Source: a bacterium (GTDB lineage: Bacteria > Patescibacteriota > Minisyncoccia > UBA6257 > GWB1-50-10). Taken from it: 40,558 nucleotides of DNA. This document shows, piece by piece, positions 1-40,558 of the stretch; the first letter of the stretch is position 1; every line of letters begins with the position of its first letter. The notes beneath the pieces were generated by a model, which was not told where the DNA came from, made no database searches, and saw only the letters and a list, made by a program, of their open reading frames with translations. The stretch lies in the NCBI GenBank assembly GCA_021791395.1, contig JAJYWR010000004.1, positions 1 through 40,558 on the forward strand, in the 5' to 3' direction. Made by a program: the position numbers and the translations under genes.

Positions 1-1
1 A

Positions 2-172
2 AACCGCCTGCACTTCGCGCGGGTCGTAGGGAAACCGTTCATAGTTCAAATCTTCGCAAAAACTTTCACCTTGATTTAATCCGCAATCGACAAGGATCTT
101 TGAATCGCCGGACTCCAAAAGATAATTAGATCCGGTAACAATCTTGGCTCCGCCGCAAAAAGTGAGTTTCAT
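2..172 (-). CDS. MBL-fold (beta-CASP-type) metallo-hydrolase / RNA-processing nuclease, 5' part only (runs off window edge)
   Basis: Manual translation from ATG at 172: MKLTFCGGAKIVTGSNYLLESGDSKILVDCGLNQG..., the typical N-terminus (GGA..VTGS.YLL...ILVDCG) of this family. Lies directly downstream of murE. Confidence 0.85.
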   Translation of the reverse strand, partial: MKLTFCGGAKIVTGSNYLLESGDSKILVDCGLNQGESFCEDLNYERFPYDPREVQAV

Positions 173-179
173 TTCGCCA

Positions 180-1463
180 TTATACTCCGCTTCGCTCATT
201 CACAAAACGCTCGGCAACGAGCTCTTTTACGATTTCTCTTTCATCCCACGGAACCGTTTTCCCCTTTGCGACATGGATGGAGGGTTCGCTCCCCTTTCCG
301 GTTGCAACAACGACATCTCCCGGTAAAGCCTCATAGAGGGCTTTTCGGAGCGCTTCCCGACGATCGAGAATCTTCCAATAGTTCTTTGAAATTTGGAATT
401 TGGAATTTGGAATTTGCAAAAACCCAGCCTCAATCTCACTTACAATGGCTTCCGGATTTTCGTCGTAAGGATCTTCATCGGTCAAAACAACTTCATCGCA
501 AAATTTTGCGGCAATGCCTCCCATAATCTTTCGCTTCCATTTATCCCGCCCGCCGCCGGCGGAGCCGAGGACGCAAATCAATCTACCGCCGGATTCCCCG
601 GCAAATGAATTTCGTGCAGCCGAATAAATTTTCTCGAGGGAGTCTGGGGTGTGGGCATAATCGACGATCGCTGCGAATGGCTCCTTGACCACGAGATCAA
701 ATCGCCCCGGCGTCCCGGCAAACTCCCGGAAAGCTTTTTGGATCGCCGCGGACGGCACGCCGCGGGCGGTCGCAAATCGAAGAACGGCGGCGGCGTTTAA
801 AATATTGAAATCCGGCATGAGCCAATCGGCGATCTCCCGCCGGCCGGAAACGGTTTTAAGATTCCACCCCCACGACTCCGCCTCGCGGATGAAATACTGC
901 TTGTCGAACGAAAAAACCTCGGCGTCGGGAGCACTCTCGACAATGCGGATAAAATAATCCTTGTTTTCGTCTTCGGCATTCACAAAGAACTGCCTCAGTT
1001 TTTTGTGCGATCGAAGAACGTCTTGAAAAAATCGGACTTTGGCCGCGCGGTAATTTTCGAATGAACCATGGGATTCGATATGCTCGGGGGAAAGATTCAT
1101 AAAAAATGCCGCATCCCAATCGATAAACCGATCGCGCCACTGAACGATGCCTTGCGAAGTAACCTCCACAAAAGCATACCCGGCACCCGCACGAACCGCA
1201 TCCCTCAAAAAACGCTGAATAAAAAACCTGCCCGGCATGGTGTTGTCTGAAGTCTTCTCTGTTTCAACGCCGACAATCCGCCGTTTTACAGAAGAAAGAA
1301 GAGCCGTTCTTTCCCCGGCCGATTCCATGACGGCATTCAGAAGCTCAAGGGTGCTCGATTTTCCCTTCGTGCCGGTAACGCCGATAACCACAAGACGCCG
1401 ACTCGGTTGGCCATAAACGACATTCCCGAAGAATGCCAGCAAAAAATGATAAATTTTTCTCAT
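180..1463 (-). CDS. murE: Mur ligase, MurE-like (UDP-MurNAc-dipeptide:diamino acid ligase), lacking the N-terminal domain
   Basis: GVTGTKGKSS P-loop, EVTSQG, NLSPEHIESH, PGRF, VDYAHTPDSL, GGGRDKWKR and VATGKG motifs. Confidence 0.85.
   Translation of the reverse strand: MRKIYHFLLAFFGNVVYGQPSRRLVVIGVTGTKGKSSTLELLNAVMESAGERTALLSSVKRRIVGVETEKTSDNTMPGRFFIQRFLRDAVRAGAGYAFVEVTSQGIVQWRDRFIDWDAAFFMNLSPEHIESHGSFENYRAAKVRFFQDVLRSHKKLRQFFVNAEDENKDYFIRIVESAPDAEVFSFDKQYFIREAESWGWNLKTVSGRREIADWLMPDFNILNAAAVLRFATARGVPSAAIQKAFREFAGTPGRFDLVVKEPFAAIVDYAHTPDSLEKIYSAARNSFAGESGGRLICVLGSAGGGRDKWKRKIMGGIAAKFCDEVVLTDEDPYDENPEAIVSEIEAGFLQIPNSKFQISKNYWKILDRREALRKALYEALPGDVVVATGKGSEPSIHVAKGKTVPWDEREIVKELVAERFVNERSGV
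385..419 (+). repeat. Heptamer tandem array TTTGAAA-(TTTGGAA)3-TTTGCAA inside murE
   Basis: Read directly; encodes LQIPNSKFQISK on the coding strand. Confidence 0.9.
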
Positions 1464-2044
1464 TTTTTTTCACCCAGCGCCTTCAGAGCGCTCCGGAGCT
1501 TTTCTTCAACGCCCGCATTCGGAATGTCGTTCATCGCGGAAAGCACCCCCTTCACCACACGTCGGTCGTATCCCAACCCAACAAGAGCATCTTCGACTTC
1601 GACGTTCACTTCGGTTGCCCTGTCGAGCCCCTTCACCTCAGAAATGTTGATTTTATTTTGGAGTTCCAAAATGATCCGCTCCGCAGTTTTCTTTCCAATG
1701 CCTGGGGCGCGCGACAAAACGTCAGCCCTCTTGCCGACAATCGCCGCCATGACATTCGGAAATGAATCCAAGTCGAGAATAAGTAGCGCCGTCCGAGGAC
1801 CGACACCGGAAACCGTGATGAGCATCTCAAAAAACTTCAACTCACCTTCATTGAGAAAACCATAGAGATCCAACACATCCTCTTTAACGTGAAGGTGCGA
1901 GTAAACGGTAACCCCTTCTCCTCCCGATGGAAGTTTATACAACGTTTCGGCATTGGAAAACACCTTGAATCCGACGCCGCCGACGTCGATGACGAAGAAG
2001 TTTTCCTTCTTTTCCACGATTTTCCCGAGAAGCGAGTATATCAT
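1460..2044 (-). CDS. ruvA: Holliday junction branch migration protein RuvA
   Basis: DVGGVGF, LYGF, VSGVGPRTAL and PGIGKKTAERIILEL HhH motifs, C-terminal ALVGLGY; start taken at ATG 2044. Confidence 0.95.
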   Translation of the reverse strand: MIYSLLGKIVEKKENFFVIDVGGVGFKVFSNAETLYKLPSGGEGVTVYSHLHVKEDVLDLYGFLNEGELKFFEMLITVSGVGPRTALLILDLDSFPNVMAAIVGKRADVLSRAPGIGKKTAERIILELQNKINISEVKGLDRATEVNVEVEDALVGLGYDRRVVKGVLSAMNDIPNAGVEEKLRSALKALGEKK

Positions 2045-2186
2045 CACCAATTATTATACCCCCGGGGGTTGAAATTCTAAATCCTTACCACGAAATCACA
2101 AACAACAAAAACCCCCAAACCACGGCGGTTAAAACCTGTATTGGAAATTTGGCATTGGGGAAACTGAAATTTATTGAGGATCTTCA

Positions 2187-2215
2187 TTGACAAGTACGCA
2201 TGTAAAAGGTAGTAT
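2187..2215 (+). promoter_or_regulatory. sigma70 promoter of rpsT (TTGACA-17-TAGTAT)
   Basis: TTGACA 2187-2192 and TAGTAT 2210-2215, 12 nt before the ATG. Confidence 0.7.
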
Positions 2216-2227
2216 TCTTTCTGTTAT

Positions 2228-2503
2228 ATGCCTATTACAAAATCAGCAAAAAAGGCGCTCCGAAAAAGCTCCCGGAGGCGCGAAATGAACCTTGGAAGAA
2301 AGAAAAAAATGAGATCCGAGATCAACGCTTTCAAAAAGCTCGTCGACGCCGGAAAATTCGACGAGGCAAAGAAGGTTCTCCCAACCGTCTATCAAGCCCT
2401 CGATAAAATGTCCAAGGTCAAATTTATCAAAAAGGGGAGGGCAAATCGGCTGAAATCGAGACTTTCCAAAAAACTCAATTCAGCTCAAAACAAAGTCAAG
2501 TAA
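2228..2503 (+). CDS. rpsT: 30S ribosomal protein S20
   Basis: MPITKSAKKALR...LDK...KGRANRLKSRL, basic 91 aa. Confidence 0.95.
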   Translation: MPITKSAKKALRKSSRRREMNLGRKKKMRSEINAFKKLVDAGKFDEAKKVLPTVYQALDKMSKVKFIKKGRANRLKSRLSKKLNSAQNKVK

Positions 2504-3283
2504 CGCCTCCGGAAAATCCAACTTCCCGCTTTTTACCGAAACATCGTACGCCGCAAGGCGTGCGATTTCTTTTCCGGCTGCCTGGAGCGCCAGTGAATTG
2601 AAAATATGGCCGGAGTCGGCGCCTTCCAAAAACAGTTTTTCAAGAAGGACGATCTTTTCCGTCCATCGCCCCGCTCCCATGATCCTCCGCGAAAGCGTCC
2701 ACACCTCGTCGAAGTTCGGGAACGAAGAAATTTTATCCAAGTCTTCCGAGGAGACGATCTTTTTTCCGAGAAATCCGGCTTTTTCTATCTCACTCACCGC
2801 AATCCAACTCCTCCCTTCTTTTTTGACAGCCAAGTAATTGAGAAAAAACGAAAGGGCGTCGGTGGAAAAAGAGAACCCTCTCTTTTTCGTCTCATCCGAC
2901 ACGAACGAAGAAAGGCTTCGTCCCGTGAGCTCCCCAAACTCATAGGACGTGACGGGTTTTTTGAGAAGAAAGCCGAACGTCTTCAGCGGCTTTCCCCGAT
3001 CCAAAACAAAAAGGTGGACCGAAGGATCGGTAGCCTCTTCTTTTAAAAATTTTATCCATTCCTTGTCCGCAAGCAACCCGCCTTCCCGCACGGTCGCGAT
3101 CTTCAATCCGCCGAAGATCGATTGTTGCCGGCAAAAATCTTTTACTCCTCTCCATGCGTCTGGGTTTTCTTCCACATCGGCATCCATCCGCTCGCTTATT
3201 TCCCCCTCTTCAAGACAACTGGTGAGTTCCGCAAATTTCGCGTTTCGCCGCAGTGAATCGGGACCGAATAAATACGTGATCAT
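2480..3283 (-). CDS. holA: DNA polymerase III delta subunit (HolA-like, shortened)
   Basis: Start MITYLFGPDS at 3283 (the longer ORF-track extension overlaps the next gene); QQSIFG, SEIEK and D-VSVKSGK C-terminal motif; convergent with rpsT as in many bacteria. Confidence 0.75.
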   Translation of the reverse strand: MITYLFGPDSLRRNAKFAELTSCLEEGEISERMDADVEENPDAWRGVKDFCRQQSIFGGLKIATVREGGLLADKEWIKFLKEEATDPSVHLFVLDRGKPLKTFGFLLKKPVTSYEFGELTGRSLSSFVSDETKKRGFSFSTDALSFFLNYLAVKKEGRSWIAVSEIEKAGFLGKKIVSSEDLDKISSFPNFDEVWTLSRRIMGAGRWTEKIVLLEKLFLEGADSGHIFNSLALQAAGKEIARLAAYDVSVKSGKLDFPEALLDFVLS

Positions 3284-3302
3284 CTCTTTTTCATAATTGT
3301 AC

Positions 3303-3341
3303 AACAAAAAACGGCGTATCCCACAAGGGTAGGATACGCCG
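3303..3341 (-). terminator. Intrinsic terminator of the lipoprotein gene
   Basis: 10-bp stem CGGCGTATCC (3312-3321) / GGATACGCCG (3332-3341) followed by a T-run on the minus strand. Confidence 0.75.
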
Positions 3342-3353
3342 CTCGATGTCTTC

Positions 3354-3779
3354 TTACTGGGTAGATGCCCACAGCCTTCCTTGGCTGTTCGAATAAACCG
3401 TCCAAATCCTCGTCGGAGGGTTGTAAGAGTTTCCCGTAAAAACCTGGGAAACACTCTGGTAAGACCCTCGGACTTGAGCCGTGATGGACATCTGGGGGTA
3501 CTGGGTATAATCCCAGTAAAAGAACCATGATCCGCCCGGAGGAACATCGTTCGCATAAAATTCATCCCCCCACCGACCCGCCTGACGAAAGTCGATAGCA
3601 ACGCCGGTGTTGTTGATGCATCGTATACCGCCGAACGTAATGGGGAATCCTCCTTTTTGGATCACCTTCCCCTGCCCCACGTCGACGACGGTCAACTGAA
3701 GGGGATAAAAAGCCATGCACCCACCAAACACTGCCGCAAACATCAGAACGGCGGCAGACATTCTCATTCTCATTTTCAT
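3354..3779 (-). CDS. Hypothetical lipoprotein
   Basis: Signal peptide with lipobox-like FGGC; strong SD AGGAGG upstream; own promoter and terminator. Confidence 0.7.
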   Translation of the reverse strand: MKMRMRMSAAVLMFAAVFGGCMAFYPLQLTVVDVGQGKVIQKGGFPITFGGIRCINNTGVAIDFRQAGRWGDEFYANDVPPGGSWFFYWDYTQYPQMSITAQVRGSYQSVSQVFTGNSYNPPTRIWTVYSNSQGRLWASTQ

Positions 3780-3870
3780 TTCGTAACCTCCTTACCGATT
3801 TTTGGTCGGCTTCTTTATTTCTGAAATTCCGTCTTATTTAAAACTCAATTTACTGCTTCTCTATATTTTA

Positions 3871-3899
3871 ATTATACATCTTTTTTGAAAAAACGTCAA
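3871..3899 (-). promoter_or_regulatory. sigma70 promoter of the lipoprotein gene (TTGACG-17-TATAAT)
   Basis: Reverse-complement -35 at 3894-3899 and -10 at 3871-3876. Confidence 0.7.
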
Positions 3900-3940
3900 T
3901 AATCGTTACGAATCACCAAAATTACGCTATAATGCAATCA

Positions 3941-5608
3941 ATGCTTCAATCGAAAAAAGACGTGGAAGAAGCGCTCCAAAGACAGCGGCGCGAAGCGGAG
4001 GAAAACGACGCAAAGCGGCGGGCTGCGGAGCGCGGATTTCCCTACCTCAACCTCATATCGGCAAAGGCACCGACTGAAATCCAAGCCATGTCCCTCGTTC
4101 CGGAAAACGAGGCGCGGGAAGCCCTTCTTGCTCCGCTCCAAATTTCAAGAAAAAAACTCCGCGTGGCCGTCTTCGATCCCGAGCTCCCAAAAGCGAAAGA
4201 GCTCCTCAAAAAACTCGGGGAGGCACACGAAATTTCCGCGAATGTTTCATCGATGACGAGCCTTGCTCACGCATGGAGCTACTACCGGTACGTGGTCCCC
4301 GAAAAAGAAATCACCGGCAAGGTGGACATCAATGAAACGACGCTGAATGAGTTAAGGGGGAAGATAAAGAGTCTGGAAAACCTGAACGCGGAACTTGCCG
4401 GATTTTCAAGCCCCTATCTTTCACAGGTCCTCGAGATCATTCTCTCGGGAGCAATCGCGCTCGGTGCTTCTGATATTCACCTCGAACCGACGGAAGAATA
4501 CGGGGTTCTCCGGCTCCGCATTGACGGCCTCCTTCACACCGCGTACGACAAGTTCAATCTCATGATGTATCGGTCGATCGTCACTAGGATCAAGCTGCTT
4601 TCGAGCTTGAAACTCAACGTTTCGAATGAACCACAGGACGGGAGGTTCACCATCGGCCTTTCCGACCGCAACATCGAAATCAGAACCTCCATCATTCCCT
4701 CCGACTACGGGGAAATGGTGGTACTCCGGCTACTGGACCCCAAAGCGCTCAGGGTCAACCTCGAGGAATTGGGGTGGCGGCCCGACGATCTCGCGATTGT
4801 TTATGATGAAATCAAAAAACCGAATGGCCTCATTTTGAATACCGGCCCGACCGGATCGGGAAAAACGACGACGCTCTATGCGTTCCTCCGGAAGGTCTTC
4901 AAGCCCGAGATGAAAATCATCACCGTCGAAGATCCGATCGAATACCATCTACCGGGCATTTCTCAAACCCAAGTGGATGCGGCTGCTGGGTATACGTTCG
5001 CTTCCGGCCTCCGGTCGATCTTGCGGCAGGACCCGAACGTCATTCTAGTCGGCGAGATCAGGGACAAAGAAACGGCCGACATCGCCCTCAACGCTTCTTT
5101 GACCGGCCACTTAGTCTTTTCAACACTCCACACAAACGATGCCGTCGGCGCCATTCCCCGCCTTATCGATCTCGGCGTGCCAACAAACATCTTGGGACCG
5201 TCTCTCAGTCTTATCATCGCGCAGAGGCTCGTACGGGTCCTCTGCGAGGCGTGCAAAGCGGAAGTAAAACCCAATGAAACCCTGAAGGAAAAAATTCGAT
5301 CATTTTTAAATACCATCCCGGAAAGGGTGGACAGATCCCCGTACGCGGATTACAAGATTTATGAGAGCCGCGGGTGCGACCAGTGTGGACACATCGGCTA
5401 CAAAGGGAGGACGTCGATTTTCGAACTCTTTACCGTGGATGAATCGGTCGAAGGAGCAATTTATAAAAACCCGACCGAAATGGAATTGAAAAAACTTGCG
5501 AAGGACAGCGGTATGGTGACCATGCAAGAAGACGGCATTTTGAAGGTGTTACGAGGCACGACGAGTTTTTCAGAAGTTGAACGATTAACCGGGCCGATCG
5601 CGTGGTAA
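3941..5608 (+). CDS. pilB: Type IV pilus / type II secretion ATPase, GspE/PilB family
   Basis: ASDIHLEP, PQDGRF, GPTGSGKTTTLY, EDPIEY, LRQDPNVILVGEIRD, TGHLVFSTLHTND, CxxC pairs and GYKGR. In-frame ATGs at 3932 and 3941; 3941 is preferred because 3932 overlaps the -10 box. Confidence 0.9.
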   Translation: MLQSKKDVEEALQRQRREAEENDAKRRAAERGFPYLNLISAKAPTEIQAMSLVPENEAREALLAPLQISRKKLRVAVFDPELPKAKELLKKLGEAHEISANVSSMTSLAHAWSYYRYVVPEKEITGKVDINETTLNELRGKIKSLENLNAELAGFSSPYLSQVLEIILSGAIALGASDIHLEPTEEYGVLRLRIDGLLHTAYDKFNLMMYRSIVTRIKLLSSLKLNVSNEPQDGRFTIGLSDRNIEIRTSIIPSDYGEMVVLRLLDPKALRVNLEELGWRPDDLAIVYDEIKKPNGLILNTGPTGSGKTTTLYAFLRKVFKPEMKIITVEDPIEYHLPGISQTQVDAAAGYTFASGLRSILRQDPNVILVGEIRDKETADIALNASLTGHLVFSTLHTNDAVGAIPRLIDLGVPTNILGPSLSLIIAQRLVRVLCEACKAEVKPNETLKEKIRSFLNTIPERVDRSPYADYKIYESRGCDQCGHIGYKGRTSIFELFTVDESVEGAIYKNPTEMELKKLAKDSGMVTMQEDGILKVLRGTTSFSEVERLTGPIAW

Positions 5609-5631
5609 ATAAATTCCTCAATAACGAAATA

Positions 5632-5668
5632 AAATCCCCCGGGCACATAAATGCTCGGGGAATTTTTT
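5632..5668. terminator. Bidirectional intrinsic terminator (pilB on +, putative ncRNA on -)
   Basis: Stem CCCCGGGCA (5637-5645) / TGCTCGGGG (5652-5660) flanked by A-rich and T-rich runs. Confidence 0.7.
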
Positions 5669-5669
5669 C

Positions 5670-5805
5670 TCACCAATGAGAGGTCTGTGGGCATAATGCC
5701 GTAAGGAGAGGCTTTATTAAGATTCACTCGAGGAGGTGCCCAGCCGAAACCAAGCAGTCCGAAATCTGGAGCAAATCTCCTGCCCACAGGCCTCTCATCA
5801 GTGAC
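5670..5805 (-). ncRNA. Putative structured ncRNA, ~135-nt rod-shaped hairpin (6S RNA-like candidate; family unassigned)
   Basis: 24-bp terminal stem 5670-5693/5781-5804, further nested pairings, UUCG-capped apex, upstream promoter and downstream terminator. Confidence 0.6.
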
Positions 5806-5812
5806 AGGTATT

Positions 5813-5841
5813 ATATTAGCATAAACGGTTTTAAATGTCAA
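5813..5841 (-). promoter_or_regulatory. sigma70 promoter for the putative ncRNA (TTGACA-17-TAATAT, extended TGn)
   Basis: Reverse-complement -35 at 5836-5841 and -10 at 5813-5818; predicted TSS ~5805. Confidence 0.7.
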
Positions 5842-5897
5842 CCCTCGAAGAGACTGGTTCAGTAGGTGTATAATGGGAGAGGAAATAAGCAGATAAA

Positions 5898-6905
5898 ATG
5901 CCCAAAAATCAAGAAAAAGCGAATATCCCCGACGAGACACAGAGCATCGAGCAACTCCTCCGCCCGCAGAGCTTTGCGGAATACGTCGGCCAGGAAAAAA
6001 TCAAAGACCACTTGAGACTCATCTTGTCAGCGGCAAGGGGTCGCCACGAAAGCTCGGACCATCTGCTTTTTTACGGACAAGCAGGACTTGGAAAGACGAC
6101 GCTCGCTTACATCATCGGCCAGGAAATGGGAGTGGGAGTCAGATCGACATCGGGGCCAGCCCTCGAAAAACCAGGGGACATCGCAGCTATTCTTTCAAAC
6201 CTCGAACCGAATGAAATCCTTTTTATTGATGAAATCCACCGCATCAACAAATTAGTCGAGGAGATTTTTTATCCAGCCATGGAATCCCGGAAGCTCCATC
6301 TTGTGATCGGCAAGGGGCCGGCGGCAAAAACATTCACCCTCGACTTACCGCCCTTCACCGTCATTGGAGCAACCACGAAAGTGAATCTCCTTTCAGCGCC
6401 TCTCCGTTCCCGCTTCGGTGCGACATTCAGGCTGGACTACTATCAGGACGCCGACATCGAGAAGATTATCAAGCGTTCTGCAAAAATTTTGAACGTCACG
6501 GCAACCGACGGCGCCGTACACCTTCTCGCCGGAGCATCGCGATTCACGCCCCGGGTCGCAAACCGGCTTTTGAAGCGAGCGCGCGACTACGCACAAGTAA
6601 AGGGGGTTCCGGAAATCGACGAAAATGTGGTGGCGCGGACTCTCGAGATGCTCGAAATTGATTCCCGGGGACTGGAGAACGCGGATCGAGAACTTTTGAG
6701 CGTGATCATAACGAAGTTTGGCGGCGGGCCAGTCGGCCTCAAAACGCTCGCGGCATCCCTTAACGATGAAATGGACACAATCGAGGAAGTATATGAGCCA
6801 TTTCTCATGAAGCTCGGATTCCTTCAACGAACGCCCTCTGGAAGAGTGGCGACAAAGCTTGCTTACGAGCACCTGGGGCTCGAGAAAGAAAAGAAACTTC
6901 TGTGA
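5898..6905 (+). CDS. ruvB: Holliday junction branch migration helicase RuvB
   Basis: LRPQSFAEYVGQ, GQAGLGKTTLA, LFIDEIHR, PLRSRFG, EPFL and RTPSGR. Confidence 0.97.
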   Translation: MPKNQEKANIPDETQSIEQLLRPQSFAEYVGQEKIKDHLRLILSAARGRHESSDHLLFYGQAGLGKTTLAYIIGQEMGVGVRSTSGPALEKPGDIAAILSNLEPNEILFIDEIHRINKLVEEIFYPAMESRKLHLVIGKGPAAKTFTLDLPPFTVIGATTKVNLLSAPLRSRFGATFRLDYYQDADIEKIIKRSAKILNVTATDGAVHLLAGASRFTPRVANRLLKRARDYAQVKGVPEIDENVVARTLEMLEIDSRGLENADRELLSVIITKFGGGPVGLKTLAASLNDEMDTIEEVYEPFLMKLGFLQRTPSGRVATKLAYEHLGLEKEKKLL

Positions 6906-7354
6906 TTATTACCAGTACATCAAGCGCCGAAACCAAAAAAATCGCGGAACTTTTAGGACAAAGCGTTCTCCAGGGCGGCAACGGCCCCCTCATCGTCGCC
7001 CTCGAGGGCGATCTCGGTGCCGGAAAAACCACTTTCATCAAGGGGCTTGCACGCGGGTTGGGTATTCGAAAAAACATCACAAGTCCGACTTTTCTTATGG
7101 TAAGAAGGTATGATATTCCCCGGTCTCGAAGTAATTTTAAAAATTTCTATCACGTCGATGCTTATCGGATGAGCTCCGCGCGCGATCTTGAAACGACGGG
7201 GCTTATCGATGCGCTTCACGACAAGCGGAATATCATCGCCGTGGAGTGGGCTGACCGCATCAAGAAAAACCTCCCCCAGAAAGTCATCCGCATCGCAATC
7301 GCCCATCAAAAAGAGAACGAGCGGCGGATTTTATTCGTGGCAAAAAAGAAATGA
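6902..7354 (+). CDS. tsaE: tRNA t6A biosynthesis ATPase TsaE
   Basis: LEGDLGAGKTTF, ITSPTF, HVDAYR, AVEWAD. Confidence 0.95.
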   Translation: MIITSTSSAETKKIAELLGQSVLQGGNGPLIVALEGDLGAGKTTFIKGLARGLGIRKNITSPTFLMVRRYDIPRSRSNFKNFYHVDAYRMSSARDLETTGLIDALHDKRNIIAVEWADRIKKNLPQKVIRIAIAHQKENERRILFVAKKK

Positions 7355-9810
7355 AGGAATTGCTCCTTATCGACGCCAATTCGCTGATCCACCGGGCATT
7401 TCATGCTCTTCCTCCGCTCACGTCGGACAGCGGCACACCCTCAGGTGCACTCTATGGACTTTCCAGCATTCTCCTGAAGACCCTCAAGGAGCAGAAACCG
7501 GACTATATCGCGGCGGCATTTGATCGCCCCGAACCGACATTCAGGAAAGAAATGTTCGACGACTACAAGGGAACGAGACCGAAAGCGCCCGACGAACTCA
7601 TATCCCAAATCATCGAAGCGAGGAAACTTTTCGAAACATTCGGGATAAGAACGTTCGAAAAGGCTGGTTTTGAGGCCGATGACATCATTGGAACCCTCGC
7701 CCGCCGGTTTGGAACACATGAAAGGCTTTCGGTCCAGATATTAACCGGCGACCTCGACACTCTTCAATTAGTGCAAGGAGAAAAAGTGGTTGTCGAGATC
7801 CTCAAAAAGGGCGTTAGCGAGACCGTCGTCTACGACGAGAGAGGCGTCCAAGAACGATATGGCCTGAAGCCGGAATTTTTAGTTGACTACAAGGGTTTGG
7901 TCGGAGACGCATCAGACAATATTCCCGGCGTAAAGGGCGTCGGACCTAAAACGGCAGAAAGACTCCTCCTGAAGTACGGCCGGCTTGAGAATATTTTTTC
8001 GGCTAAAGCAAAAGACGATCCCGCCGCCCAAAAACTTTTCCCCTTCAAGGAAACGGCGCTTCTTTCAAAGGAACTTGCCACGATAAACGACCACGTCCCG
8101 ATCACAGTGGAATTATCGAACCTTGAATTCAAATCTCTACCGACGGAAAATTTAAAAAATTACTTCCTTGCGTGGAATTTTGGAAGTCTTTCAAAGCGCT
8201 TAGGAGAAGATCCTCCTCGGGAAAAAGAGGAGCGAAGTGAAACAACGGACGGGAAAACACTAAACGCGCTTTTTCTATCTTCGGCAGAGGATATAAACGA
8301 AACGATGCTCCGAACGAAAAATTTCGAAGTGGCTTGGGAGTGGAAACCGATCGCAAAAGAACTGCTCCAAGCCGAAAGGGGCGTTCCATCCAATATTTTT
8401 GATCTCTCGATCGCTTACTGGCTTCTCCACCCCGACGCCGACAAGATTTCAAAAGAAGAAGTTATAAAAGAACTTCTCAATAAAGATCGCGCGGACGACT
8501 CAGATTGGCGGAATATTTTTGCCCTCTTAAAAGAAAAGATCAAAAAGAACAGCCTTGAAAAAATTTTTTACGAAATCGAAATGCCGACCGTGGGAGTTCT
8601 CGCAAAAATGGAGCTTGCGGGAATAAAAACGGATGCCACCTCGGCCAGAAATGTGCTCCGCGACCTCGAGGGGGAGTTGAAAAAACTTGCCGAAGAAATC
8701 TACCAAGAAGCCGGCGCTCCTTTCAATATTAATTCCCCACGCGAAGTTTCCGGGATAATTTTTGAAAAATTGGGACTCCCCCCCGCCAAAAGGAAAAGGA
8801 TTAAGTCGGGGATCTTTTCGACGTCGTCTGAAACAATGTCCCACCTTCGAGGGGTGAAAATTGTGGACCTTATTTTGAGGTACCGGGAAGCGTTCAAAAT
8901 GAAATCAACCTACCTTGAACCGATCATCCACATGACAAACTCCGACGGAAGACTCCGAACGACTTTCCTCCAAACCGGCACGGCAACCGGAAGGATCGCT
9001 TCGGAAAAGCCGAATCTCCAAAACATTCCCCAAGAATCTCTATGGTCCGAAAGAATACGAAATGTATTTGTGGCTGAAGGGGGGTGGAATCTCGTTTCCT
9101 TCGACTATTCCCAGCTTGAGCTGCGACTCTTGGCACACGTTTCACAAGATGCAAACCTCAGGGAGGCTTTTGCACACGGGCAAGACATTCACACTATGAC
9201 CGCAGCGGAAGTTTTCGGGATCCACCCGGAACTAATTACCAAAGAAGAGCGGCGGATCGGGAAAACATTGAACTTCGGCGTCGTCTACGGCATGGGTCCT
9301 CGGGCATTTAGCGCAACATCCAACATGAACCTTGCCGAAGCGGAAAAATTCATCGCAATGTATTTCGAAAAATTTCCAGCTGTTCGCATATGGCAAGAAA
9401 AGATAAAAAGATCGGTGGCCGAAAAGGGGTTTGTTGAAAATATCAACGGCCGGAAGCGATGGTTTCCGGAACCGACAAACAAAAAAATTGCTTCCGAGAA
9501 CGAGCGGGCAGCTGTCAACATGATCATCCAAAGTCTCGGTGCGGACATTTTGAAGCAAGCCATGATCGCTTCTTCAAAATTCATCAATGCATCGGAAAGG
9601 TTCCAGGGGAAAGCGAGAATGCTCCTCACTATCCACGATGAATTGCTCTTTGAAATCCACGATGATATTCTAAAAGAAACCACAGCAAGTCTCGCGGGCA
9701 TCATGGAAAATGCCGAGCATCTTTCCATCCCCCTCAAGGTTGAAACGAAAGTCGGTAAAACTTGGGGAACCTTAAAAACATACCATCATGAACCCCATAA
9801 ACTTCTTTAA
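7351..9810 (+). CDS. polA: DNA polymerase I
   Basis: 5'-3' exonuclease (LLIDANSLIHRAFHA, EADD, GDASDNIPGVKGVG) plus family A polymerase motifs (DYSQLELR, K..NFGVVYG, IHDEL). Confidence 0.97.
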   Translation: MKELLLIDANSLIHRAFHALPPLTSDSGTPSGALYGLSSILLKTLKEQKPDYIAAAFDRPEPTFRKEMFDDYKGTRPKAPDELISQIIEARKLFETFGIRTFEKAGFEADDIIGTLARRFGTHERLSVQILTGDLDTLQLVQGEKVVVEILKKGVSETVVYDERGVQERYGLKPEFLVDYKGLVGDASDNIPGVKGVGPKTAERLLLKYGRLENIFSAKAKDDPAAQKLFPFKETALLSKELATINDHVPITVELSNLEFKSLPTENLKNYFLAWNFGSLSKRLGEDPPREKEERSETTDGKTLNALFLSSAEDINETMLRTKNFEVAWEWKPIAKELLQAERGVPSNIFDLSIAYWLLHPDADKISKEEVIKELLNKDRADDSDWRNIFALLKEKIKKNSLEKIFYEIEMPTVGVLAKMELAGIKTDATSARNVLRDLEGELKKLAEEIYQEAGAPFNINSPREVSGIIFEKLGLPPAKRKRIKSGIFSTSSETMSHLRGVKIVDLILRYREAFKMKSTYLEPIIHMTNSDGRLRTTFLQTGTATGRIASEKPNLQNIPQESLWSERIRNVFVAEGGWNLVSFDYSQLELRLLAHVSQDANLREAFAHGQDIHTMTAAEVFGIHPELITKEERRIGKTLNFGVVYGMGPRAFSATSNMNLAEAEKFIAMYFEKFPAVRIWQEKIKRSVAEKGFVENINGRKRWFPEPTNKKIASENERAAVNMIIQSLGADILKQAMIASSKFINASERFQGKARMLLTIHDELLFEIHDDILKETTASLAGIMENAEHLSIPLKVETKVGKTWGTLKTYHHEPHKLL

Positions 9811-11098
9811 AGATTTGGGCTTTTACACTAAGCAGGAAGAAAATAAAAAACCACTCTTCCTCCTTGGATTGTTTGTCGTTATAGCCGTCGCGAATATTGT
9901 CTTCGTACCCGGAATCATCACCGTCGTCGAACTTTTAGCATTTCTTTTTATTTTTCTTACTCTTCTTGCTTCGTATCGGAACTTACTGCGGGCAAGCTTT
10001 CAAAACAAAGCCAAGAACCTCGAGTTGGAGTCGGTGATTGAAAATGTGAAAGATGGCGTCGTCGTCTATGACACCAACTTCCGGATCCTCGATTTAAACA
10101 AAGCGACGGAAGAAATTTTCAACATATCAAAGGAAGAGGTTTTGGGGATTCAAATGCAACCCGGGATGACGGCAAGCCCGCGCCTCAGAACTTTCGTGGA
10201 AACCATTTTCCCCTCCCTGGCCTCGGCCATCAATACTGTTTCCGATGCGGGATGGCCAAAAGTAGTCGATCTTACCTTTGAAGATCCCCACCTTGAAATC
10301 AGGACTTCCCTGAATCAAATTGCTGATCAAAGCGGCAAGGTGGTTGCCTTCCTTAAAATCATATCAAACAATACGCGGGAGAATACCATTCTTGAATCAA
10401 AAAGCGAATTTTTAACCGTTTCAGCCCACCAACTCAGAACACCCTTGACGGCCATCAATTGGACGTTTGAAAGCTTGAAATCATCCCTCTTAAAGAGCGG
10501 TGAAAAAATCGATCCAACCATCACAAATCTCGTCGATGAGGGGTGGGGCCTCGCCAAGCGATCGCTTAAAATCATCGAAGATCTCTTAAGTGCCGCAAAA
10601 ATCGAGGAGGGAAAGTTTGGATTCAATTTTGTCGAAACCGACCTCATGGAGTTCTTTAAAAACATCCGGCAATCCGCCGAGGTGGTAGCCCAAGAGTACG
10701 GCATAACCGTGAATCTCTCTGGGGGCGGAACTTACACCGTTCGCATCGATCCGGAGCGTCTCGGAATGGCCGTGATGAATATTCTCGACAACGCCATCAA
10801 ATACAATACAAAAGGAGGGAGTGTTAATATACTCGTGGAACCGGAGCCGACCGATCGAGCATTCGTCCGCTGCAGCATTTCTGACAATGGCATTGGAATA
10901 CCTAAAGAAAATTTGCCGAAGATTTTTCAAAAATTTTATCGCAGTGAAAACGCTCAGCGCGTGGAGCCGAACGGCAGCGGTCTCGGCATGTACATAACCA
11001 AAAATATTATTGAGTCACACGGCGGAGCAATCCACGTCGAGTCACAAATCGGGCGGGGAACGACATTTTGGTTCACACTTCCCATTATCCAACGGTGA
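9788..11098 (+). CDS. Membrane PAS-domain sensor histidine kinase
   Basis: Two N-terminal TM segments, PAS, H-box SAHQLRTPL, NILDNAIKY, DNGIGI, GSGLGM. Confidence 0.9.
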   Translation: MNPINFFKDLGFYTKQEENKKPLFLLGLFVVIAVANIVFVPGIITVVELLAFLFIFLTLLASYRNLLRASFQNKAKNLELESVIENVKDGVVVYDTNFRILDLNKATEEIFNISKEEVLGIQMQPGMTASPRLRTFVETIFPSLASAINTVSDAGWPKVVDLTFEDPHLEIRTSLNQIADQSGKVVAFLKIISNNTRENTILESKSEFLTVSAHQLRTPLTAINWTFESLKSSLLKSGEKIDPTITNLVDEGWGLAKRSLKIIEDLLSAAKIEEGKFGFNFVETDLMEFFKNIRQSAEVVAQEYGITVNLSGGGTYTVRIDPERLGMAVMNILDNAIKYNTKGGSVNILVEPEPTDRAFVRCSISDNGIGIPKENLPKIFQKFYRSENAQRVEPNGSGLGMYITKNIIESHGGAIHVESQIGRGTTFWFTLPIIQR

Positions 11099-11105
11099 AC
11101 GTGAT

Positions 11106-11639
11106 ATGTCCGGACACAGCCACTGGAAACAAATCAAAATAAAGAAGGCTTCAAGCGATGAAAGGCGCGGAAGAGAGTTTTCAAAGCTTCTTGCCGCGAT
11201 ATCGATCGCGGCCCGAGCGGAAGCAAACCCCGATTTTAATCCAAGGCTCCGAACCGCAGTTTTGAAAGCGAAAGAGGCACAGGTGCCCCAGGAAAACATC
11301 GACCGCGCAATACAAAAATCAAAGGATTCTTTAAATGATTTGGAGGAAATTACCCTGGAGTGCTACGGGCCCGATGGTGCTGCAATTATTATTGAAGCAG
11401 TGACATCAAGCCCGGGAAGGACCATCAACGATCTAAAACTTATATTGAAGGAAAAGGGGGGGAAGCTCGGCGAGCCCGGAAGCGTACGATGGGCATTTGA
11501 AAAAGACGAGGGGGAAAATTGGAAAGCAAAATTCACCCAAAAGATCAACGAAGCGGAACGTGAAAAAATAGAAAACCTGCTCGATTCAATTGAAAATCAC
11601 GATGACGTCCAAAGCGTCTCAACAAATGCCGAATTCTAA
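11106..11639 (+). CDS. yebC: YebC/PmpR family protein (short form)
   Basis: MSGHSHWKQIKIKK start, NPRLR, ENIDRAI, YGPDG, DDVQSVSTN; upstream of ruvC. Confidence 0.9.
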   Translation: MSGHSHWKQIKIKKASSDERRGREFSKLLAAISIAARAEANPDFNPRLRTAVLKAKEAQVPQENIDRAIQKSKDSLNDLEEITLECYGPDGAAIIIEAVTSSPGRTINDLKLILKEKGGKLGEPGSVRWAFEKDEGENWKAKFTQKINEAEREKIENLLDSIENHDDVQSVSTNAEF

Positions 11640-12108
11640 GGGGTTGGTTATTATGGGCATAGATCCGGGAAATGTCCGGGCCGGATACGGCATTATACAG
11701 AAAGAAGGGGGTACGCTTATCCACATTGCGAGCGGTATCCTTGAAATCGGCGGTTCGAGTGAGATAGGGGCACAGCTTTGTGCGCTTGAAAAGGCGCTTA
11801 GGGGGGTTATCGGGACCTATCGCCCAGCAGCCGCCGGATTGGAGCGCCTTTTCGCTTCAAATAACGCAAAAACGGTCATGGGGGTTGCTGAAGCAAGGGG
11901 TATTATTCACAAGGTTATTTTTGAAAGCGGTATTCCCCTCAGGGAGTTCACTCCGCAAACCATCAAACTTTCCGTCACGGGTAACGGCCGCGCAGACAAG
12001 AAGGCGGTTGCAAAAATGGTTGGCCTTATTTTAAAGATGGAAACCAAAAAACTCCTCGACGACACAACCGACGCTTTAGCGATCGCAATCGCGGTAGCCG
12101 GAGGGTAG
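11626..12108 (+). CDS. ruvC: Crossover junction endodeoxyribonuclease RuvC
   Basis: MGIDPG, ERLF, EARG, VTGNGRADK, DDTTDALAIAI. Confidence 0.95.
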   Translation: MPNSKGLVIMGIDPGNVRAGYGIIQKEGGTLIHIASGILEIGGSSEIGAQLCALEKALRGVIGTYRPAAAGLERLFASNNAKTVMGVAEARGIIHKVIFESGIPLREFTPQTIKLSVTGNGRADKKAVAKMVGLILKMETKKLLDDTTDALAIAIAVAGG

Positions 12109-12132
12109 TCAATCTCAAAAGGGGCTTTGGGG

Positions 12133-12160
12133 TTGACATTTCGAGGATGCCGACTATAAT
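12133..12160 (+). promoter_or_regulatory. Consensus sigma70 promoter (TTGACA-16-TATAAT) for the small acidic ORF
   Basis: TTGACA 12133-12138 and TATAAT 12155-12160. Confidence 0.75.
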
Positions 12161-12201
12161 TCCAACTCAAATAAATAAAAGGTCGCTTCATACAAGCAAT
12201 C

Positions 12202-12396
12202 ATGAAAACTGTCGAATTAAAGAAGTTAAATCCCCTGTACTTGAGTGCACTTCATAATGGGGATGAGGAGGAAGGCGTGGGCACTGAAGATCAAAATCTC
12301 GACGAAAAAGAGTTGGGGGAAAACATGGACGAGGACGGCCTCGCCGTCGACGATCTTGATAACGAGTTTATAGAAGAATCCGACGAGGAAGTTTAA
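12202..12396 (+). CDS. Small highly acidic hypothetical protein (64 aa)
   Basis: Sole ORF between a consensus promoter and a strong hairpin; 23/64 residues are D/E. Confidence 0.65.
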   Translation: MKTVELKKLNPLYLSALHNGDEEEGVGTEDQNLDEKELGENMDEDGLAVDDLDNEFIEESDEEV

Positions 12397-12410
12397 TTGG
12401 CTCTTGTAAT

Positions 12411-12443
12411 AAAGAAATTCCGGCACATTGTGCCGGAATTTTC
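12411..12443 (+). terminator. Intrinsic terminator
   Basis: AAATTCCGGCACA (12415-12427) / TGTGCCGGAATTT (12429-12441) inverted repeat. Confidence 0.75.
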
Positions 12444-12479
12444 GTTGTACCATAAGCAATCAAGAGGTACAATAAACCC

Positions 12480-14615
12480 GTGCCGCCAAGAAAGAAAATT
12501 AAAACAAAAAACAGGAGGAAACTTGTCCCCACTCTAGTATTGGCCCTCTTTTCACTCCTCGCCGTCGGAGTTGCGGCCAGCGTCATCTATGTCGCTCTTC
12601 TCATACGAACGCTTCCAACGCCCGAGCAATTCCAATTCCACCAAACCAGCCAATCGACCAAGATTTATGACCGCACGGGGAAGGTTCTGCTCTATGAAAT
12701 CCACGGAGAACAAAAAAGGACCGTCAACCCCTTCTCTGAAATACCAGCCTATCTCAAGGAAGCGACGATAGCTATTGAAGATGCAAATTTCTACACACGG
12801 CCAGCAATTGATTGGGAGGGAATTTTACGGTCTCTTTGGGCCGATATCCGGGCTGGAGCCCCCGTTCAAGGCGGATCAACCATAACTCAACAACTCGCAA
12901 AAAATATCTTCCTCTCGTCACAAAAAACAATAAGCCGGAAGGTGAAAGAAATGATCTTGGCTGTGGAATTGGAAGCAAAATATTCCAAGGACCAAATCCT
13001 CGACTTTTATCTCAATCAAATCCCTTATGGGTCTAATGCCTACGGTGTTGAAGCGGCAAGCCAAACATATTTCGGTAAACCAGCAAAAGATTTGGATCTT
13101 GCTGAATCAGCCATCATCGCAAGCCTTCCCCAGGCACCAACCTATTACTCTCCTTGGGGCGATCATGTAAGCGATCTTATAACGAGACAGCACTACGTTT
13201 TAGATCGGATGGTTCAACAGGGATACATAACACAGGTGGAAGCCGACCAGGCAAAGTCTGAAAAATTAAATTTTGTGCCGCCATCGCTTGGAACCATAAA
13301 AGCCCCTCACTTTGTTATGGCTGTTAAAGATTATTTAATTAATAAATACGGCGAGGATATGGTGTTGAACGGCGGACTGAAAGTTATTACAACACTCAAT
13401 TGGAGTATGCAACAAGCGGCCGAAAGTGCAGTGGAGACTGGGGTAGAAAGGAACACGAAGTTGTATAACAGCAAGAACGCCGCGCTTGTCGCCGAGGATC
13501 CGACGACGGGCCAAATTCTCGCGCTTGTTGGATCGGCAAACTATTTCGATCAAAGCATCGATGGAAATTTTGATATGCCGCTCCAAGGTCTTCGACAACC
13601 GGGCTCCAGTCTTAAACCATTCGTTTATCTGCAGGCGCTGGAAGACGGTTATCCGCCGAATACGGTGGTTTGGGACGTCCCGACCGAATTCGTACCCGGG
13701 AACCCCATCTGCACAGCCATCCCCGACTTTAACAATACGAATGCCGACTACAAAAAATCCTGCTTCCATCCCCAAGACTTCGAAAATTTCCAAGGTCCGG
13801 TTACCTTCGAGCAAGCCCTTCCTGAATCCATTAATGTCGCCGCGGTCAAGGTTCTTTACCTCGTTGGTCTCCAAAACGCGCTCAATAAGCTGCAAAATTT
13901 CGGAATAACAACTCTCAACAATCCGTCACGCTACGGTCTTTCATTGGTTTTAGGGGGCGGCGAAGTAAAATTAATAGACCTCCTGAAGGCATACTCTATT
14001 TTGTCCCAAGAGGGGGTTGAACATAATCAAACTATGATCCTGGAAGTCGATGACGCAAACGGCAACACCCTCGAAAAATATCAAAACCAGTCAACGCGCG
14101 TCGACATCCCAACTTATATCAGGTGGATTAACTACATCCTCTCAAACCCAACCCTCCGACAACCCCTCTTTCAAGCAAGTTTTAATAAAACAGTGTTCCC
14201 CGGCTATGACGTAGCTCTGAAAACTGGTACAACGAACGATTACCGCGATGCATGGGCCTTTGGATATACCCCAGCCCTTGCTGTCGGCGTGTGGGCAGGA
14301 AACAGCGACAATACACCAATGCAGCACAGCGGCACGAGTATTTTGGCCGCCGTGCCGATTTGGAGCGACTTCCTGAACAAGGTTTTACCAAACTATCCCC
14401 AAGAGTCATTCACGCCACCAGATCCTCTTCCGCCAAACACAAAGCCGATGTTGAATGGGCAATACATCAACAATGGATCAATCCACTCTATCCTTTATTA
14501 TGTAAACAAGAGCGATCCAGCGGGACCTGCTCCAGCAAACCCCATGAGCGATCCCCAGTTCACCGACTGGGAGGCTGGTGTCCTTGATTGGGTTTCGAAA
14601 AATATGCCCGATTAA
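12480..14615 (+). CDS. Class A penicillin-binding protein (PBP1A family, transglycosylase + transpeptidase)
   Basis: N-terminal TM; AIED, QGGSTITQQLAKN, RKVKE, YLNQIPYG; SxxK (GSSLK), SxN (SIN), KTGTT. Confidence 0.95.
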   Translation: MPPRKKIKTKNRRKLVPTLVLALFSLLAVGVAASVIYVALLIRTLPTPEQFQFHQTSQSTKIYDRTGKVLLYEIHGEQKRTVNPFSEIPAYLKEATIAIEDANFYTRPAIDWEGILRSLWADIRAGAPVQGGSTITQQLAKNIFLSSQKTISRKVKEMILAVELEAKYSKDQILDFYLNQIPYGSNAYGVEAASQTYFGKPAKDLDLAESAIIASLPQAPTYYSPWGDHVSDLITRQHYVLDRMVQQGYITQVEADQAKSEKLNFVPPSLGTIKAPHFVMAVKDYLINKYGEDMVLNGGLKVITTLNWSMQQAAESAVETGVERNTKLYNSKNAALVAEDPTTGQILALVGSANYFDQSIDGNFDMPLQGLRQPGSSLKPFVYLQALEDGYPPNTVVWDVPTEFVPGNPICTAIPDFNNTNADYKKSCFHPQDFENFQGPVTFEQALPESINVAAVKVLYLVGLQNALNKLQNFGITTLNNPSRYGLSLVLGGGEVKLIDLLKAYSILSQEGVEHNQTMILEVDDANGNTLEKYQNQSTRVDIPTYIRWINYILSNPTLRQPLFQASFNKTVFPGYDVALKTGTTNDYRDAWAFGYTPALAVGVWAGNSDNTPMQHSGTSILAAVPIWSDFLNKVLPNYPQESFTPPDPLPPNTKPMLNGQYINNGSIHSILYYVNKSDPAGPAPANPMSDPQFTDWEAGVLDWVSKNMPD

Positions 14616-14627
14616 GGGTTCGATAAA

Positions 14628-15731
14628 TCACCCCTTAATCGGCATCACGATATAGACCATTTGGGGCTCTCTGGGGCTCGTTATTGCGGCCGGCTTATCT
14701 AAAGAGACCCGGAAGTCAATCTCATCACCCCGATACATTTTCAAGCCATCTAACAAGTACCGCCAATTAAAAACTACGGCGAAGTCGTCGCCTTTTACCT
14801 TTGCGGGTATTTTATAAACATTTTTACCAAGCGTTGCATCGGAAGCGGAAATTTCCAAAAATTTTCCATTCTCTCCGGTTTTTAAACTGACGTCGTTTGC
14901 CTTTCCGGAAAACGCGCTGACCAATTTCAAAGAATTCAAAAACTCATTCTTATCCAAAGAGACGGTTGTTTTAAAATCCTTCGGAATGACGGACTTATAG
15001 TCGGGGAATGAACCATCGATGATCCGGGAAATTATTTTTTCATTCTCACTTTCAAAAAGTATTTGATTCGAGTCGGTAAAAACAGACAAGTCCTCAACTC
15101 CATTGAACATTCGAACCGCCTCTTGAACGGTTCGAAGCGGAATAATAAGGGAAAAATCTTCCATTGTTGAAGAGAAATCATTCTCCCCAACCATAATCTC
15201 TGATAGGCGGAACCCATCAGTCCCCACAAAAGACAATACCCCATTCAATTGACTTAAGTAAACGCCGCTTATCTCCGGTCGTATAGCTGAATACTGAACG
15301 GATAATGAAATATTTCGCAAAATATCCCTCAGGCGCTCCGCCTTCACTTTTAAAAATCGACTCACATCGGCGATACGCGGTATGATGGGGAATTCCTTCG
15401 GGTCTTCGTCTTGAATAACACTCTCATAATTATCGGAACTCACCATGATTTTGTCTTTTTCGCGCTCAATGGTTATTCGTTCAGTTCCGAGATTTCGAAT
15501 AATGGAATTGAAAATTGAAAACGGAATAGTCGCCTCACCCTCCTCGATCACCTTCCCGGCGGTTTTACGCTCCACCGCTATTTCTAAATTAGTGGAAATA
15601 AATTCTACCCCTCCCCCGGAAGCTCGCATGAGGAAGTTTTTTAATATTGGAAGATTTACATTTTCACCAATGGCTCGCTCAACACTCCCCAGTGCTTCTA
15701 ATAGGTTAGTTCTTAGTATAATTAATTTCAT
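14628..15731 (-). CDS. dnaN: DNA polymerase III beta sliding clamp
   Basis: NLPILKN, STNLE, GTDGFRL, GSFPDYKSVIP, FNWRYLLD, YIVMPIK; downstream of dnaA. Confidence 0.97.
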   Translation of the reverse strand: MKLIILRTNLLEALGSVERAIGENVNLPILKNFLMRASGGGVEFISTNLEIAVERKTAGKVIEEGEATIPFSIFNSIIRNLGTERITIEREKDKIMVSSDNYESVIQDEDPKEFPIIPRIADVSRFLKVKAERLRDILRNISLSVQYSAIRPEISGVYLSQLNGVLSFVGTDGFRLSEIMVGENDFSSTMEDFSLIIPLRTVQEAVRMFNGVEDLSVFTDSNQILFESENEKIISRIIDGSFPDYKSVIPKDFKTTVSLDKNEFLNSLKLVSAFSGKANDVSLKTGENGKFLEISASDATLGKNVYKIPAKVKGDDFAVVFNWRYLLDGLKMYRGDEIDFRVSLDKPAAITSPREPQMVYIVMPIKG

Positions 15732-15905
15732 AGTAGTAGTAGTCGGCGGTGTGGATATGTGGATAAATTAGTTTTTTGTTTCTATGGGTGCGTTTTTTCT
15801 TCCTTTGTTTTTGGGTTGGGTGTTGATGAAATTGGTTTTTATGGGGAATGTTTTTGGGGGTAATTTGTTTTTAGTTCATTTTTTCAACAACCATCCACAG
15901 TTATT
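15731..15905 (-). other. oriC: Chromosomal replication origin oriC (DnaA boxes, GC-rich spacer, DnaA-trios)
   Basis: TTATCCACA (15758-15766 rc), ATATCCACA (15750-15758 rc), CGGCGG 15744-15749 and (TAG)4 15731-15742; further degenerate boxes (TTTTCAACA ~15881, CCATCCACA ~15891); lies in the dnaA-dnaN intergenic region. Confidence 0.85.
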
Positions 15906-17273
15906 CTACACCTTATACAACCTTTCTTTAATGAGCATTATTTTTTGATTCAAGGATGGATTGCGGGTTGCTTCCTGGCTTATTTTTTCGCAAGCATGGA
16001 TGGCGGTTGTGTGATCCCGCTTTCCTAGTTTTTCCCCAATGTGAGGAAAAGAAAGTTTAAGAACGTCGCGCATAAGGAACATGGCAATTTGTCTCGGCTC
16101 AACAATCTCTTGTTTCCTGCTTTTATTAGTCATATCAGCCATCGGCACCTCAAAAAATTCTGCAACAATCCGTATGATATCGCCGGCGGTTATGTTTTTG
16201 GGCGTTATTTGAATAGCCTCACCTATGATTTCATCGAGTTTTTTACTGTCTATTTTTTGATTTTTATACTGCTCATAAAAAACAACCTTATTAAAAACCC
16301 CCTCCAATTCCCGCATGTTTCTTTGCACCTTTGAGGCTATCTGTTCAAGTATGGAATCTTCTATAAAAATGGATTGATTTTGTGCCTTTGTTTTTAAAAT
16401 TGCGAGTCTCATTTCGTAGTCTGGGTAGGTGATATCCGCTATCATCCCCCCCTCAAATCTCGATCGGAGCCGCTCCTCGAGTGTTGGGATAGCTGTTGGC
16501 GGCCTATCAGAAGAAATGATGATTTGTTTATTGTTTTCGTAGAGTGTATTGAAGGTGTAAAAAAACTCCTGCTCGGTCGCCGCCTTTCCGCCGATGAATT
16601 GAATGTCGTCGATAATAAGAACGTCGATGTCTCGGTACTTTTTCTTCATGTCGTCCGTCCGTTTATTTCGAAGGGCCCACACCACATCGTTGATGAATTT
16701 TTCCGACGAGATATAAAGAACAGAAACCGAACCCTTATAATGGTTGATGATCTCGTTCCCGGTCGCCTGAAGAAGGTGGGTTTTGCCGAGGCCCACGCCG
16801 CCGTATATAAAGAGTGGGTTGTATTTTTTCCCAATGTTTTTAATGATGGCTTGGGCTGCAGCGGTTGCAAGTTCGTTCGATGATCCAACGATGTAATTTT
16901 TAAGGCTGTATTTGGGGTTGAGATTTGTTTTGGGGTCAACTTTTACATCAATAAGGGAAGATTGTGGCGTGCCGCGTTCTGGTGTTGGGGTGATTTTTTT
17001 GTCGTCGATCCCCACGTGAGAAGAATTGATGACGACATAATCGATATTTTTTATTGATCCGTCGAGATTGCGGATGGAGGTTAGGATGAGTTTATGATAT
17101 CTACTCTTCACCCACTCTTTGGCAAAATTATTAGGGAGGCCAACCATAACAACGCCTTCCTTTTTATTCAAGCCGACAAGTTGGCTGTTTTTCAACCACG
17201 TCAAGAAATTCGGTTTTGATATTTGGAGTTCAATATCTCCTAAAACGTTTTTCCAGATTTCTTGCTCTTCCAT
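15906..17273 (-). CDS. dnaA: Chromosomal replication initiator DnaA
   Basis: YNPLFIYGGVGLGKTHLL, LIIDDIQF, RLRSRFEGG, RELEG, RDHTTAIHA. Confidence 0.98.
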   Translation of the reverse strand: MEEQEIWKNVLGDIELQISKPNFLTWLKNSQLVGLNKKEGVVMVGLPNNFAKEWVKSRYHKLILTSIRNLDGSIKNIDYVVINSSHVGIDDKKITPTPERGTPQSSLIDVKVDPKTNLNPKYSLKNYIVGSSNELATAAAQAIIKNIGKKYNPLFIYGGVGLGKTHLLQATGNEIINHYKGSVSVLYISSEKFINDVVWALRNKRTDDMKKKYRDIDVLIIDDIQFIGGKAATEQEFFYTFNTLYENNKQIIISSDRPPTAIPTLEERLRSRFEGGMIADITYPDYEMRLAILKTKAQNQSIFIEDSILEQIASKVQRNMRELEGVFNKVVFYEQYKNQKIDSKKLDEIIGEAIQITPKNITAGDIIRIVAEFFEVPMADMTNKSRKQEIVEPRQIAMFLMRDVLKLSFPHIGEKLGKRDHTTAIHACEKISQEATRNPSLNQKIMLIKERLYKV

Positions 17274-17390
17274 AAGTTTTTATTATGATAGAGGTATTTT
17301 AGAAAGTTGCAACATTGCTTTTAGGAACCCCCTGTGCTTTAATTGTGAATTAGTTGTTGAAAACCCAGTTGTGTTGTATACTAAAACGCG

Positions 17391-17519
17391 ATGTCGAGAA
17401 CATACCAGCCAAAAAAGAAAAAAAGGAGGCGAACGCACGGATTTCTCAAGAGGTCAAGGAGCAATAAGAGAGTCCTTATTAAGCGGAGGAGAAAGGGAAG
17501 AAAGCGACTCTCGGTATAA
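17391..17519 (+). CDS. rpmH: 50S ribosomal protein L34
   Basis: Not in the ORF track; manual translation [42 protein letters not shown]; divergent from dnaA. Confidence 0.95.
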
Positions 17520-17520
17520 C

Positions 17521-17766
17521 GTGCTCATTTCCGTTAAAAAGATTTTAAGCGGCAATTCTCAAAAGTCGGTCATTGTCATCAGCAAAAAGGTTGCCCCTAA
17601 GGCCTCTGACCGAAATCTTGTACGGAGGAGAATACGCTCGATTATTCATCCATTTGAAGACAAAAAATCCCGGTTTTTTATTGTTGCAAAACCCGGCGCT
17701 TCTGGTTTAAGCTTTAAAGAGTTGCAAAGAGAGGTGGAGTCGCAAATAAAAAGAAAAACCCTTTAA
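17521..17766 (+). CDS. rnpA: Ribonuclease P protein component (short)
   Basis: GTG start right after rpmH; ISKKVAPKASDRNLVRRRIR RNR-like motif; rpmH-rnpA-yidC synteny. Confidence 0.85.
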   Translation: MLISVKKILSGNSQKSVIVISKKVAPKASDRNLVRRRIRSIIHPFEDKKSRFFIVAKPGASGLSFKELQREVESQIKRKTL

Positions 17767-18437
17767 TGTCATTTATTGATCTCTATATTTCAAAGCCGCT
17801 TTTTGCGGTTTTGGTTTTTATTTATCAATCCGTTGCCTTTCACGATCTCGGTTTGTCTATTGTTATCCTTACGGTTTTGGTGCGGATTGTGCTTCTCCCC
17901 TTCTTTTATAAGGGCGCTAAAGATCAAACGATCATGCAGAAACTCCAGCCCCACATCAAGCAAATTCAAGAAAAGCACAAGAACGACAAGGGGAAACAAG
18001 CGGAAGCCCTCATGGAGCTTTATAAGAAGCACAAGATCAATCCGTTTTCCAGTCTCCTTCTCCTCATTATTCAAATACCAATCTTTTTAGCGCTCTTCGA
18101 TTTATTTAGTAATCAAATAAAAAACTTTGGTTTTGTATCCCCAACCTTTTTTGGGCTCTTTGATCTTACGGCGAAAAACTGGATCGTGGTCATCATAGCG
18201 GCGGTTTTCCAATATTTTCAAACCAAAGCCATGATGCCGAAACAAGCCGGAGGAGGAGCTCAAGCACAAATGCAAAAAATCATGACTGTTTTGGGGCCCC
18301 TCGTGACCGTTTTGATTTTAGGGAACCTCCCGTCGGCAATAGCCCTTTACTGGCTGACCTTTACGGTGTTTTCATTCGTTCAGCAAATTTACATCAATAA
18401 GCGAATTGCCGTCGATCCGGTTCCTCTAGAGGAATAA
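17766..18437 (+). CDS. yidC: Membrane protein insertase YidC/Oxa1 (short form)
   Basis: GLSIVILTVLVRIVLLP, MQKLQP, LYKKHKINP, QIPIF, PSAIALYW. Confidence 0.95.
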   Translation: MSFIDLYISKPLFAVLVFIYQSVAFHDLGLSIVILTVLVRIVLLPFFYKGAKDQTIMQKLQPHIKQIQEKHKNDKGKQAEALMELYKKHKINPFSSLLLLIIQIPIFLALFDLFSNQIKNFGFVSPTFFGLFDLTAKNWIVVIIAAVFQYFQTKAMMPKQAGGGAQAQMQKIMTVLGPLVTVLILGNLPSAIALYWLTFTVFSFVQQIYINKRIAVDPVPLEE

Positions 18438-18486
18438 ATGAGCGAGGGGTTGAAAAAGAGCTGGAAATAAGCAATAATTGCCACTA

Positions 18487-18915
18487 ATGGACATAGTTGA
18501 CCACGTACAACAACTCTTTGCCTTGATGGGATTCAATGAGGTTGAGGTGAACGTTGATGAGGATGTGAGGAAAATCTCGATTGTGATTGACGATGAATTT
18601 TTTCGCTCTCAAATTCCGACCATTCTGCAGCCCGTCGAACATCTCATTAATTTAGGATTGAAACGGGGAGAAAAACCCCCGTATGTCGTCGATATGAATT
18701 ACTACCGCCGCGAGCGGGAGCGCTTGATTATTGAGCTCGCCAAGGCCGGCGCGAAGAAAGCGAAGATGTCAAAGGGAGAAGTATCGTTGCCCCCCATGAA
18801 TTCATACGAACGACGCCTTGTTCACGTTGAGATAGCATCAAACCCCGATCTTAAGACGGAGAGTGTTGGTGTGGGGAAGGAACGCCACATCGTCATCATT
18901 CCGATAGAAAATTAA
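18487..18915 (+). CDS. jag: Jag/KhpB-like R3H RNA-binding protein (minimal)
   Basis: PPMNSYERRLVH R3H motif, TESVGVGKERH; downstream of yidC. Confidence 0.8.
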   Translation: MDIVDHVQQLFALMGFNEVEVNVDEDVRKISIVIDDEFFRSQIPTILQPVEHLINLGLKRGEKPPYVVDMNYYRRERERLIIELAKAGAKKAKMSKGEVSLPPMNSYERRLVHVEIASNPDLKTESVGVGKERHIVIIPIEN

Positions 18916-18920
18916 AGTTC

Positions 18921-20087
18921 TTATTTTGAAGAGGGAAGAGCGAGTTGGTAGAGCGATTGGTCGTATCGATTCACAAAATATATATTATTTCCGAAGGAGG
19001 TAACCTCTGTGGCGTCGAGCATTGGTATGCCGGGTGCGCCGCTTAGGATAACCGCCCTCGTATTGCCGCTCGCAAATTGATAGTTATAGAGAATATCAAT
19101 CGTGTAGAACGCCTTCATGAGGTAATCGTCCGGCATGGTGACACTCTGGGTCAGGTTTTCCGGAGAGAAGCAGTAGATACTAGACGAAGAAGCGTTAGCC
19201 GACAAGTCGCATTTATTGGGGAGCGAAGGGAAGGGAAGGTTCGATGGTTGAAGAGTTGAAGTGTTGATAATGCTTGTTGTGCCATTTACCGTTTCATAAA
19301 TAAGAGATCCGTCGGCGCTCGGCTCGGAAAAGAGACCGTTTTGAGGTTCGAGGAGCATGTTGAGCGACAATGTTTTCAAATTTAGTTCCCACACGCTTCC
19401 CTGGTACGAACTTGAGGGCCTTTCGGTGATGATGAGTGTTCCGGGAGCGCTGAAGGTGAGTATCGCATTGTGGAAATAAACATTGTTCATAATTGTTTTG
19501 AAGGAGGGCGGGTTTTTTGTTAAATCAACATAAGCAAGGGAGTATGAATCAATGTTCTTTGTAAAGGCGATGAGCTGATTTTGATTTGCGCCCCACGTGG
19601 CATTTTCAATCGATTGGGGAAGAGGGTGCCATGTTTTATCAACTGCGTTGTAAACGGCCCATTGTGGCGACGTGGGGTCGCCGAAGGAAACGAGCACCTC
19701 TTGTCCGTTTTGGTAGACTTCGGCGCTCCGAAGTGCGCTCACGGTTTGTTGTGATTCAGATACATCACCCCCGTTTTTGGCGTTCCAAACCTCGCCGTCA
19801 GTCCCCAAGTATCGAACATCGCTCGTTTGAGGATCAACCCAGTAATAAAAGACGTTGTGGTCGGATATTTTTGTGAGCGTTGGTACGTTGACGGCGGAAG
19901 TTGTCGCCGTCGACGTTTCACTTGCGCCACCCGTCGTTCCCCCGGTCGGTAAACTTCCTCCGCCGGTGGTTGCGGAGGGGGTGGGTGAAACCGGCTTCGG
20001 GACGAAAAAGGTCCAGATAAAATACACAACGAGTCCGACGACAATTACAACCCCCAAGTAAATGAATATTTTTGAAAATCGTTTCAT
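18921..20087 (-). CDS. Membrane-anchored extracellular protein, beta-rich (possible propeller); last gene of the T4SS-like cluster
   Basis: N-terminal TM, Thr/Gly/Pro linker, beta-strand-rich remainder. Confidence 0.7.
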   Translation of the reverse strand: MKRFSKIFIYLGVVIVVGLVVYFIWTFFVPKPVSPTPSATTGGGSLPTGGTTGGASETSTATTSAVNVPTLTKISDHNVFYYWVDPQTSDVRYLGTDGEVWNAKNGGDVSESQQTVSALRSAEVYQNGQEVLVSFGDPTSPQWAVYNAVDKTWHPLPQSIENATWGANQNQLIAFTKNIDSYSLAYVDLTKNPPSFKTIMNNVYFHNAILTFSAPGTLIITERPSSSYQGSVWELNLKTLSLNMLLEPQNGLFSEPSADGSLIYETVNGTTSIINTSTLQPSNLPFPSLPNKCDLSANASSSSIYCFSPENLTQSVTMPDDYLMKAFYTIDILYNYQFASGNTRAVILSGAPGIPMLDATEVTSFGNNIYFVNRYDQSLYQLALPSSK

Positions 20088-20093
20088 GGTAAG

Positions 20094-20948
20094 TTAATTT
20101 CCACTCAATGAAATGTGGATGTGCTCTTCCGACTCGCTGTAGTTCGAGCAATTATAGCGGATGTTTGAGTTTGCGTTTGTTGTGCAAATTTGATCGATGG
20201 GTACTCCATCCAACGTTCCATTGGTGCGATTGAGATTGTTTTGAATGTACGTTACAAGAGCACTCGTCGTCCGGAGGTCGAAAACGGGCTTGTTGAGACC
20301 GTGGGATACGTGACCAATTTCCGTCCCCCCGGTCACGGTGATATCGCAATTGCACGCCTTTTTCAAAGCAACGAGGAAGCTGATGGCGTTCGATGGCATA
20401 TCGGCCAAGCTGGTGCATTTTGCGTTGTATGCGTTGTAGCAGCCACCCGTTGAAGAGACGCCAACACCCGCGCTTTCGAGCGTTGTGAGGTTTGTGGCAT
20501 TACTAGCCCACATATCCGGCGACATTTGACCCCCGGGCACTGCTGGCGTCGGGGCAAAGGGCGCGCTGGGCGGCACGAGTTGCACCAAATTTGGATTGAT
20601 TTGATTCAAAATAAGATAAGCGCCGAAGAGGAGGACCAGACCGAAAAGAGCCGATGTTATGAAATCTCTCCCCTCCCGCTCTTTATCAACGCTCCCAGAA
20701 ATGGATATAAGAATGGAACCCCAGACGATCATACCAACGGCAAGAATGCCGCCGATGCCGAGGCCAAATCGATAGAGAAGCTGAATATAGCCGTTTAAGC
20801 TGCTCGAGGCGTTGCAGGTCCCATAGACGTCAGTGAGGAGGCAGGGCGGCGAGCTGTAAAGTTGAAGATCGAGCGCATGGGTCAAGGGGGGGAGAGCAAT
20901 AAAGAGCAGCGCGGCCACAATTAAAATTTTTTTCTTCTTATTGGACAT
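20094..20948 (-). CDS. VirB2/TrbC-like pilin fused to a putative M15/LAS-type Zn peptidase domain
   Basis: Signal peptide; pilin core (LAVGMIVWGS...GRDFITSALFGLVLLFGAYLILNQINP); C-terminal VTGGTEIGHVSH...FD...HIH. Confidence 0.7.
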   Translation of the reverse strand: MSNKKKKILIVAALLFIALPPLTHALDLQLYSSPPCLLTDVYGTCNASSSLNGYIQLLYRFGLGIGGILAVGMIVWGSILISISGSVDKEREGRDFITSALFGLVLLFGAYLILNQINPNLVQLVPPSAPFAPTPAVPGGQMSPDMWASNATNLTTLESAGVGVSSTGGCYNAYNAKCTSLADMPSNAISFLVALKKACNCDITVTGGTEIGHVSHGLNKPVFDLRTTSALVTYIQNNLNRTNGTLDGVPIDQICTTNANSNIRYNCSNYSESEEHIHISLSGN

Positions 20949-21624
20949 AAAGGTTCGTTTTTCCATATGCGAATTCGAATGCATTCGCTGTGTTTTGTAC
21001 CGAAGCGTTGATGGAGATGTTTTGTGCCGCGCCAACCTGCCCAACTTGGAGCGATAAGGTGTTGTCGGTGGTACTTGTCACGCTTTGAAGATTGTTGATG
21101 GTCCAAGAAAAAAGGAAATCATTGAAGGAGCCGACGTTGAAGAAGTACGGGATTATTTCAAGGTTGGCTGTTGAGTTTTGGTTTACGGTTTGGGCTGGAT
21201 AGGGAGCATTGATGACAGCCCTGTAGTTTACCACGGGGATTCTTGTTGACGCGGAAATGGTTTGCCCCCCCACCCCTATTTGCACACTTACGATATGGGA
21301 GTCACCCGCGGTTTTTGTGACGGTAAAGTTCGTCTGGGACTCTCCGACGCCGCCATTCATAAAATTCCCGTCCACATACCAAAGAATCGGCAGGTTTGAT
21401 GCGTCTTGAATTTTTTGATTATTGAGGACGATGACGAATAATGAAACGGTCGTGCCGTTGGTTGGGAGCGCCTTTCCAATAAAATCGGAAGGATAGTAAT
21501 TGTTTGCTCGCCAGGTGATGACGGCCGAGTAGTTATTTGCCGCTTGAGCGCTTGTTTTTGTCGCCACTCCGAGGGCCACAATAAGGGCAATGAGTACAAT
21601 AAAAATTGTTTTTGTGGTATTCAT
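20938..21624 (-). CDS. Secreted hypothetical protein (Ig-like beta-sandwich repeats likely)
   Basis: Signal peptide; two W-containing beta-rich segments (ILWYVDG, FSWTINN); overlaps its neighbours. Confidence 0.7.
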   Translation of the reverse strand: MNTTKTIFIVLIALIVALGVATKTSAQAANNYSAVITWRANNYYPSDFIGKALPTNGTTVSLFVIVLNNQKIQDASNLPILWYVDGNFMNGGVGESQTNFTVTKTAGDSHIVSVQIGVGGQTISASTRIPVVNYRAVINAPYPAQTVNQNSTANLEIIPYFFNVGSFNDFLFSWTINNLQSVTSTTDNTLSLQVGQVGAAQNISINASVQNTANAFEFAYGKTNLYVQ

Positions 21625-22079
21625 GGCAATTTGCTTAAGGCCTTAGCGGCTTTCCCGGCGGGAATTTGCGAGGTTATTTTAGAGATCTTTTTGCTGTTGG
21701 TCATAAAGACGGTTACGAGCCAACCTGCCGTTCGGAGCGGCAAGTCGCTCACGAGTGGGATTGAGTCGGCAACACCAACCAAGAGAAAGGTATAGTTTTT
21801 GATGTGTTTGAAAAAAAGGTAAACTTGAACGCCGCCGGTGATGAAGAGTCCGACTGCGGAACAGAGGAGCGAAACGGGAAGGAGTATCACCTGTCCGGCT
21901 ACCGGCACGAATTCAAGGAGTCCCACCATAAGTTCCACAAAATCCACAAACAAGAGAAGTGGTGTGATGAGGAAAATTTCTCCCCATCCGATCTTTGGGG
22001 CGTCGCCCGCGATATCCCGTGCGGCCCCATCAATCCCCTCCGCATTGAATTCTTGTAATGGTTTTAAATTTTCATCCAT
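21621..22079 (-). CDS. Hypothetical integral membrane protein
   Basis: Several hydrophobic segments; overlaps the virB4 stop. Confidence 0.7.
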   Translation of the reverse strand: MDENLKPLQEFNAEGIDGAARDIAGDAPKIGWGEIFLITPLLLFVDFVELMVGLLEFVPVAGQVILLPVSLLCSAVGLFITGGVQVYLFFKHIKNYTFLLVGVADSIPLVSDLPLRTAGWLVTVFMTNSKKISKITSQIPAGKAAKALSKLP

Positions 22080-23835
22080 TGTTTTCTTCTTTTATCCCCT
22101 TTGTTTCGAGGATTTGTTCGGGGTTTGTCGTGACAATTTGATCCTCGGTATACGAGGCGATGATGCGGATTGCGGCGTGTTTCAGGCCGGCAAAAAGCAA
22201 TCCTTCGCCGACGGCCGACTCGAGGAGTAATGCAGATTCTCCGTCGGTTAAGTTAAATGCTTTTTTTAGTGAATCAATGCTCGACGGTGACTGTTTAAGG
22301 AGAAGCTGCATGGCCGAGTTGGTAACGATCGGATGGCCGTATTCAGAGCGGAGAAAATCGTCTACATCCTGGGTTATCGTCGTAACACCGAGGTAATATT
22401 TTCGGGCACGCTTTACGAGACCAAACAAGAACGAAGCGCTGTCTTTGTATTTCATCATCCACCATGCTTCGTCGATCACGAGAAGTCGTTGCTTAAGTTC
22501 GGAGCGCACGAGATTCCAGACGAAGTTCAAAACGATATACATCGCGATCGGCCGAAGCTCTTCTTCGAGGTCGCGGATAGAAAAGACGATCAGCCGGTTC
22601 TTAATATCGACGTTCGTCGGAGCGTTCGTGAAGCCGGAATACGACCCATGGGTGTATTTATCCAACCGCTCCGCAATCCCCGATCCCCCCTCGGTATTTC
22701 GAAGGATGGTTTGGAGATCCTCAAGGAGCGGAGGGTTCATTTCTTTCAGTGTTCCGAAGTTTTCCGCGGTAATGTCACGGGATGTATATGTTTCAGTGAT
22801 CGCACGGTCGAGGAGAGCTTCTTCTTCCGGTGTTATGACCCCCAACATCAACTTTACGAGGCCGGTGAGGTTTAAAATGTGCGACTTGAAAACATCGGCC
22901 GGCTCTTCTCCTTCGGGGATAATGGGGATATCAAAAGGATTGATGTGATTTTTGGAGGTAAGCGAGATTTTAAAATAACTCCCTCCAATGGAATCGGCGA
23001 GATTTTGATATTCGTTTTCTGGATCAATCACAATGACATCGGTTCCCATCATGAGGGATCGGAGTATTTGAAGTTTTGTGGCGTACGATTTGCCGGATCC
23101 TGATTTGGCGAAGACGACCATGTTGGCGTTTTCAAGGGAAAAGCGGTCGAAAATAATGAGGGTATTGTTTTGCATATTGATCCCGTAGAGAATGCCGTTT
23201 TCAGAGGTGAGATCAGCAGAGGTGAAGGGGAAGATCGAGGACGCCGGCCCGCTGTTCAAGGGAGTTCTCACGGCAAGGACATCCTTTGCAATGGGAAGGA
23301 CGGAATTGAAGCCGTCTAATTGCCTGAAGAGGGCGGGTTTTACATACACAAGCCGGCTCTCCATGGCGTTCGTCACGGTTTCCTCGGTTTTTGCGAGCTC
23401 TTCAAGGCTCGAGGCATAAATCGTGATATAAACGCCGACCTCGAAGAGTCGTTCCCTTGCCTGCTGGAGTGCATCCCGCAGGTTTTCAATATCTTGGTAG
23501 GCAGTTTCAAGGATGGGGTCTCGCACAATCCCCTTTTCTTCCTTTTCTCCTATCTCAGCCTCAACTTGAGTTACTTTTTTTCTCAAGTTCCTTAAGGCGA
23601 GGGCGGTATCCATGGGGTGGATAAATATGGAAATATCCATCATGGCCGGCAAATTGATGATCGGCGAAAACCACCCCGTCGAAATGTACCGCGGATACGT
23701 GAAGATGAAGAAGGTTTTGGCAAAATAATCGCCGACCTTCAAGTAGTTGGAATTTACCTCCACACCCGACGGAGCGACGATGTTGAAGAGATCTTCTTCT
23801 CCTGGCTTGTATGCTTTTGGTATTTGAACCTTCAT
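22072..23835 (-). CDS. virB4: VirB4-like (TraE/ConE) type IV secretion ATPase
   Basis: Walker A AKSGSGKS, IDPENEY, INPFD, Walker B VIDEAW, RARKY, ITQDV. Confidence 0.9.
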   Translation of the reverse strand: MKVQIPKAYKPGEEDLFNIVAPSGVEVNSNYLKVGDYFAKTFFIFTYPRYISTGWFSPIINLPAMMDISIFIHPMDTALALRNLRKKVTQVEAEIGEKEEKGIVRDPILETAYQDIENLRDALQQARERLFEVGVYITIYASSLEELAKTEETVTNAMESRLVYVKPALFRQLDGFNSVLPIAKDVLAVRTPLNSGPASSIFPFTSADLTSENGILYGINMQNNTLIIFDRFSLENANMVVFAKSGSGKSYATKLQILRSLMMGTDVIVIDPENEYQNLADSIGGSYFKISLTSKNHINPFDIPIIPEGEEPADVFKSHILNLTGLVKLMLGVITPEEEALLDRAITETYTSRDITAENFGTLKEMNPPLLEDLQTILRNTEGGSGIAERLDKYTHGSYSGFTNAPTNVDIKNRLIVFSIRDLEEELRPIAMYIVLNFVWNLVRSELKQRLLVIDEAWWMMKYKDSASFLFGLVKRARKYYLGVTTITQDVDDFLRSEYGHPIVTNSAMQLLLKQSPSSIDSLKKAFNLTDGESALLLESAVGEGLLFAGLKHAAIRIIASYTEDQIVTTNPEQILETKGIKEENNG

Positions 23836-23842
23836 GGATTGA

Positions 23843-24496
23843 TTATTGGATAGCTACGCCTTTTTTCTCAGTCAGTTGCGGATTGTAGAGATTATAAAAT
23901 AATTCAGTGAGTTCATCGTCTTCCAGGGGTGTCGCGCGAAGATCCATTTGTTGAAGGCCGGCAATGATACCTTCGACCCGGTTCCTCAGTTGTTCGAGGT
24001 TCTCTTGAATTTTAACGCCGGCCGCTTGGTTTTCCGACGGTGTCGGTGCGCGTTTTCCGAACTTGAACACATTGAAGAGTCCCGACGTTGTCGCAGTTGT
24101 TTCGGGTGTTGGGTTGTAAGGAATGGCAATGAAGAAATTTTTGCTGATGATTGCATTTTCTTCGACGAATGATTTTATAAAGCTGAGGTACTCGTCGATT
24201 TGTATTTTCAAAAGTTCATTCGTTTCGTTCTTTTTTCGTTCGCTGATATTCTCGATGTATTTTTGGATATTAACCTTTCTGGAATGGATGAAAAATTGCG
24301 TCCTGAAATCGAGGGAATTGAGAAATTTTTGGAACGTACCAATGATGGCGTTTTGTTCTTCTTCCGATTTAAGGTCGAAGTTGATGCCGTTAACCATGAT
24401 GACTTGAACCAAGCCGCCGTCCTTGAGATAGATGACGCCGTCTTTGATCTTTCTGATCTCCACCAGATTTTGTGTTGGGAGGCTTGTTTGAGCCAT
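23843..24496 (-). CDS. VirB4-associated protein (resembles a separated VirB4 N-terminal/TraC-like module)
   Basis: INFDLKSEEEQ..F..FLNSLDF, LFYNLYNP; lies between prgI and virB4. Confidence 0.65.
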   Translation of the reverse strand: MAQTSLPTQNLVEIRKIKDGVIYLKDGGLVQVIMVNGINFDLKSEEEQNAIIGTFQKFLNSLDFRTQFFIHSRKVNIQKYIENISERKKNETNELLKIQIDEYLSFIKSFVEENAIISKNFFIAIPYNPTPETTATTSGLFNVFKFGKRAPTPSENQAAGVKIQENLEQLRNRVEGIIAGLQQMDLRATPLEDDELTELFYNLYNPQLTEKKGVAIQ

Positions 24497-24509
24497 TTCT
24501 TTTATTTTA

Positions 24510-25004
24510 TCAATAGTCAACCCGCTTGGCTAATTTTTGTTCACCGGTCAAGTAGGTCACAACTTCGTACCCTTCCCTTTTCTTTTCTTCCTCTCCCGGC
24601 AGACCCTTCCCAAGGATCCGTCCGACGGAAACCTTAAGGGCGAGGGATTTCAACTTTTCTTGGATGCTCATGTTCTTTCGAAGATTGTTTAAATCTTCGT
24701 CGGAAAGCTCCAGGGTGGTCTCGGCAAGCTGCCGCTGCCATGTGTAAGTCCTTGATTGTGTGAAATAACTGAAGACCGAGCCGAGAACCCTCGTCATGTC
24801 TTGCCCGTTGACCTTTACAAATGCGAGTGCGATGCCGGCGGCAAAAGCGATCAGACTTACAAAAATCCAAATGAACGCGTTGAAGATGTTGTATGCGACA
24901 AAACTTACCGCCGCCGCTCCGGCAAGATAAAAAAATTGCACAAGCGTGAGTGGCCCAACGATTTTTGCCTTTTGTTCTATAAATTGAGGTACTTGAAACT
25001 CCAT
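24510..25004 (-). CDS. PrgI family (VirB3-like) membrane protein
   Basis: FQVPQFIE..KIVGPLTLVQFFYL followed by two TM helices. Confidence 0.85.
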   Translation of the reverse strand: MEFQVPQFIEQKAKIVGPLTLVQFFYLAGAAAVSFVAYNIFNAFIWIFVSLIAFAAGIALAFVKVNGQDMTRVLGSVFSYFTQSRTYTWQRQLAETTLELSDEDLNNLRKNMSIQEKLKSLALKVSVGRILGKGLPGEEEKKREGYEVVTYLTGEQKLAKRVDY

Positions 25005-25013
25005 GATCAATGA

Positions 25014-25889
25014 TTATCCCTTGAGATTAATGACGTTCCCCTCAAGGGTGGGTCCGGCTTCCGCTGGTTTTGGTTCTTGCTTTTTCATAATGGCGTTGAT
25101 AAACGGTTTCTCTTCGGTGGGTTTTTCGGGCACCCCTACCTCGGGGGCCGGTTTGACGAGGGGAACAATTTCCTCGGTTTTTAAGAATTCACCGCCCGCT
25201 TCGAAGGGGGAGATTGTAGATCGCGATTCCATATAGTGTACAACCCTCTTCGTATTGTCGGAGGGCGTTTCCACCTCCGCCTTTACGGTTTTGGATTCCG
25301 CGATGGCAGTCGGTTTTTTCGATTTGAAAAATCCCATCGAGAACGATGGCAACACTCTTCCTGAAAATCCCGACGACGGTCGCGTTTCCTCGGGCTTTCC
25401 TTGGAGAACAAAAGGAGTCGCCTCCTCCTCTTTTTTTATTTTTGGAGAAACCTCCTCCATTCGCAGGATTGGAATGGTCTCCGGTTCGGATTCTGAGACA
25501 TCAAGAGATTCCAAGTGTATGGTTTTTTCTTCTCTCGCCGGCTCTAAATCCTCCTTAAGGCCAAGGTGCTCGATGTCTTCCGCATCACTCGCTTTGATCT
25601 CGCTGATGTCGACGCCCCACCGGAAGAGCGGGTATCGTTCCGATTCGAGAATGCGCTCCTTTATTGCCTTCGCTACTGATTTTGCTATTTTTTCACCGAT
25701 GCCCGTTTCCGCAAGGGATTCAATGAAATAATGAGCAGGCGTTTCCTTTGCAATGAGATCGTAAAAAGCGCCCGGCAGAAGTGCGGGATTTGCGATGCAG
25801 GCCTTACTCCTGATGTCATCGAGAATCTCGTCAACTCGTTCCGAGAAGAGGCTGTTTTTTATGTTTTGCGGAATTTCGTCGAACGTCAT
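25014..25889 (-). CDS. Hypothetical cytoplasmic protein with a disordered Glu/Pro-rich C-half
   Basis: 291-aa ORF tightly packed within the operon; ends in GNVINLKG. Confidence 0.7.
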   Translation of the reverse strand: MTFDEIPQNIKNSLFSERVDEILDDIRSKACIANPALLPGAFYDLIAKETPAHYFIESLAETGIGEKIAKSVAKAIKERILESERYPLFRWGVDISEIKASDAEDIEHLGLKEDLEPAREEKTIHLESLDVSESEPETIPILRMEEVSPKIKKEEEATPFVLQGKPEETRPSSGFSGRVLPSFSMGFFKSKKPTAIAESKTVKAEVETPSDNTKRVVHYMESRSTISPFEAGGEFLKTEEIVPLVKPAPEVGVPEKPTEEKPFINAIMKKQEPKPAEAGPTLEGNVINLKG

Positions 25890-25892
25890 AGG

Positions 25893-28106
25893 TTATGATG
25901 TTTCGTGTTCCTGTGTCCTTTCTTTGTACAAACCTTCGCCTTGCCAGCTTGTTTGCTTCGCTGCGGAAAGATTGTTGCCGATCGCCTTCTTTCTCAGCTC
26001 CCTGTCGCCTCCGGTGGCGTTGTCGATGGTTATTGTTTTGGTGACGGTTTCCCGCGGCCTTCCGTCTTCTCCGAGGAGAGGACTTGTTTCTCTCACTTCA
26101 TATGTGCCGCCATTCTGAAGAGTGTTTTGAATATCGGTGACTTTCTTTTGCAGCTCGTTTCTCTTTTGTTGCAATTTTGTCATTTCCTCCGTCTTACCGA
26201 GGTCTTTTGCGTCCTTGTAATCCTTCAACGTCGCGTCCAATTGGTCGTTGGTTTTATCCAAAAGGTCAAACATCTCCTTCACTGCGGCCCGCTTCTCATC
26301 CGTTGCAGCGCCCGAGATAAAGGCTCCTTGGATACCTTTCATGTATTCTTCCTTTTGTGCTTTTGCCCCCTTGTTACCTAAGTCGCGTATTTGCTGTTGT
26401 CTTAAGTGAGGCGCAATTTGTTTAATAATATCCTTGTCGAGTTTCGATACGTCCTCTACCTTCCCAACGGCTTTCTCCAGATCCATGCCGGCGGCAGCGG
26501 CAGCAACGGGATCGAATGCCGCTATCCTCTCCGTTGCCCCAGCTCTCTTGATTGCCTTCACGAGCTTTGCCTTGGTGCCGTCGTTCAAGAGATTCCATCC
26601 GCCTTTTTCAGCCAAGGCGAGAGCGGCGCCCACATCATCCTCGGTCATGACGGTTTGCTTATCGAGTTTGGCAGCCAAGAGTTCCTTTGAGTATTTTTTG
26701 TTTTCGCCCTGTGATTTGTCTATCTCCTTCTTGGATTCTTCCTTTGCGCCGAATGAAGCGCCGGCAAGGCCGCGGAAAGCGCCCCCGACGACCGGTATCC
26801 TTCCCAGGCTTTCCCCTCCCCGCTCGAGCCACGATTTCCCATCCTTGTCGCCGGCGGATCCGGCCGTGAGCGCTCTTCTGCCGAGTCTCCCAGCTCTCCC
26901 AACAGTCTGTTTTCCGGCCCACCCCTTTGCTTTTTCGCCGGTCTTCTTTGCAACGCCCATCAGGGCGTTTGCGCCGGCAATGCCCATGCTGTTTGCGGCC
27001 ATGAGTCCGCCGATCAAAAATCCGACCAAAATGAGCATATTGGTGAGTTGGATGACGGCACCGCTGATGAGCGTCGGGTTCAAGCTGGCGTTTGAGTTTT
27101 GGCTCAAAATCGTTCCCGAAATGTTATTGACCGCATTTACCGTGGCAAGGGTAAGATAAAGAAAGAAAGAAAGGATAGGGGCTACGAACGCCCAATGGAT
27201 AAACTGAGACCACCACTTCCCCCCCTCGCTCTTTAACTGTCCGATTGGTATCACATTGAAAAGCCACGGCAAGGGCGCGATCGCCATGAGAAATGCGAGC
27301 CACACAAATCGCGAAAGGAGCATGAGGGCGACGGCGAGCATCACGAGTGCCATAAGGAAGGTAAAGGCAGTAGCGAATAACAAACTCCCCACGCTCACAA
27401 TGGCAGTTGAAAATCCGGGCGTCAGGGTTTTCGCGGTGGTTTGATCAATCTCAAGGAGTTTTTGGGGATTAAAAGCCGCCGTTATTTCGCTTCCAATGTC
27501 CTGCGATTGGGCATAAGATCCATTGCCGAGCGATCGGTCGATGAAGAATTTTGTCACCACGTTCGTAAAGTCGAGAATGGCTCCGCCGATCATCAAGCTG
27601 AAATTCACAAGAATCGCGGCGGCGATGAGTTTGGGGAGCATTTTTTGGGCGCCGTACTGATTGAATCGGAGGATGGTCATAAAAGCGATCACGATAAGAG
27701 CGAGGACAAATCCGAGGTTTGCTAAATCCCTCGTAACTTGCCAGCCGGTCAAGACGACCGGCATTTCCATAATGTAGTTGTTCAAGCCGAAGGCGAAAGA
27801 AATAAGCTGGGAACCGAGGTAGATAAGAACGCCGGCAACCCATCCGAGGATATTCATCACGACGGTGACTGCGCCCGTAACCGTCGTGATCAACCCCTCC
27901 TTTATTACATTGAGAGCCGTCGAGCCGAAGGTCGCAAACTGAGCGGCGGTGCCGAAAGAGGACGTTGCGTTCGTGATTGGTACTTGGACGGTGGTTTGGG
28001 CTTTTGTGCCCGGCGATAAAACAGCAAAGAGCAGAATTGCCAGAGCTATGCCGATCACGAAGTTCCTCTTTTTCAACATTTTCATTAAGGTTTCAGTAGT
28101 TGCCAT
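25893..28106 (-). CDS. VirB6/TrbL-like polytopic membrane protein with a long charged C-terminal tail
   Basis: GWQVTRDLANLGF, KLIAAAILVNFSL, RFVWL..L.AIAPL, WWSQF; multiple TM segments; start uncertain (28106, 28085 or 28079). Confidence 0.75.
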   Translation of the reverse strand: MATTETLMKMLKKRNFVIGIALAILLFAVLSPGTKAQTTVQVPITNATSSFGTAAQFATFGSTALNVIKEGLITTVTGAVTVVMNILGWVAGVLIYLGSQLISFAFGLNNYIMEMPVVLTGWQVTRDLANLGFVLALIVIAFMTILRFNQYGAQKMLPKLIAAAILVNFSLMIGGAILDFTNVVTKFFIDRSLGNGSYAQSQDIGSEITAAFNPQKLLEIDQTTAKTLTPGFSTAIVSVGSLLFATAFTFLMALVMLAVALMLLSRFVWLAFLMAIAPLPWLFNVIPIGQLKSEGGKWWSQFIHWAFVAPILSFFLYLTLATVNAVNNISGTILSQNSNASLNPTLISGAVIQLTNMLILVGFLIGGLMAANSMGIAGANALMGVAKKTGEKAKGWAGKQTVGRAGRLGRRALTAGSAGDKDGKSWLERGGESLGRIPVVGGAFRGLAGASFGAKEESKKEIDKSQGENKKYSKELLAAKLDKQTVMTEDDVGAALALAEKGGWNLLNDGTKAKLVKAIKRAGATERIAAFDPVAAAAAGMDLEKAVGKVEDVSKLDKDIIKQIAPHLRQQQIRDLGNKGAKAQKEEYMKGIQGAFISGAATDEKRAAVKEMFDLLDKTNDQLDATLKDYKDAKDLGKTEEMTKLQQKRNELQKKVTDIQNTLQNGGTYEVRETSPLLGEDGRPRETVTKTITIDNATGGDRELRKKAIGNNLSAAKQTSWQGEGLYKERTQEHETS

Positions 28107-29998
28107 TTTTCTTGGATGGCGGGAAGGCTTTGAAGAATCCCCCGGATGCCCGAGATGCCAACCTTCGTCAGTTTGTTGATGACCGCGTTTTGGATGATGG
28201 TGCCGATATCAGTCAGATCCTGTGCGTTGATGATGGCATTCGTATCGACTTGGGAGGCTTGTTGGGCCAAGCCCGCGGCAATATTTGACGGCTGGGTGAC
28301 AATGGCGCTCGCGCACTGGTAATACGTGGACTTATTGGAGCTCGTGTAGATTTTGCCGGATGATTGGTCGAAGAATGCACTTGGAGTCAACATCGATTGG
28401 GCATCCGTCGGGACCACCATGCCGTTCGGATCGCTGAAGGTATTGTTCAGGGCATAGCAAACGCCGTTTTCCAGCCGGGTGTTCGACGATCCGGAGTTGC
28501 AGTAATACGATGGCTGTTCTTTATATTCATCCCATTCGGTACACGCGTAGGTGTTTTTGTAGCCGTTCGATTGACTCATTTGGCTTTGAAGGTTTTGTTG
28601 TGCCACATCGTTCGCTTGCGCGGCCATTTGCTGGGTGATGAGTGATGCGCCGTAGTAGTTGTTTTGCGGCATCCAGATCTCCTGATACCCAAGCCAATTT
28701 CCACTCCGGAAATTGGTGTAAAAACCCTGGATGTTTGAAACCACTTGGTTTAAGGTACAGCTCGCTTGCTGATAAAACGGATTCGACTGTCGGTTTGTTG
28801 TGGGGATTTGGAGCGTTACGGCGAGCTGGAACGGTTGGCAAAGCTGCGGCGCGACTTGGGAAATGATATTGTCGACGGCGTTCAATCCAGCGTCCGCAAG
28901 GTCTTTGAGGGGCCGTTGGAAATACTGCGGAGGATTCACGGTGATCTTCCCGTCGGAACTCACCTTGATACCTCCGCCTTGGATCCAGTCGACGGTCTCG
29001 GTGGTGAACTGGTAGAGGAGAGACCGCTTGATCGTCTCGACGGTATCCTGGAGGAGGAGATTGCACTTCGCTCTCGTGTCCGCGATGAGCTCTTGGTTCT
29101 TTTGTTCGGCGATGACTTGTTTCGTCGCTTCCGTGTTTTGGTTCACGGCTGATTGTACGCTTTGGTCGTAGACGGGAACTTGGGTGCTGAGACCGAGTGC
29201 TGATTTTGCAAACTGCGTGAGTTGCCCCGAGACGTTGAGACCTAGCTTGGTAAGCTCTTGCTTCATTTGATTTTCGACATCGCTCCTAATGTTGCTGATT
29301 TGGTTGTTGACGCTTTGCCCCAAGGCTGAATGGGAAAAGATGTTTTGGAGGGCGCCTTGGATGCTGTTGCTGTTGAAAAAATTCGTCAGTTGATTGATTG
29401 AAAGGTTCGGGGTGCCGAAGATGCTTTTCAGCGTGCTGGTTCCGACGAGGGTGCTGAGATCTATTTTGTAATTGCCGAGTGCGTTAGAAAGCAGATTTTT
29501 GATCTTTGGCATAATGAAGAGGCCGATATTTTTTTCGAGTTGCGTGGAGCTCCCCAGGGTTGTATACCACGCATATTTTTGCGCGATTTGAGCCGCCGCA
29601 AGGCATGACTCCATGCCCGGAGGGTTTTGCTGTTCAGTTGTCGAAAAAAGTCCGCCGCCGGTCGCCGTTCCGTTGCTGCATGCCCACCGTATGGTATCTC
29701 CCGCGTGAGTTGAGCTTGCGGTATTTAGAGTGTAGGTCGGCACCGTCGCTCCCGAGGTGGAGTCCGTTGATGTGGTTAGCCCGAAACTCCCCGGCAAGGC
29801 AGTTGTGGGCGTTGGAGGAGAAGTAAAATCGTTAAGGTTGGCGGGGTCAACCGGGTTGCCGTTCGATGCCCACACGAGGCTATACGAATCGCATGACTGG
29901 GAAACGGTTTGGGCACTCGAAAGAATCGGGAATACCGCATAGGTCACTGTTATGACGCCAAGGAGAAAAACCGCGGCAGTTTTAAATAAGTTTTTCAT
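28085..29998 (-). CDS. Large secreted Cys-containing hypothetical protein of the T4SS-like cluster
   Basis: Signal peptide; LCQPFQL...CTLNQVVSN...W....W.PQNNYYG; overlaps both neighbours. Confidence 0.75.
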   Translation of the reverse strand: MKNLFKTAAVFLLGVITVTYAVFPILSSAQTVSQSCDSYSLVWASNGNPVDPANLNDFTSPPTPTTALPGSFGLTTSTDSTSGATVPTYTLNTASSTHAGDTIRWACSNGTATGGGLFSTTEQQNPPGMESCLAAAQIAQKYAWYTTLGSSTQLEKNIGLFIMPKIKNLLSNALGNYKIDLSTLVGTSTLKSIFGTPNLSINQLTNFFNSNSIQGALQNIFSHSALGQSVNNQISNIRSDVENQMKQELTKLGLNVSGQLTQFAKSALGLSTQVPVYDQSVQSAVNQNTEATKQVIAEQKNQELIADTRAKCNLLLQDTVETIKRSLLYQFTTETVDWIQGGGIKVSSDGKITVNPPQYFQRPLKDLADAGLNAVDNIISQVAPQLCQPFQLAVTLQIPTTNRQSNPFYQQASCTLNQVVSNIQGFYTNFRSGNWLGYQEIWMPQNNYYGASLITQQMAAQANDVAQQNLQSQMSQSNGYKNTYACTEWDEYKEQPSYYCNSGSSNTRLENGVCYALNNTFSDPNGMVVPTDAQSMLTPSAFFDQSSGKIYTSSNKSTYYQCASAIVTQPSNIAAGLAQQASQVDTNAIINAQDLTDIGTIIQNAVINKLTKVGISGIRGILQSLPAIQEKWQLLKP

Positions 29999-30740
29999 CT
30001 TGTATTTTTTGGTTTATTTCATTCTGTATTTCGGAAAAAACGGCATCGAATTGATTCGATCCTCCTTGGTAGAGGGCGATCATAAATCGTACCGGGTCGT
30101 TGTTCGCCTTGGCGAGTGACTGAAAAACATTCCGTTGGTGGATGAGGAGTGTCAGGAGATTTTTTTGAATTGAGACCCACGAGGGCGGGACCTTGACCGC
30201 CTCGAGAAGTTGTACGGCCGTATTGAAGTTCTGCGCCGCGGTTGTAAACGATGTCGCAAGGTTCGTCGAGGGCGTTGAGGTTCCGCTGAAGGTTGGAATA
30301 TCCGAGATGACTTGATTCACGTAGAGGAGGTAGAGGGTTTGCGCCGCCTTTGAGTCATCGGTGCCGACGGTGATGTCGGAGCTCGTGACGACCTCGGTTG
30401 CATACTCATTGTCGATAATTTGTGAAATGGTCTTTTGAATATCCGACGTGTTCGGCGGAAGGATGCTTGCGGGTCCGCTCGTTTGATATAGGTCGTTCGT
30501 GATTGCGCTTTGAAACACCTTATTTGCGAAGTCAAGGGTCAGGTTTTCGAGAGGATTTGATTGGAAAACAAGCGACGGATCGAGTTTTGCGCCCTTGGTG
30601 CTTGTGGCGATGGAAATGCCGGTCGCCTGCGGCTCTGCCGATGCGGGTTTGATGATGAGATAGGCGCTCAAGCCGACGGCCGCGCCCAAAATGAGGATGC
30701 CAACTACTCTTCTTTTTCTTTTAGTTAAATGAAGTCTCAT
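29982..30740 (-). CDS. Membrane-anchored hypothetical protein
   Basis: Basic N-terminus plus TM, helical C-domain (VPPSW). Confidence 0.7.
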   Translation of the reverse strand: MRLHLTKRKRRVVGILILGAAVGLSAYLIIKPASAEPQATGISIATSTKGAKLDPSLVFQSNPLENLTLDFANKVFQSAITNDLYQTSGPASILPPNTSDIQKTISQIIDNEYATEVVTSSDITVGTDDSKAAQTLYLLYVNQVISDIPTFSGTSTPSTNLATSFTTAAQNFNTAVQLLEAVKVPPSWVSIQKNLLTLLIHQRNVFQSLAKANNDPVRFMIALYQGGSNQFDAVFSEIQNEINQKIQDEKLI

Positions 30741-30821
30741 TCGTATTTCGTGACTAACTTTAAATAGCGCAGGTAGAACAATTCCTGATTCTAATTATAC
30801 ACTATTCTCCGCGCTTTTTCG

Positions 30822-31190
30822 CTATAATGAAGGGGTTTTTGACGTGCCGATGACGTATACAGGCATCGCGAAGACCGGTACCGGAGGAACAGTCGTCGTA
30901 AAACAGATCGGGAGCGGCGTCGGAAGATACAACCCGAGAATCCAAATACCCGGCGCGATGACTTCTGTTGGAAAACCAATGAGGGCTGAGGCGGTTCCGC
31001 CGAACGGGCCGACTGCCGAAAGGCCAGCCGGCGTAATTGTGAAGGGTGGTTTTCCGTCGGAACAGACTGCGCCCGGTACCACGGTCGTTATTTTTCCGCC
31101 GAATGGCAAAAGTATGCCGGCGGCGAATGTCGGTGCGGCAATGAGCGATATGCCAAGCGCAAATACGGAAGCAAGAACAATTTTTTTCAT
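30822..31190 (-). CDS. Small secreted Pro/Gly/Cys-rich hypothetical protein
   Basis: Signal peptide MKKIVLASVFALG...FAA; PFGGKI..C; WILGLY...C; TATAAT 10 nt upstream. Confidence 0.65.
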   Translation of the reverse strand: MKKIVLASVFALGISLIAAPTFAAGILLPFGGKITTVVPGAVCSDGKPPFTITPAGLSAVGPFGGTASALIGFPTEVIAPGIWILGLYLPTPLPICFTTTVPPVPVFAMPVYVIGTSKTPSL

Positions 31191-31197
31191 TATTTCT

Positions 31198-31965
31198 TTA
31201 ATTATACAACGCCGCAAAAAGATTTTGTATCTCGGTGAGCGACAGGTTTTGTGGCCTCGCCCCCGGATCGATGTTTATCTCCTGCAATTTTTGTGTTAAT
31301 TCACCTTTTGTCATTTGAAATTCGTCATCTGTCATTAAATTATTCACTATCGTCTTCCTTGGTTGTTTGAAGAGAGTGCGGAGAAATGCGAAATAACGAG
31401 GGTTTAGGGAATGGGGTTTAGGGGATAGGGTAATGACGGCGGAATCGACTTGCGGCGGTGGAAAAAATTCTTTCCTCCTGACATGAGCGATGATTTTCGG
31501 CTCGGCCCATGATTGTGTGACGGCAGCGAGGAGATTCATGGAAGGTGGCTCGGCAACAATTCGTTCAGCAACCTCCTTTTGAATGAGGAGTGTTATCGTT
31601 TCTGGTTTGTGTTCAAGTTCGCTCAAAATCCGTAAAAGGTGCCCGGTAATGTAGTAGGGAATGTTACCAACCACTTTGTAATTAGTAACTGGTAACAAGT
31701 AATCAGCAACGAGGGACGGAAGTAATTTTAAAATATCACCATCGATGATTTCTATATTTTTCTTATTTTCGAATTTCTTTTTTAAATAGTGAGCTAATTG
31801 CCTGTCTTTTTCCACTGCAATAATTCTAGTTACTAATTGTTCCGTGAGCTCCCCATGCCCTGGCCCGATTTCGATAATAATATCCCCGCTCTTAATATGG
31901 AGAGTGTTGACGATTTTTGTGATGATCTCCTTGTTTTTGAGAAAATGTTGCCCCAGACGTTGCAT
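31198..31965 (-). CDS. rsmA: 16S rRNA m6,2A dimethyltransferase KsgA/RsmA
   Basis: LGQHFL, IEIGPGHG, AVEKD, VVGNIPYYIT, QKEVAERI, FFPPPQVDSA; start at ATG 31965. Confidence 0.95.
   Translation of the reverse strand: MQRLGQHFLKNKEIITKIVNTLHIKSGDIIIEIGPGHGELTEQLVTRIIAVEKDRQLAHYLKKKFENKKNIEIIDGDILKLLPSLVADYLLPVTNYKVVGNIPYYITGHLLRILSELEHKPETITLLIQKEVAERIVAEPPSMNLLAAVTQSWAEPKIIAHVRRKEFFPPPQVDSAVITLSPKPHSLNPRYFAFLRTLFKQPRKTIVNNLMTDDEFQMTKGELTQKLQEINIDPGARPQNLSLTEIQNLFAALYN
31307..31334 (+). repeat. Degenerate heptamer array in rsmA (TTTGTCA TTTGAAA TTCGTCA TCTGTCA)
   Basis: Read directly. Confidence 0.6.
31398..31432 (+). repeat. Degenerate heptamer array in rsmA (GAGGGTT TAGGGAA TGGGGTT TAGGGGA TAGGGTA)
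   Basis: Read directly. Confidence 0.65.
31676..31710 (+). repeat. Degenerate heptamer array in rsmA (TTGTAAT TAGTAAC TGGTAAC AAGTAAT CAGCAAC)
   Basis: Read directly. Confidence 0.65.
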
Positions 31966-32132
31966 GTAGTACAGTGTAAAGCTCAAAGTATAAATTTCAA
32001 AATTAAAATTCAAAAGTGGAAAGTTTTACGTTTTGGTTTTGTTGTTTAAGTTTTGCATTTTTCACTATTTCTGCTATACTTATATGTATTCGTGTTTGGC
32101 TCAAATATGCAGGGAGCTTTGGGGGCTCCCTC

Positions 32133-32972
32133 TTGAGATCCGCAGCATTCTGGGGGGCCTTTTTATTTGTGGCGGCAAGCGTGACCTTTTCCGCCTTTGG
32201 TGCCGGTTTTGGGGAAGGGGCTTCGAGTACACTCTTCGGTTCCGGCGGACCGACTGCGATTTCTCAAACTTCTTACGTTGTCGCGGGAACGGGGGAAGCT
32301 TCCCCGAGTGAAAATACCGTTTTGAACACTGTTTTTGTTTCCGATTCGGCGATCATGGGAGATTCGAGTCCTCTTATCGGCATTGTCCCCCTCGGAAACG
32401 GCATGATGAAATATAAAGTACGTCGGGGCGATACACTCTCAAGTGTTGCAGGACAATTTCGAACGACGGTTGCCGAGATAAAACTCGCGAACCAAAATAC
32501 GAAGAATCTTACGCCGGGCTCATGGGTTGTCATTCCGTCGGTTGTCGCTTCAGGCACGCTGAGTGTTGCCACAAGCTCAACAAATCTCCCTAATCTCAGG
32601 GGCTACTTTAGCTTGCCGGCCGTCGGATGGAATTGGGGGACACTGCACCCCTATAATGCAGTCGATATTGCGAACCAGTGCGGCACGCCGGTCTCCGCGG
32701 CCGCCGATGGACTCGTGGTATCAGATCCGAATCTCGGAGACGGCTCGTCCGGATGGAACGACGGCTATGGAATCTTCGTGCTTGTAGAACATCCAAATGG
32801 CACAAAAACGAGATATGCTCATCTTGCTAAAGTGCTCGTGAAGGTCGGCGATGTTGTCACGAAAGGCCAAGAAATTGGGCTTATGGGAAATACGGGGAAT
32901 ACTCAGGGGCCTACTGGTTGTCATTTACACTTCGAGGTGTACGGAGCAAAGAATCCATTCGCGATAAACTAA
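32133..32972 (+). CDS. LysM + M23 family peptidoglycan endopeptidase
   Basis: YKVRRGDTLSSVA LysM; HPYNAVD, YAHL, HLHFEV M23 motifs; start uncertain (TTG 32133 gives a signal-peptide-like N-terminus; frame is open from 32016). Confidence 0.88.
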   Translation: MRSAAFWGAFLFVAASVTFSAFGAGFGEGASSTLFGSGGPTAISQTSYVVAGTGEASPSENTVLNTVFVSDSAIMGDSSPLIGIVPLGNGMMKYKVRRGDTLSSVAGQFRTTVAEIKLANQNTKNLTPGSWVVIPSVVASGTLSVATSSTNLPNLRGYFSLPAVGWNWGTLHPYNAVDIANQCGTPVSAAADGLVVSDPNLGDGSSGWNDGYGIFVLVEHPNGTKTRYAHLAKVLVKVGDVVTKGQEIGLMGNTGNTQGPTGCHLHFEVYGAKNPFAIN

Positions 32973-33063
32973 CAACGGATATAACAGTAGAGATAAATTG
33001 AGATACGTTGCCTCTCTATGTATTTCGTTCCGCGAAGCGGAACTTATTTCTATTTATATCCGC

Positions 33064-34599
33064 TTACTGTTCCCGTATCCGGTATTGAAAGGCCTCCGCA
33101 AGGTGGCTCTTTTTTATTGTTGGAGCATTTTCGAGATCCGCTATGGTTCTCGCAACCTTGAGCGTTCGGTAGTATCCTCTCGCCGAGATGAAGTTTTTTT
33201 CGATTGCATCTTTAAGAAACTCCTCGCCATCGCGATCCGTATGCAGAAGCTCATCGACGTCTCTCGATGTCATTTCCGCATTGGTGTAGGCGCGGATGTT
33301 TGCGTTTCGAAATCGTTCGTTTTGGACATTCCTCGCCGCGCTGACCCGCGCCCTCATTTCTTCATCTTCGTGATCATCCCCCCCACCCAAAAGATCATCC
33401 ATTTTCACCCTTGGCACGTTTATTTGAATGTCCATTCGATCGAGGAGTGGACCCGAGATCTTTTTTTGATAGCGAAAAACCTCATTTGCCGTACACGTGC
33501 ATTCCCGTTCCAGATCTCCGAAGTAGCCACAAGGGCAGGGGTTCTTGGCGGCGACGAGCATGAACCGGGCGGGGAAACTGACGGCCTTTTTGATCCGGGA
33601 AACGGTCACTCGGCCGCTTTCTATGGGCTGGCGGAGCGCCTCCAAAACGTCGCGCTTGAATTCCGGCAGCTCATCGAGGAAGAGCACTCCCCGGTGTGCC
33701 AAACTCACCTCCCCCGGTTTTGGGTCCTGACCGCCGCCTATGATTGCCATCAAAGACGATGTGTGGTGGGGCGACCTGAACTGTCGTTCGCGAACAAATC
33801 GCCTCTCCTTAGAAAGGAGTCCCGCGGCGCTCCAAACTTCGGTCATTTGGATCATTTCTTCGTATGATGGCGGCGGAAGTATGGAAATGAGTGCTTCGGC
33901 GAGCATGGTTTTTCCCGTTCCCGGAGGACCGGAGAAAATAATATTATGTCCCCCGGCGGCGGCAACTTCGAGTGCTCGCTTTGCCGCTTGCTGCCCCTTG
34001 ATGTGATTCACTTTTACGGACGGTTCGGGTGAGAGTGAGGTCATGTCCGTCTCGTCTTGGGGTTGTATGCCGCGGCCCTGCTCAAGGTGAGCGATAAGTT
34101 CCGTGAGATTTTTGACCGGCATAATCCTTAATCCCCGTACCATTGCCGCTTCTTCGGCGTTTTCTTTAGGAAGAAAGAATTCTTTAAAACCCATTTTTCT
34201 TGCGAGGATGGCGATGTTCAAGGCCCCCCCGATCGGCCGGAGATTCCCATCGAGAGATAGCTCACCAGCGAACATTTTTCCCCCACTCTCGAAGCCGGCC
34301 ATTTGTTCGCTTGCGAGAAGATACGACAGAGCGATAGGAAGATCGAAGTGCGATCCGCTTTTCTTTACATCCGCGGGGGCGAGATTGATTGTTATTTTTC
34401 GATTTTCTTTCGTGGGTGGCTTGATACCGGAATTTTTCAACGCGGAGTTTACTCGCTCCTTCGCTTCGGAGACGGCCTTATCGGCAAGGCCGACAATATT
34501 GAAAGCATGGAGGCCGACATTTAGATCGGCCTCCACCTCTATTGGCTCAGCATTTATCCCCGTAAGTTCAGCAGAATAAAGTTTTGGTATATTTCCCAT
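33064..34599 (-). CDS. comM: YifB/ComM family Mg-chelatase-like AAA+ ATPase
   Basis: ITINLAPADVKKSGSHFDLPIA, GELSLDG, GPPGTGKT, PGEVSLAHRGVLFLDE, NPCPCG, SGPLLDRMD. Confidence 0.93.
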   Translation of the reverse strand: MGNIPKLYSAELTGINAEPIEVEADLNVGLHAFNIVGLADKAVSEAKERVNSALKNSGIKPPTKENRKITINLAPADVKKSGSHFDLPIALSYLLASEQMAGFESGGKMFAGELSLDGNLRPIGGALNIAILARKMGFKEFFLPKENAEEAAMVRGLRIMPVKNLTELIAHLEQGRGIQPQDETDMTSLSPEPSVKVNHIKGQQAAKRALEVAAAGGHNIIFSGPPGTGKTMLAEALISILPPPSYEEMIQMTEVWSAAGLLSKERRFVRERQFRSPHHTSSLMAIIGGGQDPKPGEVSLAHRGVLFLDELPEFKRDVLEALRQPIESGRVTVSRIKKAVSFPARFMLVAAKNPCPCGYFGDLERECTCTANEVFRYQKKISGPLLDRMDIQINVPRVKMDDLLGGGDDHEDEEMRARVSAARNVQNERFRNANIRAYTNAEMTSRDVDELLHTDRDGEEFLKDAIEKNFISARGYYRTLKVARTIADLENAPTIKKSHLAEAFQYRIREQ

Positions 34600-34633
34600 T
34601 GACCCCTCCTTGAACTCCCTCGAGAAGGTTCTC

Positions 34634-34972
34634 CTACCTCCTCTTGCTTGCCTTACATTTTTTGCAGAGCAGCGATTCTGGATCGACGGCAAGGATCTCT
34701 CTTTCTATCGTTCCCCCGCATTCGGTGCAGGTGCCATACGTACCATTTTTGATTCGATCAAGTGCTGTCTCGATTTGTTTGAGGCGCTTGTCTTGGTTTT
34801 CTTTGACGCTGAGAAAATTCGCTGTTTCCTCTATTTCGTCGGCCTCTTCTTCCATGTGGTCGGTATCATCGCCAAAATCGAGTTCCGATTCGAATCTCTT
34901 AAGATTCGCTTCAATGAGCTTTTTTTCCTCAATAAGTTTTTCTTCTATTTTTTTGAGTTCTTCTTTGTTCAT
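34634..34972 (-). CDS. DksA/TraR family C4 zinc-finger protein
   Basis: Coiled coil, ALDRIKNGTYGTCTECG...P...CKKC. Confidence 0.88.
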   Translation of the reverse strand: MNKEELKKIEEKLIEEKKLIEANLKRFESELDFGDDTDHMEEEADEIEETANFLSVKENQDKRLKQIETALDRIKNGTYGTCTECGGTIEREILAVDPESLLCKKCKASKRR

Positions 34973-35038
34973 AGGGTGTAATAAAAGTCGGGTGAATGAT
35001 GGTTCATCGCCGAGGATAAGAACAAGCGATCGTTTGTT

Positions 35039-36142
35039 TTACCGGAGGTCTTGAAGGGCAGCCTTGTATCCGTCGTATGAAGACGCGATGACGAGAACAT
35101 CACCCTTCCATCCATAGTCGATGCCGTAACCATTCTTACTGAAGAGGACGTAGCGGTTCGATGTCGCGGCATCCCCGCTCTTCCACGCCCCTTCCGTTCC
35201 GGGGTCGGCGGCGAAGAAATTCTTCAAATTCGTATTTGCTTCGAAAATTTGTGCAAAGGACGCCTTTTCATCGACGAGACTCGAGGTTGCCGTAAGTTTT
35301 GCAACGAAACCGAGCCACCGGGCGCCACTTGAGTCGACGTATACGAATCCGGAGACGGAAGTGGGATCAAATGCCTGAGTAAGTCCTGAGTTCGAAAGAT
35401 CTATCGAGAGCAGTGATTGCATGAGTGTTGAAAAAGGAATCAAATTCCCGTTTTGGTCTGTGAAGGTAACTTCCACGAGGGCCGGTTCTTTGGAGGTGCC
35501 GAGTGACAAACTCGTTAAGTTGGTCCCGGAGATTGGGGAAGTTGAATTAATCAAACCATCGGTCGTTCCAAAAAGTGAAGTGTGCGCGAGCGGCGCTTGA
35601 GGTGTCGTGGTTGCCGTGCTGCTCGCCGTTGTTTGCGATGAGCTCGTTGTGTTTGTTGAGGTTTCCGTTGTCGTTACGACTGCAGGGACCCCCGTGGTTT
35701 CTGTCGTAGTCGGCGTGGCGACGGGCTGCTCGGTTGTTACCGTCTCGGCGGGCGGTTTAGTTGCCGTGAACATGGGATAAACAAGGAAGTACCCTACCGC
35801 CCCCACGGCGAGGACAATGATGAAGGCAATGAGGCCGATCAACGCACCTTTCCCCTTTTTCTTGCCGGTCGGCACCTGCGGTGCAGAATTTCCAGCCACC
35901 TGATCCATGCCAGTCGGCACCTGCGGTATCTCAAAGTTAAAATTATCGGGCGTGGCGCTTGGTGTTTGTGGGGCCGGCGGAGGCGTTGCCGTCGTTTGCG
36001 GGGTGTATGACTCTGGCGTTCCACCGCTTTGTATGGAATTCAAATCTGAAGCCATGGTTCGTACATCGACGTTCTTCTGCGGCTCCCCCCCGCCCATCGA
36101 CGTGGGAACTCCCGGGACTTGGTTAAAGTTTTGATCTGCCAT
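35039..36142 (-). CDS. Hypothetical single-pass membrane protein with Pro/Thr-rich linkers
   Basis: Disordered N-terminus (VRTMASDL), one TM, Thr-rich stalk, globular C-domain. Confidence 0.75.
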   Translation of the reverse strand: MADQNFNQVPGVPTSMGGGEPQKNVDVRTMASDLNSIQSGGTPESYTPQTTATPPPAPQTPSATPDNFNFEIPQVPTGMDQVAGNSAPQVPTGKKKGKGALIGLIAFIIVLAVGAVGYFLVYPMFTATKPPAETVTTEQPVATPTTTETTGVPAVVTTTETSTNTTSSSQTTASSTATTTPQAPLAHTSLFGTTDGLINSTSPISGTNLTSLSLGTSKEPALVEVTFTDQNGNLIPFSTLMQSLLSIDLSNSGLTQAFDPTSVSGFVYVDSSGARWLGFVAKLTATSSLVDEKASFAQIFEANTNLKNFFAADPGTEGAWKSGDAATSNRYVLFSKNGYGIDYGWKGDVLVIASSYDGYKAALQDLR

Positions 36143-36198
36143 AGTACTACCATTATAGCACTTTTACCTCCACCTTTCTGTGGAAAATGATTTTTCTC

Positions 36199-38232
36199 TT
36201 ACTGACTCAGGGCTTTTAGGGAAAGTCCCATCTTCCCGTTCTCAATTTTCACGATTTTTGCCTTGACGACGTCGCCTAGCTTCACGACGTCCTCAACCTT
36301 TTTAACATAGCCGTTCTTCAGTTCAGAAACGTGAATCATGCCATCCCGTCCTCCGCCGAGATCGACGATGGCGCCGAACTCGAGAATGCGGACGATTGGC
36401 CCCTCGACGATTTCTCCCACTTGATATTCTTTCGTTATCTGTCGTACGCGTTCCACTGCATGTTTGACGGCATCGTCGTCGAGTCCAGCGATATAGACGT
36501 GGCCGTCCTCTTCAATGTCGATCGTCACCTTGTTCTCCGTTTCGGCAAGAATGCCATTGATGGTTTTGCCGCCGGGGCCGATGAGCTCCCCAATCTTATC
36601 TTGAGGAATTTGAACGATGGTGATTTTCGGAGCGAAGGGCGACAAGCCACTCCGCGGAGCGGCGAGCGTCTTATCCATGAAGTCCAAAATTTGAAGGCGG
36701 GCTTTTTGTGCGGCCTGCAGCGCTTCGGTAAAAATTTTTTGAGTGATGCCGCCGATCTTCACGTCCATTTGGATGGCGTTTATACCTTCGCGCGTCCCGG
36801 AAACTTTGAAGTCCATATCGCCGTAGTGATCTTCCGGTCCCTGGATGTCGGTTAAAAGTTTGTATTCGTTTTCGTTGGCGCCGGTCATAAGGCCGATTGA
36901 AATGCCGGCAACTTGTTTTTTCATGGGAACTCCCGCATCCATCAGGGAAAGCGAAGCGGCGCACGTCGATGCCATGGAAGACGATCCGTTTGACGAAAGT
37001 GTTTCAGCGACTACGCGAATGGTGTATGGAAATTCTTCCATGGGCGGGAGCATTGCACTGATGCCCTTTTGGGCCAAGTTGCCGTGGCCGATTTCGCGGC
37101 GACCGGGGCCGCGCGATCGGGAGGTTTCACCGACGGCAAAACCGGGAAAATTGTAGTGAAGCATGAACCGCTTCTTCCCTGTCGTCTCCATAGTTTCAAC
37201 GATCTGCTCGGCGCCGGGTGCCGCTAAAGTCGTGATGGCGAGAACTTGCGTTTCGCCGCGGATGAAAAGCGCCGATCCGTGCGTGCGGTTGAAGAGGCCG
37301 ACTTCGGCATATAATTCGCGAATTTCGTCGAATTTTCTTCCGTCGGCCCGCTCCCCCCCTTTGAGCGCGAGGTCGTGGACGAATTTATCAACCTCATCTT
37401 CGAAAATGATTTCGGCTACTTTCAATGACTCTTCAGTCTCGCCAGGCCCTTTTAAATGTTCGAATAATTTGTCTTTCAGGGCGCCAAGGGTTTTATTTTT
37501 CAGCGCCGCTTCGAGTTCGGGCTTGAGGAAGCCGGAAATTTTTCCGGTAAGGACCGGATCGCCGACGGCAAGCGTGACGTCGGCCTTGGGCTTTCCCAAC
37601 TCCCTGATGATTTCTTTTTGAAAATTGATAAGCTGTTTGATGTTTTCGTGGGTGCTTGTAAAGATCCGCTCCGCAATTGATTCATCCGTTTCCTTTCCGC
37701 TGAGTTCGATCATATTCACGAATTTTTCGGTACCGGCAAAGAATCCCTTGACATCCTCCCCTTCCTCGATTTTGAGGCCGGCGACCGGCCCTCCCCATGG
37801 GATGTCAGAGACTGCAAGCGCAGTCGAAGCGGCCAAAAGGGCCGGCTCATCGGGATCGTTCTTTTCATCGTAGGCGAGGACGGTTACGACGACCTGCACC
37901 TCGCGCCGCAAGCGCGGGTCAAAGAGTGGCCGAATGGTTCGGTCGATCAAACGGGCTGAAAGGATGGCTTCATCCGATGGCCTCCCTTCGCGCCGGATAA
38001 ACCGGCTGCCGATGATCTTTCCGGCAGCATAAAACCGTTCCTCGTAGTCGACGGTCAAGGGAAAAAAATCGCCGGGCTTGTCGGCTTCGCTCATGACGAC
38101 CGTCGCGAGAACCGCCGTATCACCCGACCGTCCGATGACGGCGGCGTTCGCCTGGCCGGCGACCTTCGATAATTCGAGGGAAAAGTCTTTCCCGTCGACG
38201 CTCTTGTGATATATTTTTTTGTGTAAATCCAT
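36199..38232 (-). CDS. pnp: Polyribonucleotide nucleotidyltransferase
   Basis: FFPLTVDYEE, RLIDRTIRPLF, HGSALF.RGETQ, RREIGHG, SNGSSSMAS, GDMDFKV, KH and S1 domains. Confidence 0.97.
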   Translation of the reverse strand: MDLHKKIYHKSVDGKDFSLELSKVAGQANAAVIGRSGDTAVLATVVMSEADKPGDFFPLTVDYEERFYAAGKIIGSRFIRREGRPSDEAILSARLIDRTIRPLFDPRLRREVQVVVTVLAYDEKNDPDEPALLAASTALAVSDIPWGGPVAGLKIEEGEDVKGFFAGTEKFVNMIELSGKETDESIAERIFTSTHENIKQLINFQKEIIRELGKPKADVTLAVGDPVLTGKISGFLKPELEAALKNKTLGALKDKLFEHLKGPGETEESLKVAEIIFEDEVDKFVHDLALKGGERADGRKFDEIRELYAEVGLFNRTHGSALFIRGETQVLAITTLAAPGAEQIVETMETTGKKRFMLHYNFPGFAVGETSRSRGPGRREIGHGNLAQKGISAMLPPMEEFPYTIRVVAETLSSNGSSSMASTCAASLSLMDAGVPMKKQVAGISIGLMTGANENEYKLLTDIQGPEDHYGDMDFKVSGTREGINAIQMDVKIGGITQKIFTEALQAAQKARLQILDFMDKTLAAPRSGLSPFAPKITIVQIPQDKIGELIGPGGKTINGILAETENKVTIDIEEDGHVYIAGLDDDAVKHAVERVRQITKEYQVGEIVEGPIVRILEFGAIVDLGGGRDGMIHVSELKNGYVKKVEDVVKLGDVVKAKIVKIENGKMGLSLKALSQ

Positions 38233-38234
38233 AT

Positions 38235-38816
38235 TTAATAATTTCTTCTCATTGGTTTTCTCGGCCGTCGGCTGTCGCGATCGCGGTCTTCCCGATTGTC
38301 GATGCGTTCATTGATTTTTAGGAGTGCTCGCGGGATATGTTCAATATCCACAAAACTGTCGGCAGCATCCTTCAGGCGGGCAGATGTCGTACGCCCGAAT
38401 GCGGCGACCTCGACATCTTTTCCAAAGCCCAATTTCAAGTATTGAACGAGCGGAACAAAGTCGCCATCGCCCGTTATGAGGATCACGGCGTCCAAGACCC
38501 CCGCGCTTCGGATTGCGTCGACCGCGATACCGACGTCCCAATCACCTTTCTTCGTTCCATCGGGATATACTTGCAGGTCTTTTGAGCGGAGTTCGAGGCC
38601 TGTTTTTCGAAGTGCCTCAAAAAACGATTCTTCTCCCGTCGCAGGATCGCTCTTTACGACGTATGCGTAAGCCCGAACGAGCTGCCGCCGGCCCACGACG
38701 TATTTTAAGAGTTCATTAAAATTAACCCTCGCATGGTAGAGGTTCTTGGCTGAGTGGTAGATGTTTTGGACGTCGATGAAGATTCCCACTCGCTGATTCG
38801 TATTCGTATTGCTCAT
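38235..38816 (-). CDS. NYN domain (LabA/DUF88, PIN-like) protein
   Basis: IFIDVQN, KGDWDVGIAVD, TGDGDFVP, GKDVEV. Confidence 0.9.
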   Translation of the reverse strand: MSNTNTNQRVGIFIDVQNIYHSAKNLYHARVNFNELLKYVVGRRQLVRAYAYVVKSDPATGEESFFEALRKTGLELRSKDLQVYPDGTKKGDWDVGIAVDAIRSAGVLDAVILITGDGDFVPLVQYLKLGFGKDVEVAAFGRTTSARLKDAADSFVDIEHIPRALLKINERIDNREDRDRDSRRPRKPMRRNY

Positions 38817-38822
38817 CAAAGG

Positions 38823-39089
38823 TTAGGCTTCTAACTCGAGCTTCTTCGCAATTTTTGAGTAATTCTTTTCGTCGGTTTCCTTGAGGTATTGGAGAAGTTT
38901 TCTTCGCTTCCCGACCATCATAAGGAGACCACGGCGGGAGGTAAAATCCTTCGGGTTTTTCTTCAAATGGTCCGCCAAGAGCTTGATTCGCCTGGAAATA
39001 AGCGATATTTGCACCTCGCTTGAGCCCGTGTCCTTCTCGTGGCGGGCCGAATCTTTTATCGTATTCTGTTTTTGTCGTTTGGTAAGCAT
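38823..39089 (-). CDS. rpsO: 30S ribosomal protein S15
   Basis: DTGSSEVQI, HLKKNPKD..SRRGLL.MVGKRRKLL.YL; start at ATG 39089. Confidence 0.97.
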   Translation of the reverse strand: MLTKRQKQNTIKDSARHEKDTGSSEVQISLISRRIKLLADHLKKNPKDFTSRRGLLMMVGKRRKLLQYLKETDEKNYSKIAKKLELEA

Positions 39090-39096
39090 TATCGAG

Positions 39097-39125
39097 ATTC
39101 TATCGTAAAAATCGTCTTTTGTAAA
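39097..39125 (-). promoter_or_regulatory. rpsO promoter (TTTACA-17-TAGAAT), 7 nt before the ATG
   Basis: Read on the minus strand. Confidence 0.7.
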
Positions 39126-39155
39126 CCCCCCACGGAGGCGTGGGGTAAGAAATCC

Positions 39156-39188
39156 ATAAAAAACTGCCCGCTTGAATAAACGGGCAGT
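39156..39188 (-). terminator. Intrinsic terminator after the ATP-grasp-like gene
   Basis: ACTGCCCG (39163-39170) / CGGGCAGT (39181-39188) stem followed by a T-run on the minus strand. Confidence 0.7.
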
Positions 39189-39204
39189 GGTGGGCAAAAT
39201 GCCG

Positions 39205-40479
39205 TCAGTCCGAAATGATGGTCCCCAACTGGAGAGAGTCGGGTGCGCCGTGGACTTTCTTGTCGCGACGTGCGGTTACAATGATGTCGGCAACGCTTCG
39301 CATCGAATAGTGAACGGTTATTCTCATGAACCAATCATCTTCCAGAAGTTCTCCTTTCTCCGAGTAGTATGAGAACCTTTGGGGAAAGTTGCGAACCTCT
39401 TCTTGAAGTATGAATCGGTAGAACGATCGGGAAGCCAGATTGAGAGTCTCTTCGAACTCCGAGTCCCCCCTGAGGGCGACCCCCTTCATGCCACTCGAGA
39501 CGGATTCTTTGATCACGAACGAAGTTCCGTTCATTTTACTGCTCCAGTAGTCCCTACTTTCTCCTTTATGAACGAGGTAGGTTGGAGGGATGTATCGGCG
39601 CAGGAGTTCCAATGATCGGGGCGGCATTTGGGATCTAAGGATGGCTTCCAAATCCTCGTCACCCCCGTCGTTTTTTATCAAGGCAAGCGCTGCCTTTGAT
39701 CCGAAGAACGGCTTGGGTGGTATGAGAAAGTCGATCTCTCCCTTGCTGTAAAGGTCGGCAAGCCGGACGTTCAGAAATTGATTAGAAAAGAGGAATGGAA
39801 AATCAATGAAAAGTTCATATATTTCCTCCCCCTCTTTTGTTGCAAAGTTTCCGTTGCCGTCCATAACCACATCGTTTTCCGCTACAATCGTCGTTCGAAT
39901 GCCGGAGTCGGCCAATCCGGATTTCAGGATAGTGAACTCCGGAAGATAAAATCGCTCGCGGTCGGAGTAGAGAAGCGTGACGGCATCTTTGCCGAGTCGC
40001 TTGATGCTCGCAGCGAGAGAAACCGCTACACCAGGGAACGATCGCGCCCCGGGGTAAAGCGTTTGGCGCAACCGGGCGGCCAACGTGGAATATCCTAGGC
40101 CGTGTTTGTTGTGGCCGTCTATTTCGGCTATGAAATACTGACCACTCTCCGATTTCATAAGATCGACCTTGCATACCGCCGGAACCAGGCTGGGTTTGAG
40201 GGGCATGATTTGCCGGTAGACATTGGGAATTTCGATTCCCAAAACCTTTGAAAATTTGTTCCAAGCATTGCTGTGGTGAAGTTTGGGATCGAAAGCGATT
40301 GCGGCAATGCGCCCCAACCCGCCGAGGCAGTCGTACAGGGCCTGCCCCAGTTTTTCGAGCTCGGTCTTTTCCGACGGCGTCACTTGATAGACGCTCGGCG
40401 AAAGAACGAAGGTGTGATTTTCGCCGCCCCGCCATATGCCGGAGTCAGTTACCATGCGTTTCACATCGTTGTAGTTCAT
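39205..40479 (-). CDS. Hypothetical protein, ATP-grasp-like (glutathionylspermidine synthase / circularly permuted ATP-grasp-like)
   Basis: KVDL...IAEID...GLG, SKAALAL, FVIKESVSSGMKGV, FILQEEV. Confidence 0.6.
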   Translation of the reverse strand: MNYNDVKRMVTDSGIWRGGENHTFVLSPSVYQVTPSEKTELEKLGQALYDCLGGLGRIAAIAFDPKLHHSNAWNKFSKVLGIEIPNVYRQIMPLKPSLVPAVCKVDLMKSESGQYFIAEIDGHNKHGLGYSTLAARLRQTLYPGARSFPGVAVSLAASIKRLGKDAVTLLYSDRERFYLPEFTILKSGLADSGIRTTIVAENDVVMDGNGNFATKEGEEIYELFIDFPFLFSNQFLNVRLADLYSKGEIDFLIPPKPFFGSKAALALIKNDGGDEDLEAILRSQMPPRSLELLRRYIPPTYLVHKGESRDYWSSKMNGTSFVIKESVSSGMKGVALRGDSEFEETLNLASRSFYRFILQEEVRNFPQRFSYYSEKGELLEDDWFMRITVHYSMRSVADIIVTARRDKKVHGAPDSLQLGTIISD

Positions 40480-40558
40480 GACAAAACCTTTCTTTTGTTG
40501 TTTAGGAACGTTGTAGCTGCCTTAGTTGGCAGCATTGCTGACGCCTGCGCAGACGTCA

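Follow-up and report, generated by a model that had tools for sequence, protein, structure and literature searches.

To our knowledge, few RNA classes are kept as a single copy across a whole bacterial class, and the known ones (rRNAs, tRNAs, RNase P RNA, tmRNA, SRP RNA and 6S RNA) all stand at the core of gene expression. Orphan structured non-coding RNA classes that came from comparative genomics, such as the raiA motif and OLE, are presumably the nearest kind to the RNA described here, which shares with them a restriction to one lineage, a complex and well-covarying fold, a function that is not known and fixed neighbouring protein genes, but differs from them in having no Rfam similarity as well as in architecture, clade and neighbours. 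The small SRP RNA (4.5S, RF00169) is comparable in being a hairpin-like housekeeping RNA, with sequence conservation at the tip and variation towards the ends, and in its asymmetric internal loop. 6S RNA (SsrS, RF00013) is a rod of ~200 nt in which a central bubble lies between closing and apical stems (PMC8876501). The RNA described here resembles it in its small size, probable abundance and own sigma-70 promoter, and also in the pairing of its two ends into a long closing stem, in its apical arm and in a small hairpin located 3′ of the central region.

This RNA lies in the spacer between pilB and ruvB, on the minus strand of the window (the whole stretch of 40,558 nucleotides that was analysed). 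A sequence-only reading had proposed here a rod-shaped, independently transcribed RNA, either a compact, divergent 6S-like RNA or a novel CPR ncRNA. We conclude that the pilB–ruvB RNA is an uncatalogued, lineage-specific structured non-coding RNA gene, single-copy and of housekeeping type. Regarding its role, we give a probability of roughly 0.5 to an abundant, stable, trans-acting, protein-binding RNA that belongs to a candidate ribonucleoprotein.

The RNA gene and its surroundings

The minus strand of the pilB–ruvB spacer carries a promoter and a folded RNA of 137 nt (5805–5669), whose parts and neighbours are as follows.

3932 to 5608, plus strand: pilB-type ATPase gene, convergent neighbour, outside the RNA (Pfam T2SSE 3.2e-116, MshEN)
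5627 to 5668, both strands: terminator hairpin common to the RNA gene and the convergent pilB, each strand having a U-rich tract (minus-strand fold and scan)
5669 to 5805, minus strand: conserved RNA core, 137 nt from P1 to P1 (full-length match of covariance model R2, 137.5 bits)
5670 to 5693, minus strand: 3′ strand of P1, with UGCCCACAG at 5693–5685, an unpaired A at 5684 and the outer part at 5683–5670 (homologue comparison, covariation)
5698 to 5712, minus strand: small hairpin P3, with GCC (5712–5710), a 9-nt loop and GGC (5700–5698) (homologues, covariation)
5719 to 5729, minus strand: 3′ strand of P2a, GAGUGAAUCUU (homologue comparison, covariation)
5732 to 5760, minus strand: most conserved module, in which GGA (5760–5758) pairs with UCC (5734–5732) around the G-U-rich hairpin UGCUUGGU-UUCG-GCUGGGCA (5756–5737), followed by conserved UC(G) (74-sequence alignment)
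5761 to 5768, minus strand: 5′ side of an asymmetric internal loop, CAGAUUUC, 8 nt with conserved AG, opposite only UC at 5731–5730 (consensus of 75 sequences)
5769 to 5779, minus strand: 5′ strand of P2a, GAGAUUUGCUC (11/11 P2a pairs changed on both sides; this supersedes the register of the sequence-only reading)
5781 to 5804, minus strand: 5′ strand of P1, with a variable outer part at 5804–5791, an unpaired C at 5790 and the near-invariant inner CUGUGGGCA at 5789–5781 (23/23 P1 pairs changed on both sides in 74 sequences)
5813 to 5821, minus strand: extended −10 element TGCTAATAT, with TG at 5821–5820 and TAATAT at 5818–5813 (promoter scan)
5836 to 5841, minus strand: −35 hexamer TTGACA (promoter scan)
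5898 to 6905, plus strand: ruvB, divergent neighbour (Pfam RuvB_N, AAA_lid_4, RuvB_C)

A minus-strand TTGACA-17-TAATAT promoter with extended TG had been read from the letters, and the promoter scan recovered it: TTGACA (5841–5836) and TAATAT (5818–5813) are separated by a spacer of 17 nt that ends in TGC, the score was 10/12 with TG, and no other promoter-like site was seen in 5300–6200. The folding stretch starts ~7 nt past the −10 element, and from the position of this element transcription is predicted to start at ~5806–5805. The intrinsic terminator that had been expected after the RNA was also found in the minus-strand fold as a hairpin at ~5660–5637 followed by UUUUAUUU; the consensus scan listed this hairpin for the plus strand only (5637–5660 plus AATTTTTTCT). 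Since U-rich tracts flank the hairpin on both strands, it can end both the RNA and the convergent pilB message.

Neither the pilB nor the ruvB coding sequence is overlapped by the RNA. The ORF that does overlap it (5461–5940, minus strand, 159 aa) showed no Pfam match, and the eight same-genus homologues (136–138 nt in length) differ by 1- and 2-nt indels, indicating that the region is not coding, in line with the earlier view that the interval holds no credible protein. Metatranscriptome contigs over 5560–5900 numbered 0 in three contig sets of the same study, which has no bearing either way. Transcription itself, the two ends of the RNA and how abundant it is are inferred from the sequence.

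Fold, covariation and distribution

The folding energy was −85.8 kcal/mol, compared to −53.0 ± 4.3 for shuffled sequences (z = −7.6; 0/200 shuffles as good). The 24-bp closing stem of the sequence-only reading, 5804–5781 with 5693–5670, could be confirmed, including both G-U pairs and the single C/A mismatch (5790/5684). Its outer half is variable and covarying, its inner half (CUGUGGGCA/UGCCCACAG) is near-invariant, and the unpaired C opposite A lies between the two. The base of arm P2 is an 11-bp helix (5779–5769 with 5729–5719), within which AGAUUUGCUC (5778–5769) pairs with GAGUGAAUCU (5729–5720) in homologues. The G-U-rich apical helix with its UUCG cap also stood, at 5756–5737: its lower four pairs covary, and its upper part (UUGG-U...G-CUGG) keeps G-U pairs nearly always. 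The apical loop varies among homologues (UUCG, UCCG, UCAG, UGCG and others), and class-level relatives have an inserted helix in its place. All 3 pairs of P3 covary where they can be aligned, 29–35 of 74 cells being gaps; in relatives this site holds a longer hairpin or a pair of them, and some relatives have a further one 5′ of the junction.

On the other hand, the inner register first proposed (GGAGA/UCUCC, GCU/AGC and the second AGAUUU/GAAUCU) does not persist beyond the genus, where GGAGA/UCUCC is non-complementary, and covariation favours a three-way junction over a nested rod. Comparison of homologues thus predicts an RNA that is a three-way junction here, a four- to five-way junction in distant relatives, and in neither a plain bulged rod. 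Of the original observation as a whole, the promoter, the stem, the apical helix, the terminator and the absence of a protein held, and the inner pairing register and the plain rod did not.

Several positions in helices and loops are conserved beyond what covariation needs: CUGUGGGC/GCCCACAG, GGA/UCC, UGG...GCUGG and UCCUC. At alignment columns 89/121, 90/120 and 99/110 a G-C pair is retained by 73–74 of 74 sequences, and at columns 98/111 a G-U pair by 68 of 74. Such invariant positions, whether in G-U pairs or in loops, could also serve RNA–RNA or tertiary contacts or catalysis.

For the comparative analysis, a first covariance model was made from eight genus sequences with the structure set by hand, and model R2 was rebuilt after realigning 25 family sequences to it. 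Over these 25 sequences the paired cells amount to 95.9%, and 30/48 pairs show double (compensatory) changes. In 74 order sequences 94.5% of cells pair and 44/48 pairs show compensatory changes, as homologues of a structured RNA had been expected to do, although these counts lean towards the structure and do not represent independent events, the alignments being fitted to the model and the genomes related. The pairing of the 74 sequences was reached by 0/500 shuffles, and slid controls gave 34–51%. The top 24 mutual-information column pairs all belong to the proposed structure, and no pseudoknot or long-range pair stood out by mutual information among the consensus columns. When the two strands were compared, 94.5% of cells paired on the minus strand versus 81.6% on the opposite one, with 521 G-U cells versus 71 A-C cells, indicating that the RNA is read from the minus strand of the window. 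The promoter is conserved as well: TTGAC[AT]-N16-18-TAnnnT lies within 90 nt upstream in 66/74 order-level homologues, 64 of these 66 having the TGn extension, and a T-run directly follows P1 in 31/74.

In its own genome (580,713 bases) the RNA locus is present as a single copy. BLAST found the RNA in 27/96 same-family genomes, including 8/8 of the genus, and model R2 matched 90/96 genomes of the family (77/80 of the high-quality ones), 109/151 of the order and 54/151 of the class. In the phylum sample, R2 matched 3/6 same-class genomes and 0/144 genomes of other classes, the model having been made from a single family. When E. coli genomes were searched by BLAST, the RNA remained unmatched, which is uninformative. 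With filters off, diverged copies adjoining ruvB appeared in families that had initially been negative (in f20 at 43.9 bits and in f18 weakly), so the order-level 109/151 is a lower bound. Each positive family genome has one R2 locus, second matches being the same site on the other strand; an order genome with two loci (G294) is an exception.

These data bear directly on whether the locus is a mobile repeat (MITE) or a chance hairpin. The long terminal inverted repeat would suit a MITE, but the single copy in the own genome refutes the many copies that such an element implies, and one locus per genome in relatives, a fixed position and widespread compensatory changes leave this explanation with next to no probability.

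Searching the whole window against 4227 Rfam families gave no match at gathering score, and the locus itself (5550–5950, 401 nt) gave none even at E ≤ 10. The 6S and SRP models, which had been named as the first check, were among those run at the locus and neither family matched. Likewise, 20 class-level homologous loci had no Rfam match at E ≤ 0.1. In the literature, we found no described RNA of this kind, nor 6S or SRP RNA in these bacteria. The second of the two identities originally offered, a novel CPR ncRNA, is therefore the one that holds: no Rfam match, a conserved promoter, strong covariation and a single copy across the order and much of the class.

Comparison with 6S RNA, SRP RNA and the 16S rRNA tail

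The other identity, a divergent 6S-like RNA that would bind RNA polymerase holoenzyme as an open-promoter mimic, was suggested by the closing stem made of both ends, the apical arm, the strong promoter and the housekeeping-type distribution; in addition, its small hairpin, placed 3′ of the junction, recalls B. subtilis 6S-1 (PMC8876501). However, there is no central two-sided bubble in the pilB–ruvB RNA, the 5′ side of its junction being 1 nt here, and covariation supports a multi-helix junction. RF00013 was unmatched at the locus even at E ≤ 10 in 401 nt, and at its gathering score (46.4 bits) it matched nothing in the own genome (0/1), the window included. Over 151 class genomes, RF00013 matched 7, always away from the pilB–ruvB RNA locus. 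RF00013-type RNAs thus co-exist with the pilB–ruvB RNA in the following three genomes.

G327: RF00013 at C1:126974-127144, 52.1 bits (above the cut-off); pilB–ruvB RNA (R2) at C1:46201-46335
G368: RF00013 on C7, 42.4 bits; pilB–ruvB RNA (R2) on C2
G206: RF00013 on C7, 35.9 bits; pilB–ruvB RNA (R2) on C4

The RF00013-type RNAs of the class have GGGAG...CACCCACC in common. Scanning G061 (a closed same-genus genome of 804,691 bases) and G000 (the own genome) for the motif GGGAG...CACCCAC gave no convincing 6S candidate. Model R3, made from the class RF00013-type RNAs, gave a weak match in G061 (385377–385567, 20.6 bits, E 0.23), which has a long apical insertion and was not listed by RF00013. Its counterpart in the own genome, 72% identical, lies on contig C12 (~49528–49677, minus strand), where a promoter, TGATATAAT, and a closing stem accompanied by a U-run are seen. 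Like the G061 copy, it is a rod whose bubble of 16/12 nt lies between GGGA and ACCCACC; its top Rfam match is RF00013, at 17.6 bits and E 0.24. This C12 candidate is weak on scores, yet it fits the definition of 6S RNA far better than the pilB–ruvB RNA does. The compact, divergent 6S-like RNA of the sequence-only reading is hence not supported, and we regard the open-promoter mimic as very improbable for this RNA.

SRP RNA deserves attention because it is the sole near-universal bacterial RNA otherwise missing from these genomes, and a derived 4.5S RNA could share the hairpin-like shape, the conserved apical region and the asymmetric internal loop. RF00169, however, had no match at E ≤ 10 for the locus; where the symmetric loop would be, the positions covary like normal base pairs; and the GNRA-type loop and symmetric-loop motif that we take to mark SRP RNA are lacking. 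In whole genomes RF00169 matched 0/1 own genome and 0/5 near-complete relatives, compared to 13/14 control genomes. RNase P RNA, 5S rRNA and tmRNA (4/4 relatives) were found by Rfam models elsewhere in the lineage, showing that RNA searches work in it.

The protein partners Ffh and FtsY were not found in the searched genomes either. PF02978 (0/6 genomes) and PF00448 (0/5) had no true match in the family; in 61 order genomes the two models gave P-loop fragments only, and in 81 phylum genomes none at E ≤ 1e-10. By tblastn with E. coli Ffh, the best E values were 0.94 in G000 and 1.5 in G061, and an SRP54-signature regular expression had 0 matches in G000 and G061 and 1 in the E. coli control. 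With Ffh and FtsY missing from the searched genomes, SRP RNA is not what the pilB–ruvB RNA represents, and a derived 4.5S RNA is extremely unlikely. Ffh accessions are listed for other CPR bacteria (PMC8321541), so the absence is claimed for the searched genomes only.

A different resemblance concerns the 3′ minor domain of 16S rRNA, i.e. helix 45 with its GAUCA-CCUCC tail. In the pilB–ruvB RNA a hairpin is followed by GGCUGG...AC-UCCUC, resembling GGCUGGAUCACCUCCU; its most conserved 3′ strand, GGCUGG-N3-AC-UCCUC, is similar to the 16S rRNA end GG(A/C)UGGAUCACCUCCU, and in three relatives this strand reads GGCUGGAUCACUCCUC. An RNA that mimics this domain might bind or titrate a 30S platform factor (e.g. 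Era, RbfA or KsgA), or might itself attach to the platform. Consistent with such a mimic, Era recognises the h45 base, GAUCA and CCUCC (PMC10582724), the 16S rRNA of G061 ends in GGAUCAAUUAAAC with no anti-Shine-Dalgarno (anti-SD) sequence, and the lack of an anti-SD has been described for a Parcubacteria subgroup (PMC9297842).

The likeness was, however, spotted by eye and after the fact, and its details fit poorly. The stretch equivalent to GAUCA is paired and covarying, neither single-stranded nor conserved, so that the central part of the string varies and is base-paired; UCC pairs with GGA; the loop is UUCG-like and not GGAA, and the register to the loop differs. Genomes that have an anti-SD and genomes that lack one can both carry the RNA: among 30 class genomes whose 16S tail could be read, 9 had the RNA without anti-SD, 9 the RNA with anti-SD, 9 anti-SD without the RNA and 3 neither. 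Upstream of starts in G061 and G000 no Shine-Dalgarno enrichment was seen, leaving nothing to pair, and −10-like words lie just upstream of these starts. A replacement of the anti-SD by the RNA was rejected on the 9/9/9/3 split in 30 genomes and the lack of SD enrichment. We therefore keep the resemblance as a low-probability lead only, and consider a 16S mimic decidedly improbable.

Some further identities were also considered. tmRNA, 5S rRNA and RNase P RNA models had no match at the locus and found their RNAs elsewhere. A cis-regulatory leader or riboswitch, which precedes its target gene on the same strand, does not agree with what follows on the strand of the RNA, namely the terminator and then pilB in antisense, an arrangement that is the same in 50/51 loci. 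A Y RNA usually has the gene of its Ro60/TROVE partner next to it; no Rfam Y-RNA model matched at the locus, whose neighbours are pilB and ruvB. The conserved core of the hammerhead ribozyme is CUGAUGA, and CUGAUGAG at 5801–5794 sits in the variable outer part of P1 and is lost outside close relatives.

Proposed local and trans-acting roles

Regarding synteny, a pilB homologue is adjacent tail-to-tail in 25/25 order loci and 25/26 class loci, and ruvB is adjacent head-to-head in 25/25 order loci and 22/26 class loci. This near-fixed adjacency speaks for a local role, in which a strongly transcribed antisense RNA gene would regulate or insulate the pilB–ruvB junction in one or more ways: by blocking read-through from pilB into ruvB, by sharing the pilB terminator and ruvB promoter region, or by pairing with read-through transcripts. 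The terminator hairpin usable from both strands would fit, and so would TATAAT at 5869–5874 on the plus strand, which puts a ruvB promoter back to back with the −35 element of the RNA. With pilB adjoining the RNA in 50/51 loci, a local action, in cis or as antisense, accounts for the fixed position no less readily than an action in trans does.

Against a local role, a plain terminator or promoter would suffice for it, and a 48-pair covarying minus-strand fold with invariant loop and G-U positions is left unexplained; moreover, the RNA overlaps neither coding sequence. Five order families have no RuvB match (0/27 genomes), and in two of them, f21 and f7, the RNA is present in 4/7 genomes each where RuvB was found in 0/7 each. 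The RNA is thus present where RuvB was not found, and dependence on ruvB was rejected on these grounds. PilB is present in 151/151 order genomes, and its co-occurrence with the RNA therefore carries no information. We consider a local role unlikely, and regard it as the main rival of the trans-acting reading.

The pilB–ruvB RNA gene has a near-consensus sigma-70 promoter of its own and is read from the minus strand. The RNA folds into the long closing helix P1, which unites the two ends, the long arm P2 and the small, variable hairpin P3. In the trans-acting reading, P1, which in many relatives is directly followed by a U-run, may serve both as terminator and as a clamp protecting the ends, so that the RNA would probably be stable and abundant. 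The inner part of P1 with its C/A mismatch, the asymmetric loop AG...GGA/UCCUC and the G-U-rich helix could then form a sequence-specific platform for a conserved protein, and from such a near-invariant platform we infer that the RNA would act in trans as a ribonucleoprotein subunit, a scaffold or a sequestering partner.

A more specific form of this proposal is quite improbable, and we offer it as speculation: the RNA might be the subunit of an undescribed, class-wide ribonucleoprotein that acts on the translation apparatus in bacteria without the SRP pathway and, partly, without the anti-Shine-Dalgarno tail, for instance by docking on the 30S platform or by holding a 30S assembly factor via its 16S-tail-like GGCUGG...UCCUC.

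The exclusion of 6S RNA removes the default label and leaves a testable orphan RNA. The pilB–ruvB RNA is a further member, in ultra-small bacteria with genomes of ~0.6 Mb, of the small set of RNAs that are kept single-copy across a bacterial class, and its consensus promoter and 48-pair covarying fold suggest an unknown core function or ribonucleoprotein in a large uncultured branch of the bacteria.

A candidate 6S RNA at a separate locus, and other RNA systems

A candidate 6S RNA of about 150–190 nt was located away from the pilB–ruvB site, both in the window's own genome (G000) and in its closed same-genus relative (G061), at the following positions.

G000, contig C12, about 49528-49677 (L249:179-328), minus strand: candidate 6S RNA
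G061, 385377-385567, plus strand: candidate 6S RNA

The candidate carries a TGnTATAAT promoter, a closing stem accompanied by a U-run, and a central bubble of 16/12 nt with GGGA...ACCCACC at its flanks. Its scores were weak both with the Rfam 6S model (RF00013: 17.6 bits, E 0.24, for the G000 copy) and with R3, a covariance model built from 6S-type RNAs of class genomes (20.6 bits, E 0.23, for the G061 copy).

The SRP pathway seems to be absent from both genomes: Ffh, FtsY and SRP RNA were found neither in the whole of G000, which is 85% complete, nor in the closed G061 genome of 804,691 bases (loci L165-L205), and sampling of 61 order genomes and 81 phylum genomes gave no true SRP54-domain match. 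The absence is claimed for the searched genomes only, because PMC8321541 gives Ffh accessions for other CPR bacteria. Regarding tRNA-like genes, ARAGORN detected 28 tRNA genes but no tmRNA in the whole of G000, where the Rfam tmRNA model (RF00023) gave only partial, tRNA-sized matches; a full tmRNA was present in all four near-complete relatives, and the G000 gene probably lies in the unassembled portion of the genome.

Surroundings of the pilB–ruvB RNA, and its second locus in G294

A perfect TATAAT occurs at window 5869-5874 (plus strand), 24 nt 5' of the ruvB start codon, and a ruvB promoter placed by this motif would stand back to back with the −35 element of the RNA; the motif was missing from our consensus promoter scan because it has no good −35. 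RuvB itself (E <= 1e-30) was matched in none of the 27 genomes of order families f7, f10, f14, f19 and f21; it was present in every other family of the order.

Within the order, only G294 carried the RNA at two distinct loci, scored here with the covariance model of the RNA (R2).

C6:9845-9977 (L104), 76.6 bits: elsewhere on contig C6, away from the ruvB/pilB site
C6:82306-82461 (L105), 73.4 bits: flanked by ruvB and pilB

The outer strand of the closing stem P1 contains the hammerhead core word CUGAUGAG (window 5794-5801, minus strand). A hammerhead reading was rejected, since the word is not retained beyond close relatives, and its occurrence is most likely due to chance.

The 16S rRNA tail and translation starts

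The 16S rRNA of G061, encoded on the minus strand, ends in ...GGAUCAAUUAAAC near plus-strand coordinate 744946, and the 1200 nt that follow this end contain no CCUCC. Upstream of the start codons of G000 and G061 genes, no enrichment of GGAGG-type words was observed. Promoter words resembling a −10 element (TATAA, ATAAT, TGCTA) were enriched at positions −20 to −3 of these starts, which suggests that leaderless or short-leader mRNAs are numerous in both genomes.
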